IMG/VR virus record: IMGVR_UViG_3300042542_003555
Span: 32,001 to 96,000 of that record
Length of the DNA stretch: 64,000 nt
Source of the DNA: a virus
Reading direction: 5' to 3' (one strand)
In this document: positions 1 to 64,000 of the stretch, piece after piece
How the letters are laid out: every line of letters begins with the position of its first letter
Numbering within the stretch: the stretch's first letter is position 1
Program-made: the position numbers and the translations under genes
The notes under the pieces: generated by a model
The model's database searches: none
What the model was told of the DNA's origin: nothing
The model's input: only the letters and a program-made list of their open reading frames with translations

Positions 1-618
1 GTTTGCTTGACCGTAAGCAGCAGTTGCTAAATTGACTCCAGCATTTGCTGAATTAAATGCAGCTTGAGCCAATGGTATTGCAGATGTGCTTTGTGTTGTT
101 GTATCACCAAAAGTTAACGAACCTACAGTTAATGTTCCTGTACTTGGATTAAAACTTAATCCTGTACTATCTGTGTTTACTATACTTAAACTTCCACCGG
201 TTCCTTGAGCAAGTAAAGGATATCTTGTTGCATTAGTTGTAGTATCATCAATGATTGTTGGATAAACACCAGTGAATACTGGAGTGCCAGCATAGGTAAT
301 TACTTCAAATGCTACGTTATCTCCTAAAGTAGCAGGAGAAGTTAATGTTATGCTAGATGTTGATGTCTCTGAAAAGTCAACAACATTATTTTGTCTGACA
401 CCGTTGATAAACACACGGATCTGATTTTGTCCTTGTACATAATTTGGAACAGTAAATAAAGTTTGTCCTGATGTTGCAGTTGTTTGTCTAACACTATTGT
501 TTGCAACCGTTCCTTGAACATCATATGCTTTCCAACCAGCAGTACCATAAATCCATGATTTGGTATTTGTTGAAAATATTTGATTTAATGTAGGGTTTGA
601 AGGAAAATCAATTGGCAT
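1..618 (-). CDS. Tail fibre-like protein, N-terminal part (runs off the window edge)
   Basis: Not in the ORF track. ATG at 618 reads MPIDFPSNPTLNQIFSTNTKSWIYGTAGWKAY, paralogous to the N-terminus of 608..2926, and carries the same SANAGV-LATAAYGQAN repeat. Confidence 0.75.
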   Translation of the reverse strand, partial: MPIDFPSNPTLNQIFSTNTKSWIYGTAGWKAYDVQGTVANNSVRQTTATSGQTLFTVPNYVQGQNQIRVFINGVRQNNVVDFSETSTSSITLTSPATLGDNVAFEVITYAGTPVFTGVYPTIIDDTTTNATRYPLLAQGTGGSLSIVNTDSTGLSFNPSTGTLTVGSLTFGDTTTQSTSAIPLAQAAFNSANAGVNLATAAYGQAN

Positions 619-2926
619 TTAATTTACCTCTTAGTTCATCAATTTGTTTTTGTTGTTCTTTGATTGCCTCAATTAACAGTCCTATCATGTTTTGATACAT
701 TACAGATTTTCCATCGTTAGATTCAACTACCAAATATGGTAATGTCTTTTCTACTTCTTGAGCAATTACACCCATACTCTTTTGACCGTTGTCTTTCCAG
801 TTATACTCAACACCTCTTAGCTGTTTAATAGTATCAATAGGATTTTGAATCGTTGAAATATTTGTTTTTAGTTTTTCATCTGACGTTGAAGTAATAACTG
901 TAGATGATAGTGTTCCTGTTGATGGAACATAAGTTAGTTTGGTACTTGAAACATCTACATCTGATAGTGTTCCTGATATTGTAGCAGAAAATAATGGATA
1001 ATGTGTTGTAGAATTTGCAGTTTCATTCGTGATTGTTGCACCTACTGGTCCTGCAAGTTGTGCATTTGTAATCAATCCAGTAATCTGTGTGTTGGCAATG
1101 CGTAGTGCTGTTTGTGCAGCCCAGATAGGAACACCACCAACTCCAGCCATTAACAACTGACCCTGCGTACCGACAGAAGTAAATGTGGTATTACCTACTG
1201 CTGCTTGATATAAAATAGCATTTGCAGAACCACCACCAACTGATGCTGATGTTGCAGAGGTACTAAAGTCTACCCACTGTGAAGAATTACCATCATTGAT
1301 GTATGTGTACATTGTACCGTCATTACTATCTACCCATCTATCACCAACTGTGTTTCCTGATGCTGGTGGTGATGTATCGTATGTCAATGCACCACTACCT
1401 CCACCACCTCCAGATGCAGTAGAGTTGATTGTAATAGTTCTTGTAGTAGTACACGCAGAGATACTGATATTATTACCAGCAGTAATTGTCAATGTGTCTG
1501 CATTACTATTTGGTGTTATGTTGACACTGTTTGCTGCAATTGTGGTAAATCCTGTCTGTACCGCAGCATTCGCCTCATTATATGCTGCTTGAGCAAATGT
1601 GTTAACACTAGTGATATTGGTATTCTGTAGAGTGTTTACTGCTTGTAATGCTACAGTATTACCAGAAGCATTATTAGCTTGACCGTAAGCAGCAGTTGCT
1701 AGAGTCACGCCAGCATTAGCAGAATTAAATGCTGAACCCGCTAAAGTGTTTATGCTAGTGATATTAGTATTTTGAGCAGTATTAACCGCTTGTAATGCCA
1801 CAGTATTACCAGAAGCATTATTAGCTTGACCGTAAGCAGCAGTTGCTAGAGTCACGCCAGCATTAGCAGAATTAAATGCTGAACCAGCAAAGGTATTAAC
1901 ACTAGTAATATTGGTATTTGTGGTTGTCATCTGTGACTGTAGAGCCACAGTATTACCAGAAGCATTATTAGCTTGACCGTAAGCAGCAGTTGCTAGAGTC
2001 ACACCGGCGTTTGCAGAGTTCCAAGCATTGGTCATCGTGCTGAAAACATCTAATCCATTTACTGTAGCACGGGTAGAAATTAAATTAGCTTTAACTACAT
2101 TTGCATATAGGTTTGCATAAGCAAAGGTTGGATTAGCAATATTAATTAAAGTATTACTTAATACTTGCTGTGTATATCCTTCAAATAATATCCATTCTTT
2201 TTGAATAGGATCTCTGAAGAAACCAGTATGTGTTTCACCTGAAGGTCCTCCATAATTTCCAACAAAACCAATATCTAAAGCATCAGTTGTGATATTACCA
2301 TTTGCTAAAAAGATTAATGAATCGGTGATTGATAAGTCATTGGTAGTAATAGTTGTTGAGTTACCTAGTACAATTAAGTTTCCTTCAACTACTAAATTAT
2401 TTTGTATAGTTACATTACCTGTTATTGTTCCACCGGTAGTGTTAAATTTCAGGTTTGCTGTATTGTATGCTGCTTGAGCAAATGTATTTGTTGAAGCAAT
2501 CCAATTATTTTGTGTATTGTTAATTGCGCCTTCAGCATTAGCTTTACCATATGCTGATGTTGCTAGTGCATCTGTGTATCCAATATTTGTATTGGTAGTT
2601 GTCATCTGTGCCTGTAAGGCTACAGTATTACCAGAAGCAGTATTAGCAGCATCAAATGCCGCTTGCGCTAAAACACCAGAGTTTGCTGTATTATATGCTG
2701 CTTGTGCAAAAGTGTTGATGCTAATAATTGCAGTGTTTTGAGTTTGATTAATTACATTTTGAGTATTAGCTTCACCATAGGCTGCTCTTGCTAAAGTATC
2801 AGCACCAAGAATTATAGCATCGATTGATTGAATATCCCATGCGTACCCATTCCATACCCAGGTTTTTGTACCAACGGTATAGACTTGATTTAATGTAGGT
2901 GATGATGGAAAATTAATTGGCATCAA
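608..2926 (-). CDS. Tail fibre protein with C-terminal intramolecular chaperone (peptidase S74-like)
   Basis: Ala/Asn/Thr-rich coiled-coil repeats; C-terminal SDEKLKTNI...LRGVEYNWKD...GVIAQEVE...LIEAIKEQ motif. Confidence 0.8.
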   Translation of the reverse strand: MMPINFPSSPTLNQVYTVGTKTWVWNGYAWDIQSIDAIILGADTLARAAYGEANTQNVINQTQNTAIISINTFAQAAYNTANSGVLAQAAFDAANTASGNTVALQAQMTTTNTNIGYTDALATSAYGKANAEGAINNTQNNWIASTNTFAQAAYNTANLKFNTTGGTITGNVTIQNNLVVEGNLIVLGNSTTITTNDLSITDSLIFLANGNITTDALDIGFVGNYGGPSGETHTGFFRDPIQKEWILFEGYTQQVLSNTLINIANPTFAYANLYANVVKANLISTRATVNGLDVFSTMTNAWNSANAGVTLATAAYGQANNASGNTVALQSQMTTTNTNITSVNTFAGSAFNSANAGVTLATAAYGQANNASGNTVALQAVNTAQNTNITSINTLAGSAFNSANAGVTLATAAYGQANNASGNTVALQAVNTLQNTNITSVNTFAQAAYNEANAAVQTGFTTIAANSVNITPNSNADTLTITAGNNISISACTTTRTITINSTASGGGGGSGALTYDTSPPASGNTVGDRWVDSNDGTMYTYINDGNSSQWVDFSTSATSASVGGGSANAILYQAAVGNTTFTSVGTQGQLLMAGVGGVPIWAAQTALRIANTQITGLITNAQLAGPVGATITNETANSTTHYPLFSATISGTLSDVDVSSTKLTYVPSTGTLSSTVITSTSDEKLKTNISTIQNPIDTIKQLRGVEYNWKDNGQKSMGVIAQEVEKTLPYLVVESNDGKSVMYQNMIGLLIEAIKEQQKQIDELRGKLNAN
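1595..2035 (-). repeat. Three in-frame tandem 147-bp (49-aa) repeats
   Basis: gaccgtaagcagcagttgctagagtcac recurs at 1681, 1828 and 1975 (period 147); boundaries approximate. Confidence 0.85.
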
Positions 2927-3222
2927 ATTGCCTCAAGTTCTGTAACAGGTATGTTTTGTCTTGCCACCGCTGCGATCTCAGCCGCAACCCTGTCTTTCTC
3001 GGCCTGCCACACTGTGATTACTTGTTGAAACTGATCGAACGATGTAATTTCTTCGTTGCCTGTCATTTTTTTAGTAACAGGGTCTTTGCGTTCAATTTCT
3101 CCATATGTATCATACCATTGCACTGCGTGAATAGTGACATCCATGAAAGACAAATCTAGATTACCATAACCTTCACCATCTACGGAAACACTGTTGTCAT
3201 CGGGCAGAATAGTTACTCTCAT
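2923..3222 (-). CDS. Hypothetical protein, possible tail fibre assembly/accessory protein
   Basis: Coupled ORF in fibre cluster; acidic, HAVQWY motif. Confidence 0.55.
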   Translation of the reverse strand: MRVTILPDDNSVSVDGEGYGNLDLSFMDVTIHAVQWYDTYGEIERKDPVTKKMTGNEEITSFDQFQQVITVWQAEKDRVAAEIAAVARQNIPVTELEAI

Positions 3223-3530
3223 TGTTTTGCTCCTATTAAAACTTGTTGTGCCGGATGGACACCTGCCGCAGCAAGTAATACTTGTTGGCCAACTTCGTTA
3301 GCCTTAACCATTTCATTGCGGAATGATTCTACTGCTGCTCCTGTCTGCCGTTGTTGTTGGCTATTTTCTATCATAAGCATAGGCATCCACGCCATAGAAC
3401 AAGCCCACTCATCGACTTCTTTGCCTGTGTTTGGATTCGTGCCACGCACTTGAGTAAACCATGCACAATCAAGTTGTCTACAAGGGTTAAAATTGTCCAG
3501 TGGACATCCATTTTTAGGTTTTAATTCCAT
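3219..3530 (-). CDS. Conserved Cys-rich phage protein associated with fibre genes
   Basis: CPL..C..CAWF..VRG.NP.TG.EVDEW.C pattern; translationally coupled. Confidence 0.6.
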   Translation of the reverse strand: MELKPKNGCPLDNFNPCRQLDCAWFTQVRGTNPNTGKEVDEWACSMAWMPMLMIENSQQQRQTGAAVESFRNEMVKANEVGQQVLLAAAGVHPAQQVLIGAKQ

Positions 3531-5125
3531 TAGTCTTTACTCGCAATAATTAAATCAACATAAGAAACAGCAAGGTTGATTGCTGTGCCGGAGAATGAGT
3601 GGTTGTGTGAGCCGCCACTACCTGCGCTACTTGTGCCAAAAGTAGCACCTGCTGTTTGCGCTACGCCAACGTATCCCGCAACACCGCTGTTACCTCCACC
3701 CCCATCCGTACCAGTAATTGTGTCTATATTATGAGAGTGACTTGGAATTTGCGAAGTGCTTAGTGTTGTACTACCTACCGTACCACTCACGCCTTGAGAA
3801 GCAAACGCCGTGGTAAACGCAACAGAACCGCCAGAGCTTGCTGAACCAGACACCACACGCAATGCTTTGTTGTCATGTGTAATTTGTTTAGTCCATCCAG
3901 TGGGAGCTGCCGTCTGTTGGAACAACATAAGTGTGCCAGAAGGAAATGAACTTCCACCAGCTGTAGCCCATGACAAGGTACCGGAACCATTAGTTGACAA
4001 TACTTGACCAGTTGTACCATCCGCAGTAGGTAGAGTGTATGTGGTTGATCCAGCAGCGGCACCGGGCGCTAAACCAACATAACCAGATGTTGCGCCACTT
4101 AATCTTAATGTACCTTTTACATCAAGTCTGGACCCCGGCGAAACAATACCAATCCCCACATTGCCAGTGATATTTAAGTTACCATCTAAAGTTCCAGATG
4201 TATTAGCAAGCGCATTATTTGCTTTAGTAAAAGCAGCACCCGCAAATGTATTAATGCTAGTAATATTAGTATTTTGAGTAGTATTAACTGCCTGTAGTGC
4301 TACAGTATTACTTGAAGCATTATTAGCAGTGTCTCTAGCATAATCATCTACACCAGTAGATGGCACTACTTGTCCTGTAGAAGTAGTTACTGTCAAACTA
4401 CCGTTTGTATTACTTAATCTCAATCCACCCAAATCAATTGATCCTGGCCCAACATATAGTGAATGCCAACGATTAGTATCTGAACCAAGATAATAAGTAT
4501 TTGTTGTGGCCGGTGTTAAGTTGCCAGTAATACTGGAACTTCCTGTTAAAGGAATTGCATTGTTTGCTTTATCAAATGCAGCCTGAGCAAGCGTATTGGT
4601 GTGAACTGTGTTTGATGATGCAGCAGTAGGTCCTGTTTCTGCCCAGGTAGGATTAGAAACATTACCAAAATTTGTATATTCAAAACCAGTGTCGCTATTA
4701 ATCCATATATCGCCAGTATTTGCTACTGCTGGTGTTGTGTTTTGATAAAAGAAATCTGTTTTTGTATTTGCTTCATCAAAAGCAGCATTGGCTGTATTGT
4801 ATGCTGCTTGTGCTAAAGTACCATCACCTCCACCACTTGCGGTAGAATTGATTGTAATTGTTTTGGAAGTTGTATTTGTTGATATCGCAATATTATTACC
4901 AGGAACAATATTTAAGATATCTGTAGGACTGGTAGCAATAATAAGAGAGTTATTGGAATTGACAGTTGAAAACGTTTTTTGGTTTTCAATTGCTTTAATT
5001 CCAACACCATTCTTATAGAACAGTTTTCCATCAGCATAGTTAATCGCCAACTCACCATGCGCTAGGTCAGCTGGAGTATTACCTGTTTGTCCTGATTTTC
5101 TTAACTGTATTGTTGTGTTTGACAT
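3530..5125 (-). CDS. Tail fibre protein
   Basis: N-terminal IQLRKS..LAHGELAIN motif like T4 gp36/gp37; C-terminal tail-collar-like region with HSH/HNH metal motifs. Confidence 0.7.
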   Translation of the reverse strand: MSNTTIQLRKSGQTGNTPADLAHGELAINYADGKLFYKNGVGIKAIENQKTFSTVNSNNSLIIATSPTDILNIVPGNNIAISTNTTSKTITINSTASGGGDGTLAQAAYNTANAAFDEANTKTDFFYQNTTPAVANTGDIWINSDTGFEYTNFGNVSNPTWAETGPTAASSNTVHTNTLAQAAFDKANNAIPLTGSSSITGNLTPATTNTYYLGSDTNRWHSLYVGPGSIDLGGLRLSNTNGSLTVTTSTGQVVPSTGVDDYARDTANNASSNTVALQAVNTTQNTNITSINTFAGAAFTKANNALANTSGTLDGNLNITGNVGIGIVSPGSRLDVKGTLRLSGATSGYVGLAPGAAAGSTTYTLPTADGTTGQVLSTNGSGTLSWATAGGSSFPSGTLMLFQQTAAPTGWTKQITHDNKALRVVSGSASSGGSVAFTTAFASQGVSGTVGSTTLSTSQIPSHSHNIDTITGTDGGGGNSGVAGYVGVAQTAGATFGTSSAGSGGSHNHSFSGTAINLAVSYVDLIIASKD

Positions 5126-5128
5126 TTA

Positions 5129-5740
5129 CTAGAAACTTCCGCCATCCTTGAGAATTTCATCCGATATAATTAATTCTTCCAAGTCTGCACCATCTACTGT
5201 CACTTGTGCAGCCTTAGCCTCATCAATTTTTTTTCTTTTGGCAGGAGTTAATTTTAAATAGTCAATTTGATCATTTAGTTCTTTGATTGCATTCTCATGT
5301 TCTTTTTTGAGAGTTTCAATTTCAGAACCATATTTGCTATGCACATTTTCCAATTCCTCACGGGTCTTGCCCAACTCATTTCTGAAAGTGTCAACATGTT
5401 GCAACTGATGCTTGACACTTTCATATTCTGATTTAACAACCGAGAGATCATTTACTTGACCTCTCAGAGTGTTGATGGTATTAGTATGCACATTTATTTC
5501 ATTTTGAAGTTGCTGAATTCTAGCATTATCAGAAGAATTTTTAATTGTTTTTGTTGATTCTAATTCTTTTTTTGTAGAATCAACAGTAGAAGTCAATTCT
5601 TCAATTTTTGTTTGCAACTCCTTAATAACATTTTCAGTTAACTTTAAATTTGCTTGTAGAGAAATGCTTTTAACAATGCTATCTTGCAAAGTCTTCGACA
5701 TTATATCTACATAGTATTCAACATATTTTTCTTGGCTCAT
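5129..5740 (-). CDS. Coiled-coil hypothetical protein
   Basis: Long heptad-rich ORF with GGAG RBS. Confidence 0.6.
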   Translation of the reverse strand: MSQEKYVEYYVDIMSKTLQDSIVKSISLQANLKLTENVIKELQTKIEELTSTVDSTKKELESTKTIKNSSDNARIQQLQNEINVHTNTINTLRGQVNDLSVVKSEYESVKHQLQHVDTFRNELGKTREELENVHSKYGSEIETLKKEHENAIKELNDQIDYLKLTPAKRKKIDEAKAAQVTVDGADLEELIISDEILKDGGSF

Positions 5741-5781
5741 TTCAAACTCCTATCATTTAAAAAATTATATATTCATTATAT

Positions 5782-7611
5782 TTAGAATGCGCCTCCATCG
5801 AGAACATATGAATAACGAATCTCTTTTGTATTTGAGTTATAGAATGCAATACCATCATAAGTTGCATCTTGTGTTTCTGTATAACGAACAGGATTAACAA
5901 AGAAGCCAGATGTTGATGGGCTTAGATTTGTTCCAGAGGCATTCAATATGATACTACTTGCGGCTGCTGATTCAAAGCCTGCAAACTTACCAATCGCTAT
6001 GCTGTTTGCACCAATTGCAGTAGTATTTCCTTTACCTGCTTGTGTACCAATTGCAATAGAGTCTGCACCTTGTGATCCACCAGTATCGTAACCTAACGCA
6101 ATACCATACTGTCCTTGTGCCGATCCAGCTGAGTTACCAATTGCGACACCATATGAACCCTGACTGGTCATCCCAGCATTGATACCAATTGCAACAGCAG
6201 TTTGTCCTTGATTGACATTACCAGCACCGTAACCAATTGCAACACCATAGGCACCTTGATTATTGTAACCAGCAGAATCACCAATCGCAACTGCTTGTAA
6301 CCCTTGAGTTATTGTACCAGCATTTTGACCAAATGCTACTGCATCACCAGCAGTATCTTTGATAATTGCACCATTGGCTAACTGTATTCCCGAACCATTG
6401 TGTACTAACAGACCATTTGTACTTTGAATTGATAATGAGAAAGCACCATTTGCAATAGATGTTGGTGTCAGTGCATTGTCATCTGCATAGGAGAATCTTC
6501 CGTTTGCAGTATCAAAGTAAACTAGGTTAGTTGTTCTTGCATTAGGAATACTCGGTGCAAAAACACCTCCACTAACACTTAGAACTTGATTAACTGTGAT
6601 TGAATTTACTGTTACATTACCATCAAATGTAGATTCGTTTGAATCCACATAGAACATATTTGAACCAGAACTGCCTGTGTTATATAAATCAAGAGTCGCA
6701 GAGTTATCACTATTCTTTAGTTGTAAACGATTTGCTGAGTTAACAACTAGGTTACCATCTAATGTTGCTCCATTATCTAAGTATGGAGCATTGGCAAAAT
6801 ATGCATTGCCGTTAGCATATAACTGAGAACCAGACTGAAGTGTTAGAACATTCAGTACGTTAGAAGTATTTGCAGTTAAGTTTGCTCTTAGTGTTGCTAG
6901 TGCAAAACTATTAGAGAACGGCGTAATAACGTTTGCTGTTGGTTCTGTTGTATAGTCATTGAACAGATAGTATTGTTTATCTGCTGAGTGGCGATAGAAA
7001 CCAGTATGTTTTTGAGTACCATCGTTATAGTGACCGACAAAACCAATATCAACTATGTCAGAAGTGTTGTTTGTAGCGAGTTGAATTAACGAGTCACCAA
7101 CTTTAAGAGTATCAACATTGACGATTGTTTCTGTACCAAGAACTATTAGGTTTCCTGATATTTGAACACTAGAATCAATGTACTGCGTAACAATAGGAGT
7201 GTTTGCACGGAAAACAGTATTATCTACATTAAACGTTACTGTATTTGCTGTGACTGCTGATGTAATACCAGAAGCACCAACAAATCCAAGGGTATCTGTA
7301 AGCAGATTAATTGCATCAGTTCCAGTATCACCAGAAATATTAAGTGTACTAGAGATTGCTGCGGTACTAATATTAGTAATTACACCATTAGCACCCACAC
7401 GAATGATAGGAATAGCTGTGGTGGAACCATACTCATTTGGAGTAATTCCAAAGTTTTTATATCCACCAATCTCTAAAGCACTTACTCCGTCTGGTGTACC
7501 AATGAATAGATTATTGGATGTGTATGAGTAGGCTAATTCACCTGCTGCTAAGTTTGCTGGTGTCGCTGTAGCAAACGAGCGTTTAATGAGAATTTCTGTA
7601 TTAGAGGCCAT
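5782..7611 (-). CDS. Tail fibre/adhesin with YadA-head-like repeats
   Basis: N-terminal LAAGELAYS motif; repeated AVAIG/GVAIG/SIAIG units near the C-terminus. Confidence 0.7.
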   Translation of the reverse strand: MASNTEILIKRSFATATPANLAAGELAYSYTSNNLFIGTPDGVSALEIGGYKNFGITPNEYGSTTAIPIIRVGANGVITNISTAAISSTLNISGDTGTDAINLLTDTLGFVGASGITSAVTANTVTFNVDNTVFRANTPIVTQYIDSSVQISGNLIVLGTETIVNVDTLKVGDSLIQLATNNTSDIVDIGFVGHYNDGTQKHTGFYRHSADKQYYLFNDYTTEPTANVITPFSNSFALATLRANLTANTSNVLNVLTLQSGSQLYANGNAYFANAPYLDNGATLDGNLVVNSANRLQLKNSDNSATLDLYNTGSSGSNMFYVDSNESTFDGNVTVNSITVNQVLSVSGGVFAPSIPNARTTNLVYFDTANGRFSYADDNALTPTSIANGAFSLSIQSTNGLLVHNGSGIQLANGAIIKDTAGDAVAFGQNAGTITQGLQAVAIGDSAGYNNQGAYGVAIGYGAGNVNQGQTAVAIGINAGMTSQGSYGVAIGNSAGSAQGQYGIALGYDTGGSQGADSIAIGTQAGKGNTTAIGANSIAIGKFAGFESAAASSIILNASGTNLSPSTSGFFVNPVRYTETQDATYDGIAFYNSNTKEIRYSYVLDGGAF

Positions 7612-7638
7612 GTTACTTCCTTATTGTTGTTATTTGTT

Positions 7639-7646
7639 TATTTATG
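7639..7646 (-). promoter_or_regulatory. T4-type late promoter (CATAAATA)
   Basis: TATAAATA-like box upstream of 5782..7611. Confidence 0.55.
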
Positions 7647-7905
7647 TAAATATGCCACCGTCAATAGTTGCTACTACTGTTGCTGTGTTTGAAAACACTA
7701 AGTTACCTGTCATTGTATCACCAGTTTTACTTACTTTAGTATTTGCTGTATTGTATGCTGCTTGTGCTAACGATAAGGCAGTGTTAGCAACGGTTTCTGC
7801 ATCGGTTGCGCCAACAAATGTCGCAGTTGTGCTGACGGTTTGTTGATTACCTTGATTAACCCTAACGCTTATCTGTTGTACTGGATTGACTATTACGTTA
7901 GGCAT
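7642..7905 (-). CDS. Small virion structural protein
   Basis: AQAAYNTAN and VSKTGDTMTG fibre motifs, IDGG end. Confidence 0.6.
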   Translation of the reverse strand: MPNVIVNPVQQISVRVNQGNQQTVSTTATFVGATDAETVANTALSLAQAAYNTANTKVSKTGDTMTGNLVFSNTATVVATIDGGIFT

Positions 7906-7906
7906 T

Positions 7907-8254
7907 TTAGTTTCTTGTTACTGATGGTGAAACAAATATTTGTCCTTCTAATACACGGGTAACATTTCCTGATGCGGTTTCTGTAATAATAACATCATAC
8001 ACTAGTTTCTGCATTGAACTTACATTGGAAGTTGTTGCTGAGTTTGCAGACAACTGAATAATACCAGAGTTGGCATTATATACACTTGCAGTAAAATTAA
8101 TAGCAACGTTTGAAGAATAATAAGAAGTTCTTGCTTGGCTCTTTACAGTAAAACCATTGAGATTGTAGGGTGCACCAGTGTTATCCGCAAGGGTCATCTG
8201 CGTAGTAAATGTGGTTCCTTGTTCTAGGAAAAGGTCTTGATACCCGCTAGGCAT
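7907..8254 (-). CDS. Conserved virion structural protein
   Basis: LEQGTTF...VYDVII...TRVLEGQIFVSPSVT pattern common in T4-like aquatic phage tail modules. Confidence 0.65.
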   Translation of the reverse strand: MPSGYQDLFLEQGTTFTTQMTLADNTGAPYNLNGFTVKSQARTSYYSSNVAINFTASVYNANSGIIQLSANSATTSNVSSMQKLVYDVIITETASGNVTRVLEGQIFVSPSVTRN

Positions 8255-8263
8255 GATGTTCCT

Positions 8264-8611
8264 TTATGGTGTATTTGCTGATGCTTGATTAATCGTTATA
8301 CCGTACTCTTTTAGTTTTTGTTCTAATAATCTTTGAACTAATTCTTCGGTTGTTGGTGTTGTGCTTGATGGTGGTTCAGGATTAGTTAATTCTTTTGGAA
8401 GATGTTCTTCTGGTATATATTTTACTGTTTGTTCAGTTTCATCATAGAAAAAAAACTGAGGATCTTTGACATCAAAAGAATATTCAGTGTTTACAAAAAA
8501 TAAAAGATCGGCAACATCAAATTCTTCATCGTAAAAATAACAAACTCTTGATCCTAAGATATTATTATCCTTATCATAAACTTTTTCATCAGGATTAATT
8601 AAAGCTAACAT
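8264..8611 (-). CDS. Small acidic protein, putative partner/chaperone of the upstream Gly-rich protein
   Basis: Paralog of 9514..9762 (ALI.P.E...G.RV...FDVA..L). Confidence 0.55.
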   Translation of the reverse strand: MLALINPDEKVYDKDNNILGSRVCYFYDEEFDVADLLFFVNTEYSFDVKDPQFFFYDETEQTVKYIPEEHLPKELTNPEPPSSTTPTTEELVQRLLEQKLKEYGITINQASANTP

Positions 8612-8626
8612 CGTTTTCTCCGTTTA

Positions 8627-9499
8627 TTAGTATTCAACAATAACTATTCCACTAAATCCTGCGGTTCCACCAGCACCGCCGTTTGAACAACAACCACCGC
8701 CACCGCTGCCGCCTCCACCACCGCCTCTTCTATTAAAAGGTCCAGTTCCTGGTGTGCCAGCACCAGCCGGCGACAGACCTGGTCCTGCCGTACCTCCGGT
8801 ACCTACGGTTGCACCAGAAGCACCGCCGCCGCCTCCACCACCGCCACCTCTGGCAGGAACCGCCGGTGCCGCAGCACCATTACCGCCATTGACTCCACTG
8901 GCAGCACCACCTGCACTACCAGGAACAAAAGGCGATCCGCTATTATTGCTAGAAGCACCTCCTCCTCCACCACCACCACTACCAATAGTTACCGGAACAG
9001 CAGTGACGGGAAATGGTGCTGATAAAATCTTGACACCGTATCCACCTAAACCAGTAAAGGTTTGAGGTATACAACCAGTTCCGCCTGATATTCCAGAACC
9101 AGAAGTTCCATATTTTCCCGTTGAGAATCCATCAAGAATTAAATCAGCACCCGGAGCCGTGCCCGATGCTGATACAGTTCCGCCCGTAGCTGTTTGATAT
9201 GAACCAAACGATGTAGTTCCTCCACTAGCGCCAGCACCGCCAGGTTGGCCAGATGAGCTGGCACCTCCTGGCGCACCTCCTCCGCCACCCACTACTGTAA
9301 CCTTTAATTTAGTCGTTGAAGGTGGAATGTTAAATGTTCCTGGTGATGTAAACACCGTCATATTACTGAAACCACCAGCAGGAATAGCTGAAGGTGCAAT
9401 CTGTGGTCCAGTAATCAATCCAGTAATCTGTGTATTCGCTACAAATCCAGTGATATTTGCAGATGCACCAAAGCCCGCTAAGTTTCTATTAATACCCAT
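8627..9499 (-). CDS. Gly-rich tail fibre tip/adhesin-like protein
   Basis: FTSPG..PPSTTKLKVTVVGGGGG ... GIVIVEY Gly-rich domain. Confidence 0.65.
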   Translation of the reverse strand: MGINRNLAGFGASANITGFVANTQITGLITGPQIAPSAIPAGGFSNMTVFTSPGTFNIPPSTTKLKVTVVGGGGGAPGGASSSGQPGGAGASGGTTSFGSYQTATGGTVSASGTAPGADLILDGFSTGKYGTSGSGISGGTGCIPQTFTGLGGYGVKILSAPFPVTAVPVTIGSGGGGGGGASSNNSGSPFVPGSAGGAASGVNGGNGAAAPAVPARGGGGGGGGGASGATVGTGGTAGPGLSPAGAGTPGTGPFNRRGGGGGGSGGGGCCSNGGAGGTAGFSGIVIVEY

Positions 9500-9513
9500 T
9501 TAAGACTCCACTA

Positions 9514-9762
9514 TTATACTACTGTGTTTGTTGTATTTGATCTTGGTACGGGTGCAGGTGGTGTTGGTTTTACTTTGATGGTATTGTCTGCGGTGTCAAA
9601 ATAGAATTGATCCGCAACCACATCGTCATCACAGTCAACCCAATGTAGTTCACCAGCAACATCAAAAATGTTCTGTGGTTCTTCTACTTGTGCAACTCTG
9701 TAACCTGCTGTTCCATCAAAATTGTTAATTTGCTCTTGAGGACTAATTAACGCTTTTTTCAT
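9514..9762 (-). CDS. Small acidic protein, putative partner/chaperone of the upstream Gly-rich protein
   Basis: Paralog of 8264..8611; strong RBS. Confidence 0.6.
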   Translation of the reverse strand: MKKALISPQEQINNFDGTAGYRVAQVEEPQNIFDVAGELHWVDCDDDVVADQFYFDTADNTIKVKPTPPAPVPRSNTTNTVV

Positions 9763-9793
9763 TTGCTTCTCTCCATCTAAATTAAATTAAAAA

Positions 9794-11014
9794 TTAGTAT
9801 TCTACGATGACTACACCTGATGCACCAGCGCCGCCACCAACAAGCGCAGCACCCGGAGGGTTTGCACCACCACCAGAACCACCACCACCATATTGTCTTC
9901 CGGCAAAACCGCCGGGACTATAACCCCCGGTCGATTTTGCTCCTGCCCCCAAATAGCTATCTCCTCCCGTAGGACCAGCCACACCTATTCCACCCGTGAA
10001 TGGAGCACCCCCACCCGCACCACCAGCGATGTTTAAATCACCACCAGATCCAATACCACCACAAGTGCCAGGGGCAGCAGATGGGCCGGAACTACCACCA
10101 GACCCTCCTGTTGCACTAACTGATGCTGGAGATCCGAATGATGATGTTCCACCTGCTCCGCCCGCACCTCCTGCTGGGCCCGCTGTTCCGGCAGCCCCAA
10201 CAGTTACTGGATATGGAGTTGCGGCAGAAACAGGAATTATCTTAATGGCAGCGCCGCCGGCACCTCCAGATGATCCGAAATAAGGATCACATCCAGGTTG
10301 ATGTCCGCCTGCTCCACCTCCCCCACCACCTACGACAGTTACTTTAATTTTTGTTGTAGAGGGTGGTGTAGTAAATGTTTGACCTGGTGTAGTTGAAGTA
10401 AAAGTTGTAATATTAGTAAACCCACCCGATGGAATTACACCTGGTGCAATCTGTGGTGCCGTAATTAATCCTGTAATCTGAGTGTTTGCAATACTCAATG
10501 CGGTCTGTGCAGTCCAATATGGTTTACCAGCACCCGCACTGGTCAATAAGTGACCTGTTGTTCCTACATCAGTATTGGATGTGGTGTTTGCTGCTGATTG
10601 ATAGATGACTGTACCTGCTGCACCTCCAGCAATATTTGCAATGGTGTTTACAGAATATGCGTAGACAGTAATAATATCATTTAATGCTGCTGCCGTAGAT
10701 AATGTAATACTTGTTCCGTTTGATGCTGTGAATTCTATCAGAGAATCAAGTAGAACACCATTGAGGAATACTTGTACATAACCAACAGTATAACTTACGC
10801 TAAACACGGTTTGTCCTGCTGTTGCAGTAAACTTTGTTTGTGTATAGGTTGTTGCTCCAACACCAGCACCAGCACCTGAAACTGTTGCAGCAGTCGCACT
10901 GGTAATTCTTCCTTGTGCGTCAATCGTAATAATAGGTACCAATGATGAAGAACCATAAGTATCAGCAACAACACCAGTGTTAGCTAGAACCGAACTTGTG
11001 ACTTTTGTTGTCAT
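9794..11014 (-). CDS. Tail fibre protein with Gly-rich C-terminal domain
   Basis: ITIDAQGRITSA fibre motif; C-terminal domain paralogous to 8627..9499 and 50087..50797. Confidence 0.7.
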   Translation of the reverse strand: MTTKVTSSVLANTGVVADTYGSSSLVPIITIDAQGRITSATAATVSGAGAGVGATTYTQTKFTATAGQTVFSVSYTVGYVQVFLNGVLLDSLIEFTASNGTSITLSTAAALNDIITVYAYSVNTIANIAGGAAGTVIYQSAANTTSNTDVGTTGHLLTSAGAGKPYWTAQTALSIANTQITGLITAPQIAPGVIPSGGFTNITTFTSTTPGQTFTTPPSTTKIKVTVVGGGGGGAGGHQPGCDPYFGSSGGAGGAAIKIIPVSAATPYPVTVGAAGTAGPAGGAGGAGGTSSFGSPASVSATGGSGGSSGPSAAPGTCGGIGSGGDLNIAGGAGGGAPFTGGIGVAGPTGGDSYLGAGAKSTGGYSPGGFAGRQYGGGGSGGGANPPGAALVGGGAGASGVVIVEY

Positions 11015-13677
11015 TTGTTATCACCCTTTAAACTGTCTATTTCTCGTTTTAATTCTTTAATCGCTTCAATTAATAATCCTACCATGTTTTGATACATGAT
11101 AGATTTTCCGTTTTCGTTTTCTGATACTAGATATGGTATAATCTTTTCAACATCTTGTGCTATCAGACCCATACCTTTATCACCAGTGTCTTTCCAGTTG
11201 TATTCAACACCTTTCAACTGCATTACAGTATTTAACGCATCTGCTATTTCTACTATATTTATTTTCTGATTTATATCAGATGTTGAAGTCATCACAGTAG
11301 ATGACAGAGTTCCTGTAGATGGAACATAAGTCAGTTTACTACTTGACGTATTAGCGATAGTTAGTACACCAGAAGTTTGTGATGTAAATGTAATATATCT
11401 GGTATCAGAACTTGCAGTTTCATCACTTAATCTTGGACCTACTAGACCAACAATGCCTGTGTTTGCGACAGAACCCGCAGATCCAGTTACACTAGCAGTA
11501 AATGTTACTCCAGAGTTTGCTTTGTTGCTGACATATGCCGTGGTAGCAATCTGTGTATTACTTACAGCAATGTCAGCAGTTGGTGCTAAAGGATATCCAA
11601 TAAATGTTGGAGATGCTAGTGTTGCTTTTCTGCTCTCTAAGTCATTGATTGCCAACTGAATTGTGTTAGCACCAGCATCAATACCACCTTGTGGTGAAGT
11701 AAATGCAATATTATTTGCATAGTATGGATTGTTAATGAATCCATCTACTTCAAGAAGAATAGCATCGTTGAGTGAAGGTGCTACTGTAAACGAAATCGTT
11801 GAGTTAGAAATATTTGCAGTATACTCAGATTCAAACTGTCTGACACCATTGATGTATGCTCTCAGTTGTGTTGCAGCAGAGAACGTTGGTGTCGTATAGG
11901 TTACTTGAGTACCTGATGCAGTATAGGACAGTCTTGTTGAGTTGATGGTTGTTCCTGGTGTTGCACCTCCACCACCTCCACCTCCACCGGCTGCCCAATA
12001 GTAGTTTCCAACACCACCAGTTGTTAACACATATCCCGCAACAGCACCAGACGGTAACAAATTGGTCAATGCACCTGTAGCAGAAGTTCCTCCAGTACCA
12101 CCTTGTGCTAATGCAAGAGGTGATGAAAGAGTTAAACTTGCAAATGTTGGTGAAGCTGTACTTCTTAAATCTTGTGATGTATTAACGGTTAGTACATTTG
12201 CAGTACCAGATATAGTAAGACCATTCCCGCTATTGAAAGAAATTACTCCATTACTTGCAACTGCAACACCAGACGTACCAACAAATGTTCCCCCACCAAT
12301 ATTTGCTCTGTTAAATGCTGCCTGTGCAAACACATTAACACTAGTAATATTAGTGTTAGTAGTAGTCATCTGTGCTTGTAGTGCTACAGTGTTACCTGAT
12401 GCTCCGCCGCCAGTGTTTGCTGTACTAAATGCTGCCTGAGCAAAAGTGTTTAATGCTGATATATTTGTGTTTTGGGTATTGTCTACACCTTGTAGATAAC
12501 TTAAAATAGTATTGGCTGCTTTTGAACTTGCAAGTGTCGATGAACTTGTAGAATTTGTAGAATCGCTGATCAGATTAGCGATAAGAATTCTAGAATAACC
12601 AAGAGTTGTTACATCCTTTACTTCCCAATAATCTTGAATTTCATTCCATCTAATTTCAGCATTAGCATTTCCTGGTCCTCTATATGAACCAAAAGTTCCG
12701 TTTTGTGGAACTGACGCATCAGCATTAATAGTTAAAGTATCTGAATTGTATACTGTGTCACCATTAACTACAAAGTTACCTTGAACAGAAATTGTGTTTG
12801 CTACAAGGCTGTCTACGTATATGTCTGATCCATTAGCATCGAGTGTATTCGATACAATAACATATGGACTTGTTACACTAGTATTTGCTATTAAATTGTT
12901 TGATCGTACATTACTTGATGCAGTAATTACAGGTGCCCAGATATATTGTCCAGCAGAAACATAATTGCTTCCGTATGCTGTTGTCGTTGTAAATGTTGTT
13001 GTGTTTACTGTAGAGTTAGCCTGAACTGCATTGATGTGTGCAGTACCACTTACTACTAATGTTGGTGATGTTAGTTCGGTATTTGCTTGTACTTTATCAC
13101 CCAACACATTTGCAGATGCAGTAACATCTTTAGAAACAACATGATTGGTTGTTCGAACAATCTGTGATGTTACATTTAGTCCAACAGTTAGATTGTTTGC
13201 AAAATTAACATTACCATTTTGAACATTTAATTTTAATGGTCCTGCTGTTGCTGAACCTATATAAACATTACCATTGGCATCAATAACTGTTGAGTTTGCT
13301 GGTGCTTGTCCTGATCCACCAGGTTGACTATTAATGCGTATCGCTAATCCGCTACCTGATTGTGTGATATTGACTACATTGTTGCTGTCATTGGCAATAA
13401 AATAATTGTTTGACGAACCAATAATCTGACCATCAATCTGCATATTCTTTTGAACATACAGAGAAGAACCAATACCAGAAATTTGCAGTTGACCTTGAAT
13501 AGTAGCATTGTTTGCTACTTGCAAACCAAGACTAGGAGAATTTAGAAATAAAGTTCCTGTTGGCTTGATAAAATTATTAGCTGCAAAATCATTGTTTTCT
13601 TGGGCCAGTTTGTTTGTTGTAACTACCCAATCACCAAATGTGTTTGCATAACTTAGTAGAGTAACGGTATTAGCCAT
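11011..13677 (-). CDS. Tail fibre protein with C-terminal S74-like chaperone
   Basis: SPTFIGYPLAPTA..NTQIATTAYV fibre motif; C-terminal LKGVEYNWKD..GLIAQDVE. Confidence 0.8.
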   Translation of the reverse strand: MANTVTLLSYANTFGDWVVTTNKLAQENNDFAANNFIKPTGTLFLNSPSLGLQVANNATIQGQLQISGIGSSLYVQKNMQIDGQIIGSSNNYFIANDSNNVVNITQSGSGLAIRINSQPGGSGQAPANSTVIDANGNVYIGSATAGPLKLNVQNGNVNFANNLTVGLNVTSQIVRTTNHVVSKDVTASANVLGDKVQANTELTSPTLVVSGTAHINAVQANSTVNTTTFTTTTAYGSNYVSAGQYIWAPVITASSNVRSNNLIANTSVTSPYVIVSNTLDANGSDIYVDSLVANTISVQGNFVVNGDTVYNSDTLTINADASVPQNGTFGSYRGPGNANAEIRWNEIQDYWEVKDVTTLGYSRILIANLISDSTNSTSSSTLASSKAANTILSYLQGVDNTQNTNISALNTFAQAAFSTANTGGGASGNTVALQAQMTTTNTNITSVNVFAQAAFNRANIGGGTFVGTSGVAVASNGVISFNSGNGLTISGTANVLTVNTSQDLRSTASPTFASLTLSSPLALAQGGTGGTSATGALTNLLPSGAVAGYVLTTGGVGNYYWAAGGGGGGGGATPGTTINSTRLSYTASGTQVTYTTPTFSAATQLRAYINGVRQFESEYTANISNSTISFTVAPSLNDAILLEVDGFINNPYYANNIAFTSPQGGIDAGANTIQLAINDLESRKATLASPTFIGYPLAPTADIAVSNTQIATTAYVSNKANSGVTFTASVTGSAGSVANTGIVGLVGPRLSDETASSDTRYITFTSQTSGVLTIANTSSSKLTYVPSTGTLSSTVMTSTSDINQKINIVEIADALNTVMQLKGVEYNWKDTGDKGMGLIAQDVEKIIPYLVSENENGKSIMYQNMVGLLIEAIKELKREIDSLKGDNK

Positions 13678-13900
13678 TTGAACCTTTTTCTAATAGTTTC
13701 AACATCAAAGATTTAATCTCTGTCATATCTTCTTTGATGCCAGCAATTTCTTCCTTTACTGTATTTATTTCTTCTTTTTGGGTCTTGAGCATACGTGCCT
13801 TAGCATAATATTCATTTCTGGCATCTTCGTCTGTGTTTATAATTGCCATACTTTTTGTGTCCCTAACATAATTTGTTCCAGTAACTCGTACCAGTGACAT
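13670..13900 (-). CDS. Small conserved coiled-coil protein
   Basis: VRDTKSMAIINTD...EIKSLM pattern usually found after the DUF4815 gene. Confidence 0.65.
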   Translation of the reverse strand: MSLVRVTGTNYVRDTKSMAIINTDEDARNEYYAKARMLKTQKEEINTVKEEIAGIKEDMTEIKSLMLKLLEKGSNG

Positions 13901-13901
13901 A

Positions 13902-16094
13902 TTAGATTCCTGTTCCTGATGGTAATGCTAACGCACGTAGGTCTGACAGATATGGTACTTTTGGACTATCATCTGATGCAAACACTACCTTGATAGCAAA
14001 TTGACTGAATTGTGTATAAGTTTTACCGTTTGTACTTTCATATGAAATAAAGTTATCTGCTACATTGTTTGTTCCTGGAGCAAATTCATATTCAATTAGG
14101 TTGTCTTTGGCTAATGAGTACACATTAGGATTACCAACTTGCGTCATCAGTTGCCAATAACCATCTTCAAACGGTTGTGTATCATCTCGGTTCAGAATCT
14201 TATAGTATACATAAATTCCTGTACCTAATGGTTTGTATGCTGTACAGAATACTCTCAAGTCGCCCGAATCGTTTCCTTGTGTCAATACAACTTTCTTAGT
14301 GAAATATCTTGCGAATGAGTTTCCACCACTACTTGAAGTTTCACCGTATACAACAACATTTGCTGGACTTGTGTTAGCACCTGTAATTGTAATGGTTGGT
14401 GTAGTGATATATCCTGATCCTTCATTGATCACATATACTGAAGAAATAACATCTGATGTTCCATTATTTGCAACTGTAAATCCTAAAGTTGCAGGATCGG
14501 AACCAATGTCTGGAGCACTAATAACGATTGATGTGTTTGCTGGGTCTGTGTATCCTGAACCTGTATTTGCTACGGAGATCACATTGTTTGATATACCCAT
14601 ATTGTTAATGATATTCTGCACACTATACACAGTAACACCATCATCTGAGATGATTGGGCTAACATTTGGATCGGTAGATGATAATGTTGCATACATTGAG
14701 AATGTATCATTGATTGTTTTAATCAATGCTCTTTGTCCTCTACCATCATCAAATGTAATATCATCTTGTGTTGGTGATCCTAGTTTACCGGGAGTTGCAG
14801 AGAATGGACCAATAGGAACATTTCCTTCAGCAAGAACCGCAGTATATGAATAATTAATATTTGTGCTAGTTGGTACAAAGTCTGTCGTTGTTAAGTTGAC
14901 AGCATCAGACCAGGTAGTTGTTCCAAAACTACCAAATAAGTTTGTCATATTGTTGGCATCAAGCTTATATTGAATATCTTGACTGCCAAGTTTTCTATAA
15001 GGTAATCCTTTTGGAATAGAAAACTGAATTGCTGGTGTGACAGAAGTATTGAATATGCACCTATCGATAACAAACATTAATTGCTTAGACTGATCTACTT
15101 GCCATGTGATAGAGTTTTGCGATTCAAACAAACCACCAACATATGGTGTCTGACCAATTTTTGATGTTTCGGTTGGGTTAGGATCAGTAGGCAGTGCTTT
15201 TGCTGTAGAAGGAACTGCTGTAGAATTCTGTTGAGCATAATATATGGTATAGTCAGCACTACTTGTTTCTAACATAAATGCATACAGAACATCGCCTTGA
15301 ATATAAACAGGAGCTTTAAATACAAACTCTGTATATGTCGATGCATCCAAATAATGAGGATTTTGTGATGTTACAACTTGATTTGCATTTAGTGTCACTG
15401 ATGAATAGTCTAATCTTTGCCCGTTTGGATATCCATTTAGTGTGCCAACGATTGATAATGTAACTGGAACATTAGTCGTTGGCTTAGAACGGAAAAACAC
15501 CTTTACTGAACGAAGAAAAATTCCATTAGGAAAGTTGCTCTTATTAACAATAAACGTTTGAGCAATAGGATCACGATAAGTAACAGTTTGTACAACTCTT
15601 GTTCTTACTAGCTGATTTTCTCTTTGAGATACTTGTACAAATGCACTTGCGGCTGAGTCAACAGATGGCGCAAACTCAAGTTTCTGTGATGTTGTTGCAA
15701 GACCTGATGCAGTGAAAGTTGCTTCAGCAAATGTAGTTGCTGTAGTGGGATCAGAAGAAACTAATCTATTGTCAACTCTAAAAACTCTATTTCCTGTTTG
15801 AAATATGCCGCCAGGAAGATTGAATATACCAACAAAATTTCCAGCTTCATCAGTTGAAAATTTAGATAGTGTATTTCCTTTTTGTATAGCATCAGCAATG
15901 GTTGTAATTTGATTACCATTGAAGTTATATTGTGATGTCACATCTCCAACTTTTGTATTATATCCTAATGATACATTAATAGGAGTATCAAGAGTTACAA
16001 TTTTGTTGATATGATCATATGCTGTAACAGTTGCAACATCAGTTGACGTTGATCCTATATACTCTGTTGGTTCTACTTTATATACGTAAGGCAT
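13902..16094 (-). CDS. C-terminal half of DUF4815/VrlC-like virion structural protein
   Basis: DPIAQTF, GLFESQNSITW and FAIKVV..P..SDLRALA motifs typical of the C-terminal part of this family. Confidence 0.75.
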   Translation of the reverse strand: MPYVYKVEPTEYIGSTSTDVATVTAYDHINKIVTLDTPINVSLGYNTKVGDVTSQYNFNGNQITTIADAIQKGNTLSKFSTDEAGNFVGIFNLPGGIFQTGNRVFRVDNRLVSSDPTTATTFAEATFTASGLATTSQKLEFAPSVDSAASAFVQVSQRENQLVRTRVVQTVTYRDPIAQTFIVNKSNFPNGIFLRSVKVFFRSKPTTNVPVTLSIVGTLNGYPNGQRLDYSSVTLNANQVVTSQNPHYLDASTYTEFVFKAPVYIQGDVLYAFMLETSSADYTIYYAQQNSTAVPSTAKALPTDPNPTETSKIGQTPYVGGLFESQNSITWQVDQSKQLMFVIDRCIFNTSVTPAIQFSIPKGLPYRKLGSQDIQYKLDANNMTNLFGSFGTTTWSDAVNLTTTDFVPTSTNINYSYTAVLAEGNVPIGPFSATPGKLGSPTQDDITFDDGRGQRALIKTINDTFSMYATLSSTDPNVSPIISDDGVTVYSVQNIINNMGISNNVISVANTGSGYTDPANTSIVISAPDIGSDPATLGFTVANNGTSDVISSVYVINEGSGYITTPTITITGANTSPANVVVYGETSSSGGNSFARYFTKKVVLTQGNDSGDLRVFCTAYKPLGTGIYVYYKILNRDDTQPFEDGYWQLMTQVGNPNVYSLAKDNLIEYEFAPGTNNVADNFISYESTNGKTYTQFSQFAIKVVFASDDSPKVPYLSDLRALALPSGTGI

Positions 16095-16117
16095 TTATTT
16101 TTCCAATAAAATAATAG

Positions 16118-19100
16118 TTATTTATTGTTAACAATACAAGCTAACTTTCCAAAAATCTTAAATAGTAGCATTACAGATTTTTGAGTGAACTTGCTTTCAT
16201 CATCTTTGAATGCTTTGATTAGAATCAAATTAACTAGCTTATTATCTAACTTACCAAAATAGTTGTTTAGTAGATAAGCACCATACACAGTATTCTTTCC
16301 AGCTTCTGTGAATTTAATCAGCAAATCGGATGCTCTTTCAGACGTTATGTATTCTCTCTCGGCCACTTTACGAAGAACACCACCTTCTCCTATAATGGAT
16401 GTTGTACCATACCCATTAACTTGATATGTACCATCTCCATCTACCCATAGATTGTATACGGGTTTGCCTTCTGCTGGAACAACATTGAATGGTTTGATTT
16501 GTTTTGTTCTACCTAACCAAGGATACGCTTCATAAATTTCATCCGAAATAGGACTACACAATTCACCATCAATATATAATGGGTGATTGATTGTTGCAAA
16601 TGGTTTCTCATCTTCTTTTACTGAATATAGTTGTTCAAATTTCGTATCAAGTGTTTTTTCAACGAAAGTAACTGTATTAACTTCTCTTTTCTTCCAATTG
16701 TATACTTTATCACCAACTTGAACTTCACTAATTTTCTTAGTTGAACCATCTGCAAGAAGCACTAAACTATCCTCAGTAAAACATCTTCCTCGGCGGCGTG
16801 GTGGTGGAGGAGGAACATATGTTGCTGTTTGAACTGTGTATGCAAATATGTATGTCGATGTAACACTAAGTTTCGTTCCTACATAATAGTTTGCAACATT
16901 AGATGCATTACCATCTAGTTTAACTTTTGTTACTCCAGTGAACCATGCTCCACCTTCAGGCATAACAACAACCTGAGCAACACTATCATAGTTTGTGTTT
17001 GGTGGACTTGTTGATTCAAATACAATTTCATCTGCGGCATTCTTAATAACAACAGCAATACCAGAAGGACCAGGAGATCCAGTTACAGACCAAGCAAGTG
17101 TTTTTGTTCCTAATGATGCTACGTTAAGGCTTGCTTGATTAACTGTTGTTGGGTTTGCAGCACCAGAAATGATTGTACTTCCATTTGATGTTAAGGTGTA
17201 CGCTCCAGATGACGAAACTTGAACTGTATATGTACCAGTATCTTCTGGAGTGATAGCAAAGGTTGCTGAGTATGATGCTGATGCATTTAAATCACCCCAA
17301 ATACCATATTGATTCAAGAACGTTCCCCATGCATGAGAGTTTTGAACTTTATAGAGTTGTAATCCACCAGTTATGGAGTTATTATAACTTCCACCAACAC
17401 CACTGAGCGTTCCTGATGTGGATAGTTTAGCAGTTGCCGCAGCAGTATTTAATGTTCCGCTTGCTGTTGATGATGTATATGTTCCACCAGAATTAAATAA
17501 CGCATTCTGGAAAGTGTTTGTTGGAACATATGATGGAGCACCTTGCAGCGTTGAAAGATATAATCTTACATTACTTGTGTTTGGATATTTGTATATCGAA
17601 ACAACACGTCCTGTTGCATTAAATGCGTTATTGTAATAGAATCCAACAATATCATCTTCATTAAATGTACCAGTTACACCAGTTAGTTCTAGTGTGTTTG
17701 GTGAAGTGAGATAATTATCAACACTAACTCCATCAAACCATGCAGAAACTGGAGTGTTAACTAATAATCCTTCTGCTCTGAATATTAACTGTTGTGGTCT
17801 AATATATGGTAAAACAGAGATATTTGTAATATAACCATTACCTAATCCAACAGTAGATGATACTTGTTGATAGTTACCAGCAGTAGTTATGGTTTGTAGT
17901 TGATCTTGGTATGATCGAGTTGTCGTTGTTGTAGTAACTGCTCTACCAGATGAAGATGTTGATGTTGAAACTATATCATATGATGTTCCAGGAATAGTTG
18001 TCCAATCACCAGCGTTTACAACATTGACTCCGTTTGTTTGTTGATATACTTCAGTACCTGGATTTACAATCAGCAACGAAGGTGCTTGACTATTGTCTAC
18101 CCAGTTATCCATAGGTGGAGTAATTCTCGCAACGCCTTGATATACAGCAACATTAAATGGATTCAGACTGATAGTTGAACTAGCAAGCGACTGAATAACC
18201 ACATTTGATGATGTATATGGTAGAGTAAAAATATTAGTTGATGTACCACCAATACTTGAAACCGCAATGTTGTTGAATGTTCGAAGTGTTCCCAGTGAAT
18301 TTAGAACAATTGGGTTTTGCAGTTGATAGTTATCAACAGTATTGATAGGACTTAATCTTCTTTTAGTCGTATTAATCTTTGCTGCGTAGTCAGGATTTGC
18401 TGTATCAGCAGCAGAGAAAGAAGAAAAATCATCTACCAAAATACCATTTTTAAATCTATTCAGTCCATTTACATCTGGCACTTGTAATGATTGTGCATTT
18501 GTTTCCAGTAAACTTAGAGAGGCATAGTATTCTAGATCGTTAACTCTTGTTTGCAGATCAGTGATATCTTTTTTGATCCAGTTCTTATTTAATACCTTTT
18601 CGATGGATAGGTTTGCTTGACCACCACCTGGTACCTCACCTGGAATATATGCTGTATATGGATCATAAGATAGATTTGCTAATACTAATGACCCATCTGG
18701 TTCTTTTGGTAACGTTGGGAATATAGATGGAGTTCCTTGTACCATCAAGAATGCTCTATCTTTTGTTAGAACAAGTTTATCTTTTCTTCCCAGATAATAA
18801 TCATAATCACTGACATATTCGCTTAGGTTTTCTGGAATTAAAATACCTGTATCATCTGCTGCTGGGTTACCGGTATAGTTGAATTCAAATGCTGCTTGTG
18901 CATTTTTTCTCACAGGTCTGAAATCAAGTGCATCGGCAAGACGATATACTGTTCCGTTTGTGCTGATATATGTAGAAATTTCTTGATATACTTCAGGTGA
19001 AGATGAGTTTGGTGCAAGGTATGAATTTACATCAAAGTATCCATCACCACCAGTATGTGAATAGTAATCAAATACAACTAGAATATTGCCTTTTGGTTTA

Positions 19101-21535
19101 TTTGCACCAGCAACAAGAACTAAAGATGCATGATCATAATAGTTATCTCTTTGCCCATTATCTAATCTAAACAGACTAGTAACATCATAAGCAGCATTAG
19201 ATAGCATTGCACTTGTTGCTGCTGTGCCTGGAGATTTTGTATCAATGATCTTTCTAATTTTCTTCACATCAGAAACATATAGTGAAGTGATTGATCCAAT
19301 ATCAGCATTTTGAATGTAGGCTTGACCTTTATTTAAATCAAGATATGTGTTATTGATTACGCCACTAGGACCAGCAATACTTGCAGATGTTGTGTTTCCT
19401 GTTACAAGATTTTTTGTTTTTAATATATTGGTTACATTGTCCGCATTTGAAACATTAACTGCTGCTATTACATCAACAACAATACCACCATAAGTGTCTG
19501 TTGTGAAGGTTACTGTCTTTTTGTCGCCAGAAAGAACTACAGTCTCACCAGATGATGTGAAGTCTAATATCTTTCCAGTCGCTCTATTAATGATTGTAAA
19601 GTTTTGTTTAACGGCATCTGAAGATAATGTTCCAGTACCCAAGAATGTCAGAGGAGTGCCAGCACCAATAGTGATGGTCAAAACGTAATTTGGTCCAGAA
19701 GAAGTAAATGTTTTTGCACGGAATACTTTAGTTGAAACATAATCACTGTTGCTGATATTTGCAACAAATGGATATCCAACTAAGAATAACATTTCTGGTG
19801 CATTTGGATTTTCAAGAATAGTGTCACCAGAAGCTACACCATTGAGTTTTCCTGCATTAGCAATATCTGCTGTAGCAATGATTACATTACTACTGTTTCT
19901 TGCAACAATAGAGTCAACAATTGTAGTCGAGAATTTCAAACTGAATTGTGTTGTGCTATCTGGTGTAACTGTAAATGGTGCATCAACTGTTGCTGTTCTG
20001 GTTGCTCCATTATATGAAACAATTCTTCTAATATCACCCACACTTGTTCCACCCGTGATAACAATAGTTGTAGAATAGTATGCATTTGCGGCAGTTGAGA
20101 ATTTACCACCAGCACCAGTGCCTGAGAAAGTAATTGTCGTTGGTGTTCCTGATGATGCTATTCCATTTAATGCATTTGTATTGATATCAGAAACATATGC
20201 CTTGTAGACATATGATGGAGTATTAGCATTTGATGTTGAACTTGAATACTTTAAGTTTCTTATACGTGCTGAACCAACTAATGTTGAGGCATATGTGGCT
20301 GTATTAGTCGTTAAAACATCAACGTTAGGAGTACAATGCAGATCAATGACTGGCATTGTAGTAACATCAAATGTTCCGTTTGCTGATGTTACTGTGAAAT
20401 AGCTGCCATAGTCAACAAATACAGCATTATTATTGATTGCATCTGTTGTTCTTGCTCTATTGATGCCACCCAATACTTCATCGGATTGATTTTCGATTCT
20501 ATAACCACGAACGTAAGCAAGTCCTTTACCAATCTTCAAATCATATTGTGCTGAATTCACTGTGTTTGCAGATGGTGTTAGCTTAAATTCATCAACAATA
20601 TAGTCACCATTGCTTTCGAAATCTCTCTTTGCAAAGTAATCATCGATAACAGAATAAACACTGTTATCTACTTGTTTGATAATAGTTCCATTACTTACTC
20701 TTACAAGTTCAATAAACTGATCATCATTTCCTGGTGTTAGTGGTAATGAAATAAGATCAAGACCAATCTTGAATCTATCAGCACCAGGTGCTTGATAGTT
20801 AGATGCACCAACAGCAGGATCTAATAATGAAGGATCGTTAACATAGTCAACAATTGTTTCCGTGATAGAAAGACCAACACGATATGATGGTGTATTGCTA
20901 TACTTGTCCAGAACAATAGTTTGTGGTGAAACTTGTACAAAATGTCCAATTGAATACTTGCTAAATGTTCCATCAGGATTCGGTGTTGATGAAATATTAT
21001 ATCCATTTACAATATAAAAAATACCTTGAGAAATGGATGCAGTAGATGTTTTTCCGGTGCAAGTGCTGAAGCCAGTAGAACCAATTGTTGTTGCTGTAAA
21101 GTTTGATCCATCAGTACAGAAGATTTGCATATTGTCTGTGAACTGAACACCAGAGTAATATGAAACATATAACGTAGGTGGATCTGCTTGTGAAGCTTCT
21201 GTCGTTGCAATTACTTTTGCTCTTACGATTCCTTCAGCATCTTGAATATCTTTGTTTAGAAAATTTTCAGCTATAACTTCTGTGCCAATTAGTGTTGTAA
21301 GATTTAACTTTACGTAATAGTTATTAAGGTTAGTTGTTACTTTACCACCAGAAACTGGAGAGTTCTGTGTGAAAATATGATCAGCAAAATTACTGATCTG
21401 ATTTTGTAGAATCGTTTGAGCCTGTGTTAATTCTCTCGCCTGAACCGCAAATCCTGGCTTAAATAGTATTCTATGAAAATTCTTTGTTGGGTCAAAATCA
21501 TCAAAATACGGATCAACGTTAAAATTTAGAGCCAT
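16118..21535 (-). CDS. N-terminal part of DUF4815/VrlC-like virion structural protein fused to a Hint domain
   Basis: PYFDDFD..KNFHRILFKPGFAVQARELTQ, APGADR and RFKNGILVDDF motifs; C-terminal Hint. Confidence 0.85.
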   Translation of the reverse strand: MALNFNVDPYFDDFDPTKNFHRILFKPGFAVQARELTQAQTILQNQISNFADHIFTQNSPVSGGKVTTNLNNYYVKLNLTTLIGTEVIAENFLNKDIQDAEGIVRAKVIATTEASQADPPTLYVSYYSGVQFTDNMQIFCTDGSNFTATTIGSTGFSTCTGKTSTASISQGIFYIVNGYNISSTPNPDGTFSKYSIGHFVQVSPQTIVLDKYSNTPSYRVGLSITETIVDYVNDPSLLDPAVGASNYQAPGADRFKIGLDLISLPLTPGNDDQFIELVRVSNGTIIKQVDNSVYSVIDDYFAKRDFESNGDYIVDEFKLTPSANTVNSAQYDLKIGKGLAYVRGYRIENQSDEVLGGINRARTTDAINNNAVFVDYGSYFTVTSANGTFDVTTMPVIDLHCTPNVDVLTTNTATYASTLVGSARIRNLKYSSSTSNANTPSYVYKAYVSDINTNALNGIASSGTPTTITFSGTGAGGKFSTAANAYYSTTIVITGGTSVGDIRRIVSYNGATRTATVDAPFTVTPDSTTQFSLKFSTTIVDSIVARNSSNVIIATADIANAGKLNGVASGDTILENPNAPEMLFLVGYPFVANISNSDYVSTKVFRAKTFTSSGPNYVLTITIGAGTPLTFLGTGTLSSDAVKQNFTIINRATGKILDFTSSGETVVLSGDKKTVTFTTDTYGGIVVDVIAAVNVSNADNVTNILKTKNLVTGNTTSASIAGPSGVINNTYLDLNKGQAYIQNADIGSITSLYVSDVKKIRKIIDTKSPGTAATSAMLSNAAYDVTSLFRLDNGQRDNYYDHASLVLVAGANKPKGNILVVFDYYSHTGGDGYFDVNSYLAPNSSSPEVYQEISTYISTNGTVYRLADALDFRPVRKNAQAAFEFNYTGNPAADDTGILIPENLSEYVSDYDYYLGRKDKLVLTKDRAFLMVQGTPSIFPTLPKEPDGSLVLANLSYDPYTAYIPGEVPGGGQANLSIEKVLNKNWIKKDITDLQTRVNDLEYYASLSLLETNAQSLQVPDVNGLNRFKNGILVDDFSSFSAADTANPDYAAKINTTKRRLSPINTVDNYQLQNPIVLNSLGTLRTFNNIAVSSIGGTSTNIFTLPYTSSNVVIQSLASSTISLNPFNVAVYQGVARITPPMDNWVDNSQAPSLLIVNPGTEVYQQTNGVNVVNAGDWTTIPGTSYDIVSTSTSSSGRAVTTTTTTRSYQDQLQTITTAGNYQQVSSTVGLGNGYITNISVLPYIRPQQLIFRAEGLLVNTPVSAWFDGVSVDNYLTSPNTLELTGVTGTFNEDDIVGFYYNNAFNATGRVVSIYKYPNTSNVRLYLSTLQGAPSYVPTNTFQNALFNSGGTYTSSTASGTLNTAAATAKLSTSGTLSGVGGSYNNSITGGLQLYKVQNSHAWGTFLNQYGIWGDLNASASYSATFAITPEDTGTYTVQVSSSGAYTLTSNGSTIISGAANPTTVNQASLNVASLGTKTLAWSVTGSPGPSGIAVVIKNAADEIVFESTSPPNTNYDSVAQVVVMPEGGAWFTGVTKVKLDGNASNVANYYVGTKLSVTSTYIFAYTVQTATYVPPPPPRRRGRCFTEDSLVLLADGSTKKISEVQVGDKVYNWKKREVNTVTFVEKTLDTKFEQLYSVKEDEKPFATINHPLYIDGELCSPISDEIYEAYPWLGRTKQIKPFNVVPAEGKPVYNLWVDGDGTYQVNGYGTTSIIGEGGVLRKVAEREYITSERASDLLIKFTEAGKNTVYGAYLLNNYFGKLDNKLVNLILIKAFKDDESKFTQKSVMLLFKIFGKLACIVNNK
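16119..16125 (-). promoter_or_regulatory. Possible late promoter (ATAAATA) for the second half of the split gene
   Basis: Box overlaps the stop of 16118..21535, about 25 nt before the ATG at 16094. Confidence 0.45.
16397..16783 (-). other. Hint (Hedgehog/intein) domain, about 129 aa, without the terminal His-Asn
   Basis: Block A CFTEDSLVLLADGSTKKISEVQVGDKV, block B ATINHPL, block F VYNLWVDGDGTYQVNG, ending GYGTTS. Confidence 0.85.
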
Positions 21536-21544
21536 TTTTTTCCC

Positions 21545-22927
21545 TTAGTATCCTAATACAAATCTTAATTGTTCTATACCATCCGCACTTCTTTGAATTG
21601 AGCTTCTGTTTTCCACAAACATGATGTGACCAGAAAAGATATCATAATCGGGGTTACTTATTGTGGTAGTAGTTCTTGCTGTACCAGATGTATCACCAAA
21701 AAGAGTGCTGTTAATCACAGGAGTTCCTGTAGTATTTAGTAGTCTAATTACACCCGTAGCATCGTCAAAACTAAGCACAGTTGCTTTAAAAAATGCTGTT
21801 GCTAAACTTGTGCCTTGATATACTATTTCATCACTGAGATAGGTACCAGTTCCACTTACTAGAACTAAATCCGTAGTGGTTTTATAGATTGCTGAATTGG
21901 CCGGACTTGGATAACTTGCACGGGAGTATGGGTTTACAATAATTCCAACTTGACGAAAATCAATATCTGTTGGTACTATTCCATTCTCATCACCTATAAA
22001 CTCTGTCGTAAACATTACATGTGAACATCCCAATTCTGAAATAGGATCTGTTCCATGACCAGAGATAGGCGATACTGGCGCAATTGCTGTTGCTCCTGAA
22101 CCTTCAGATGAACTAATAATTACATTTGCAAACGTATACCCAGAACCTTGGTTTGTTACTGTAATGTCTGTGACTACGTTTGCTGAAACTTGTACTGAAC
22201 CTGTTGCTCCGGTACCATCACCAACTATACTTACAGTAATAGGATTAGTTATTGGGTTATATCCTGAACCACCATTTGTTACATTGATTACGTCAATGTT
22301 ACCTGATCTAGCTGGTGTTGTTTGCCATGGTGGAAAATACAGAGATGTTGGTCCCGTTCTACCTATAGGTATTGGCATCCAAGTTGTGTCCATGAATTTT
22401 AATTTTGATCCAATGTCAACAGTATAGATATATTTCCATTTGTAGCCATCAGAACCTATATAAAGATTATTTGATGAATATGTACCTGGTTGAAAATACG
22501 GCTCATCAGTTGCAGCACCACCATTGTCATTCCACAGGCATTTGAATACTTGATCGTAACGATTTTTTACATAGAATTCATATATTAAAAAACCATTTTC
22601 ATCTTGTTCCAACATATCAACATTGTCTTGATAATAATCATACACTGTGCCAGATACCCAATCAAATCTTTCAATGACAGGAGAAATATTGTTGATACCT
22701 ATTTTTTTAGTAGCAAAAACATTCTTATAAATCTTTTTCAGATTCATTTGATCTTGTGTTGGCTGCGGAGGCGCATTTTCATTTGGCCAAGGATCGACTT
22801 TTGCTAGAAAACAATAAAAAGTTTCTAGGTAATCGCTTGTAGAAAATATTTGAGCAACAGGAGAATAATAGTGTTCTCTGACTCCTGTTAGTTTTGCTGC
22901 ATATGTGATTATATTTTTATCTGCCAT
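21545..22927 (-). CDS. gp8: Baseplate wedge subunit gp8
   Basis: WVSGTVYDYY, VFKCLWN, DGYKWKYIY, GHG.DP..ELG, DFRQVGII motifs. Confidence 0.9.
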   Translation of the reverse strand: MADKNIITYAAKLTGVREHYYSPVAQIFSTSDYLETFYCFLAKVDPWPNENAPPQPTQDQMNLKKIYKNVFATKKIGINNISPVIERFDWVSGTVYDYYQDNVDMLEQDENGFLIYEFYVKNRYDQVFKCLWNDNGGAATDEPYFQPGTYSSNNLYIGSDGYKWKYIYTVDIGSKLKFMDTTWMPIPIGRTGPTSLYFPPWQTTPARSGNIDVINVTNGGSGYNPITNPITVSIVGDGTGATGSVQVSANVVTDITVTNQGSGYTFANVIISSSEGSGATAIAPVSPISGHGTDPISELGCSHVMFTTEFIGDENGIVPTDIDFRQVGIIVNPYSRASYPSPANSAIYKTTTDLVLVSGTGTYLSDEIVYQGTSLATAFFKATVLSFDDATGVIRLLNTTGTPVINSTLFGDTSGTARTTTTISNPDYDIFSGHIMFVENRSSIQRSADGIEQLRFVLGY

Positions 22928-22937
22928 GATTTATTTA

Positions 22938-24839
22938 TTAAGCGTTTTGAACTGATACGAATGTGTTTGCTAAGTCACCATCAATACTAAAGTACCTCAA
23001 GTATGCAGAACTAGTTGCTGACATATTAAATGTTGTAGAATTGATAGTAGAATTTAGTGCTGTACAACCATGAGTAACTGTTCTCTGATTACCGCTAGTA
23101 TTGGTTAACCAAACTTCAACTACTTTACCATAAACAAAATTTGAAAGTGTGATAGTTAAATCCGCAACCAATTCTGCTTTAATCAATGATGTTGTTGAAA
23201 AATCAATTGTAAAGGCTGTCTGAGCACCCTGTAAAACTGTTGGTGTATAAATGAATCCTTTTTCTGGACCAACAGTACCAGTAAAATAAACAGAATCAGC
23301 ATTAAATGAAGCAATTTCATTAACAACATTTGAACCTGTTGGTGTATTCCAAAATCTTATTCTGGATCCACGATTTGTATCCGAATGATTTTCAGTAGCA
23401 ACAAAATCAATTCTTGCATCACCAAATGGTGCATATCCTGTAGTACCATAAGAGTTACCAGCAATACGCAACAGAATATCATTGTTCTGTGTTGGTGTTG
23501 GCGCACTTACTGTACCTCTGGCTGCTCTACCGGCAATGACAGGGTATGCTGTATTTGAAGTACCAAAAGAATCAATCAACACTCTAGCAGGTGTATTTGC
23601 TTTACTGGTCAATTGCATCAATGTACCAGCCTGTGTAGGAGTTTGTGAACTTCCTGCTGCTGTGATGGTAAAGGCGGCTTCTGTTGCACTAAAGTTGCTG
23701 TTTGCAAGAACCATGGTGCTGTTGACAGTTACAGCACCCGTCATGTAGGTGTTTGCAATCATTGACACATTGCCCGTAAGTGTTGAAGTACCACTTACAA
23801 TTAGATTACCTGTTGTGATGGGACCTGTAGAACTTGTTGTTCCTAGAACTGTAACATTTCCTGTTATATTTAAACTTCCATCAAATGTTCCTGATGTGTT
23901 TGCTAATGCATTGTTTGCTTTAGTGAATGCCGCTTGCGTAAAAGTATTTACTGAAGCAATATTGGTATTCTGAAGATCATTAATTGTTTGTAGGTATACA
24001 GTATTACTTGATGCATTATTAGCTTGAGCATAAGCAGCAGTTGCTAAGGCTACACCAGCATTTGCTGAAGTCCAGCCACTATTGGCTGTAAATGAAGCCA
24101 TTGAAGCATAGGTATTAACTGAACTGATATTTGTGTTCTGAGTGACATTAATTTGTCCTTCTGCATTCGCTTTACCATATGCAGCTAAAGCTAATGTGTT
24201 AATTGCTACTGTATTTGCACCCGCTGTGTTTGCGGCAGCAAAGGAACCTTGTGAATAATCCGCTGCTACTGCTGCGGTGTTCTGAGATGTTCCATCTGCA
24301 AAGATGATAGGTTTTTTAGTTAATCTAAATCCCGTATTATCAATCATTCTGGCAACAACATTTGCTTGTTCATAGCCACCAAGAACAAACTCAATTTGTT
24401 TACCTGATGTAATTGAACCAAGCATCAAGTTACCGCCAGGGTTACTTGTTCCACCACCTGCAACAATCAAATATCCATCCAATGGACTTATATTGTAATT
24501 GGAGTTATTAATACCCAAATCAACATAGTAAGTTGTATCTGTTCCTGTGTCGGCAGTTGCAACATAATCTGCCGATCCATTTGCTACACTATTTAACAGA
24601 TTAACTTGCAAATATGCTTCAGAATCTCCAGCAAACTGTGCAACCACATTAGGAAAAACAACAGGATTATCTCCAACATTCAACACGTTATTAGCATATA
24701 ATCTCTCAGCTAATTGTGTTGCGGTAAATTTACCTGTTATTCCTGTGGGAATATCAACACCAAGAAAGAGACTGTTTGATGTATTTGCATTCAGTCCTCC
24801 TGGAATATTTGGTAATTGTGAAATTTTTACTGTTGACAT
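22938..24839 (-). CDS. Virion structural/fibre-like protein
   Basis: VKISQLP N-terminus; shares SANAGVALATAAY and FTKANNALANTSGT repeats with fibre genes. Confidence 0.65.
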   Translation of the reverse strand: MSTVKISQLPNIPGGLNANTSNSLFLGVDIPTGITGKFTATQLAERLYANNVLNVGDNPVVFPNVVAQFAGDSEAYLQVNLLNSVANGSADYVATADTGTDTTYYVDLGINNSNYNISPLDGYLIVAGGGTSNPGGNLMLGSITSGKQIEFVLGGYEQANVVARMIDNTGFRLTKKPIIFADGTSQNTAAVAADYSQGSFAAANTAGANTVAINTLALAAYGKANAEGQINVTQNTNISSVNTYASMASFTANSGWTSANAGVALATAAYAQANNASSNTVYLQTINDLQNTNIASVNTFTQAAFTKANNALANTSGTFDGSLNITGNVTVLGTTSSTGPITTGNLIVSGTSTLTGNVSMIANTYMTGAVTVNSTMVLANSNFSATEAAFTITAAGSSQTPTQAGTLMQLTSKANTPARVLIDSFGTSNTAYPVIAGRAARGTVSAPTPTQNNDILLRIAGNSYGTTGYAPFGDARIDFVATENHSDTNRGSRIRFWNTPTGSNVVNEIASFNADSVYFTGTVGPEKGFIYTPTVLQGAQTAFTIDFSTTSLIKAELVADLTITLSNFVYGKVVEVWLTNTSGNQRTVTHGCTALNSTINSTTFNMSATSSAYLRYFSIDGDLANTFVSVQNA

Positions 24840-24842
24840 GTT

Positions 24843-27674
24843 TTATCCTAATAAGATGATTCTATCGTCTTCCGTTACGATTGTTTCTCCAGACTCAGTA
24901 ATTAGTTCTGGGAAGTATTGTGTTCCTATTGGTCCATAAATAACTATCTGATTTTGTTTAGTAACATCTCCTCCGGCAGAGAAAGTTCTTAAAACGCTTA
25001 GGTTTGCTCCAGCGTTTGCTGTTACCGCAGAGGAAAGAACGATATTACCTGCAACATAATCTATAGAAGAAACTGTTCTTATGGCACCATTTACCCTTAC
25101 CTGATCTCCTACATATACAATATCTTTTAGGGGATAAGCAGTGTTACTATAAACACCATTATTAATGATATCATAAGTGCCAGTTAATGATAGTATATTT
25201 ATTGTGGTACAGGATGAAACCGCAGAGATTCTTGCAACATTCGGGAAAGTTAACCAAGTATTAGCAGCAATAGTAATCGTATTTGTTGCTGGATTAATAG
25301 ACGTAATTTCCGAATGAACATTTGGACCATTTGTTGGTCCTAGAGAAATTGTGCTGTTCGCAAAGATGAAGTTTGCAATGTTTACACCAGAAGCAAGATT
25401 GTAGAATGTGATTACATTGCTACTTAAATTTGCAAAATCTGTTCTAATCACAGCATTTGCTGAAGCAACATTAGTATAGAAATATAAAGTTTTACCTATT
25501 GATGTGGCTTCTAACATACGCAAATCTAAACTATTGTTAGATTTGAGAGCATATCTACCAATGACTTTCATACCTGCTGGATGTAGCAGACCCAATAGAA
25601 CTTCTCTGTATTTGCTAATCTCCTTGTCTACAGTAATTTGATAAGTGAAGTTATTGTAATCATCACTCTGTAGGATACTGAACGCACTAGGCTGTCCTCT
25701 GCTATCCAAATACTGACCTTGACTAAATGCCAATCCATTCAGGAATGTTGCTGTTGCTTTAGCTGTGCCATCACCATATGTACGAACACCAGAAGAAAAT
25801 TCTGGACTACCAACATAGAAATAGTTCTCTGCATAGTTTGTGGGATCAATATCTAAAACTAAATTCTGATCGGAAACTTTTAGTTGTAATGCTGTGTTTG
25901 GTGTTGAACTATAGTTATAGATTCTCAATCTATATTTTGATTGCGTTGTTATTAAATTAGGTACTAATAATGAGAAAGAATCTATGTAGGCAGAATATGA
26001 AGCTGATGATACGTTCGCACCTTGAAAAATTACGTTTCCTGTTTGTGCAATCAGGTTTGTGTCTACGTTAGAAACAATAATATCTTGAACTTTTAATGAT
26101 ACGTTTGGTGCAGCAATATAATCTTCACCTAAATTTGTTGCTGTGATTGTTGTGATTGATCCAATTCTATCTGTTACCGGAGTAAATGATGCACCTTGTC
26201 CTAAGATACCATCAATGTAGATTGATGCATTTGAACCACCTGATGTTGATATGGTCAATATAGGCAGTGCGTCAAGACGGTATCCCAATCCACCGAGTGG
26301 ATAAGTTCCATCACCAGGAACAAATTCTACTTCGGTGATCGCTCCATTGGCTGCCACGTTGATGACATTTGCATGGGCGCCATATCCAGAACCACCAGTA
26401 AATACAATTTGATCGTTTGCTGCATAACCAATACCTGGGTTTCCTATTTGTATTGGGGCTAATATTCCTAATGATCCCAAATCACCTTTTGCTGATGGGT
26501 TGTCTGTTGGGTATGTTGAAATTGCTCTGACACCGATTGCCGCAGCAGAACTGATGCCTCCACCACCATTAACAACACCAACAGATGTGATGGGGAAAGC
26601 AAAGAATGACGTTGTGTTTGGAAACGAATTTGCTAAAGATGTATTAGCATTTGCAGTTGAACTAAGACTGATAAAACTATATGTTGCATTCCCAATAGGG
26701 ACGCTTGCAGCATAAGTTATACCATAGCCTATGATTCCTGATACGTTGGCTACATATCTATCTGTGTCATCAAAGTTTGCTACTTGTGCTATAGCGCCTG
26801 ACGCATTAGTTAATGAGATGATTGTATTTGAGTTAGCATTATATCCATAACCACCAGTTATGGTATTAATTCTTTGAATAGAACCTTTTGTTGTTTCACT
26901 GACGATAGCAGTAGCACCAACTCCTGTATTAGCATTTAATCCACCAACAAAGACAACAGGGTCACCTTCCTTGTATAGCTGACCTCTATTATTTGGATCA
27001 ATTCTAACCTGGTTGATTTGACCAATTATCTTTGCTCTAAGAACATTACCATCAAATAAAACTGGTTGATTAAAAGCATCTACCACTTTAACAAACTCAC
27101 CCGTTTCAAAAACTCTAGTTACATTTGAAATATAAACTTCAGTCTTTGTGTTTGCTATTACTGCATTTTCAATTGTAGCGATTGTCTTTGATGTTTCACC
27201 AAACAATCTTAGATTTGTTGTGTCTAAGAAATTGATATCGTCGGAAGCCAAACGAACACTTCTTGCAACATACCAAACTCCATCGGATGCTCTTAGTACA
27301 TAATCTTTTGTGTTGAAGTAATCAAAGTCAGAATCATACAATAATCTAAAAAGAAAACTATATGACGCTGGTGTTCCTTTTGATTTATATAATTGTCTGG
27401 CTAGTTTTACTGCTTTCTTCTTGTCTACTAGAATATCATCTGGAAAATTAGGAAGAAAATCATTGACAAAGTATTCTACAAACTCATTTGTTGTTTCATC
27501 AATATCTTTATAACTAAGTAAATTTTTTGAATAATCCAACACCTTCCCATTCTGTTCAAGCCACTCATAGTATGCCTGTGTAAACTCGATAAATTTGGAA
27601 TAGTCTGGATTGTCCCTGATAAAATCAGGAAACTGTGAAGGTATTAATAAAGAGGTCTTTTTATCTGTAGACAT
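24843..27674 (-). CDS. gp7: Baseplate wedge initiator gp7-like
   Basis: SQFPDFIR..FIEF..AYYEWLE, LYKSKGT..S..FLFR, LQSDDYNNFTY..HPAGM; lies between gp6 and gp8. Confidence 0.8.
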   Translation of the reverse strand: MSTDKKTSLLIPSQFPDFIRDNPDYSKFIEFTQAYYEWLEQNGKVLDYSKNLLSYKDIDETTNEFVEYFVNDFLPNFPDDILVDKKKAVKLARQLYKSKGTPASYSFLFRLLYDSDFDYFNTKDYVLRASDGVWYVARSVRLASDDINFLDTTNLRLFGETSKTIATIENAVIANTKTEVYISNVTRVFETGEFVKVVDAFNQPVLFDGNVLRAKIIGQINQVRIDPNNRGQLYKEGDPVVFVGGLNANTGVGATAIVSETTKGSIQRINTITGGYGYNANSNTIISLTNASGAIAQVANFDDTDRYVANVSGIIGYGITYAASVPIGNATYSFISLSSTANANTSLANSFPNTTSFFAFPITSVGVVNGGGGISSAAAIGVRAISTYPTDNPSAKGDLGSLGILAPIQIGNPGIGYAANDQIVFTGGSGYGAHANVINVAANGAITEVEFVPGDGTYPLGGLGYRLDALPILTISTSGGSNASIYIDGILGQGASFTPVTDRIGSITTITATNLGEDYIAAPNVSLKVQDIIVSNVDTNLIAQTGNVIFQGANVSSASYSAYIDSFSLLVPNLITTQSKYRLRIYNYSSTPNTALQLKVSDQNLVLDIDPTNYAENYFYVGSPEFSSGVRTYGDGTAKATATFLNGLAFSQGQYLDSRGQPSAFSILQSDDYNNFTYQITVDKEISKYREVLLGLLHPAGMKVIGRYALKSNNSLDLRMLEATSIGKTLYFYTNVASANAVIRTDFANLSSNVITFYNLASGVNIANFIFANSTISLGPTNGPNVHSEITSINPATNTITIAANTWLTFPNVARISAVSSCTTINILSLTGTYDIINNGVYSNTAYPLKDIVYVGDQVRVNGAIRTVSSIDYVAGNIVLSSAVTANAGANLSVLRTFSAGGDVTKQNQIVIYGPIGTQYFPELITESGETIVTEDDRIILLG

Positions 27675-29749
27675 TATTGCAGTTTAGCAGTTAAATTCAC
27701 AACAACAGCGTTAGGATCAAAAGGATCCACTGTAATTATTCGATTAAACGATGATGATATAATTGTCGTTGCTGGGTTTGCAGTTATAGTTAATTCTGCT
27801 AGTTCATTACTTACAGTAACAGGATTGAACGAATTCAATTGAACAAGTCCAGTCTCGTAGTCTACTGTACCAATAGGATCAGTTAAAATGATTTTGACAC
27901 CAGATGCATTGTAATAATATGTTCTCAGTGCACCTAATCTACCTTGAATATTTGCAATCGCTACACCTAGTGTTCCTGTTGTGTCTCCTTCTGCTGCCGT
28001 GATCGATACTACAGCACTGGTATAACCAGAACCATTATTGGTCATATTGATTTCTCTGATAGTACCATTTGAATTGATTACGGCAACCGCAGTTGCACCA
28101 GCTCCATCTCCAGTTATTGTTACTATTGGTGCGCTTTGATATTTAATACCAGGATTGATAATTGAAATAGAATCAACACCACCAGTAGATGAAGGAATTT
28201 CTTCAATGAAAACATTTGTTATCGTGCTGGTTAAATTATCTGGGTCTCTAAATGTCATCGCAGGAGTGCTTGTGATACCACTCTGGAACATGCCTTTTGC
28301 TAATTTAGTACCAAAATTTAAATTGTAATTTGTTGGAATTGTCAGTGAAGGAAAAAATTTCTTCTGCGTCTGTACGATCAATTCATTCGTTATGATAGAA
28401 GAATCAACAGATAATATGGCACTGGTAATATCTGTTTCTAAAAATGTTGAGTTGAAAGTATTCAGCAAGTTTGTTGCAGTGTTTGCAATCGTATTTTTAA
28501 TTGTTTCTCTAAGTTGTTCTTGTGATAGTGTTGTCTTTCTTGGATCATAAAGAACATTTGTCGTTATCTTCAAATACGTATAATCTGGATCAATTAATGT
28601 AGGCTCAACTGTTAACACAGAAATTGGCTTAATAACATCTTGTATAATTCTTTGCTTCTGTGTATCTGTGAAGAAGTATGCACCCGCAGGTTTGATTGAT
28701 ACAAATACTTGTCCATAAACTGGAGGATCATTTTCTTGTCCTCCCCAAACATTAACAGCATCAAAAGAATAACCTAAGTTATTTTGTTGAATCAACGTAA
28801 TATAGTCATTTTTGGATACTGCACGATTTTGTGCTGAGTATGATTTTGGTGCTTGATATTTAATTGATTCTATCGTTTCTGCTTGTCCACCATTAGATGC
28901 AGAGAAGATAGGTGAAACTAATGGTGTTCCACCAGTAGCCGTTGTCAATGTAAAATTGTTTGCACCTGCTGCGGCTGTACCGCTTGTCTGCACAAAAGTA
29001 ACAATGATAGCAGAACCGTCAACTAATTTTTTACCTAGTATACCATCACCAAAATATATTTGATAGTTACCATTAAAACTCTCTTGCAAGAAATATACCT
29101 TTGATGATGAATTCAAAGTTAATGCATCAGTGGCCAATGTATATACATCAAAAACACTTGATGTTGGATTAGGATATACTCTTACTGAAAGTGTGGTTGT
29201 ATCAATAGTTTCTTGAGGTAAATCGAACAATGCATCAGGATTAGAACTCTCATCATACGTGAAGGTGTATGTAGATGGTATACCTTGTTTGATGTTTAAA
29301 TTATTGAATGTTGCAACACCACCAACTATATTTGATGTATATGAATCTGTAGTAACAAAGTTGTAGTTTATTCCATTGACTCTATCAGACAAAAATGATG
29401 AAAATTTTGGAAGAGTGTATGCACTTCCAGTAAGTCCCGAAATACTCAAATTGACTACTGCTGAAGGAGCAATCGCTGATCTTGGCGTATATCCTAAAAG
29501 CTTGGCATGAGAAACAACAGAATTTCTTTGTAGTGCAGAATCTAAGAACATTTCATTTGCTACCATATTTAGGTAGTATGCATTGTATTGGGTATTATAT
29601 GTTAATATGTCTAGTAGAGTGCTGATACCTGAACCAGCAAAATTATAATCTTTAAATGTGTCTTTAGATTTTAAGAATGTTGCTAAACTAGTTTTGATAT
29701 TATCAAAATCTAAGTCTGCTACTTGATTGTATGTATTGGCTGTGGCCAT
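27674..29749 (-). CDS. gp6: Baseplate wedge subunit gp6
   Basis: LDFDNIK..DYNFAGSG..YNTQYNAYYLNMVANEMFLDSA; AQNRAV..DY; WGGQENDPPVYG. Confidence 0.95.
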   Translation of the reverse strand: MATANTYNQVADLDFDNIKTSLATFLKSKDTFKDYNFAGSGISTLLDILTYNTQYNAYYLNMVANEMFLDSALQRNSVVSHAKLLGYTPRSAIAPSAVVNLSISGLTGSAYTLPKFSSFLSDRVNGINYNFVTTDSYTSNIVGGVATFNNLNIKQGIPSTYTFTYDESSNPDALFDLPQETIDTTTLSVRVYPNPTSSVFDVYTLATDALTLNSSSKVYFLQESFNGNYQIYFGDGILGKKLVDGSAIIVTFVQTSGTAAAGANNFTLTTATGGTPLVSPIFSASNGGQAETIESIKYQAPKSYSAQNRAVSKNDYITLIQQNNLGYSFDAVNVWGGQENDPPVYGQVFVSIKPAGAYFFTDTQKQRIIQDVIKPISVLTVEPTLIDPDYTYLKITTNVLYDPRKTTLSQEQLRETIKNTIANTATNLLNTFNSTFLETDITSAILSVDSSIITNELIVQTQKKFFPSLTIPTNYNLNFGTKLAKGMFQSGITSTPAMTFRDPDNLTSTITNVFIEEIPSSTGGVDSISIINPGIKYQSAPIVTITGDGAGATAVAVINSNGTIREINMTNNGSGYTSAVVSITAAEGDTTGTLGVAIANIQGRLGALRTYYYNASGVKIILTDPIGTVDYETGLVQLNSFNPVTVSNELAELTITANPATTIISSSFNRIITVDPFDPNAVVVNLTAKLQ

Positions 29750-30165
29750 TATCTAGTCCTCTTTAATAGAAGATTTAGTGTTGTTGACGCAGTATTATTG
29801 GCAATATAGAAGGTTATGGTTGCAGTATAACCATTTTCATCATTATTCATTCTAACTACAATTGGTGATGTAATTTGATCTGAATCATCAAAAGAAACTC
29901 TAGGCTCATAGTTCTCAATACATCTTCTTATCTCATTTTCAATAACAGCTTCCATTTGCCTGCTTGTGTTTTCAAATAAGAGACCAGTTAAATTCGAACC
30001 TAGTCTTGGCTGAAAAGGTCTTTCATAAAAATTTGTAAGCAATAGATTTCTGACGGAACGAAGCACAGCTTGTTCATCGTAACTGATAGCTACATCTCCA
30101 GTAGCAGGATTTCGATTGAAAGTCAAATCCAGGTCAGAATATATTTTTTTAAGTGTTTTTGCCAT
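29749..30165 (-). CDS. gp25: Baseplate wedge subunit gp25
   Basis: YSDLDL..SVRNLLLTNFYERPFQP..YEPRV. Confidence 0.95.
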   Translation of the reverse strand: MAKTLKKIYSDLDLTFNRNPATGDVAISYDEQAVLRSVRNLLLTNFYERPFQPRLGSNLTGLLFENTSRQMEAVIENEIRRCIENYEPRVSFDDSDQITSPIVVRMNNDENGYTATITFYIANNTASTTLNLLLKRTR

Positions 30166-30169
30166 CTAC

Positions 30170-30176
30170 TATTTAT
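30170..30176 (-). promoter_or_regulatory. Late promoter-like box (ATAAATA)
   Basis: Immediately upstream of gp25. Confidence 0.5.
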
Positions 30177-31057
30177 GTTGCTATTTTAGACTTTAAGTAG
30201 TCGGTTCCTACTAAATTATTAATTAGATAGTTTTGTGTATTGCTTATATTTGAAAATCTACTTAAAAATGCGTAATCTCTGTTTACTTGTATGGTAGCTT
30301 GATAAAACGTCCAATCATCATCAATTCTGCGATATACTTGATTATAAAGTCCTCTAAATGAGACATTCATTGTTTGCATTTGAGATGCAGACAGTGTGCA
30401 AGTATTTGACCATCCTAATATAGGAGAATACACTCTTGTTGTATTTGTATTGATTAAGTTTGTATAATAATTAAATGTAGTCACATTTCCTGAAAGTTCG
30501 TCGCCAATAAACAAACTAGTCATTGCACCTAGACCACCAATGGCATTAGCAATACCATTAGTCTTATTTAACATGAAAGTATTCTCATTACCATATGTCA
30601 TAACAGAATCAAAAGTTGGGGATAATTCAGTTGCAGTATTTGCAGAGACACCCGAAACATTGTTTGTATGAGAAATAAAGTTACTCAATAACAAAGTCAC
30701 CGCTACTATATTATTTGCATTTGACAGATATGAAATATTGTTTCCATCAGCACCAAGAATTGAATTCACTACATCCTGTGCACCAGATGAAGTAAAGGTT
30801 ACATTAATCATGGTACTACCAAATGAGTTAATAGTGCTTATTAAATTGCTAGTTACGTTTTTTACAGGATTTTTATAATATGTTGACCTACTAATTGGTC
30901 CGTTTTGCAAATCTGTTTTTTGCCAAGAACTAAATGTGATACTGTTTGAACTCGCATTTAGCATGTTCTTTGCATCGTCACTTATGTTAATTGCATCGCC
31001 AAATTTACTCGAATCAAACGTATATTCATATCTCTCAAAGACACTATTTGCTGACAT
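30173..31057 (-). CDS. Hypothetical protein (baseplate region)
   Basis: Long ORF between the gp5 C-part and gp25. Confidence 0.6.
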   Translation of the reverse strand: MSANSVFERYEYTFDSSKFGDAINISDDAKNMLNASSNSITFSSWQKTDLQNGPISRSTYYKNPVKNVTSNLISTINSFGSTMINVTFTSSGAQDVVNSILGADGNNISYLSNANNIVAVTLLLSNFISHTNNVSGVSANTATELSPTFDSVMTYGNENTFMLNKTNGIANAIGGLGAMTSLFIGDELSGNVTTFNYYTNLINTNTTRVYSPILGWSNTCTLSASQMQTMNVSFRGLYNQVYRRIDDDWTFYQATIQVNRDYAFLSRFSNISNTQNYLINNLVGTDYLKSKIAT

Positions 31058-31066
31058 AATCTATCC

Positions 31067-31969
31067 TCATGCTGAAATTAATGGTGGTGTAAATCCTGGT
31101 TTCGTTGCTGCTGGTCCTTCTCCTGCATCTGGAACAATTGGAAGTCCTGTAGCTCCTTCTGGATGTGGATGAAAGTGAGTATTATATGTTACTCTTAGTT
31201 TTGATAGTGACCCAAATATATCTCTTGTGTAGATAGTATTCATGATTCCTATGTTTCCAAATAATCCATTGAATGTTGGTGCAGAAACGGACGTTAGTGC
31301 TATGACAACTCCTGTAGGTAATACTGGTCCAGGTAAAGTAAACCCCACGTTCAATCCGCCCAAAGTTTCAATGCCACCATAGGCAAACAATTTATAACCC
31401 GCAGATATGTTTTCTCCTGCTGTAATACTGTTACCAACTCTGAGTGCACCCGCAACCGTCAAGTCTCCATTCACAACAACACTATTACCTGTATTTAGGT
31501 AAATATTTGGTGCTGTAATAGGATTAATGGAATCTAATCCAGTGCCTGCTGTGATGTTTATATCGCCACCCGAAGTAACTTCTAGGTCTCCATCTGCAAC
31601 AATTGTTCCTGTGCCTTTTACAATTGCATTTAAATTTTCATTTATCTGTGCAAATACGCTTCCTCTTACTTCAAGCTTTGCATCAGCGTATACTTGAATA
31701 TTACAAACACCTTCAATTACAATATTGTTATTGTTGACAACAACTGTAAAATTGTTTCCTGCTATGGTAGTTTGCATTGAACCATCTGGCTCTATCCAAA
31801 CTTGAGTATTACTTTTGGCATGTTGCAATATGATTTGTTCATTATCTGGTGTATCATCCAAAATAAACATGTGACCCGCTTCTGTTTGCTGCCCATGTAT
31901 ATATGGATATGTTCCGGGGTTAGGAGAAGTTGCTACACCTACACTACCTAATGGAAGATTATATGCCAT
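31067..31969 (-). CDS. Central spike gp5, C-terminal beta-helix part
   Basis: YPY..TEAGH..LDDTP..E.I...H motif, beta-helix repeats, HFHPH tip. Confidence 0.75.
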   Translation of the reverse strand: MAYNLPLGSVGVATSPNPGTYPYIHGQQTEAGHMFILDDTPDNEQIILQHAKSNTQVWIEPDGSMQTTIAGNNFTVVVNNNNIVIEGVCNIQVYADAKLEVRGSVFAQINENLNAIVKGTGTIVADGDLEVTSGGDINITAGTGLDSINPITAPNIYLNTGNSVVVNGDLTVAGALRVGNSITAGENISAGYKLFAYGGIETLGGLNVGFTLPGPVLPTGVVIALTSVSAPTFNGLFGNIGIMNTIYTRDIFGSLSKLRVTYNTHFHPHPEGATGLPIVPDAGEGPAATKPGFTPPLISA

Positions 31970-31978
31970 TATTTTTCC

Positions 31979-32845
31979 TTAAAATATCGTCACGTTCACA
32001 ATTGGTTTTGCTGGTTTGTTCACAGCATTTTTTATAACATTCAACATATTATTTACTGAGGAATCTACTGTCTCTGAAAAATTATCAAGAGATTGACCAA
32101 TAGCTTCAGCACCTGCAACCACAGCCTGCGTTGCCTGCTCTGCTAGAGTTATGTTTCTTTGCAGTGCTTGAATTTCACCTAATAGTCCACCTGTATCTAA
32201 TCCTAACGTCACTGAGAGTGCAGAAGCAATAGCATTTTTTATAGCAGTAATACATTCTGCTAAAGCTTGACCAATTAGAGCAGGTAAATTGGCAACAAAA
32301 TTAATTAATGCTGCAATGTATCTTTCAACTTGCGCCAACAGTAAAGCACCAACAACATATGTTTCTATCAGTTTGTTGATATATCTTAATTTCTCTGCTA
32401 TATATCTTGCTATTTCAGTTATAGATGTTGCAAGTGGACCACTGATACCTAGTGCATTAAGTGCTGATTGAACAATTGCTCTGATTGTCTGCACAATTTG
32501 TTGAAATTTTGAACTCTTTATGAAAGCTTCTAGCTGTAAAACAGGATTACCTAATGCTAAGTTTGGAACTTTAAGTCCACTTCTACCTAATACCATTTGA
32601 GTATTTTTTGGTAACGGTGAACTGAAAGGTTCGCAGAAATGAAAACCTGGTCTATTGTTGGGCGATAGCGCACCATTAAACACACCTCTGAATGTGTTTG
32701 CTGTCTTTTGAATTCCTTCAATCTGTGCATCAGTAAAGAAACCTGTAGATGGTGGATTTTTTTCTATGATATAAATTTGACCATTATTTGCAAGTTCATA
32801 GGTCTCACCAACTCTAACTCCACTGAGATTAATGTTTACTGTCAT
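31979..32845 (-). CDS. Helical hypothetical protein between the gp5 halves
   Basis: Amphipathic helix-rich ORF. Confidence 0.6.
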   Translation of the reverse strand: MTVNINLSGVRVGETYELANNGQIYIIEKNPPSTGFFTDAQIEGIQKTANTFRGVFNGALSPNNRPGFHFCEPFSSPLPKNTQMVLGRSGLKVPNLALGNPVLQLEAFIKSSKFQQIVQTIRAIVQSALNALGISGPLATSITEIARYIAEKLRYINKLIETYVVGALLLAQVERYIAALINFVANLPALIGQALAECITAIKNAIASALSVTLGLDTGGLLGEIQALQRNITLAEQATQAVVAGAEAIGQSLDNFSETVDSSVNNMLNVIKNAVNKPAKPIVNVTIF

Positions 32846-32855
32846 TTTTCATTTC

Positions 32856-33227
32856 CTATGTTGATATAAACTGTGGAGGAACTTTAGTATCATTTCCAAC
32901 ACCAGTTGTCACATTATTAAATGCTGAGAAAGTTCCAAACATCACAGGCGCCTGACCAGATTCGCCATCCAAAAAGAAACCTATAACCCAATCACCAACT
33001 CTCAGTTGATGCATTGTGGTAGATGCAGGTGAAGTTATTGGGTATATTGGCTGTGCCCACGGTAAATCTTGAACAGGTACTTTAGCATCCATTTCTGGTG
33101 AACCATCACCATGCCAACCAAAAATTCTTACCTTGCATCTACCAAGACCTAGTGGATCCATTCTATCTTGAATCACTCCTATCCACCATATAAACCCATT
33201 TTTTCCTATAAAATGTGGTTCATACAT
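32856..33227 (-). CDS. gp5: Central spike gp5, stand-alone N-terminal OB-fold
   Basis: FIWWIGVIQDRMDPLGLGRCKVRIFGWH..LPWA..GDWVIGFFLDG. Confidence 0.85.
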   Translation of the reverse strand: MYEPHFIGKNGFIWWIGVIQDRMDPLGLGRCKVRIFGWHGDGSPEMDAKVPVQDLPWAQPIYPITSPASTTMHQLRVGDWVIGFFLDGESGQAPVMFGTFSAFNNVTTGVGNDTKVPPQFIST

Positions 33228-34600
33228 TATGACATCCTCGCTCTTTGAATATTGCCGCTGCTATTATCAGTCAATTGATTTTGATACGATAAACTATCTG
33301 TTACTGCTTCAACAACACACAAATATTGTCCTCTGAAGTTGAGTATGTGTCTAATTGCTGAAACTAGATAGTAACCTGAGTAATATTTATTGATTGCTTT
33401 TTTTCCCGTATCATCTTCAAGTGATAATGAGGGAACATTTAATTTTACTTTAGACCCCACCTTCAAGTTTGCATCTCCATAGATTGTAAACTCTACGATA
33501 GCTGATCTTGATAGACCAATCTGTGCGGTTCTATTGGGTAAGTATGTCTCAATATCAATACTTGGTGCTACTGTTGCTAGAGAATCTCTATTTTTTATAA
33601 GTGGATTTTCTCTTTCCTTTGCGTTTGTGGTCATCACTTTAAATGCAGCATTTGTCATTTGACTTGCAGTTTTACCTTTTCTATTTTCATACCCATTTGT
33701 CAAAGGATGTTGATTTAATGTTGTGGCATTTGGAAAATACTCGTCATACTTAAACTCTGTAACTTGATATGTTTGTAACAGAGGATCTATTGTTAATAAC
33801 TTATTGGCATATAATCCTATTTGTGTGGCTTGTAGAGAATCGAAGTGCTTTTTGATATTGAATGATAGCATATTTCTTATACCATATTCAAGATATTCTC
33901 TATCGGTTGGAGAATAAACGCTTATAGGACTAAAGAAATATTCAGCATAGGTTGGATTACTTGAATCGCTGTATAGAGATTGTAGAGATTTGAACTTGTA
34001 ACCATCTACAGTGTCAAAGAAAATCATATCTGCACCAGGTTTGTTGCTTTGTACCTTTGCTGGTTTAGCATAGCCACATAACCACTGTATTGCTTCTAAT
34101 GGGTTTTTGTTTGATATAATAAAACTATAGGCTCCTTCAGTTTCATCAATGTCACGAACTCTTCCTGAGTTTAATTCAGTATCTAGGATATCATTTATAA
34201 TTTCACTTATTCTTTTCTCTTTGTATGACTTAACAACTTTGGTCTGTTGATTCAGAAAAACATCTTCTGATACAAAATTTATTGTGAATTCTTCATTACC
34301 TCTTGTTACTGGGTTATTATTTGCAATTTTATGAATTCTAAAATATGCATCATTCAATGAATTCTGATCACCAAATCTTGAAAAACTTATTTTTAAAAAA
34401 TTAAATCCATTAATATTGAATATTTCAATGAAACCTTGTGAGTCCGTCAAAGATACATGACCAGAAACCACGCCAGAGTACATGTCTTCATAAATCGACA
34501 ACTCAATGATAGATGGTTTTAAATTAATTATTTGTCCGCTTGATGTTATGAGGTCAACATTTGAAATAATAAATTCTTGCGGATTGGTAATATTTGTCAT
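33227..34600 (-). CDS. Baseplate hub protein (gp27/VgrG-hub-like)
   Basis: ELSIYED..SG..SLTDS; FFDT..GYKFKS; SGYYLVSAIRH; lies between gp53 and gp5. Confidence 0.65.
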   Translation of the reverse strand: MTNITNPQEFIISNVDLITSSGQIINLKPSIIELSIYEDMYSGVVSGHVSLTDSQGFIEIFNINGFNFLKISFSRFGDQNSLNDAYFRIHKIANNNPVTRGNEEFTINFVSEDVFLNQQTKVVKSYKEKRISEIINDILDTELNSGRVRDIDETEGAYSFIISNKNPLEAIQWLCGYAKPAKVQSNKPGADMIFFDTVDGYKFKSLQSLYSDSSNPTYAEYFFSPISVYSPTDREYLEYGIRNMLSFNIKKHFDSLQATQIGLYANKLLTIDPLLQTYQVTEFKYDEYFPNATTLNQHPLTNGYENRKGKTASQMTNAAFKVMTTNAKERENPLIKNRDSLATVAPSIDIETYLPNRTAQIGLSRSAIVEFTIYGDANLKVGSKVKLNVPSLSLEDDTGKKAINKYYSGYYLVSAIRHILNFRGQYLCVVEAVTDSLSYQNQLTDNSSGNIQRARMS

Positions 34601-35211
34601 TATGTTCTATAAAGCTTTCTAAACTGATCTTCAATATTTGAAACATAATCTTTATCGATTATACCAATGTCTCTTTTAGATTCGTTTAAGTTATATTCAT
34701 AATCATATGCATTAACTTCAGCTTTACTAATTGTTTGTTTGACTTGAGAATTGTCTGGTAAAATATATGTGGTTATTCCTACCTGCGTATTTGCATATTC
34801 ATATTGATCAATGATCGTAATAAATTCTGTTGTTTCTCCAGACAAAGGATCCTCATTTATCATCTTTTTTTCGTAGTGATGAATTTCTAGGACTGCATTA
34901 CTTACAGACCCATACTTATCATTCAAATATAGTATGAAGTTTTGAGGTGTCAGTGGCCAATCATACTGAAGGTCTTGTAGTTTATTTTGGTTTGAAAGAG
35001 AAAGTAACCAAAACTGTTCTGGTGCACCATAATACTTATCTGCTATGACTTCTGGTAAATCACTATCCGTTATACTGTAATCATAGAATAAAAGAGGTTC
35101 TTTTGTCAATTGATTAATGAGATAGGTTCTTGTCATTACATTCTTCATAATGACTGTACTTCCATCTTTTTGAGGATAGTTAATGTATGGTAATTGTGAA
35201 AAGTATTTCAT
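34600..35211 (-). CDS. gp53: Baseplate wedge subunit gp53
   Basis: MKYFSQLP..PEVIADKYYG..DWPL..YEYNLNESKR. Confidence 0.9.
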   Translation of the reverse strand: MKYFSQLPYINYPQKDGSTVIMKNVMTRTYLINQLTKEPLLFYDYSITDSDLPEVIADKYYGAPEQFWLLSLSNQNKLQDLQYDWPLTPQNFILYLNDKYGSVSNAVLEIHHYEKKMINEDPLSGETTEFITIIDQYEYANTQVGITTYILPDNSQVKQTISKAEVNAYDYEYNLNESKRDIGIIDKDYVSNIEDQFRKLYRT

Positions 35212-36200
35212 TAATATTTACCGTCTTGTATTTTCTTTTTGTCTATAATATTCAATTCTTTGAATGATAGTGTAAGTCTGGTTTGAAGTGGATAACCTTC
35301 TGGACCAATAGCAGCCCAACCCGCACCAGACGCAGCATAGTCAACGTCAACACGTTCTAAAACACACTCATCTATTTTATGTAATTGTTTATTTACTCCA
35401 GTAGAGTTACGAAATTCAATGTTGAAAGTGTCTGGCATCTTAAAGAATAGATCATTGTTTATCGCTCCACCACCAATTTCTGGAGCTGAATAATATTTAA
35501 ATTTGTATATAATTTCTCTAATTGATTCTGCTTCTTTTTGAGTTTTTGGGGTAAGTAAAAAATTAAATTGAAATGTTCTTAATGCTGTTGCTTTAAATAA
35601 TAATTGTACTTGTGGATTAATTGCTAAACCTTGCGCTTTCAATAATGCATCAACAGGAAGAAGATCCGAACTAAATTTTCTCACTAATGCTAGTACACCA
35701 GGATTTGAAGTTACTGTGTTGAGAGGATGTCTTACTGCTTGTCCTCCTAATCTTCCTTCTCCATCAAACAATGCTCCAGCTGCTTTACCATAATATACAA
35801 GAGTATAGTCACTTAAATCATCTTCCTGATATGCATTTGTATATTCTGCCGTAAGAGTATCGGGCATATATAACAGCATATGATCTTTTGCGATTGTAGT
35901 TGACGGTTTAATTCTTATACCTAGAGGATTAAATCCTGGGACATTAGTTATTACTGGCGTAACTCCCGAAGAAGTTATATTTCCACCTGTAAGAGTAGAA
36001 TTATTTCTGGTTAGACCATCAACTTGTTGCACATTCGGATTGCTTATTATTGCGTCATATGAAGGCGTTTGAATCTCATTTACTGAAAAATAAATATAGT
36101 GACTTCTAGTTTCTGAACCTAAATCATCAGGAAACGCTGTAATAGTGCCACCTTTAAAATTGGCAGAATTTTGAATTAATTCTTGTAGAGGTCTAGGCAT
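35211..36200 (-). CDS. gp48: Baseplate tail-tube cap gp48
   Basis: LYMP..NPQVQLLF..RTFQFNFLLTPK..CVLERVDVDY..LSFKE. Confidence 0.85.
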   Translation of the reverse strand: MPRPLQELIQNSANFKGGTITAFPDDLGSETRSHYIYFSVNEIQTPSYDAIISNPNVQQVDGLTRNNSTLTGGNITSSGVTPVITNVPGFNPLGIRIKPSTTIAKDHMLLYMPDTLTAEYTNAYQEDDLSDYTLVYYGKAAGALFDGEGRLGGQAVRHPLNTVTSNPGVLALVRKFSSDLLPVDALLKAQGLAINPQVQLLFKATALRTFQFNFLLTPKTQKEAESIREIIYKFKYYSAPEIGGGAINNDLFFKMPDTFNIEFRNSTGVNKQLHKIDECVLERVDVDYAASGAGWAAIGPEGYPLQTRLTLSFKELNIIDKKKIQDGKY

Positions 36201-36230
36201 TTTAACATAAATTAATTGGTGAGATAAGTA

Positions 36231-36238
36231 TATTTATA
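36231..36238 (-). promoter_or_regulatory. T4 late promoter TATAAATA driving the gp48-baseplate operon
   Basis: Exact consensus at the divergent gp48/gp4 junction. Confidence 0.75.
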
Positions 36239-36657
36239 TGGCATACTCAGGAAGATTCAAACCCACAAACCCGCAAAAATACATAGGCGACCACAAAAAT
36301 ATCATTTATAGGTCCTCATGGGAATGTCGTGTTATGTCGTGGTTAGACAAGAATCCTGACATTATAAGTTGGGGTTCAGAAGAACTTATCATTCCATACA
36401 AATCTCCTGTTGATGGTAAATACCATAGATACTTTCCAGACTTCATAGTAAAGACAAAAAACAAAACAATGATCATTGAAGTCAAGCCAGACAGAGAAAC
36501 TAGAGAACCCAAACCCAAAAAACGAATCACAAAACAATACCTACAGGAAGTCATGACCTATGGTGTCAATCAATCTAAGTGGAAAGCGGCACAGGAATAC
36601 TGCTTAGATCGAGGTTGGGAGTTCAAAGTAATCACAGAGAAACACCTAGGAATCTAA
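36238..36657 (+). CDS. gp4: Head completion nuclease gp4
   Basis: YSGRFKPTNPQKY.GD..IIYRSSWE..HRYFPDF..IEVKP. Confidence 0.95.
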   Translation: MAYSGRFKPTNPQKYIGDHKNIIYRSSWECRVMSWLDKNPDIISWGSEELIIPYKSPVDGKYHRYFPDFIVKTKNKTMIIEVKPDRETREPKPKKRITKQYLQEVMTYGVNQSKWKAAQEYCLDRGWEFKVITEKHLGI

Positions 36658-36665
36658 CATAAATA
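36658..36665 (+). promoter_or_regulatory. Late promoter (CATAAATA)
   Basis: Directly upstream of gp2. Confidence 0.55.
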
Positions 36666-36669
36666 CCAC

Positions 36670-37278
36670 ATGGAATCCAAACTAACAAACCTAGCAAAAC
36701 AACGGTCTGAACTAGAATACAATCTTCTTTCGAGAGATAGTATCAACTGGTTTCAGCAAAAGGTCAGAGATGTCAGAAATCCTACTAATGAGATTATGGC
36801 CATTGCTAGAGAAAGACAAAGAAGAACCACTTTTCCAGTCTTAGGCAAATTATACTTTTTTAATTATGACCCAAAGTTTGCAGATGTTTTACCATACTAT
36901 GATATTTTTCCTTTGGTATTGATACTTAGAAGATATAATGATGGTTTTCTTGGCTTGAATTTGCATTATTTGCCAATACTCTATCGTGCCGCATTTTTGG
37001 ATAGATTGATGAATTTGGCAGTATTGGATGATAATGATCATCCTGAGAGGGTTAAAATATCCTATAGTATTCTCGACACATCTAGGAGATATAAAGCGTT
37101 TGAGCCCTGTCTGAAGCGTTATCTGTACGGTCAAATGGGGTCAAGACTGCTCAAAGTTGAGCCAAATGAGTGGGAAACAGCACTATTTTTGCCAGTGGAA
37201 AAGTTTAGGTCTGGTAATAAAGCTATCAGTAAAAATAAAGTGTTTAAAGAATCCATCCAAAAGATAAGGAAGAAGTAG
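36670..37278 (+). CDS. gp2: DNA end protector gp2
   Basis: YDPK..LPYYD.FPL..GFLGLNLHYLP..KRYL. Confidence 0.92.
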   Translation: MESKLTNLAKQRSELEYNLLSRDSINWFQQKVRDVRNPTNEIMAIARERQRRTTFPVLGKLYFFNYDPKFADVLPYYDIFPLVLILRRYNDGFLGLNLHYLPILYRAAFLDRLMNLAVLDDNDHPERVKISYSILDTSRRYKAFEPCLKRYLYGQMGSRLLKVEPNEWETALFLPVEKFRSGNKAISKNKVFKESIQKIRKK

Positions 37279-37279
37279 G

Positions 37280-37798
37280 ATGCCAAAAAGTATATCAGAA
37301 ATTCTTGGTGAATTTCAGAAAAAAGGATTTGCTAGACAAGCAAGATTCGAGGTTACATTTGCATCGCCCAATTTATTCGATGAAGTCGATGTGCAAAGAA
37401 AAAATGAATTACAATTTAGATGTGAAACTGCTCAGTTACCAAGTAGAACTATCATGACAACTGAACAAAAAATTTATGGTTACGCTGAAAAATATCCATA
37501 TGCAACATCATATGATGATATAACCCTTAATTTTTTTGTTTCTGAAAATATGGGAGAAAAGAAACTTTTTGATAACTGGTTGAATTATGTACATCCAAAA
37601 TCTACTTATAATATGAGATTTAAAAATCAATACGAAACTACCATAACAATAAAGCAGTATGACATGGAAAATGTAAACACACATACTGTTAAATTATTGG
37701 AAGCATATCCTATAGCCGTAGGTGAGTTGGAGTTAAACTGGGCGTCAGAGTCAATTCATATTTTGCCAGTAGTTTTTGCTTATAGTAGATGGGAATAA
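37280..37798 (+). CDS. Tail tube family protein (gp54/gp19-like initiator)
   Basis: ARQARFEV..CETAQLP..LLEAYP..L.W. Confidence 0.75.
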   Translation: MPKSISEILGEFQKKGFARQARFEVTFASPNLFDEVDVQRKNELQFRCETAQLPSRTIMTTEQKIYGYAEKYPYATSYDDITLNFFVSENMGEKKLFDNWLNYVHPKSTYNMRFKNQYETTITIKQYDMENVNTHTVKLLEAYPIAVGELELNWASESIHILPVVFAYSRWE

Positions 37799-37836
37799 AA
37801 TTTGTTTAATTTAAAATGTTTAAGTAGGAGATTATA

Positions 37837-38565
37837 ATGCCTTTACCAAAAGTTGATGTGGTGACATATGACTTGAAATTACCAATATCAAATAAAACAA
37901 TTAGATATCGTCCGTTTCTTGTAAAAGAACAGAAAATTCTTTTGATGTCAGCAGAATCAGAAAATGCTGAAGTGATTGAAAGAGGAATGAGACAAATATT
38001 ACAGAATTGTTGTTTAGATAATATTGATGTAGAAAATCTAAGTTTGCTTGATGTTGAATATTTTTTCATGAACGTTCGTGCTGTTTCTGTTGGAGAAATA
38101 GTAGAGAATAAATTTAGATGTAAAAATTTAGTCGAAGGTGAAGTGTGTGATAACCTAATGACTGTTGATATTAATTTAAATGAAATAAAAGTCGAAGGAT
38201 TAGAAACATATAAAGATATCATTCCAATTACAGACAAAATTGGAGTGAAGATGACTTTACCAAAGTATTCTTTGATTGGAAAAGCAGTTACATATGATAA
38301 TGAATTTGGTACCGACTTTATTTTTGACTTGTTTGTTGATTGTATTGAATACATTTATGATGGCGAACAAATATTTTATACCAAAGAAGTTGATAGAAAA
38401 GAAGTTGTAGAATTTTTAGAAAACTTAAACTCTGAACAATTTGAAAAAGTTCAAGGTTATTTTAGTAATATTCCAAAGCTAGACAAGACAAAAGAAGTAG
38501 ATTGTAGTAAGTGTGGTTTTCATCATAAAATTGAATTTGATGGAATTGAAAGTTTTTTCGAATGA
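37837..38565 (+). CDS. gp26: Baseplate hub assembly protein gp26
   Basis: LPK..YRPFLVKEQKILL..D.EY.F..RA.SVGE..CSKCG..FF. Confidence 0.9.
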   Translation: MPLPKVDVVTYDLKLPISNKTIRYRPFLVKEQKILLMSAESENAEVIERGMRQILQNCCLDNIDVENLSLLDVEYFFMNVRAVSVGEIVENKFRCKNLVEGEVCDNLMTVDINLNEIKVEGLETYKDIIPITDKIGVKMTLPKYSLIGKAVTYDNEFGTDFIFDLFVDCIEYIYDGEQIFYTKEVDRKEVVEFLENLNSEQFEKVQGYFSNIPKLDKTKEVDCSKCGFHHKIEFDGIESFFE

Positions 38566-38753
38566 TTTTTAGTCATGATACTTTGGAAAACTATTTCACA
38601 ATGAATTTTAGTTTGATGCAGCACCATAAGTATAGCCTAACGGAAATTGAGAACATGATTCCGTGGGAAAGAGATGTATATGTGGGAATGTTGATTAGTT
38701 ATATTAGAGAAGAAAACGAAAGAATTAGAGATAAAAACAAAGCGAGATCATAA
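38562..38753 (+). CDS. gp51: Baseplate hub assembly catalyst gp51-like
   Basis: NFSLMQHHKYSLTEIENMIPWERDVY. Confidence 0.85.
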   Translation: MIFSHDTLENYFTMNFSLMQHHKYSLTEIENMIPWERDVYVGMLISYIREENERIRDKNKARS

Positions 38754-38755
38754 AA

Positions 38756-40933
38756 ATGGCACAACAAATAGCAGCCGATCCTGTCGAAGCAGCAGCGAAC
38801 GTAATGAAACGCCAAAGAGCTGGTGTTCGATCACAGAGTTCAGGACAATTAGATGAACTCAATAAAACACTGAAGGCTCAAAATGCCAGCCAAAAACTAA
38901 AAAGAACACCATCTGTTCAGGATAAAGTTAGAGCAAACGATTCTGTTGCAATGATTCTTGCTAAAGTTTATGCTATTGTAAAAAAAGAACAAGAAACAAA
39001 TAAGGTCTATCAAAAACAACAAACTTCGGCTATCAAAAACTTAGCTAAAGATTTTACTGATGTAATCAAAAAGACCAGTGATAATATTAAAAAAGCCATA
39101 GAAAAATCAGTAAAAGTTAATGAAGAACTGTTAAAGGAAAACAAAAAGGTTCGTCAAGAAAATAAACTATTTCAAGAAGAAACACAACAAGAAACTGTTT
39201 CTAAGGAATCAAAGAGACAGAAAGAAATGTTGTCTGCTGAAGATAAAAGACACAAAGAATTAATTTCTATATTGAAAAAAATAGAAAAGAAAACTGCGCC
39301 TATAACAGAAGAAGATGAGGATGAAGAATCTTCTTCATCTAAAGGTAAAGGCAAAAAAAGAAAAAAATCACTTAAAATTGGTGACATTAAAGATCAATTA
39401 AAAGAAAAACTTCTAAGTGTCGTGTTAGATCCAAAAGCAATTGCCGCCGCAGCTACCGGAGCATTAATAATAGCAGCAGGTGAAGCTGCTCGGGAAGATA
39501 TTCAAAGCAGTGAACGCTCCGCACAATCTGCTGCACAGAGAGGTGATCTTGCAGGATTAGATAGAGAAATAAGAGAAGCAAATGAGAGAACTGTAAGACA
39601 ATCTGTAACGGATCCTAGAGATGAGGAAGGTGTACAAGCAGCACTCAAAACAATGAATACCCCAAAAAAATTATTATATGAAAAAAGAAAAAGATTGAAA
39701 GAGGCAAACACACCAGAATCAAAACGTGCTTTAGACGTATTGGATGCACAAGAAGAAAAACGTGTATTGATGGAATCTAGACCAAAAGATTCTGCTGCCG
39801 CAAAAAAATTCGATGAAGATAATAAGGCAAAAATAGAAGCAATTGATAAAAGAATCAAACAACCTATTTTAGTTAGTTCATCTACAGGTTATTCTTTACC
39901 GGTAGAAAACACAGAATTTGGTAGTGGTTATGGAACAAGAACCCGAGGGGGAAAAATAGAAAGTCATCAAGGTGTTGATCTAAAAATGCCAGTTGATACA
40001 CCGATTCTTGCAGCAAATTCAGGAGAAGTTATTTTTGTTGGAGAAGGATCCGGCGGCGCTGGTGAAACCATAAAGATAAAACATGACGATGGGAAATATA
40101 CTTCTTATTCACATTTAAGCAAGTCTAATGTGAAGGTTGAACAAAGAGTAACAAAAGGACAAGAAATTGGTCGCTCTGGAGGAAAAAAAGGGGCACCTGG
40201 CGCAGGAAATTCTGAAGGACCACATTTACATTTTGCTGCCTATGATGAAAAAGGAAAATTCATAGATCCAAAAACTTTAATTCCAGAATTGTCTGGTGCA
40301 AAAAAAGGTGATAATGTTATAAGATCAAAAGATTCAGCAACCACATCCAGTGATTCTACAGCTACGCAAACACAAGCAACAAATAAGAATGCAGAAGCAG
40401 TACCTGGTTACACATATAAAAGAGGACCAAATGGTGGTAGAATGATCCTCAACGACAAAGGTGAGTTTGTAGAGGAACCTACTGCTGCAATGGATGAATC
40501 GAAAACGTATAAAGGTGCGTTAAGAGAATTTGAGAAAGAATTGAATTCAGATCCAAATGCGCCTAAACTCAATAGGTCGGCAGCAGAAGCAGCAAAATAT
40601 GAATCTTACGAAAAAGAAGCGGCTAAAAAATTCATACAGAAAAAAGGCCTTGATCTTAAAAAAGCAAAACAATATGGATTTCCAGTTAGCAGTATTACAC
40701 CAGTTGATTCAAACAATGACAGAAAAATATCATCTCTAATTGATGCTGAAAGAATGTCTAGAGACCTAGCCTCAATGGGTCAAGGAATGACAAACAATTT
40801 CATAAATCAAACTCAAATTGCAAGCGGTGGTGGAGGTGGTGGCGGATCTTCAGTTCCACCAGCAAGCGTAAGAGATAATAATGTTACGATTATGGCAGCA
40901 CTGTATGGTCAACATAATGTTCGTATGAGTTAA
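38756..40933 (+). CDS. gp29/tape-measure-like protein with M23 metallopeptidase domain
   Basis: Coiled coils, then HQGVD, YSHL and GPHLHF M23 motifs; follows gp26-gp51. Confidence 0.75.
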   Translation: MAQQIAADPVEAAANVMKRQRAGVRSQSSGQLDELNKTLKAQNASQKLKRTPSVQDKVRANDSVAMILAKVYAIVKKEQETNKVYQKQQTSAIKNLAKDFTDVIKKTSDNIKKAIEKSVKVNEELLKENKKVRQENKLFQEETQQETVSKESKRQKEMLSAEDKRHKELISILKKIEKKTAPITEEDEDEESSSSKGKGKKRKKSLKIGDIKDQLKEKLLSVVLDPKAIAAAATGALIIAAGEAAREDIQSSERSAQSAAQRGDLAGLDREIREANERTVRQSVTDPRDEEGVQAALKTMNTPKKLLYEKRKRLKEANTPESKRALDVLDAQEEKRVLMESRPKDSAAAKKFDEDNKAKIEAIDKRIKQPILVSSSTGYSLPVENTEFGSGYGTRTRGGKIESHQGVDLKMPVDTPILAANSGEVIFVGEGSGGAGETIKIKHDDGKYTSYSHLSKSNVKVEQRVTKGQEIGRSGGKKGAPGAGNSEGPHLHFAAYDEKGKFIDPKTLIPELSGAKKGDNVIRSKDSATTSSDSTATQTQATNKNAEAVPGYTYKRGPNGGRMILNDKGEFVEEPTAAMDESKTYKGALREFEKELNSDPNAPKLNRSAAEAAKYESYEKEAAKKFIQKKGLDLKKAKQYGFPVSSITPVDSNNDRKISSLIDAERMSRDLASMGQGMTNNFINQTQIASGGGGGGGSSVPPASVRDNNVTIMAALYGQHNVRMS

Positions 40934-40958
40934 AACAAAAACCCCGCACTAGGCGGGG
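40932..40958 (-). terminator. Intrinsic terminator between convergent genes
   Basis: ccccgc-actag-gcgggg stem with a U-tract on the minus strand, after gp32. Confidence 0.75.
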
Positions 40959-40981
40959 CTAAACAAGACCGTCTAGTCTGT

Positions 40982-41860
40982 TTAATCTTCTGCTGCCAAC
41001 TTAGAGAAATAACTCATGTCATCATCTTCATCCAAGTCTGGTGAAGTTTTAGGAACAACTTTTGCTTTAGGCTTTTCATCAAAAGATGCATCCTCTACAG
41101 TAGTTGTTGGTGCAGCACCAGCATTACCTAGAACTTTATCTAGTCTTGCTTTGATAGCATCATAAGACTTAAACTTACTTGAATCAATAAGTTCTTTCAA
41201 AGAGTATTCACGCTTCCACACTTTTTCAAGTTCATCGTCATCATCAAGTAGTGCAGCAGGTGCTTCAAACTCACACTTATCATAGTTTTGATAACCATCA
41301 ACCTTACGAATCTTGACTTTGAAGTTAGCACCTTTCCACAAGTCAAATGGATTCAATGGCTTCTCATCTTCAAACTCTGGGTTCATTGCACCGTTGATTT
41401 TATCAAAGATGCTCTTGCCATATTTGAACAAGAATACTTTACCGTTGTTCTCTGGATGTTTTGGATCCTCAACAACATAGATGTTGGAAACATAAGTGAG
41501 TTTACGTTTCTGGTCACGGGCAATTTTTTTATTTGCTTCAATGCCTGAGTTCCAAAGTTGTGTATTGTATTCACATACAGGACACTTTTCATTCAAGGTA
41601 GTACGACAGTCATCAATCAGCCAACCACCTGGACCTTGAAAGCCATGACGGAACATTTTGACCCATGGGAGTCCATCTTCATCTTGTGGTGGTTCGGGAA
41701 GAAAACGAATGACTGCATAACCGTTACCAGATTTATCGATCTCTGGTTTCCAATAACGATCATCATCGGAACTTGCTTCGGTGTTTGTATTGATTGATTC
41801 TAGTGCTTTGGATAGTTTGTCTAGGTTAGACGAACTCTTTTTCAATTTGGAAAAATCCAT
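40982..41860 (-). CDS. gp32: Single-stranded DNA-binding protein gp32
   Basis: DDRYWKP..GNGYAVIRFLP..HGFQGPGGW..CPVCE; acidic tail. Confidence 0.97.
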   Translation of the reverse strand: MDFSKLKKSSSNLDKLSKALESINTNTEASSDDDRYWKPEIDKSGNGYAVIRFLPEPPQDEDGLPWVKMFRHGFQGPGGWLIDDCRTTLNEKCPVCEYNTQLWNSGIEANKKIARDQKRKLTYVSNIYVVEDPKHPENNGKVFLFKYGKSIFDKINGAMNPEFEDEKPLNPFDLWKGANFKVKIRKVDGYQNYDKCEFEAPAALLDDDDELEKVWKREYSLKELIDSSKFKSYDAIKARLDKVLGNAGAAPTTTVEDASFDEKPKAKVVPKTSPDLDEDDDMSYFSKLAAED

Positions 41861-41942
41861 TATTATCTCCTTGTATTAAACGTAGTATAAACGATATATT
41901 AAACGACTTGTCCACATACATCACATGATATCATAGTATTTA

Positions 41943-42431
41943 TCATACTGCAAGAGCGTCAATAATTAATTGCTTAGTATTGCCTAAATCTCTATGTAGA
42001 ATACCAATGCCACCTTTTTTAATGAAAGCATCAATTACATAGTCGGTATCATCTACAAGAATGGTATCTGAACCTATAGCGTATTTGGATTTTAATCCAC
42101 TACCAGGTACGATATTCTGCTTATATTTGATACCATGGTCTTGCAACCATTTTTGTTTTTGTTCTGTGACTTCTTTGTGGTACTTTGCACCACCACTAGA
42201 ACTGAGAATCTCTATATTGATGTTTGGAATATTGTCAACAAATTCTAATAGTTCTTGTCCACCTGGCCACCACTCAAGTGTAGCAAAGTTACTGCCTTCA
42301 ATAAATGTTGACCAATCTGTAGTAAACTCTTTGTTATGTCTAGATTCACCTGGTGTCTTGTTGAATAGTTCTTCAAAACGTTTCTCAAAGTTAGCTAGTA
42401 CACCGTCCATATCCAAAAATAACGTTTTCAT
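41943..42431 (-). CDS. HAD-family 5'(3')-deoxyribonucleotidase-like protein
   Basis: LDMDGVL and ILVDD motifs; start moved to the ATG at 42431 behind GGAG. Confidence 0.8.
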   Translation of the reverse strand: MKTLFLDMDGVLANFEKRFEELFNKTPGESRHNKEFTTDWSTFIEGSNFATLEWWPGGQELLEFVDNIPNINIEILSSSGGAKYHKEVTEQKQKWLQDHGIKYKQNIVPGSGLKSKYAIGSDTILVDDTDYVIDAFIKKGGIGILHRDLGNTKQLIIDALAV

Positions 42432-42445
42432 CAAATTCTCCATTG

Positions 42446-42453
42446 TATAAATA
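42446..42453 (+). promoter_or_regulatory. T4 late promoter TATAAATA for the homing endonuclease
   Basis: Exact consensus about 50-60 nt upstream of the GIY-YIG ORF. Confidence 0.75.
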
Positions 42454-42503
42454 GGTGTATGTCGCCGGTGGTCAGACCGCACATACTCTAACATTGAAAA
42501 GGA

Positions 42504-43061
42504 ATGTCAGCTATGATTATATATTCAATCTACAAATGTGTCAATAAAATAAACGGCAAAGTTTACATTGGGTTTGATTCCAATTGGCCTAAAAGAAAAA
42601 CCTCACATAACTACATATCATCTTCAAATAAATCAAAACATTCAAGTTTCCACCAAGCCATTAGAAAATACGGATGGAATAATTTTGAATGGGAAATTTT
42701 ATATCAATCGAAAGATAGAAACCACACATTAAAAATTATGGAACCATATTTCATACAAGAATACAACTCATATAAATGTGGATACAATAGAACTAAAGGT
42801 GGTGAAGGAACTTTTGGTAAAACTCAATCTATCAAAAATAAAAAAAATCTATCGGAAAGACAAAAAATTAAAAATAAAGAAAGTAGATGGTATAATAACG
42901 GAACAAAAAATACATTTTCAACCATTCATCCTGGTGAAGGTTGGGTTTTTGGAAGACTCAATCAAAAACCAACAACAAAAGGAAGAAAGTGGTATAATAA
43001 TGGAACAAAACAAATATTATCAGAAACTCAACCAGAAGGTTGGATATTAGGCATGTTGTGA
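42504..43061 (+). mobile_element. Free-standing GIY-YIG (Seg-like) homing endonuclease
   Basis: SIYKCVNKINGKVYIG, AIRKYGW.NF, GYNRTKGG, two C-terminal WYNNGTK repeats; antisense to its neighbours; start may be the ATG at 42513. Confidence 0.85.
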
Positions 43062-43658
43062 GTTTTCATATAGTTCCTTCAATTTATTCTTATACTTCAT
43101 TTTATCATAAACAACAAATGGTGCATACTTCTTTATTTTTCTTTGCCACATTGGCCACACAATATCATCATCAATTTTCTTCTCCCACATTGGTAAAAAG
43201 TTCATCAAGTTATTCATTATGACTAGTGTTTCTAATGTAACCTTCTTTCGCATTATCTGCATCAGTAGAACAGGAAAAGAGCCGTCTACGGGTTTAATTA
43301 TATCATGTGCATCGTAATTGTCAAGTAAATATTGTGTGTCAGATTCAAACTGGTAGAATAGTGATTGATTTCTTTTCTTCCAGTCTGTATATACTTCTTC
43401 TGCTTCCTCTGTTAACAATTCACCAACCCACTTCGTATCACTTTCAAGAAAGTTAGCCACAAAAAAATCTCTAGCATCTTCTAGTGTGTGTTTTCTTGAT
43501 AGACGATAAAAAGCGTATTTGTTTTTGTGTGTGAGGAAAGATTCTTTGGTAGTATTAGTCTTGCCGTTATACTTGAAGTAGTCATAACTATCTGTGGTAA
43601 AATGCAACCTCAAAGCATTGTACATCATATAAACGGCTAGGCCGCTGTTTTCACTCAT
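43047..43658 (-). CDS. gp59: Helicase loader gp59
   Basis: Y.AL.LHFT..YDYFKYNGK..FFVANF..LETL; lies between gp33 and gp32. Confidence 0.88.
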   Translation of the reverse strand: MSENSGLAVYMMYNALRLHFTTDSYDYFKYNGKTNTTKESFLTHKNKYAFYRLSRKHTLEDARDFFVANFLESDTKWVGELLTEEAEEVYTDWKKRNQSLFYQFESDTQYLLDNYDAHDIIKPVDGSFPVLLMQIMRKKVTLETLVIMNNLMNFLPMWEKKIDDDIVWPMWQRKIKKYAPFVVYDKMKYKNKLKELYENSQHA

Positions 43659-43876
43659 AAAGGTAATCTACTAGTTTTCTTTAGTTGATTGTTCTTCTCG
43701 GCTTGTTCTCTGATTTTTGATTTAAGTGCTGATGATATAAGAGAGGATGCAACCTCTAACTCTAAACCTGTTTGTTCACAATGATAGAGTATTGCATCCA
43801 ACAAATCACACTTCTTCTCACCAGCCATTGCTTCAATCATCAGGCTGAATGATTTCATTTCTTCTCTTGTAGGCAT
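43655..43876 (-). CDS. gp33: Late transcription co-activator gp33
   Basis: FS..IE..DAIL.YCE..LIS..LK.KI..A. Confidence 0.85.
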   Translation of the reverse strand: MPTREEMKSFSLMIEAMAGEKKCDLLDAILYHCEQTGLELEVASSLISSALKSKIREQAEKNNQLKKTSRLPL

Positions 43877-44415
43877 TATGTCCGTGTATAAAAAATATGA
43901 TTACCAATTCTCATGACAACACCTTTTTTGTTCCAGCCAGGATTGATATATGTTGCATGATAAAACATTACATTATGTGCTGCAATTTTAGCATGAGCAA
44001 TAGGTTCTGTCAATGCTTTTTTGGCAATGTATTGTGCTTCTTCCCATAGGTATTGGCTTCTTGGACGAATAACTTTTTCACATGTCCAACTAAATTGACA
44101 TACAGTCATTCCTCTGTATAAGGTTCTCTGATAAACTACACCACAAATGGTGTTTGGATAGTTACCTGATTTTGTTCTATTGATAGTAACTTGTGCCACA
44201 GCAAGTTTTCCTTCAAATGATTCACTTGCTGCTTCATAATAGATATTTTTGGCAAGACATTCAACATCTTTTGCCATGACTTGTTTAGTTTCTTGTTCAA
44301 TTTCATCTGCAACTTGTGGTGGTATTGTATATGCAAATACAGATACAGATAACAAGGCTGCTACAATTAAAAAACTAATACCACTGAAAATGTTAGTGAA
44401 TTTATCTCTAAGCAT
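43876..44415 (-). CDS. SleB/Hydrolase_2 cell-wall hydrolase with signal peptide
   Basis: CLAKNIYYEA..GKLAVAQVT.NR..P.TICGVVYQ..CQFSW..IGNHIFY. Confidence 0.9.
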   Translation of the reverse strand: MLRDKFTNIFSGISFLIVAALLSVSVFAYTIPPQVADEIEQETKQVMAKDVECLAKNIYYEAASESFEGKLAVAQVTINRTKSGNYPNTICGVVYQRTLYRGMTVCQFSWTCEKVIRPRSQYLWEEAQYIAKKALTEPIAHAKIAAHNVMFYHATYINPGWNKKGVVMRIGNHIFYTRT

Positions 44416-44463
44416 TGTTTCTCCTTAGTAGTTAGGGAGAGGCCAAAGCCTCTCTTGTCCCGA

Positions 44464-44736
44464 TCAGGTAGACTTTTTGCTAGTAGTCTTTTCTGGTGTG
44501 ATGTTTGAAACGAAACCATTCAAAGACTGTGCTTTGGTGATGATATCGTTTTCTGTGGGATAGGTTGGGTAGGCAGGATGTTCAGGTATTGGTTGTCCGT
44601 TTAGTTTAGCAGACTCTACCTTTACGTGCCATTCATTGGTTAGGCGATCTTTGTTAGAGTGATATTCTTCTAACAAAAGTCCTTGCGCCATTTTTAAAAG
44701 TTCAAGACGAATTTCAAAAGGTGTGAGATTACTCAT
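44464..44736 (-). CDS. Conserved hypothetical protein
   Basis: MSNLTPFEIRLELLKMA...YPT..II.KA..L..FVS; AGGAG RBS places the start at 44736. Confidence 0.7.
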   Translation of the reverse strand: MSNLTPFEIRLELLKMAQGLLLEEYHSNKDRLTNEWHVKVESAKLNGQPIPEHPAYPTYPTENDIITKAQSLNGFVSNITPEKTTSKKST

Positions 44737-44821
44737 ATACTTCTCCTTGTGTTGTGTGTAAGTGTAGTAGTGAGTTTGGATCAGGCACTCACAAGACCTG
44801 TAATACTGCAACCAGTATTAT

Positions 44822-44829
44822 TATTTATA
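44822..44829 (-). promoter_or_regulatory. T4 late promoter TATAAATA
   Basis: Exact consensus overlapping the rubrerythrin stop. Confidence 0.7.
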
Positions 44830-45259
44830 GTTGTCCTGCTTTGTAAGCATCAAGAGTTTTCTTGAACTTACCTGCATGAGAACGTTCTGCTTTCGCTAAT
44901 GTTTCAAACCAATCTGCAATTTCATCAAAGCCTTCTTCACGGGCTGTCTTAGCCATACCTGGATACATATCGGTGTATTCGTGAGTCTCACCTTCAATGG
45001 CAGATTCAAGTGCCTCTGCAACATTACTTACTTGCATACCTGTTGCAGGATCGCCAGCGGAACCATTCAACAAATATTCCATATGACCGTGTGCATGTCC
45101 AGTTTCACCTTCTGCTGTGTGACGAAATACCGCAGCAACTTCTGGTGAACCTTCAATGTCAGCCATGTTTGCAAAATATAGATAACGGCGATTTGCTTGT
45201 GATTCACCTGCAAATGCTTCTTTCAAATTCAATTCAGTTTTAGTTCCTTTGACGCTCAT
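44825..45259 (-). CDS. rbr: Short-chain rubrerythrin (no rubredoxin domain)
   Basis: [40 protein letters not shown] di-iron motifs. Confidence 0.92.
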
Positions 45260-45271
45260 AGTGTCTCCTAA

Positions 45272-45346
45272 TTAACGATTCGCAATATACATTGTGATTT
45301 CAAAACCAAAACGCATATCGTTTGCTTGTGGTGTCATCCAGGTCAT
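45272..45346 (-). CDS. pqqA: Pyrroloquinoline quinone precursor peptide PqqA (24 aa)
   Basis: Not in the ORF track. MTWMTPQANDMRFGFEITMYIANR with the E-x3-Y core; AGGAG RBS. Confidence 0.93.
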   Translation of the reverse strand: MTWMTPQANDMRFGFEITMYIANR

Positions 45347-45392
45347 AGTAGTCTCCTAAAATTAAAAGTCGTAGCAACATGCTACAACTGAA

Positions 45393-45422
45393 ATTATATA
45401 TCGACTTGATGGGATTTGTCAA
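45393..45422 (-). promoter_or_regulatory. Sigma70-type promoter for pqqA-rbr
   Basis: TTGACA-18 nt-TATAAT. Confidence 0.75.
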
Positions 45423-45444
45423 GTAGTGAAAATCATGATTATAA

Positions 45445-45742
45445 GCTAGTTGATTCTGTTGCCAAGTTCAACTAGCAAAACTCCGGTCAGTGTTTAAGCT
45501 GCCAGTGCGAACTTTTCATCGTTTGCATTTATGGATTTGCTTGATTTACGGTCATCGCCTACCGTGTTGTCCATATCCTTACTCATTGCCCTGTCGAAAC
45601 CAGGTCAGCCCCATCAGAAGCACATTAGGGTGTAGCAGCCCCACCAGGATCCCTACTGTAGTGGTTAATGTGCTTTTGGTGGAGCTGGGCGGAATCGAAC
45701 CGCCGTCCAGAACACCTTTCATTCTACTTCATACAACAATAA
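45445..45742 (-). ncRNA. ssrA: Circularly permuted (two-piece) tmRNA
   Basis: Order on the minus strand: T-arm and 3' end GGCGGTTCGATTCCGCCCAGCTCCACCA (CCA ends 45677), intervening stem aagcacatta/taatgtgctt, 5' end GGGGCTGACCTGGTTTCGAC (starts 45612), tag ANDEKFALAA* at 45526-45494; outer ends approximate. Confidence 0.9.
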
Positions 45743-45835
45743 GGTACACACTATGTAGGATTCCCACCTACGTTACCGACCAGCGGTATCTTAGTTTATC
45801 CGTCGCCTTTGCCACTTCTAGATGAATAGTGTGTA
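45743..45835 (-). ncRNA. tRNA-like structured element (non-canonical)
   Basis: 10-bp closing stem TACACACTAT/ATAGTGTGTA, T-arm-like GTAGG-TGGGAAT-CCTAC, D-loop-like AGTGG. Confidence 0.45.
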
Positions 45836-45837
45836 TT

Positions 45838-46002
45838 TTATTTAGATTTTTCAACTAAAACACATCTTGCAGTGACATTATTTCTACTTCCTACTAATAA
45901 TGTTGCTGCTTCCCAACATTCTTCAAATCGTTCATACGTTTTCATTTGAACTTCATGTACTTCACCTGAGATGACGAATGTTAAGAACAATGCGTAGAAC
46001 AT
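45838..46002 (-). CDS. Small exported two-Cys protein (54 aa)
   Basis: Not in track: MFYALFLTFVISGEVHEVQMKTYERFEECWEAATLLVGSRNNVTARCVLVEKSK. Confidence 0.6.
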   Translation of the reverse strand: MFYALFLTFVISGEVHEVQMKTYERFEECWEAATLLVGSRNNVTARCVLVEKSK

Positions 46003-46010
46003 TTTAGTTC

Positions 46011-46145
46011 CTATTTAAATGGCCAATTGTTTATAGAAATAACAATTATAAAAATCAACCAACCAACTCTTAGAACATTATCAAATATTCGTTCGTATGT
46101 GTCAATTAATCTTTTTTTTCTTCTCTCATTATGTATTTCGCTCAT
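46011..46145 (-). CDS. Small membrane protein (44 aa)
   Basis: Not in track: MSEIHNERRKKRLIDTYERIFDNVLRVGWLIFIIVISINNWPFK. Confidence 0.45.
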   Translation of the reverse strand: MSEIHNERRKKRLIDTYERIFDNVLRVGWLIFIIVISINNWPFK

Positions 46146-46227
46146 TGATAGCCTTTTCAACAAAATAGATATTTACTGCATTACCAAAAGTAAGCAGAAA
46201 AAACATTACTAGTCCCATAGTGGTCTC

Positions 46228-46311
46228 CTATTCATCTATTAACATCCAAATGCAAAAACATATTAAACAACCAACTATTAGACCTACGTGGAAGCCTAAA
46301 ATATATTGCAT
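46228..46311 (-). CDS. Small hydrophobic peptide (27 aa)
   Basis: Not in track: MQYILGFHVGLIVGCLICFCIWMLIDE. Confidence 0.3.
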   Translation of the reverse strand: MQYILGFHVGLIVGCLICFCIWMLIDE

Positions 46312-46334
46312 TGTAACATTATTCTATTGGAAAG

Positions 46335-46997
46335 TCAATATTTATTCTGGTGATAATACTTAATAGCTTCTGCTAAACCGTTTAGATGATCTTCGGTTTT
46401 CTCTTTGAAGATAATTGGTGGTGAGTCTTTGACTGCCATAATAATAATAAGATTGTTAATTGGGGTGCCAATTAGTTCTTCATACATCAAAGAGTATGCA
46501 GTAGTTTGCCAAAAGTATTCAAGAATATCATCACGTTTCTTTGCTCTACTGGCAGTCTTAAAGTCAATGATAGATAGTTCACCTTCATATTCTGCTATAC
46601 AGTCTACTCTGCCAGCCATACCTATCGTTGTAGACCAAAGTGCTTGCTCTTGATAGTGTATGTTGTTTATATAGTTCAGATAAGGCTTGATTGAGAGGAA
46701 ATACTCAACAGCATCAGGCATGACACCTTTCATATAATCCTGTTTGTTGTTAAGATAAGCCTCGCAGATAGTGTGTACATTAGTGCCACGTGAGGTTGCT
46801 TGTTTGGAGATACGATTGGCTTCTTCTTCACCAACTCTTGCTCTCCATTCCATAATGGCTTTCTTTTTCTTGGCACCAACAACAGTAGTTACAGATGGTA
46901 GCTTAGTACCATCTGGCAACTTGTAATATCTTTTACCGTCAGGAAAAGTTTCTGATTGAAGGTCTTGTATTTCTTTAGGTGGGCAATAGTTAAACAT
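46335..46997 (-). CDS. PD-(D/E)XK (Cas4-like) phage exonuclease
   Basis: PSVTTV, RGT.VH, AGRVDCIAEY..IIDFKT, Q.TAY. Confidence 0.88.
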   Translation of the reverse strand: MFNYCPPKEIQDLQSETFPDGKRYYKLPDGTKLPSVTTVVGAKKKKAIMEWRARVGEEEANRISKQATSRGTNVHTICEAYLNNKQDYMKGVMPDAVEYFLSIKPYLNYINNIHYQEQALWSTTIGMAGRVDCIAEYEGELSIIDFKTASRAKKRDDILEYFWQTTAYSLMYEELIGTPINNLIIIMAVKDSPPIIFKEKTEDHLNGLAEAIKYYHQNKY

Positions 46998-47653
46998 TAT
47001 TTAAATCCAGGACCACCAACCCAAAGTACCAATGAACGACGAATACCTTTAGTGACTGGTGTAACACGATGTAATGTCCATGATGGGAAGAACCATGCAC
47101 GGCCTTTTTTCTGTTCTAAGTTTCTCACTTCATCATTACCTGTTTTAACATGTAATTCACCACCTTCAAATTCAGATGGGTCGCTTAGTAACAATGACAT
47201 GGACAACTTACGATATGGTGAGTTACCACCAGCAAGAGAGGTATCGGTGTGCCAATCATAGTGACCTTGATCATGCTGTGTGTAAGAACCAAGTTGTGCT
47301 AGTTCATAACAACCAGTCAAATCAAACTGAAAGAATTGTCTATTGGCAGACCAAACCGCATTGGTTATCTTTTGCCAAATATGGTCATTCTTACTATCAA
47401 CACCCATCCATGCAATGTTTGTTCGACGGAATTTTGGATTTACTTCTCCATTAGAACCATATCCTACTTGTGCTGCTGTCTGATCGTGCCATTCTGGTCG
47501 TGATAAAACATAATTAATGTCATCATCAGAAAGAAAACCTTCCCACCAGCACAAGTCATCTTTACCTGGTGCACTAAAAGGTGCAATTGGGTATACCAAC
47601 CCATGTAGAATTACATCACGTTTCACTTTTATCTCACTTTCTATACATGTCAA
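46997..47653 (-). CDS. 2OG-Fe(II) oxygenase (PKHD-type)
   Basis: HYDWHTD, RKLSMSLLLS..FEGGEL, HRVTPVTKG.R.SLV.W. Confidence 0.9.
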   Translation of the reverse strand: MTCIESEIKVKRDVILHGLVYPIAPFSAPGKDDLCWWEGFLSDDDINYVLSRPEWHDQTAAQVGYGSNGEVNPKFRRTNIAWMGVDSKNDHIWQKITNAVWSANRQFFQFDLTGCYELAQLGSYTQHDQGHYDWHTDTSLAGGNSPYRKLSMSLLLSDPSEFEGGELHVKTGNDEVRNLEQKKGRAWFFPSWTLHRVTPVTKGIRRSLVLWVGGPGFK

Positions 47654-48227
47654 TCATACGGTTTCTAACAAATGGATGTTGTCTTTCCCATCTTTTATCA
47701 CCAGCGAATTCTGCAAAAGGTCCACTCGCACGAACAAAATGACAGAATACTTGTCCAGAATAATAATCTTCGGGACCATCACATGGTTTTCTCCAGTGCA
47801 ACAAATCACATCCTTTATACACAACACCATCACCTTCAGCTAAATCAAAACGATGTCCTGCCATATATATGGGCCACGAATAGTGATGAGAACGACCTAG
47901 TTGTATTGTAACAGATATCTCACATGAAGGTCTATCAGAATGTATCTTCAGTTCATCACCATTGCCATATAATCTAGCATAAGAATAGGTAGGAATGAGT
48001 TCTTCTTCAAGAGCATCTTCAAGTCTTGGCCATACTTGTTCTAGGATTGTTTCGCAGGCAAATTCACCATGACCCGCTGCTTTTGAATTTGGTATCTGTG
48101 GATCACCACCTACTCCAAATGCACCTTTAACTGAGAGTAGGTGGGTTAGAAACTTAGATACATCAGGACTGACGAGTCCTCTGAAGTGTAAGACACCTTT
48201 ACTATTAAAATATTCACGGGAACTCAT
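47634..48227 (-). CDS. 2OG-Fe(II) oxygenase-like protein
   Basis: PTYSYARLY..L..HSDRPSCEIS, HWR, QVFCH. Confidence 0.8.
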   Translation of the reverse strand: MSSREYFNSKGVLHFRGLVSPDVSKFLTHLLSVKGAFGVGGDPQIPNSKAAGHGEFACETILEQVWPRLEDALEEELIPTYSYARLYGNGDELKIHSDRPSCEISVTIQLGRSHHYSWPIYMAGHRFDLAEGDGVVYKGCDLLHWRKPCDGPEDYYSGQVFCHFVRASGPFAEFAGDKRWERQHPFVRNRMIDMYRK

Positions 48228-48255
48228 AAAATTTCCTTTCTATTAATTATTTTTT

Positions 48256-48927
48256 TCATGATGTAACTCTACGAACTCGACCAACAGGAGAATTATTTAC
48301 AAATAATTTATTTACAAAGAAAACAAGCGTAAGTCTTGAATCTTGACCTTCGCCAAAGAAGTCTTGTGCTGCGTGATGTAGATGTGAGTCAAAAGCAATT
48401 AAGCGATTATATATGTTCGAAATACGTATCGTTTCTTCAAACTGCGAATTATGTTCTTTTTTATATTGCTTTGCGTTTTCAATACTCATCTTGTTTAGAT
48501 AACTATCTTCTTTATATTGAGTGTTTCGATGAGCATGTTGAAGCACATTTGCTTTCTGACGATAAATTGATGTGCCCCCATTTAAATTAGAATTTGGGGT
48601 GAGATAAATGATACCCGTTACTTGTGATGTTTCTTGATCTGAATGAATCCAACCAGAATCGTAACCTTCATGTACGATTTGAAAATTCATCGAAACATTC
48701 CATTCTATTTGTTCTTCACGAAGTTCATAAAACTGCGAAAAAAACTTTCTGCACGTTAGTTGAAAAAAAGAATCATCAAGTTCATGAATATAATTTGACC
48801 TTAATCCTGGCCAGCGCCCCTTAGAATCAGGTAAATATTCTTGTTGTAAAGCCCATCTGCGTACTTTATCTGGTTCATCGAAGAAATTATCTAGAACAGT
48901 AACAGGAATTGTTTGCATGTATTGCAT
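48256..48927 (-). CDS. 2OG-Fe(II) oxygenase-like protein (DUF6445-like)
   Basis: DNFF..P, WPG.R, WIHSD, IYL, GTS.Y, YNRL..FD..H, RLT. Confidence 0.8.
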   Translation of the reverse strand: MQYMQTIPVTVLDNFFDEPDKVRRWALQQEYLPDSKGRWPGLRSNYIHELDDSFFQLTCRKFFSQFYELREEQIEWNVSMNFQIVHEGYDSGWIHSDQETSQVTGIIYLTPNSNLNGGTSIYRQKANVLQHAHRNTQYKEDSYLNKMSIENAKQYKKEHNSQFEETIRISNIYNRLIAFDSHLHHAAQDFFGEGQDSRLTLVFFVNKLFVNNSPVGRVRRVTS

Positions 48928-48929
48928 AA

Positions 48930-49520
48930 TTATTTTTGTGTGAAATTAACGTCAAATGCGATTGAGATTCTATCTTGATCGGTCAAATTAGGTAAAACAT
49001 AATGTTTAATCCACGAGGGCATAATAATCAACTTACACGGTTCTGGTTTATAATAGACGTTTGACATCGAGCGTTCAATTGATGCTTCTTTAAACGGTTG
49101 TTCAGCGTAGTGATATGAGAATTGTTGAGAAGGATGTTCTAATACGAGATCGCCACAATTTTCATGTCCAGTCACATAGTATACACCAGAAAAGGTCCAA
49201 CCTCTATGGGTATGCGGATTATTTGTGTGACCTTTACCATTAATGTTTACCCAGCAATTATCGATGTTTAATTTTATATCATCTCTAAAATTAAAACCTT
49301 TATGAAGTGTTTCAAGCCGTTGATTGACATTATAAAACAATTCATTTAAAGCTGGAATATAACCAGTTAACTGTGTGCTATGCCATCCACCATAGTTTGA
49401 AAAATGTGATGTTTCACCTTGTTGTTGACGAAGATCGTAACAGAATTTTTTGATCGATTCGTTATCAATTTCAAGCATATCAACAGCAACGGTTGACACA
49501 AAAATATTTTCAACTAGCAT
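48930..49520 (-). CDS. Putative 2OG-Fe(II) oxygenase (TIGR02466-like)
   Basis: SN.GGWHS, WVN.N, HTH..SGVYY, PSW..H.V.PN..RISIAF. Confidence 0.82.
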   Translation of the reverse strand: MLVENIFVSTVAVDMLEIDNESIKKFCYDLRQQQGETSHFSNYGGWHSTQLTGYIPALNELFYNVNQRLETLHKGFNFRDDIKLNIDNCWVNINGKGHTNNPHTHRGWTFSGVYYVTGHENCGDLVLEHPSQQFSYHYAEQPFKEASIERSMSNVYYKPEPCKLIIMPSWIKHYVLPNLTDQDRISIAFDVNFTQK

Positions 49521-49560
49521 TGATAATAATTGTTGAAGTTTTCATAATATAATAGTTTGT

Positions 49561-50100
49561 CTAATGTTTATACCAATACCATATATTTTCAGATATATGA
49601 ATTTCATGCATCATATTGTTTTCTCTTTTAAACTTAAAGAGAGCGTCATTCACACCATCAATACTAAAATCGTCGCCAGAAAATAGTCCGCCAATTTTTA
49701 CTTTAGGATACCAAGTAACAATATCATTATATACAGATTCAAAAGAATGGTTACCATCAATAAAAACAAAATCTAAACTTTCGTCTTCAAAACTGTCAGA
49801 AGCTTCTAAAGATGTTTTTATGATTAATTCTACATTATCTAAATTTGATACATTATCTTGCGCTTGTTTTTTAGCGGGTTCTAACGAATCTATATCAACA
49901 AATCTTTTCCAATTACCATAAGGTTGATATGGGTCGATTCCATATATTTTTTTTATATTAGGACATTCGATAGCGAGTCTTTTTAAATTTTCGCCTTCCC
50001 AAACACCAATCTCAACACCTACAATATCAGTAGTTGAATTTTTTATGAGATTTATTAATGTGTTTTTACTTTTCGATGATCCAACATTAATACTCGACAA
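49561..50100 (-). CDS. Class I SAM-dependent methyltransferase (Methyltransf_24-like)
   Basis: VEIGVWEG, IDPY, LDFVFIDGNH, GG...GDD; start probably the TTG at 50100 behind GGGAG. Confidence 0.8.
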   Translation of the reverse strand: MSSINVGSSKSKNTLINLIKNSTTDIVGVEIGVWEGENLKRLAIECPNIKKIYGIDPYQPYGNWKRFVDIDSLEPAKKQAQDNVSNLDNVELIIKTSLEASDSFEDESLDFVFIDGNHSFESVYNDIVTWYPKVKIGGLFSGDDFSIDGVNDALFKFKRENNMMHEIHISENIWYWYKH

Positions 50101-50797
50101 CAATAACTCCCGCAAATCCAGTTTGACCAGCACTTGGACTAGGACTACCCGCTCCACCTCTACCATATGAACCCAAAATACTTTGACCTCCACCTGCAGC
50201 ACTGAGGTCACCAAAAGCAACGGTTGGGCCAGCTACGCCGGAAATTGCATCACCTAGACTGCCTGTAAAATTTAAATCACCATTCGTTCCCGATCCACCA
50301 TTCCCACCTGTAGATCCGCCAGTAGCACTTACCGTAACTGTTGGTGCTGGAGACGCTGGATTATATGGTCCAAAAGAAGATGTCCCACCAGAACCGCCTA
50401 CCGTAAGAGGAACTGTCGTTCCACCGGTTACTGAGAAAATTTTAATAGCACCTCCACCACCCCCGCCCCCACGACCGGAGTAACACGCTGTAAAAGATAG
50501 GGGTGGCTCACCACCTTGTGACGCCGACGCACTTGCACCAGTTCCTCCTTGTCCACCACCACCGACAACCGTTACCTTAGCCTTTGTTGTACTTGGTGGT
50601 GCTTGCCATGATGATGGACCCGGAGATGTAAATGCTGAAATATTTGTGAAACCACCCGATGGAATTACACCTGGTGCAATCTGTGGTGCTGTAATAGTTC
50701 CAGTGATATTAGCAGCAGCAACGGCTCCAGTAAATCCAAAACGTTGCGTGGAATTATCGTTAAATATTAAAGTCGTTCCGTTTGCAGTAATTGCCAT
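50087..50797 (-). CDS. Orphan Gly-rich fibre-tip/adhesin-like protein
   Basis: Paralog of the C-terminus of 9794..11014; PPSTTKAKVTVVGGGG..GVIVVEY. Confidence 0.7.
   Translation of the reverse strand: MAITANGTTLIFNDNSTQRFGFTGAVAAANITGTITAPQIAPGVIPSGGFTNISAFTSPGPSSWQAPPSTTKAKVTVVGGGGQGGTGASASASQGGEPPLSFTACYSGRGGGGGGGAIKIFSVTGGTTVPLTVGGSGGTSSFGPYNPASPAPTVTVSATGGSTGGNGGSGTNGDLNFTGSLGDAISGVAGPTVAFGDLSAAGGGQSILGSYGRGGAGSPSPSAGQTGFAGVIVVEY
50652..50689. repeat. 38-bp exact repeat of 10422..10459
   Basis: ccacccgatggaattacacctggtgcaatctgtggtgc at both sites. Confidence 0.9.
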
Positions 50798-50810
50798 TTT
50801 AACCTCTTAA

Positions 50811-51533
50811 TCAGTTGTTTTGTAACAATTGTTCTTTGATTTTTAAGTATTCTTTGACGAAACCACTACGAACAATGTCTTCTAACCCAAATTTGATGTG
50901 GTGAACGTCATCCATCTTGTCCAGTATATTTATAATGTCAGGGAATCCGCTTTTCTCTTTCTTCAGGTTCAAGTCATTTTGATTATAATCGCCACACAAT
51001 ACAAACCTACAGTTCTCACCTATACGAGTCAAAACGGTATCTATCTCATGGAAAGTTGCTGACTGAAACTCATCAAATATAATAATGCAATCCCTAAATG
51101 TCAACCCACGCAGAAAGCTGGTAGTCTGAAACTCAATGATTTCTTTGTTCATCAAAAAGTGCCATGCGTCACCACGACCTATCAATTCATTGACAATATT
51201 CTGATACGGCTCCTGATATATCTTTGCTTTTTCCTCAAGCGTACCTGGTACAAATCCCAAATCTCTTGATGGTACCGCAGAACGAATTATAATGATCCGA
51301 TTGTAATGAGAACTATCTTCCAACAAATCTTTTAATCCAAGATACATGGCAAGAAAAGACTTACCTGATCCTGCTGATCCCGATAAAACTAAATGATTAC
51401 CTGCTTCATATGCTTCAAATGTTCTTTCTTGATTCTCCGTTAATGGTTTGATTTTTTTAAGTGAAAAATGTTGTGATTTGGCTTCTGCTGATGCTGTTCT
51501 TTTTCTTGGCGCCAATTGTTTCTCCTTTACCAT
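50811..51533 (-). CDS. phoH: PhoH-family ATPase
   Basis: GSAGSGKS, RSAVP.R.LGFVPG, SFLRGLTF, DEFQ, TRIGE, DIVRSG. Confidence 0.95.
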   Translation of the reverse strand: MVKEKQLAPRKRTASAEAKSQHFSLKKIKPLTENQERTFEAYEAGNHLVLSGSAGSGKSFLAMYLGLKDLLEDSSHYNRIIIIRSAVPSRDLGFVPGTLEEKAKIYQEPYQNIVNELIGRGDAWHFLMNKEIIEFQTTSFLRGLTFRDCIIIFDEFQSATFHEIDTVLTRIGENCRFVLCGDYNQNDLNLKKEKSGFPDIINILDKMDDVHHIKFGLEDIVRSGFVKEYLKIKEQLLQNN

Positions 51534-51802
51534 TCTCTGGGCATTTTAGTTTTATGTCCTGCCTTTACCGTATTGTGTGGAACTTTCTCTTTGATGCGGC
51601 CTATAATCTCCCTTTCGAATCGTGCATCGGGTTGACCAATACCTGGTACAGACATACGCATACCATCTCCAAGAATAGGAGACTCTATAATATGTCTTTC
51701 TAGGTGGGGATTGTTTGCTTTGAATTCATCATACTGAGATATTCTCATAGTATATTCTTCAATTTCATCCGTGTTTCTGTTCAAGAATTCGTAAGTTGGC
51801 AT
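51527..51802 (-). CDS. Conserved T4-like hypothetical protein
   Basis: MPTYEF.N..T.E..E...NPHL pattern, commonly next to phoH. Confidence 0.65.
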   Translation of the reverse strand: MPTYEFLNRNTDEIEEYTMRISQYDEFKANNPHLERHIIESPILGDGMRMSVPGIGQPDARFEREIIGRIKEKVPHNTVKAGHKTKMPREW

Positions 51803-52050
51803 AGTGTCATATCAGCAGGTTTATCATTAATAATTGCAGTAGATGTTATCTTATTTATTTCAAGATACCCATGACATACAATGTTCCAATGTTGGCCATC
51901 ATCATCTACTAGTCCTTTTGATGGTACATTTATCTCAACAGATTTACATATGTATTCTCTACCATTCTCAAAGACACGCCATGCATGGTCAACGGTACCT
52001 CTACCTGGCTGTCCTCTTGTTTGATTGAATCTGATTTTATATTCGTTCAT
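51781..52050 (-). CDS. Hypothetical protein
   Basis: IRFN..RG..GR..H.WRVFE.G. Confidence 0.6.
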   Translation of the reverse strand: MNEYKIRFNQTRGQPGRGTVDHAWRVFENGREYICKSVEINVPSKGLVDDDGQHWNIVCHGYLEINKITSTAIINDKPADMTLCQLTNS

Positions 52051-52685
52051 ATGATAATTGGTTCTGGTTGAGGTTGATAGTTAGTATTTCTACCCACACC
52101 TAAATTGAAATGAATAAAGCGGAATGGATTATCATTTGCATTTCTTGTGAAGCCATGAGGCAACCATGAATTAGTAAAGTATAACATACCCGGTTGCATT
52201 TGAAAATAGACAGATTGATTGGCTTCAGTTAATGTATTCATATCTTTAGCCCACATACTAATCTGTCGTTTAGCTGGTCTAGGATCATGCACAATGAACT
52301 GACAACTATTTTCTGGTACATCAAGACAATATATGCCCGTCAATTGATTACCAAAACCATGTACGTGTTCATCATGCCCAGAATATTTTTCATGTTCTTG
52401 ACACCAAAACTCTTTGCAGATAACTGTCCAACCATCCATGTTGTAGCCTTGTGATGCAAGAATGTTCCATCCTGTGCCACATAGGTATTCAATCATAGGA
52501 TACAATCTAGCATCATCCATATATTCTGTCATATGAACAGGATATACAGGGTTGGATGTTGTGTCTTTTCTTGTTTTTGCTAAGTAGGCGTAGGATACTT
52601 CTCTTGCCACATCTAGATATTCTGGTCGTTCTATCCAATACACGTTGGATGGAAACAAACTTTGCGTAGACATTTCATTATTCAT
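52047..52685 (-). CDS. Putative 2OG-Fe(II) oxygenase (TIGR02466-like)
   Basis: HVH, HDPRP, NSWLPH, FRFIHFN. Confidence 0.75.
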   Translation of the reverse strand: MNNEMSTQSLFPSNVYWIERPEYLDVAREVSYAYLAKTRKDTTSNPVYPVHMTEYMDDARLYPMIEYLCGTGWNILASQGYNMDGWTVICKEFWCQEHEKYSGHDEHVHGFGNQLTGIYCLDVPENSCQFIVHDPRPAKRQISMWAKDMNTLTEANQSVYFQMQPGMLYFTNSWLPHGFTRNANDNPFRFIHFNLGVGRNTNYQPQPEPIII

Positions 52686-52767
52686 AGTTCAATCTCTCAT
52701 AAAACACAGGCTAATTATATATTATTATTTAACAGTAATCAAGTTATTTTTTAACTTACTCCAGTAT

Positions 52768-53484
52768 TTAGTTCCAATAGTTAGAGTAGTTGAGATTTTT
52801 CCAATAGTTCTCATCATTCCGATACCAAAAGTTTTTAATTAGATACCGAGCCATTCCAAAGTAACCCATCTTTCTGAATCGTCTGCTATCTTGACCAAAA
52901 TAATGATTGACTATTTTAAATTTCTTAGTATCATATTTCTTGGATAAGAAAAAATCTTCACTTGTACCATACTTTTCACCAAACCCACCATATTCCCAAA
53001 ATCTATCTGTTCTGGTCAACATAAAAGCACCAACAGCAAAAGGTGACCAGTGTTTCAAAATATTGTTAATCATATTGAATACCATAAAACCAATTTGCGT
53101 TCTGATATCATCATCATAACATTTGATATTTAATCCAATCAAATCTAAATTCTCTTTTTCTATCGCATTAACGCAATCTACTATAACTGAATGATTGAAA
53201 AATCTAACGTCACTATCTATAAACAAGACATAAGGTGTATTGACAAGCCTAGCGCCATTGTTTTTTGCTGTAGATACAGGTCCGCCATCTATGATCTCAA
53301 CATTCAAATCACCTTTTCTATCATTTATAACATTTCTTGTATTGTCTGTAGATGCATCTGCAATGATAACTTTAGTGTTGCCTATATTCTGCATTTGTAA
53401 GTGTTCAAGCAAATACGAAATATAGTCTTCCTCATTTTTACAAGGAACAACTATAGTAATTTTATCTTTTAGATTTTCTGACAT
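52768..53484 (-). CDS. Family 2 glycosyltransferase
   Basis: IVVPCKNEE, IIADASTD, KNNGA, FIDSD, SED. Confidence 0.88.
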   Translation of the reverse strand: MSENLKDKITIVVPCKNEEDYISYLLEHLQMQNIGNTKVIIADASTDNTRNVINDRKGDLNVEIIDGGPVSTAKNNGARLVNTPYVLFIDSDVRFFNHSVIVDCVNAIEKENLDLIGLNIKCYDDDIRTQIGFMVFNMINNILKHWSPFAVGAFMLTRTDRFWEYGGFGEKYGTSEDFFLSKKYDTKKFKIVNHYFGQDSRRFRKMGYFGMARYLIKNFWYRNDENYWKNLNYSNYWN

Positions 53485-53639
53485 TTACCTTCAACCTTAA
53501 AATTATCAAACTTTAATTTGTAAGTCATGGTACTCAACACCTGTTCACATTCGGTTTGAGTTTGGAATTGTAAATTAATTTTTCCCGGTATGTCTTTTGG
53601 ATCGGTCACGTGGACCGCTATCAATATCATCAACCACAT
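53469..53639 (-). CDS. Small exported two-Cys protein (56 aa)
   Basis: Not in track: MWLMILIAVHVTDPKDIPGKINLQFQTQTECEQVLSTMTYKLKFDNFKVEGKCQKI; fills the gap between the phosphoesterase and GT2 genes. Confidence 0.6.
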   Translation of the reverse strand: MWLMILIAVHVTDPKDIPGKINLQFQTQTECEQVLSTMTYKLKFDNFKVEGKCQKI

Positions 53640-54390
53640 TATCGCTCTCCTGTGTCCATGTGACTATTTCCCATCTGCCATCATGATGTTCAACAAGTGC
53701 AGTCAACGATTCAACCCAATCGCCGTCATTCATATAGGTAACACCGTCAATTTCTTTTATCTCCGCATGATGAATATGCCCACATATAACACCATCATAA
53801 CCTTTCTTTTTACAATATGTTGCAAGATTTTTCTCAAACTGAAAAATAAAATCTATAGCTTTTTTTACTTTACGCTTAAGGAAACTAGAAAGGCTCCAAT
53901 AATTAAGACCAATTCTATGTAAGAACCAATTATATCTATTATTAATTGATAGGATAAAGTCATATGCTTTGTCTCCAAGAAATGACAACCAAGGTGCTAA
54001 CCGTGTGATGCCATCAAATAAATCACCGTGAACTACAAGATAATGTTTCCCATCGGCACCGATGTGTTCACACTGATTAGTAATTTCAACCATTCCAAAC
54101 CCAAGGCCATACTGAAGGTAAGGTCTTAAAAATTCATCGTGGTTCCCTATAACGTAAACTACTTTTGTACCACGTTTTGCATGGCCTAGTATTCTACGAA
54201 CAACGTTGGTGTGTGATTGTTTCCAACGCCATTTGTTTTGTTTTATTTTCCATGCGTCAATTATATCACCAACCAGATATAATGTTTCGCAGGTATTATG
54301 TTTGAGAAAATTATTGAGTGCTTCAGCCTTGCAGTCTTTAGTACCAAGGTGAACGTCTGAGATAAAAATACTACGGTAAGTTTTGTCCAT
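53575..54390 (-). CDS. PlcP/LpxH2-type metallophosphoesterase
   Basis: SDVHLG, GDIID.W, GNHD, HGD.FD, GHIH, N.GDWVES. Confidence 0.85.
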   Translation of the reverse strand: MDKTYRSIFISDVHLGTKDCKAEALNNFLKHNTCETLYLVGDIIDAWKIKQNKWRWKQSHTNVVRRILGHAKRGTKVVYVIGNHDEFLRPYLQYGLGFGMVEITNQCEHIGADGKHYLVVHGDLFDGITRLAPWLSFLGDKAYDFILSINNRYNWFLHRIGLNYWSLSSFLKRKVKKAIDFIFQFEKNLATYCKKKGYDGVICGHIHHAEIKEIDGVTYMNDGDWVESLTALVEHHDGRWEIVTWTQESDNVVDDIDSGPRDRSKRHTGKN

Positions 54391-54410
54391 CTATACACCT
54401 AAAAAATTTA

Positions 54411-54428
54411 TCGTAACGGAATTGTCAC
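54411..54428. promoter_or_regulatory. Pho-box-like direct repeat
   Basis: TCGTAAC-ggaa-TTGTCAC (11-bp period) 20 nt upstream of the phosphoesterase start; reads on the plus strand. Confidence 0.4.
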
Positions 54429-54443
54429 AATAAAGAATTTTTT

Positions 54444-55052
54444 TTAAGCGTATAGACCTAACTCTTGATTGATATCGACCATCTTCTGGAGACAACCTTC
54501 AGTATACCATTTAGGTATAGGTCTTGAATTCACTTTACCTTTCCATGATGCAAGATGCGTCTTATTATTTATATAATAATTTCTGTAAGAAGCAATAGAA
54601 TTACCAGAAATTTTTACGTCATCAGGCATGGCAGGTGTAGGTTCAGTAAATACTCTATCATTAGGAATATTCTTAGGATGAATTCTCAATGCTTGTACTA
54701 GGCCTATCTGCTCACACTTATGTACCTTACCGTAACGATAAGTGTATTCTTTACAGAGAGCCATCAACAAGTGAACAAGCCAATCATAGTTTGCTGCTGA
54801 TTGTCTTGCCCAAACAGCAGATGGGTGACTGATATGAGTAGCAGAGTAGTAGATATTCTCCATCTCATTGTTCAGTACCCAACGCTTAACATTACGGCCA
54901 GTTTTTGACTTGGCTTGAGTTTCTGTACCATCTAGAATACGGTGAGCCGTAGAGAGTAACTGACAGTATTCTAGAATCATTTTTATAGTGTGCTTGTCGT
55001 TATGCATTTCGGCACACTTCACGGGATCATTATGTAGGTAAAAGATATTCAT
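54444..55052 (-). CDS. Pyrimidine-dimer DNA glycosylase/DenV-like family protein
   Basis: MNIFYL..P..CA..H.DKH..KMILEY.QLLSTAH..THISHPS..W..EY..RYGK.H. Confidence 0.7.
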   Translation of the reverse strand: MNIFYLHNDPVKCAEMHNDKHTIKMILEYCQLLSTAHRILDGTETQAKSKTGRNVKRWVLNNEMENIYYSATHISHPSAVWARQSAANYDWLVHLLMALCKEYTYRYGKVHKCEQIGLVQALRIHPKNIPNDRVFTEPTPAMPDDVKISGNSIASYRNYYINNKTHLASWKGKVNSRPIPKWYTEGCLQKMVDINQELGLYA

Positions 55053-55054
55053 AA

Positions 55055-55327
55055 TTAGAGTTTAGGAATCTCCAGTTTTTCATTCTTATCTTTTTTGGGA
55101 AAACGTGCAGCAATAGATTCTGCCGTTACTGTTTGCATTGCAAATTGTTTGAACTGTTCATAACTATCTTTTACGGGATAAGCTGATTTACCATTAACAG
55201 CAGCAGAATCAGCAAAGAACAATACGCAACCACCAGCAGCAAGTGGAGCAATCTCAATGATATCATCAAGATTGATGATTACTTTACAGCCTTTTTCTAC
55301 GGAATCAACTTCAACGAATGTAGCCAT
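55055..55327 (-). CDS. Hypothetical protein
   Basis: ORF with RBS in operon. Confidence 0.6.
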   Translation of the reverse strand: MATFVEVDSVEKGCKVIINLDDIIEIAPLAAGGCVLFFADSAAVNGKSAYPVKDSYEQFKQFAMQTVTAESIAARFPKKDKNEKLEIPKL

Positions 55328-55500
55328 TATGCCTCCAAATCGGGTTTAGAATTATCTTTAATCTTTGCTTGTTTTGCTTTCGCCTGAGCAATTTCAGCTT
55401 CAATCATTTTTTCTTTCATGAAGTGAATTTTTTCTATTGGCGTTACCATTAGCATTCTTTTTGTTTCTTTTGACATTTTATAACTAGAATTAAGTTTCAC
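55327..55500 (-). CDS. Hypothetical protein (57 aa, GTG start)
   Basis: Not in track; AGGAG RBS, MKLNSSYKMSKETKRML..., TAATG coupling to the next gene. Confidence 0.55.
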   Translation of the reverse strand: MKLNSSYKMSKETKRMLMVTPIEKIHFMKEKMIEAEIAQAKAKQAKIKDNSKPDLEA

Positions 55501-55509
55501 ATTTTCTCC

Positions 55510-55767
55510 TTAACGAACTTTGTTACAATCGGGTACAGCAACAAGATAGTTGGTATATTCATTGTGTGGACGCACAAAGTAACAGTTACCGTTGACATCC
55601 CACACTAAATGATTTTGAACACCTTTTACCTCAGAGAGTGCAGGTGGGTTCTTTAATTCTTCAAAATTTTTTCTGGCAGACAAATATAAAACGCTTGCCA
55701 TACCAATCAAAACAAATGCCATCATAATATAACTAAGGTGATTCTTCAAATACTGAATTACTTTCAT
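55510..55767 (-). CDS. Membrane-anchored hypothetical protein
   Basis: N-terminal TM segment, two Cys. Confidence 0.6.
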   Translation of the reverse strand: MKVIQYLKNHLSYIMMAFVLIGMASVLYLSARKNFEELKNPPALSEVKGVQNHLVWDVNGNCYFVRPHNEYTNYLVAVPDCNKVR

Positions 55768-55769
55768 AA

Positions 55770-56042
55770 TTAAAATACTCCAATTACATTTTTAATAAAC
55801 GGATATGTAGTATAACATAAAAGACTTAGAATAGCAACAACAATTGTATAGAATACCACTTTCTTTGCTCTCTCTTGGTAATATTCCATTTCAAAATTAA
55901 TCATATCTCTTTGTGCCCGCATCATAGGAGATACATCACCATCTAACATGGCATATGTTTTGTCTGCTTCTTCTAATCTACGTTTGGCACTAATGTAATG
56001 AATAATGGATATCATGCTATACAATCCTTCATCTCTCTCCAA
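55770..56042 (-). CDS. Hypothetical membrane protein
   Basis: C-terminal TM segment. Confidence 0.55.
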   Translation of the reverse strand: MERDEGLYSMISIIHYISAKRRLEEADKTYAMLDGDVSPMMRAQRDMINFEMEYYQERAKKVVFYTIVVAILSLLCYTTYPFIKNVIGVF

Positions 56043-56263
56043 TAGTTTCGTTCAGCCCAATGAGTAATGCACCAATCATGTATGCACCACTCTGAAGTGA
56101 GTTTCTCAATAGGTTGATTGTTTTCAACCATTCTTACATACCAATAGGTCCAGTAATCATCAAGAATTTCTTTTTCTGATAGTGTTTCCCAATGTGTATA
56201 CTCTTGCCCTAATGTATTTTCGTCGGGATAGCAGATAGTGTAATACCTCATTGTCAATCCCAC
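56012..56263 (-). CDS. Trp-rich hypothetical protein
   Basis: ETLSE.EIL..YW..W..CI.DW...HWA. Confidence 0.55.
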   Translation of the reverse strand: MGLTMRYYTICYPDENTLGQEYTHWETLSEKEILDDYWTYWYVRMVENNQPIEKLTSEWCIHDWCITHWAERNYWREMKDCIA

Positions 56264-56988
56264 AGCCCACTATAGTATTTACCAAACAGTCTTAGGCCAT
56301 TCTGTACACGGTCCTCTACTTTCTGCATACCTTCATAGTCACACACATAGGTATGTTTTGGTCCATGACCCATCTGATAGAATGAGTGTTCACCTTTAGC
56401 TACTTCATTACCATCTTTATCAACAGGAATCCAAGTCATATCAATTTCACCAGAACTGAATGATTCTTTCCATGTATCATCTACAATATGCTCAAAAGCA
56501 AAAATCATTTCATTTAGCACCCAATCCCATCGTTTATGGATATCATATCCATCAGACACATCTTCATTGTAAAAATCAAATACTTTTTGTGAGTCCCAAT
56601 CTTCAGTTGTGGTTGTTCGCATGTATTCTGGCACATCTTCAATGTCAACCATAGGTGAACCATGTTTAGTATCACGCAGTTGTTTCAACATAGGAAGAAT
56701 GATATGGGCAAGAGTATGATCCATGCTCCATGTATCCCAACGGTCAATCTTTACATACTTAATTGGGGGATGTATCTTATCTAAGATGGTTTGAATACCA
56801 CGGGAGATGGGTGCAAGAAAGTCGGTAACCTTGTCTACCCATTCAGGATGTTCAATGTATTTCTCATCGTTAATGATAGCATGGCGATTACGGCTACATT
56901 TAGACCAATCAGTCCAAAAGAAGGCATAATCAATCCATGTGTATGGTGAATACCAGTGATTACGATAATTGGAAATATATACCTTCAT
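56254..56988 (-). CDS. Conserved phage hypothetical protein
   Basis: IDRWDTWSMDHTLA.II.PMLKQL..HG.P..W.W.L.EMI.AF..GL.LFGKY. Confidence 0.7.
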   Translation of the reverse strand: MKVYISNYRNHWYSPYTWIDYAFFWTDWSKCSRNRHAIINDEKYIEHPEWVDKVTDFLAPISRGIQTILDKIHPPIKYVKIDRWDTWSMDHTLAHIILPMLKQLRDTKHGSPMVDIEDVPEYMRTTTTEDWDSQKVFDFYNEDVSDGYDIHKRWDWVLNEMIFAFEHIVDDTWKESFSSGEIDMTWIPVDKDGNEVAKGEHSFYQMGHGPKHTYVCDYEGMQKVEDRVQNGLRLFGKYYSGLWD

Positions 56989-57089
56989 CTCAACTCCACA
57001 AATACTTTATCATACATAACATGGCTAGAATGTAAGTGATGCCTTTACCAATAGCAAATATACTGTGCCATACTTTTATCATTTGAATT

Positions 57090-57227
57090 TCAGTCACTAT
57101 CTTTCTCCATAATATACATCATAACAAACAAACCAATTAATGTCAATACAAAACCAAAAGGATCACCAAGACGAATGGTAAAAAAGAGAAAAAGAAAAAA
57201 GATGAAGTAGATTAAACTATTTTCCAT
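57090..57227 (-). CDS. Small two-TM protein (45 aa)
   Basis: Not in track: MENSLIYFIFFLFLFFTIRLGDPFGFVLTLIGLFVMMYIMEKDSD. Confidence 0.4.
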   Translation of the reverse strand: MENSLIYFIFFLFLFFTIRLGDPFGFVLTLIGLFVMMYIMEKDSD

Positions 57228-57429
57228 TTATGGTGGCATTGATTTGTTGAGCAGGAATGCCAATATCATAAGCCATACAATGATGTGTCAATAGTCTAAT
57301 GATAATAGCAGCCTTATTTATGAGTATACCACGCTCATGCTCACCGAATTGATTTTGAAGCATAGCATACTCACTTAATTGTTCAATGAACTTATCAACG
57401 ACCAAAGAGTCCTTGACTATCTCGCTCAT
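57217..57429 (-). CDS. Hypothetical protein
   Basis: Coupled ORF. Confidence 0.5.
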   Translation of the reverse strand: MSEIVKDSLVVDKFIEQLSEYAMLQNQFGEHERGILINKAAIIIRLLTHHCMAYDIGIPAQQINATINGK

Positions 57430-57830
57430 TTGGTTAAGTCTCCCAATTCCTTGTAGCCTTTATATGTAGGATGCACTCCGTCTGCACTTATATTATTCTC
57501 TGGTCTAGGAATAAAAACATCATCAAAATCAAACGCAACACGAATTACTGCCTCAACTTGTTTAGGTTTTAATTTCTGACTAGGTAATAACCAGAACACT
57601 CTATCTGCTTTTACTTTACTTCTTAAAGTTCGAATGTTTTCTTCAGTATTTACACCTAGATCATTAGCACCCAAACTAATAATTACAGTTTTTGCTGGTT
57701 GCAGTTTATTGAGATATTTTTTATTCCAGTCTCTTGAGTTAATACCGCTTTTGGCATAAGCCACGCATTCTTTACGAACCTGACTGACACCAACAGCAAT
57801 ACTATCACCAACAATCAGACACTCAATCAT
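57426..57830 (-). CDS. SGNH/GDSL hydrolase
   Basis: GDSIA, LGAND and DGVHP catalytic blocks. Confidence 0.85.
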   Translation of the reverse strand: MIECLIVGDSIAVGVSQVRKECVAYAKSGINSRDWNKKYLNKLQPAKTVIISLGANDLGVNTEENIRTLRSKVKADRVFWLLPSQKLKPKQVEAVIRVAFDFDDVFIPRPENNISADGVHPTYKGYKELGDLTK

Positions 57831-58042
57831 TTTTCATCTCCATATATAGGAAACAGTTTCAATGCCTCTAGCTTATCTTGATATTCTGCAATGTATGCTA
57901 ATTCTTTTTCAATTGCATCCATCAGATCGGTATGTTCAGGCAATGCTGTGGGATTCTGTAACATCACCTCAACATTTACCCGATGTTTTTGAATATGGCT
58001 TTGAAAATGAATCATACTAGCTTTGAGAATTTCGTTACGCAT
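57827..58042 (-). CDS. Conserved hypothetical protein
   Basis: H..NVEV...NP....EH.D..AIEKEL..IAEY.DKLE. Confidence 0.65.
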   Translation of the reverse strand: MRNEILKASMIHFQSHIQKHRVNVEVMLQNPTALPEHTDLMDAIEKELAYIAEYQDKLEALKLFPIYGDEK

Positions 58043-58044
58043 AA

Positions 58045-58875
58045 TTATACCTCCACATATTTGAGTTTAAAGTTATCTGCACGATCCTCATACCCATCAT
58101 AGCCACGAGGATTACAAACGACACGGGTAGTACCTACCATGTAATCAAAGTCATCATGGGTATGACCGTGCGTCCACAGTTTGATATTACGATGGTCAAG
58201 AATAAATTGTACCAAATCACTAGAATATGCACCATTCATATGGTGTTCTTTCTTATATTTTGGTTTGACACTTTCTTTTGTTGGTGCATGATGGCCAACA
58301 ACCACAAACTTGGTTTCTGGATTCAACGACAAGCAAGTTTTCAATTTAGCCAAAAATTGTTTATGGTCTTCTATCGCATCTTGTGGGAGAAACCAACAGT
58401 TCTCACCCACCTGTTTATTTGTAACTATACGAAAATCATTCATGCTTAACTGCACACGGTTGATGGTATATGGATCCCCACTATTCATATCTGTCCACAA
58501 AGTACCACCAAAGAAAATCGTATCATCTATACGAATGCTTTCTTTATCTAAGATGATTAGATTTTCAAATTTAAGATGCTTACGAATCAGAGGTAAAGTC
58601 TCACCAAAGTCACCATTGTAGTGTTCGTGGTTACCTGCAATGTAAAGAACTACCTTGAATTCTTTGCAACAATTTTCCACAAAAGTATAATATCTTTCGG
58701 CCTCTCCCACTAGGCTAGGTGCGGTATCAGCATCACGTAGGATAGGATCCAGATATTTCAAAATTGGAGCAACCAAAATATCACCACCCAGAATGAGTAC
58801 ATCAGCACCTTCAGTATTCTTTAGGTGCAGATCACCAAATTCTAGATGCAGGTCACTACAAACTGCGATTTTCAT
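58045..58875 (-). CDS. Calcineurin-like metallophosphoesterase
   Basis: SDLHLE, GDI, GNHEHY, TLWTD, HHAP, HGHTH, NPRGY. Confidence 0.9.
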   Translation of the reverse strand: MKIAVCSDLHLEFGDLHLKNTEGADVLILGGDILVAPILKYLDPILRDADTAPSLVGEAERYYTFVENCCKEFKVVLYIAGNHEHYNGDFGETLPLIRKHLKFENLIILDKESIRIDDTIFFGGTLWTDMNSGDPYTINRVQLSMNDFRIVTNKQVGENCWFLPQDAIEDHKQFLAKLKTCLSLNPETKFVVVGHHAPTKESVKPKYKKEHHMNGAYSSDLVQFILDHRNIKLWTHGHTHDDFDYMVGTTRVVCNPRGYDGYEDRADNFKLKYVEV

Positions 58876-58894
58876 TGTTTACCTCACAGATATT

Positions 58895-59071
58895 TTATGA
58901 TTTTGTTTTTGAGTATATGCAATATAAACTTGCGTTGGGATCAATATCTTGTTTCTTAAATTCTAAAAGAAGTTTGGAACACTCTGCCATTGTTTTAGTA
59001 GCAGTATATTGTGTAAATTCAAATTTAGGCGGACTAACATTTACCATGGTAACAAAGACTAATACCCACAT
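58895..59071 (-). CDS. Small exported two-Cys protein
   Basis: MWVLVFVTMV...TMAECS...LYC; start moved to the ATG at 59071. Confidence 0.55.
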   Translation of the reverse strand: MWVLVFVTMVNVSPPKFEFTQYTATKTMAECSKLLLEFKKQDIDPNASLYCIYSKTKS

Positions 59072-59083
59072 ATTAATGCACAC

Positions 59084-59323
59084 CTATAGATATCTATATA
59101 TCTCTAACCTAGCTTCTCTTAATGAAGAAAACTTTTTACCTTTTACATAAATGGATCGTGGTGACATAACACGACACTCACCAAGTTTTGTATCAAATGA
59201 ATAGTATGTGGTTTTGCCATCTACCACTTTTGTTTTGCAATGGTAATCATTGACTAGACCAGCAAACATTAGGAATTCACGAAACTCATCCGACACTAGT
59301 TTACGAAGATATGCATTATTCAT
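59084..59323 (-). CDS. Hypothetical early protein
   Basis: Directly behind a sigma70 promoter. Confidence 0.6.
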   Translation of the reverse strand: MNNAYLRKLVSDEFREFLMFAGLVNDYHCKTKVVDGKTTYYSFDTKLGECRVMSPRSIYVKGKKFSSLREARLEIYRYL

Positions 59324-59353
59324 TTGACAACACCTTTTTTCACTTGATAAGAC

Positions 59354-59382
59354 ATTATAACATAGTTGGTGTCAATTGTCAA
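59354..59382 (-). promoter_or_regulatory. Sigma70-type early promoter
   Basis: TTGACA-17 nt-TATAAT. Confidence 0.85.
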
Positions 59383-59718
59383 CTACTTTATTATCCCGCT
59401 GGTTCTTAGCAATTGTGTAACATCTCCAGGTGTCACAAAGACCCTAGCACGAAATACTGTTCTTTGTTCATTGATCAATTCTAGTCTGGTGAATTCAATA
59501 TATTTTCCACTTTCATACATTGCCTCTGCTAGTTTTTGTACTAGGCCATGTTTTATTTTTGTTTCCGGCTCCTGCAACCATTCCAACTCAGATTCATTTA
59601 GGGCAAGTTCAACGACAACAGGTTCACCTCTGATTACAGTGGGAGATACTGTAACTGTGCATACATCATCCACCAATATATGGGGAATATCAGAGATTGG
59701 TATATTAGTAATTGTCAT
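59383..59718 (-). CDS. Hypothetical protein
   Basis: ORF in minus-strand operon. Confidence 0.55.
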   Translation of the reverse strand: MTITNIPISDIPHILVDDVCTVTVSPTVIRGEPVVVELALNESELEWLQEPETKIKHGLVQKLAEAMYESGKYIEFTRLELINEQRTVFRARVFVTPGDVTQLLRTSGIIK

Positions 59719-59731
59719 ATTTTATAATTTA

Positions 59732-59992
59732 TCATTTGATTGATTGATCGGGATGTGGAAAATATCCTTCAGCTATCCCATTGAGTTGAAGCGTTGGTGT
59801 AAAACAATAAATCATTTTCTCACGGTTTATTGTTTCTACATGACAAATAGCATCATGCCAAGGTGAGGGATTCATAGGATTTTTTTGAATGGCCGTTTGG
59901 GGTATTGGCTCACCAGGTACAGAACCTATGGGTGTTGCAATCATAGGCAGAATGGCACATAGTGCATGTGTGCATATCATAGAGACAGGCAT
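59732..59992 (-). CDS. Hypothetical protein
   Basis: ORF in operon; Pro/Cys-containing. Confidence 0.45.
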   Translation of the reverse strand: MPVSMICTHALCAILPMIATPIGSVPGEPIPQTAIQKNPMNPSPWHDAICHVETINREKMIYCFTPTLQLNGIAEGYFPHPDQSIK

Positions 59993-60125
59993 AATTATTC
60001 ACCATTCACTTGTTGTTTCACAACCTCATGCCTAAATGAGGTTACACTCTTATCTACCCATTTAGCCACAGTGGTAAGACCAATAGTAGAAATAATAATA
60101 CCAAAAATTATACCAGTAATGAAGT

Positions 60126-60341
60126 TCACGATTTCTCCTCTTTAGGTTTTTTCACAGGTTTAGGATACTTTGCACACCATATACATTTTGTTGATGGTGT
60201 ATCATAAAAATAAAGACCCATATCAAAACGTTCAGCACCACAAGAAACGCAAGTGAACTTTTTCATTTCAATATCTGGTTCACTTGCTGCCTTTCGTTTT
60301 TTTGTTTGTTTCTTTTCTTCCATAAAATCAAGAATACTCAT
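60126..60341 (-). CDS. Small Zn-ribbon protein
   Basis: CVSC...CIWC. Confidence 0.6.
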   Translation of the reverse strand: MSILDFMEEKKQTKKRKAASEPDIEMKKFTCVSCGAERFDMGLYFYDTPSTKCIWCAKYPKPVKKPKEEKS

Positions 60342-60520
60342 ACTTGTAAATAACTCAAAACATAATCAATTACATCTTGTCGGTCTATCTCAAATACTTC
60401 CAATGGTGTCTTACCTTCAAAGGCAAGATTGGGACTTTCCCACCATTTATTTACCAGTTCATCACTACCTAACATGGCAAATAGACAAGTGTTCAAATCT
60501 TGTTTAGTATTATCTTCCAT
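60338..60520 (-). CDS. Stand-alone Xre/MbcA/ParS antitoxin C-terminal-like domain
   Basis: LG..E....WW.SPN.AFEGKTPL motif of the DUF2384 toxin-binding domain. Confidence 0.65.
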   Translation of the reverse strand: MEDNTKQDLNTCLFAMLGSDELVNKWWESPNLAFEGKTPLEVFEIDRQDVIDYVLSYLQV

Positions 60521-60737
60521 TGTAATAACTCAAAAGACCCGTCATATAGATAGCCACAATGATACATTGCACGGTCATCAGGCTCCACTTACGCCAATAA
60601 TAGCCTAAAGCAAACCACATTACATTACCCACTACTTGCACGATTAGATAATAAGGATATAAATTGAAGGCAGCCATCGCCACGCCAATCAATAGAATGA
60701 CGGTGGCTGACCATTCAAATATAAATTCTTTACTCAC
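60510..60737 (-). CDS. Small multi-pass membrane protein (PnuC-fragment-like)
   Basis: EW.AT..L..G.....N.YP....GN..W; three hydrophobic segments. Confidence 0.55.
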   Translation of the reverse strand: MSKEFIFEWSATVILLIGVAMAAFNLYPYYLIVQVVGNVMWFALGYYWRKWSLMTVQCIIVAIYMTGLLSYYNGR

Positions 60738-61063
60738 GCAGCAACAGGCTCAGGTTGTACTACAGGTGCAGCAGGCTTGCTAGTGCTACCAACATAGCAA
60801 CCATTCTTGTCAAAATCTTTGAAGTTTACAAGTTGGTAAGAGGTCACTTTGCGGCCATCTTTGATGACCTTGATTACGCCATTGTCATACTTGCGGATGT
60901 CATACACAAAGGTAGACAGGCGATACATGAGACTGGACATCTTAGCATCGGCAGCAAAGGATGCTTTGATATCTTCAACACTCATTACCTTACCGCTCAG
61001 GAGAACCTGTGCAACTTTGTTGTGAGGACGAATCTTGGGGGTTTTAGTAGTAGTTTTTGCCAT
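60734..61063 (-). CDS. Basic early protein, possible winged HTH
   Basis: YRLSTFVYDIRK..G.IK..KDGRKV..YQL; GGAG RBS; own promoter. Confidence 0.6.
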   Translation of the reverse strand: MAKTTTKTPKIRPHNKVAQVLLSGKVMSVEDIKASFAADAKMSSLMYRLSTFVYDIRKYDNGVIKVIKDGRKVTSYQLVNFKDFDKNGCYVGSTSKPAAPVVQPEPVAA

Positions 61064-61096
61064 AATATAAATCTCCAATCAAGTTAATAGAACTAC

Positions 61097-61125
61097 AATA
61101 TAACACACTCTGGATGGTATGTCAA
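61097..61125 (-). promoter_or_regulatory. Sigma70-type early promoter
   Basis: TTGACA-17 nt-TATATT. Confidence 0.7.
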
Positions 61126-61128
61126 GGG

Positions 61129-62280
61129 TTAGAATGGAACTTCGCCAGTCTGTGGTGGCACAGATACTGGTTCTGGTTCATTCGCTTTTGCATCAATCTT
61201 GGTATACAAATCCAAGAATGACATTTTGGTTTCTGCATCAAAGCGGGCAACACACAATTCAATCGCTCTCATACGGTCACCAAAAATCGTATATGCCATA
61301 GCAATGTGAACAAGACGGCGAGTAGAAATAATTTCATCTACGGCATTCTCATCAAACGATTTACGAATAACATCTGCCCATTGCACAAGCAATTCAACAA
61401 ATTCTTTATCTTCAATAAGAGGAGTAAGAATCTTCTTCTCTGTTTTGATATCAGGATATTCCTGTTCAACAGTAATTGGGAAACGCTCAAGGAAGGCATC
61501 ATCAAGAATTTGTGACAGATACTTACCTTCATCAGAGCCACGACCTTTGGTGTTTGCAGTAGCAACCACATTGAAGCCATTTGCAGGATAAACCATTTCG
61601 CCATTCTTTTTATTGAAGTATGGCTTACCTTCTAGAATACCTTGAAGGCACATAAGTTTATTAGAACCACGGTCTACCTCATCAATCAATAAAACAGCAC
61701 CTCGTTTCATTGCAAGAATAACAGGACCGTCACGGTTAACCACATTACCATCAACAAGTGTAGGACCACCAAGCAGATCAGATTCATCCGTTTCAATAGA
61801 AATATTAACACGGATACATTCACGTTTAAGAGTAGCACACACTTGCTCAACCATCAAGGTCTTGCCGTTACCAGATAGACCAGTAACGAACACAGGATAG
61901 AATTTTTTTGAGCCAATGATTTTATTCAGGTCTTTGTAAAAACCAAACGGAACATAATCGGGAAAGATATCGGGAATTGATGGTTCTGATTCATCAATCA
62001 ATTTGGGTTGCTTGAAAGCCAGTACCTGAGCCGCTAGTTCAACGGTTTCGGTTTCTGCTACCTCAATGGGTGCGGGAGAGTTTACCTGAGGTTTTACCTC
62101 AGTCATAGGAAGTTTGTATTGACCACGACCTGCACGATAAGCAGGACGGGAAACAAACCAATAAGGATAGGAAAGACCTTTTTCATTTACTACCTTGTCA
62201 ATTTGGTCACGGTTGATAATTGCACCTGCACCAAACACCTCTGTGGCGGCTTCAACAAAAGCCATAGCATTACGATTCAT
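61129..62280 (-). CDS. cobS: CobS-like MoxR AAA+ ATPase
   Basis: GLSGNGKT Walker A, LLIDEVD Walker B, ATANTKGRG, AFLERF; start moved to 62280 behind GAGG. Confidence 0.88.
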   Translation of the reverse strand: MNRNAMAFVEAATEVFGAGAIINRDQIDKVVNEKGLSYPYWFVSRPAYRAGRGQYKLPMTEVKPQVNSPAPIEVAETETVELAAQVLAFKQPKLIDESEPSIPDIFPDYVPFGFYKDLNKIIGSKKFYPVFVTGLSGNGKTLMVEQVCATLKRECIRVNISIETDESDLLGGPTLVDGNVVNRDGPVILAMKRGAVLLIDEVDRGSNKLMCLQGILEGKPYFNKKNGEMVYPANGFNVVATANTKGRGSDEGKYLSQILDDAFLERFPITVEQEYPDIKTEKKILTPLIEDKEFVELLVQWADVIRKSFDENAVDEIISTRRLVHIAMAYTIFGDRMRAIELCVARFDAETKMSFLDLYTKIDAKANEPEPVSVPPQTGEVPF

Positions 62281-62290
62281 TTTCACCTCA

Positions 62291-62461
62291 TCAAGTTTGT
62301 TCATAATAATTAAATCCATCAGGATAGCCAACACCCATGGCTTCCATGATTTTTATTACCTCATCAATCGACATACTCATATATAATGCAACCTGCCTAG
62401 GTGTCATACCATCTTCAATCAATTCCATGACACCAAGAACCTGATTTTTCATCTTACCCAT
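62291..62461 (-). CDS. Small HTH-like early protein (56 aa)
   Basis: Not in track: MGKMKNQVLGVMELIEDGMTPRQVALYMSMSIDEV...; GAGG RBS, promoter upstream. Confidence 0.6.
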   Translation of the reverse strand: MGKMKNQVLGVMELIEDGMTPRQVALYMSMSIDEVIKIMEAMGVGYPDGFNYYEQT

Positions 62462-62491
62462 TTGTTTACCTCAATGTTACCAACATCATTA

Positions 62492-62520
62492 ATTATAATG
62501 GTTATCGGACGAATTGTCAA
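62492..62520 (-). promoter_or_regulatory. Sigma70-type early promoter
   Basis: TTGACA-17 nt-TATAAT. Confidence 0.85.
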
Positions 62521-62552
62521 CAAGTTTACCTGACTGTTGCAAAAAAGCAACA

Positions 62553-62891
62553 TCAGGCTCCTGTCCAACTTACATTCCCATAATTAAAGCACAGGACGTT
62601 ACCTCTGGCAAAGTTGGTAGCAGGTGCATTCCAACTGGCAGCCTTCAATATATCGCCTTTCTTAAATTTAGGACCATCTTCTTTTACGATAAAAGAATGA
62701 ACCGATGATCCCTGTATAACCTTGATATATTTGCTGCCTTCCTTGTACCGGAGTTTATTTGCAAACTCCTCGGTCATTTTTTCACGGACCTGACGGGAAA
62801 CCTCATCAAGTGCATCCTCGGGACGGCTCCAGGTTTTATAGTTTTCAAGGAGATAACGGAGATAGGAATTCATTTCATTTTGAAAATTCAT
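62553..62891 (-). CDS. Conserved phage early protein
   Basis: G.KYIKV..SVHSFI..GDILKAASW.APA..ARGN. Confidence 0.7.
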   Translation of the reverse strand: MNFQNEMNSYLRYLLENYKTWSRPEDALDEVSRQVREKMTEEFANKLRYKEGSKYIKVIQGSSVHSFIVKEDGPKFKKGDILKAASWNAPATNFARGNVLCFNYGNVSWTGA

Positions 62892-62895
62892 ATTC

Positions 62896-63123
62896 TTAAC
62901 CTCTTACAAAATTTTTAACAGTGGTAGAACGAATAATTTCCATTGTATTTTTGAAAACTTCCTCGCTTACATTTTCTGCAAGTGTATTCAATAGCATTTG
63001 ATTAATATACCCCAGGGTATAGGAATCAGACTTGTATTTTTCATAATTAACAGCCATGAAACTTTTGAGAACCGCTTCGGCTTCGGCACGACGGCGATTC
63101 ATTTTATATAACGATTTTGCCAT
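62896..63123 (-). CDS. Hypothetical early protein
   Basis: GAGGAG RBS places the start at MAKSLY (63123). Confidence 0.6.
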   Translation of the reverse strand: MAKSLYKMNRRRAEAEAVLKSFMAVNYEKYKSDSYTLGYINQMLLNTLAENVSEEVFKNTMEIIRSTTVKNFVRG

Positions 63124-63153
63124 TGTTTTCTCCTCATCAATCAATATGGATAC

Positions 63154-63182
63154 ATTATGGGGCATCCATGCCGAATTGTCAA
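63154..63182 (-). promoter_or_regulatory. Sigma70-type early promoter
   Basis: TTGACA-17 nt-CATAAT. Confidence 0.75.
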
Positions 63183-63314
63183 GGGCTATTTTTGTTGCAT
63201 TTTTGATAACATGCCTGCTGGACCGTCTAGGACCTAGTGGCTATGCGGTCCAACGGGAGGCTAGGAAGGGCTATAGGAGGTTTTCTGATAGTGGTCCATA
63301 TGGAGATATAGACC

Positions 63315-63343
63315 AAAAAAAGAGCCTCCTATGCGGAGGCTCT
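63315..63343 (-). terminator. Intrinsic terminator
   Basis: agagcctcc-tatgc-ggaggctct stem followed by a U-run on the minus strand. Confidence 0.85.
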
Positions 63344-63374
63344 GGAAATTATCAAAAAAACAATTGTTGGATTG

Positions 63375-63770
63375 TCAACCCCAGGTGCGGTGGCTTTCGG
63401 CAATATGCTCCATGCCATCATATTCTTTTATTACCCATGTAATATCATCGGGAATATCCACGATTTTCAATTCAGAATAATCACCATTGGCCGCTTTACC
63501 CATTTCCTTTACGGTCTGAATCAATGCGGGGTCATTCCTTTCCACATCATATAATGATAGGTACACCGAATTGATTTTTTTGTAGTCTCCTGTTTCCTCG
63601 GCTTCCTTTTCTAAGGCATCATATTCATCCTCAGGAACGGTTGAATATGACCAAAGGTGGTATTTGTCTTTGAAAGGATACACTTTGATGCCTTTCAATT
63701 CATAGTAACGCATCATGCCTTCATGCGATAGGTTGAAACCACCATAACAGGTATTGATTACTACTTTCAT
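63375..63770 (-). CDS. Conserved phage hypothetical protein
   Basis: KVVIN.CYGGF.LS...R.DP.LIQ.V..G..A...L.IV.IP..W.I.EYDG.E. Confidence 0.75.
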   Translation of the reverse strand: MKVVINTCYGGFNLSHEGMMRYYELKGIKVYPFKDKYHLWSYSTVPEDEYDALEKEAEETGDYKKINSVYLSLYDVERNDPALIQTVKEMGKAANGDYSELKIVDIPDDITWVIKEYDGMEHIAESHRTWG

Positions 63771-63778
63771 TTTTACTC

Positions 63779-63997
63779 CTATCCAAAAATAGCCTGATTC
63801 ATTTCATACACTTTTATTTCCTTGTCCGTGTATTCTACGGCATGCCACTCACCGTCAGGTGTCTGGGCACGGATAATATCAAAAGAATACACGGATCCCA
63901 TTTCAGTAAAAAAGCCTTCAACCTCTGCAAAGCGGGTTGTGGACTTTTTATTATCCATCATGGTTCCAAACCATCCATTACGGAGTTGGAAACGCAT
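63779..63997 (-). CDS. Hypothetical protein (start probably beyond the window edge)
   Basis: ORF abutting the window edge. Confidence 0.5.
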   Translation of the reverse strand: MRFQLRNGWFGTMMDNKKSTTRFAEVEGFFTEMGSVYSFDIIRAQTPDGEWHAVEYTDKEIKVYEMNQAIFG

Positions 63998-64000
63998 TCC

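Follow-up and report, generated by a model that had tools for sequence, protein, structure and literature searches.

Why is a large virion protein of this phage encoded by two open reading frames, with a Hint (Hedgehog/intein) domain standing at the break? In the window (the whole 64,000-nt stretch of viral DNA analysed here), ORF1 matches DUF4815 (PF16075) at 195.9 bits against a cut-off of 30, and ORF2 follows it on the same strand (Table 1). The unsplit 2045-aa VrlC of Pelagibacter phage Mosig is collinear in alignment with ORF1 residues 1-1277 and then with ORF2 residues 81-375, and there is synteny at the VrlC locus (gp8-like gene, VrlC, then a 76-aa gene). A preliminary description of this DNA had proposed a DUF4815/VrlC-like protein split into products of 1805 and 730 aa. 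The ORFs and the collinearity with Mosig uphold this and, by alignment, ORF1 and ORF2 are two parts of one VrlC/DUF4815 baseplate protein.

The preliminary description had allowed for an assembly chimera, and a false stop codon could also mimic a split gene. The same architecture was recovered from independent assemblies at 94%, 84% and 76% identity (P0199-P0201) and also in loci L004-L009, and this recurrence excludes an assembly chimera. Indeed, ORF1-like proteins of 1795-1820 aa with this architecture occur in dozens of independent assemblies, some 94% identical, in which the gap and the ORF2 start are likewise conserved. We found no points favouring an assembly or sequencing artefact, the probability of which we consider negligible.

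Table 1. Features of the split VrlC locus, in coordinates of the window.
Feature	Position	Strand	Evidence or remark
ORF1: N-terminal part of VrlC, linker, Hint and helical tail (1805-aa precursor)	16118..21535	-	DUF4815; aligns with Mosig VrlC 1-1417
ORF2: C-terminal part of VrlC (730 aa)	13902..16094	-	phrog_358, E 2.3e-87
Predicted mature VrlC N-fragment, residues 1-1584, end ...PPPPPRRRGR	16784..21535	-	invariant Cys1585; cleavage predicted
Split small beta domain, N-terminal half (~residues 1530-1574), outgoing strand ...TYIFAYTVQTATYV	16814..16948	-	junction alignment; AF2 model P0167:1494-1702
Pro/Arg/Gly linker PPPPPRRRGR, residues 1575-1584	16784..16813	-	
Cys1585 codon (TGT), Hint nucleophile; predicted scissile bond Arg1584-Cys1585	16781..16783	-	invariant CF
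Hint domain, residues 1585-1714, ends NGYGTTS without Asn	16394..16783	-	
Hint block B TINH (T1648-I-N-H1651)	16583-16594	-	
Hint block F Asp1701	16433-16435	-	
Helical tail, residues 1715-1805, five helices packed onto the Hint as one globule	16121..16393	-	AF2
23-nt gap with GGAA RBS-like element, within conserved ..TTGGAAAAATAAATG ORF2 start context	16095..16117	-	
Split small beta domain, C-terminal half (ORF2 residues 1-~60), return strand PYVYKVEPTEYI and ..ATVTAYDHINKIVTLDTPINVSLG	15915..16094	-	junction alignment; AF2 model

Unsplit relatives (2178-2462 aa) show no interruption at the junction, where their loops differ in length. AF2 modelling of one such relative (P0167:1494-1702) puts the break in the turn of a long beta-hairpin formed by strands 76-87 and 90-106, around which the local pLDDT is ~79-93. 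Alignment and model thus place the split at the tip of a long beta-hairpin within a small conserved domain, which supports and sharpens the earlier claim of a mid-domain break. The "echo" between FAYTVQTATYV and YVYKVEPTEYI noted at that time can be seen, but represents the two strands of one hairpin, and the supposed intact copy earlier in ORF1 is only a weak paralogue (ORF2 14-70 against ORF1 496-543, E 5e-4). The prior for pairing of ORF1 with ORF2 is high because both chains are contiguous in relatives. A complex prediction for ORF1 1530-1805 with ORF2 1-130, the domain complementation envisaged in the preliminary description, scored 0.35 against 0.00 for the best control and supports pairing weakly (at least 55% of contacts in common between runs, partner pLDDT at least 48). 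In calibration, 58 of 80 solved complexes and 2 of 110 mismatched pairs reached the mark, with just 7 of the 80 solved complexes, and both mismatches, doing so at 0.60 or below.

Beyond the outgoing strand, ORF1 continues through the linker into a Hint domain with Cys1, block B TxxH and block F (VYNLWVDGDGTYQVNG, with D1701), ending in GYGTTS and not HN, as originally described. The tail, then put at about 92 aa of helices, does comprise five predicted helices, in 91 aa (1715-1805). The AF2 model of Hint plus tail has a pLDDT of 95.1 and a pTM of 0.89. Profile search of PDB sequences (E 1e-5 across the full domain), Foldseek (E 3e-8) and VIA-align together confirm, from sequence profile and predicted structure, that the domain belongs to the Hint fold superfamily. 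Pfam matches of the Hint are under the curated cut-offs. The best VIA-align neighbour is the BIL2 domain 6tmm (Z 14.7, rmsd 2.5 over 128 residues), and all 27 chains with Z of at least 8 are intein, BIL, Vint or Hedgehog domains. For the helical tail there was no match in Pfam, PDB or BFVD and no significant fold match, and it is not predicted to span a membrane (KD19 hydropathy at most 1.24).

In comparison with a class 1 intein, the N-terminal Cys, block B TxxH and block F Asp are present as C1585, T1648..H1651 and D1701, but the terminal Asn (or Gln/Asp) of block G is missing, as is a C-extein with a +1 Cys, Ser or Thr; the 91-aa tail is followed by the stop codon. Lacking both terminal Asn and C-extein, the Hint module cannot splice, as had been claimed. 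Split inteins and the "fractured genes" of marine phages resemble this locus in that a phage gene is broken at a Hint-type element. Unlike in those systems, however, the Hint is complete within ORF1, block F included, and ORF2 carries no C-intein, its residues ~3-100 aligning with the host domain of unsplit relatives. The two halves are also not separated by an endonuclease gene, and splicing residues are lacking.

A search of 1.84 billion representatives at 50% identity returned 486 matches to Hint plus tail at E<=1e-3, 102 of them with E<=1e-30. All full-length matches examined are phage virion proteins that have the module as their C-terminal domain, and it lies within 60 residues of the C-terminus in 143 scored sequences and in all 38 viral loci. 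The CF motif at Cys1 is invariant (76/76 and 57/57 aligned modules); C1585, F1586, H1651 and D1701 are invariant in the family and T1648 nearly so, and besides this catalytic set N1620, E1626 and W1673 are family-specific invariant residues. None of the 57 or 76 aligned members has a terminal HN, the end being NGYGT(T/S)S, unlike the upstream tandem Hints in P0005 and L030-L032, which end in VHN followed by K. Most members have Pro-rich then Gly-rich linkers before Cys1, kept in fused relatives; Cys-Gly repeats occupy this position in another lineage. Hosts of the module include VrlC, split at no fewer than three different sites, and gp5 OB-fold and Gly-rich (Gly_rich_2) proteins. Between phages with just 25-33% identity in their VrlC cores, the module keeps ~42-48% identity, a sign of purifying selection and evidence against a relic in decay. 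Isolated-phage records gave no match, and we found no Pfam model, nor any description in the literature searched. The Hint plus helical cap family is widespread and apparently undescribed.

Among non-splicing Hint autoprocessing domains, the best-known examples are those of animal Hedgehog proteins, along with a few bacterial and ciliate BIL domains. The phage module is like Hedgehog/Hog proteins in having Cys1 in CF (with a preceding Gly in many relatives, like Hedgehog's Gly before CF), block B TxxH, no terminal Asn and no splicing, and a Hint followed by a ~90-aa helical region, as a unit at the C-terminus of varied N-terminal proteins. Hedgehog 1at0 aligns to it with a VIA-align Z of 11.1, and PF01079 is the Pfam family matched by most members (49/57), with scores under the curated cut-offs. 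It differs from Hedgehog in its phage setting, in the Arg at -1 and in its tail, a compact five-helix bundle with no membrane segment and no detectable similarity to the sterol-recognition region, of which we know no solved structure for comparison. BILs are the best neighbours, namely BIL2 of Tetrahymena BUBL1 (6tmm/6y75) and the Clostridium thermocellum BIL (2lwy), with Z of 14.7 and 12.5 and a profile E of 1e-5, and they too are autoprocessing Hints outside classical intein contexts. By its entry title, the BIL2 construct of known structure carries the mutations C1A-N143A, which implies an Asn near the C-terminal end of BIL2, whereas the phage family never has a terminal Asn. A-type BILs have a C-terminal His-Asn without a +1 nucleophile, but the terminal phage module lacks HN. 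To our knowledge, BILs have not been described with such a helical cap or at fission points of phage baseplate genes.

The contribution of the module to VrlC can be judged from 65 close homologues with the same hairpin. Six clusters have no module (stop 25-45 aa past ATYVPP), and others have Peptidase_S74 at the same hairpin tip (P0259-P0261; P0259 at 25.6 bits, cut-off 22) or a CFI-box-CTERM domain (P0228, 60.1 bits, cut-off 40). Membrane-helix, DUF4214-type and Cys-Cys-Val-Val modules also occur there, and some relatives are fused. In the three alternative forms examined, the next gene encodes 723-731 aa, its first 80 residues matching ORF2 in two of the three, and is followed by a 76- or 87-aa gene. 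Module type differs between sisters (Hint in P0215, Cys-Cys-Val-Val in P0219; branch lengths 0.045 and 0.046), nine module types need 22 changes on the tree, and fused forms fall within the Hint clade. The VrlC hairpin tip turns out, from these comparisons, to be a natural swap site for modules between near-identical phages. The preliminary description had suggested for the module a role in joining or modifying the halves and had named routine splits at this point in homologues without a Hint as evidence to the contrary; such splits occur, with no module, S74 or CFI-box. That this spot may hold a different module, or lack one altogether, points to an accessory cap and not to a rejoining device.

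Peptidase_S74 is, like the Hint module, a C-terminal module of a phage tail protein, and it removes itself, but its fold and its chemistry, based on a Ser-Lys dyad, are not related to those of the Hint; the module in the window has no match to PF13884. Given that the cassettes at the hairpin are interchangeable and one of them is the self-cleaving S74, we read the Hint module as a self-removing accessory cap. On balance, and by analogy, we favour a Hog/BIL-like N-terminal self-cleaving cap that is accessory, exchangeable and dispensable, with the VrlC halves pairing non-covalently. Not all cassettes at the hairpin are known to cleave themselves (DUF4214-type and membrane-helix modules are not), and the Hint and tail might likewise stay uncleaved and serve in structure or binding as a domain displayed on the baseplate. 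We consider this very unlikely, as the Cys nucleophile and the residues of blocks B and F show complete or almost complete conservation in more than 57 diverged members, which is hard to explain without catalysis.

Exchange at the hairpin could also reflect a selfish or neutral cassette, in which linker, Hint, tail, stop codon, RBS and ATG spread as a unit, without benefit, by recombination between co-infecting phages and are tolerated in permissive loops only, because the cassette cuts itself off. Occupation of at least three VrlC sites plus other genes is in keeping with this, as are patchiness among near-identical hosts, repeated loss by fusion that leaves Pro/Gly linker remnants, and module conservation exceeding that of the hosts. 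However, no homing endonuclease or drive function adjoins the module (gaps to the next gene in VrlC loci are -1 to 34 nt), the family alignment has no conserved catalytic-looking residues in the tail, this genome carries a single copy, and the same-site alternatives include a bona fide chaperone, S74. This is not a likely account of the module.

For the self-cleaving cap, we predict that ORF1 is made as an 1805-aa precursor, the last 221 residues of which fold as a Hint capped by five helices. Cys1585, aided by T1648, H1651 and Asp1701, would attack the carbonyl of Arg1584 in an N-to-S acyl shift, and the thioester would be resolved, with water or a small thiol as the simplest nucleophile, to give the 1584-aa VrlC N-fragment ending in ...PPPPPRRRGR and a 221-aa module, with no splicing. 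The invariance of C1585, H1651 and D1701 (T1648 nearly so) makes N-terminal autoprocessing the natural reading. ORF2, which lies 23 nt downstream and has a ribosome-binding site of its own, would be translated as a separate chain, and the small beta domain would be rebuilt non-covalently from the hairpin strand at the ORF1 end and a strand from the ORF2 start. The cap may assist folding, assembly or solubility of the VrlC N-fragment. We infer cleavage, its nucleophile and its timing by analogy, and the role of the cap from a single feature, the hairpin position common with S74.

Separate translation of ORF2 is addressed by the sequence at its start. The conserved TTGGAAAAATAAATG there resembles a ribosome-binding site plus start codon, and a relative without any Hint has it as well. 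TATAAATA is absent from the ORF1-ORF2 gap, and no promoter or terminator signal there rises above shuffles; thus, the late-promoter-like box proposed before ORF2 was not recovered. The N-terminus of ORF2 varies among relatives (MP, MA, MS, MK).

Hydrolysis of the Hedgehog thioester is slow without a dedicated nucleophile, which leaves room for a specific acceptor of the Arg1584 thioester. Candidates are the alpha-amine of ORF2 (rejoining VrlC), a lysine on some other protein of the baseplate, and a lipid or small molecule that the helical tail brings in. Models for such transfer are Hedgehog cholesterolysis and the conjugation that has been proposed for the BIL-ubiquitin-like loci of Tetrahymena. 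The Hog layout of a Hint with a conserved C-terminal helical region agrees with transfer, as do the closest structural neighbour being from the BUBL1 locus, a hairpin geometry that brings the ORF1 C-terminus beside the ORF2 N-terminus, the Cys-Gly repeats ahead of Cys1 in another lineage, and the invariant E1626 near the position of the SHH active-site Asp. Nevertheless, splits at the same point work with no module or with S74 or CFI-box modules, and the second residue of ORF2 may be P, A, S or K. The module also occurs on unrelated short proteins whose downstream gene is no continuation of the same protein, and the tail has neither a predicted membrane segment nor a fold match to any binding domain. 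We therefore consider transfer to a specific acceptor unlikely. The active-site residues of human SHH include D243, 45 residues after Cys198 (PMC7906309). E1626 lies 41 residues after Cys1, and from this similar spacing a role in nucleophile activation is conceivable. It is quite unlikely that the module is a Hog-like transferase joining the virion-protein C-terminus to a defined acceptor, with E1626 as base and the cap selecting the acceptor, which would be the N-terminus of ORF2, an adjacent protein of the baseplate or a lipid of the host.

The phage module belongs to a large family of non-splicing Hints with its own conserved helical cap, hosted by baseplate and fibre proteins of uncultured aquatic phages. 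The VrlC swap site provides a comparative system for the role of removable C-terminal modules in tail assembly, and the module may yield compact self-cleaving tags. If an acceptor exists, Hedgehog-like ligation chemistry would extend to the viruses of bacteria.

ORF1 and ORF2 are, judged by sequence, one VrlC in two pieces, because they align with successive parts of the VrlC of the Pelagibacter phage Mosig (Mosig residues 1-1417 with ORF1 1-1277, and 1429-1709 with ORF2 81-375). The closest isolated phages, Mosig and HTVC008M, each encode a single VrlC (2045 and 2001 aa, respectively), preceded by a gp8-like gene. VrlC is regarded as a double-layered baseplate component that replaces T4 gp7 in such phages (PMC7029224). 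The DUF4815 match in ORF1 scores 195.9 bits (cut-off 30), and the ~380 residues flanking the break are a lineage-specific elaboration. The viral record containing the window is 160,983 bp long, with an estimated completeness of 96%. The gene order VrlC, 76-aa gene, large gene (~889 aa) also occurs in the related locus L042; locus L043 is consistent with it, its third gene running off the locus end.

Features of the split VrlC region, the module and related loci (L, related viral loci; P, related proteins; positions are those of the window unless stated)
Feature	Location	Strand	Remarks
ORF1, 1805 aa	16118-21535	minus	
ORF2, 730 aa	13902-16094	minus	23 nt beyond ORF1
76-aa ORF downstream of ORF2	13670-13900	minus	phrog_473 (virion structural protein), E 1.5e-16
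888-aa ORF	11011-13677	minus	matches tail-fibre and baseplate-wedge families
ORF2 start context	16095-16117		equivalents in L004, L006, L007, L009, L042
Linker PPPPPRRRGR	ORF1 residues 1575-1584		followed by Cys1585-Phe
Block B	ORF1 T1648-I-N-H1651		
Block F	ORF1, VYNLWVDGDGTYQVNG		contains D1701
Codon of N1620	16715-16717		
Codon of E1626	16697-16699		
Codon of W1673	16556-16558		
Split site 1	hairpin		the window's site
Split site 2	just ahead of conserved PIAQTF domain		downstream ORF begins MKPIGQTF
Split site 3	near equivalent of ORF1 residue 1235		
gp5 OB-fold and module fusion	L034 5206-6696		
Small helical ORF after module ORF	L011 6677-6850; L019 6494-6676; L034 6678-6920; L025 699-929		
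Cys-Cys-Val-Val module carrier	L043 3501-8633		
Tandem mini-Hints	P0005 residues 1540-2397		

The 38 unsplit VrlC proteins (2178-2462 aa), which are 38-63% identical to the ORF2 N-terminus, have a conserved small domain across the junction (...YYVGxxIxVTS, a loop of a few to ~50 residues, then TATITAYDxxTKxVTLDTPVN...). Some fused forms retain an ATYVPPP-plus-Gly stretch without a Hint. Modelled with AF2, the shortest VrlC without a split has a long beta-hairpin with the break position at its turn (local pLDDT about 79-93). Junction alignment and model thus place the break within this domain, bearing out the preliminary description, which had the split fall inside one domain. The similarity that it noted between the start of ORF2 and the residues before the linker also stands, but not as an echo: in the model of the unsplit form these are the two strands of one hairpin. 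A split-intein reading of ORF1 and ORF2 was rejected on the junction alignment with unsplit relatives.

Complex prediction for the ORF1 end and module against the ORF2 start gave a score of 0.35 (best control 0.00), with at least 55% of contacts common to runs and a partner pLDDT of at least 48. Support is weak: of 80 solved complexes 58 attain the mark, as do 2 of 110 mismatched pairs, but only 7 of the 80 solved complexes, and both mismatches, do so at 0.60 or below. The two VrlC chains would most likely associate through the hairpin. A late promoter had been proposed for ORF2; no T4 late promoter TATAAATA lies near the ORF1-ORF2 gap, five copies occur window-wide (7.7 expected), and sigma-70 and terminator scans at the gap gave no signal above shuffles. 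The ORF2 start context (..TTGGAAAAATAAATG) is conserved in relatives with and without the Hint, and its form suggests a ribosome-binding site followed by a spacer, not a T4 late promoter.

The Hint of ORF1 terminates in NGYGTTS instead of His-Asn, with 91 residues following before the stop codon. Searches of the module against Pfam (Hint, Hom_end_hint, Vint), NCBIfam and PHROGs gave nothing beyond sub-threshold Hint or intein N-terminal matches. A profile of the family hits BIL2, PI-SceI and BIL sequences with solved structures (E 1e-5) across the entire Hint. In the AF2 model (57 family members as input; pLDDT 95.1, pTM 0.89), the Hint beta core and five helices form one globule. Similar structures are those of Tetrahymena BUBL1 BIL2 (Z 14.7), the gp41-1 intein, a Clostridium BIL, Vint and, at Z 11.1, Hedgehog 1at0. 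For the helical tail, Foldseek of the module against PDB and BFVD aligned the Hint part alone, and the best VIA-align scores, to helices of the IpaH/SlrP ligase domain, were no higher than Z 5.3, under the level that counts for helical bundles. The tail is conserved, and no membrane segment is predicted in it.

Invariant across the family are C1585, F1586, N1620, E1626, F1646, H1651, W1673, L1696 and D1701, and a His-Asn ending is absent from every aligned member. The module fits a Hog/BIL-like domain that would form a thioester and cut itself off at its own N-terminus, because the catalytic residues are conserved and both terminal Asn and C-extein are absent. E1626 lies 41 residues past Cys1 (Cys1585), and D243 of SHH 45 residues past C198 (PMC7906309); by spacing alone, E1626 is at about the position of the Hedgehog active-site Asp. 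The invariant N1620, E1626 and W1673 are specific to this family and have no counterpart in BIL2.

Among 1.84 billion representatives searched, 486 match the module at E<=1e-3 and 102 at E<=1e-30, and IMG/VR contains 38 loci with it. In each of the 38 loci and each of the 143 scored sequences (near-full coverage), it closes the protein as its final domain. Hosts include VrlC N-parts, gp5 OB-fold proteins, Gly_rich_2 proteins and many proteins without known identity. An NCBI record and an informative name are both lacking for all ten representatives checked; two further Hint-bearing homologues, including P0207, come from NCBI. Against 50,697 isolated-phage records, tblastn found no match at 1e-5 and, at 0.1, partial Hint matches only (Lak phages, Gordonia terminase inteins, Providencia PSTNGR1). 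A full-text literature search found no description of the module.

Fusion of a gp5-type baseplate-hub OB-fold N-domain to Hint plus tail, via a Pro/Gly linker, was seen in L034 and ~10 representative proteins (e.g., P0026, P0038, P0050, P0057, P0070, P0073). Where the host is a short non-VrlC protein, a small ORF (~57-80 aa), helical and conserved, overlaps or adjoins the stop codon of the module ORF, and its product is a candidate module partner; the window has no equivalent after ORF1.

In most loci the module ends a VrlC N-part, and the VrlC C-part ORF is next at -1 to 34 nt. This arrangement is seen in phages whose VrlC cores are 25-33% identical and whose modules are ~42-48% identical, and at least three VrlC split sites carry the module. 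A purely selfish cassette is a possible reading. The window's genome has no second copy, and no homing endonuclease gene adjoins the module, the gaps to the next gene being too short.

The hairpin is present in 65 of 65 close homologues of ORF1 1300-1584, and what lies downstream varies. Hint plus tail follows in ~27 (one 94% identical and likewise 1805 aa), a ~130-aa Gly-Gly-Cys-Cys-Val-Val-Ala-Thr module with a hydrophobic helix in 8 to 10, a helical module with a strong membrane segment in 9 (KD19 hydropathy 2.3-2.6), a DUF4214-type end in 3, a Peptidase_S74 chaperone in 3 (25.6 bits, cut-off 22) and a CFI-box-CTERM domain in one (P0228; 60.1 bits, cut-off 40). Six have no module, the chain ending 25-45 aa past ATYVPP. 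Homologues split here without a Hint, named in the preliminary description as counting against its reading, are thus found, and the idea that the thioester passes to a specific acceptor becomes less likely.

Gene order downstream is that of the window where the cassette is S74, Cys-Cys-Val-Val or absent: first a gene of 723-731 aa, then one of 76 or 87 aa, and lastly a large gene that runs off the locus end. Translation of the first of these genes, over its initial 80 residues, matches ORF2 in the no-module and Cys-Cys-Val-Val forms and opens with the hairpin return strand. On a tree of VrlC cores, nine states require 22 changes, different cassettes sit on near-identical hosts and fused forms are nested among split ones; trees were built with FastTree and with IQ-TREE in a quick run.

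The Cys-Cys-Val-Val-Ala-Thr-Ala module (P0211, P0216, P0219, P0222, P0226, P0242, P0244, P0249, P0251, P0257) begins directly after a Gly linker and has its hydrophobic helix at the end. It weakly resembles CFI-box-CTERM (E 0.046), and the CFI-box-CTERM domain of P0228 begins Cys-Phe, as does the Hint. Both are candidates for additional modules of the Cys-first type, with a role in processing or anchoring.

Contexts just before Cys1 vary. Tandem canonical-looking mini-Hints, up to seven, occur in P0005 and the module ORFs of L030-L032, where those read are each Cys-first and end VHN then Lys; arrays were also seen in P0099, P0137, P0141 and P0148. In P0005, L023 and L030-L032 they lie between VrlC N-part and terminal Asn-less module, and the split context of P0005 is the same as the window's. 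Cys-Gly or Asn-Cys repeat linkers (e.g., GCGCGCF, NCNCNCNCNCGGGCF) precede Cys1 in another lineage (L010, L014-L018 and L020), placing additional cysteines at -2, -4 and -6, which might serve as a thioester relay, form disulfides or bind metal. A strongly hydrophobic, membrane-helix-like stretch (KD19 hydropathy 2.3-3.3; e.g., ..WDIIPILLIIAGIGE|CF) runs up to Cys1 in P0007, P0010, P0012, P0041, P0086, P0118 and P0127, as in L008, L011-L013 and L019.

The module is not needed for reuniting the two VrlC chains, because relatives do without it at this position: some have no module or a fused loop there, and others a known self-removing chaperone. Our reading is of an exchangeable cap that removes itself, for which aiding folding, solubility or timing before release would be candidate roles. 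Where the hydrophobic stretch precedes Cys1, cleavage would give the hosts a hydrophobic C-terminal end.
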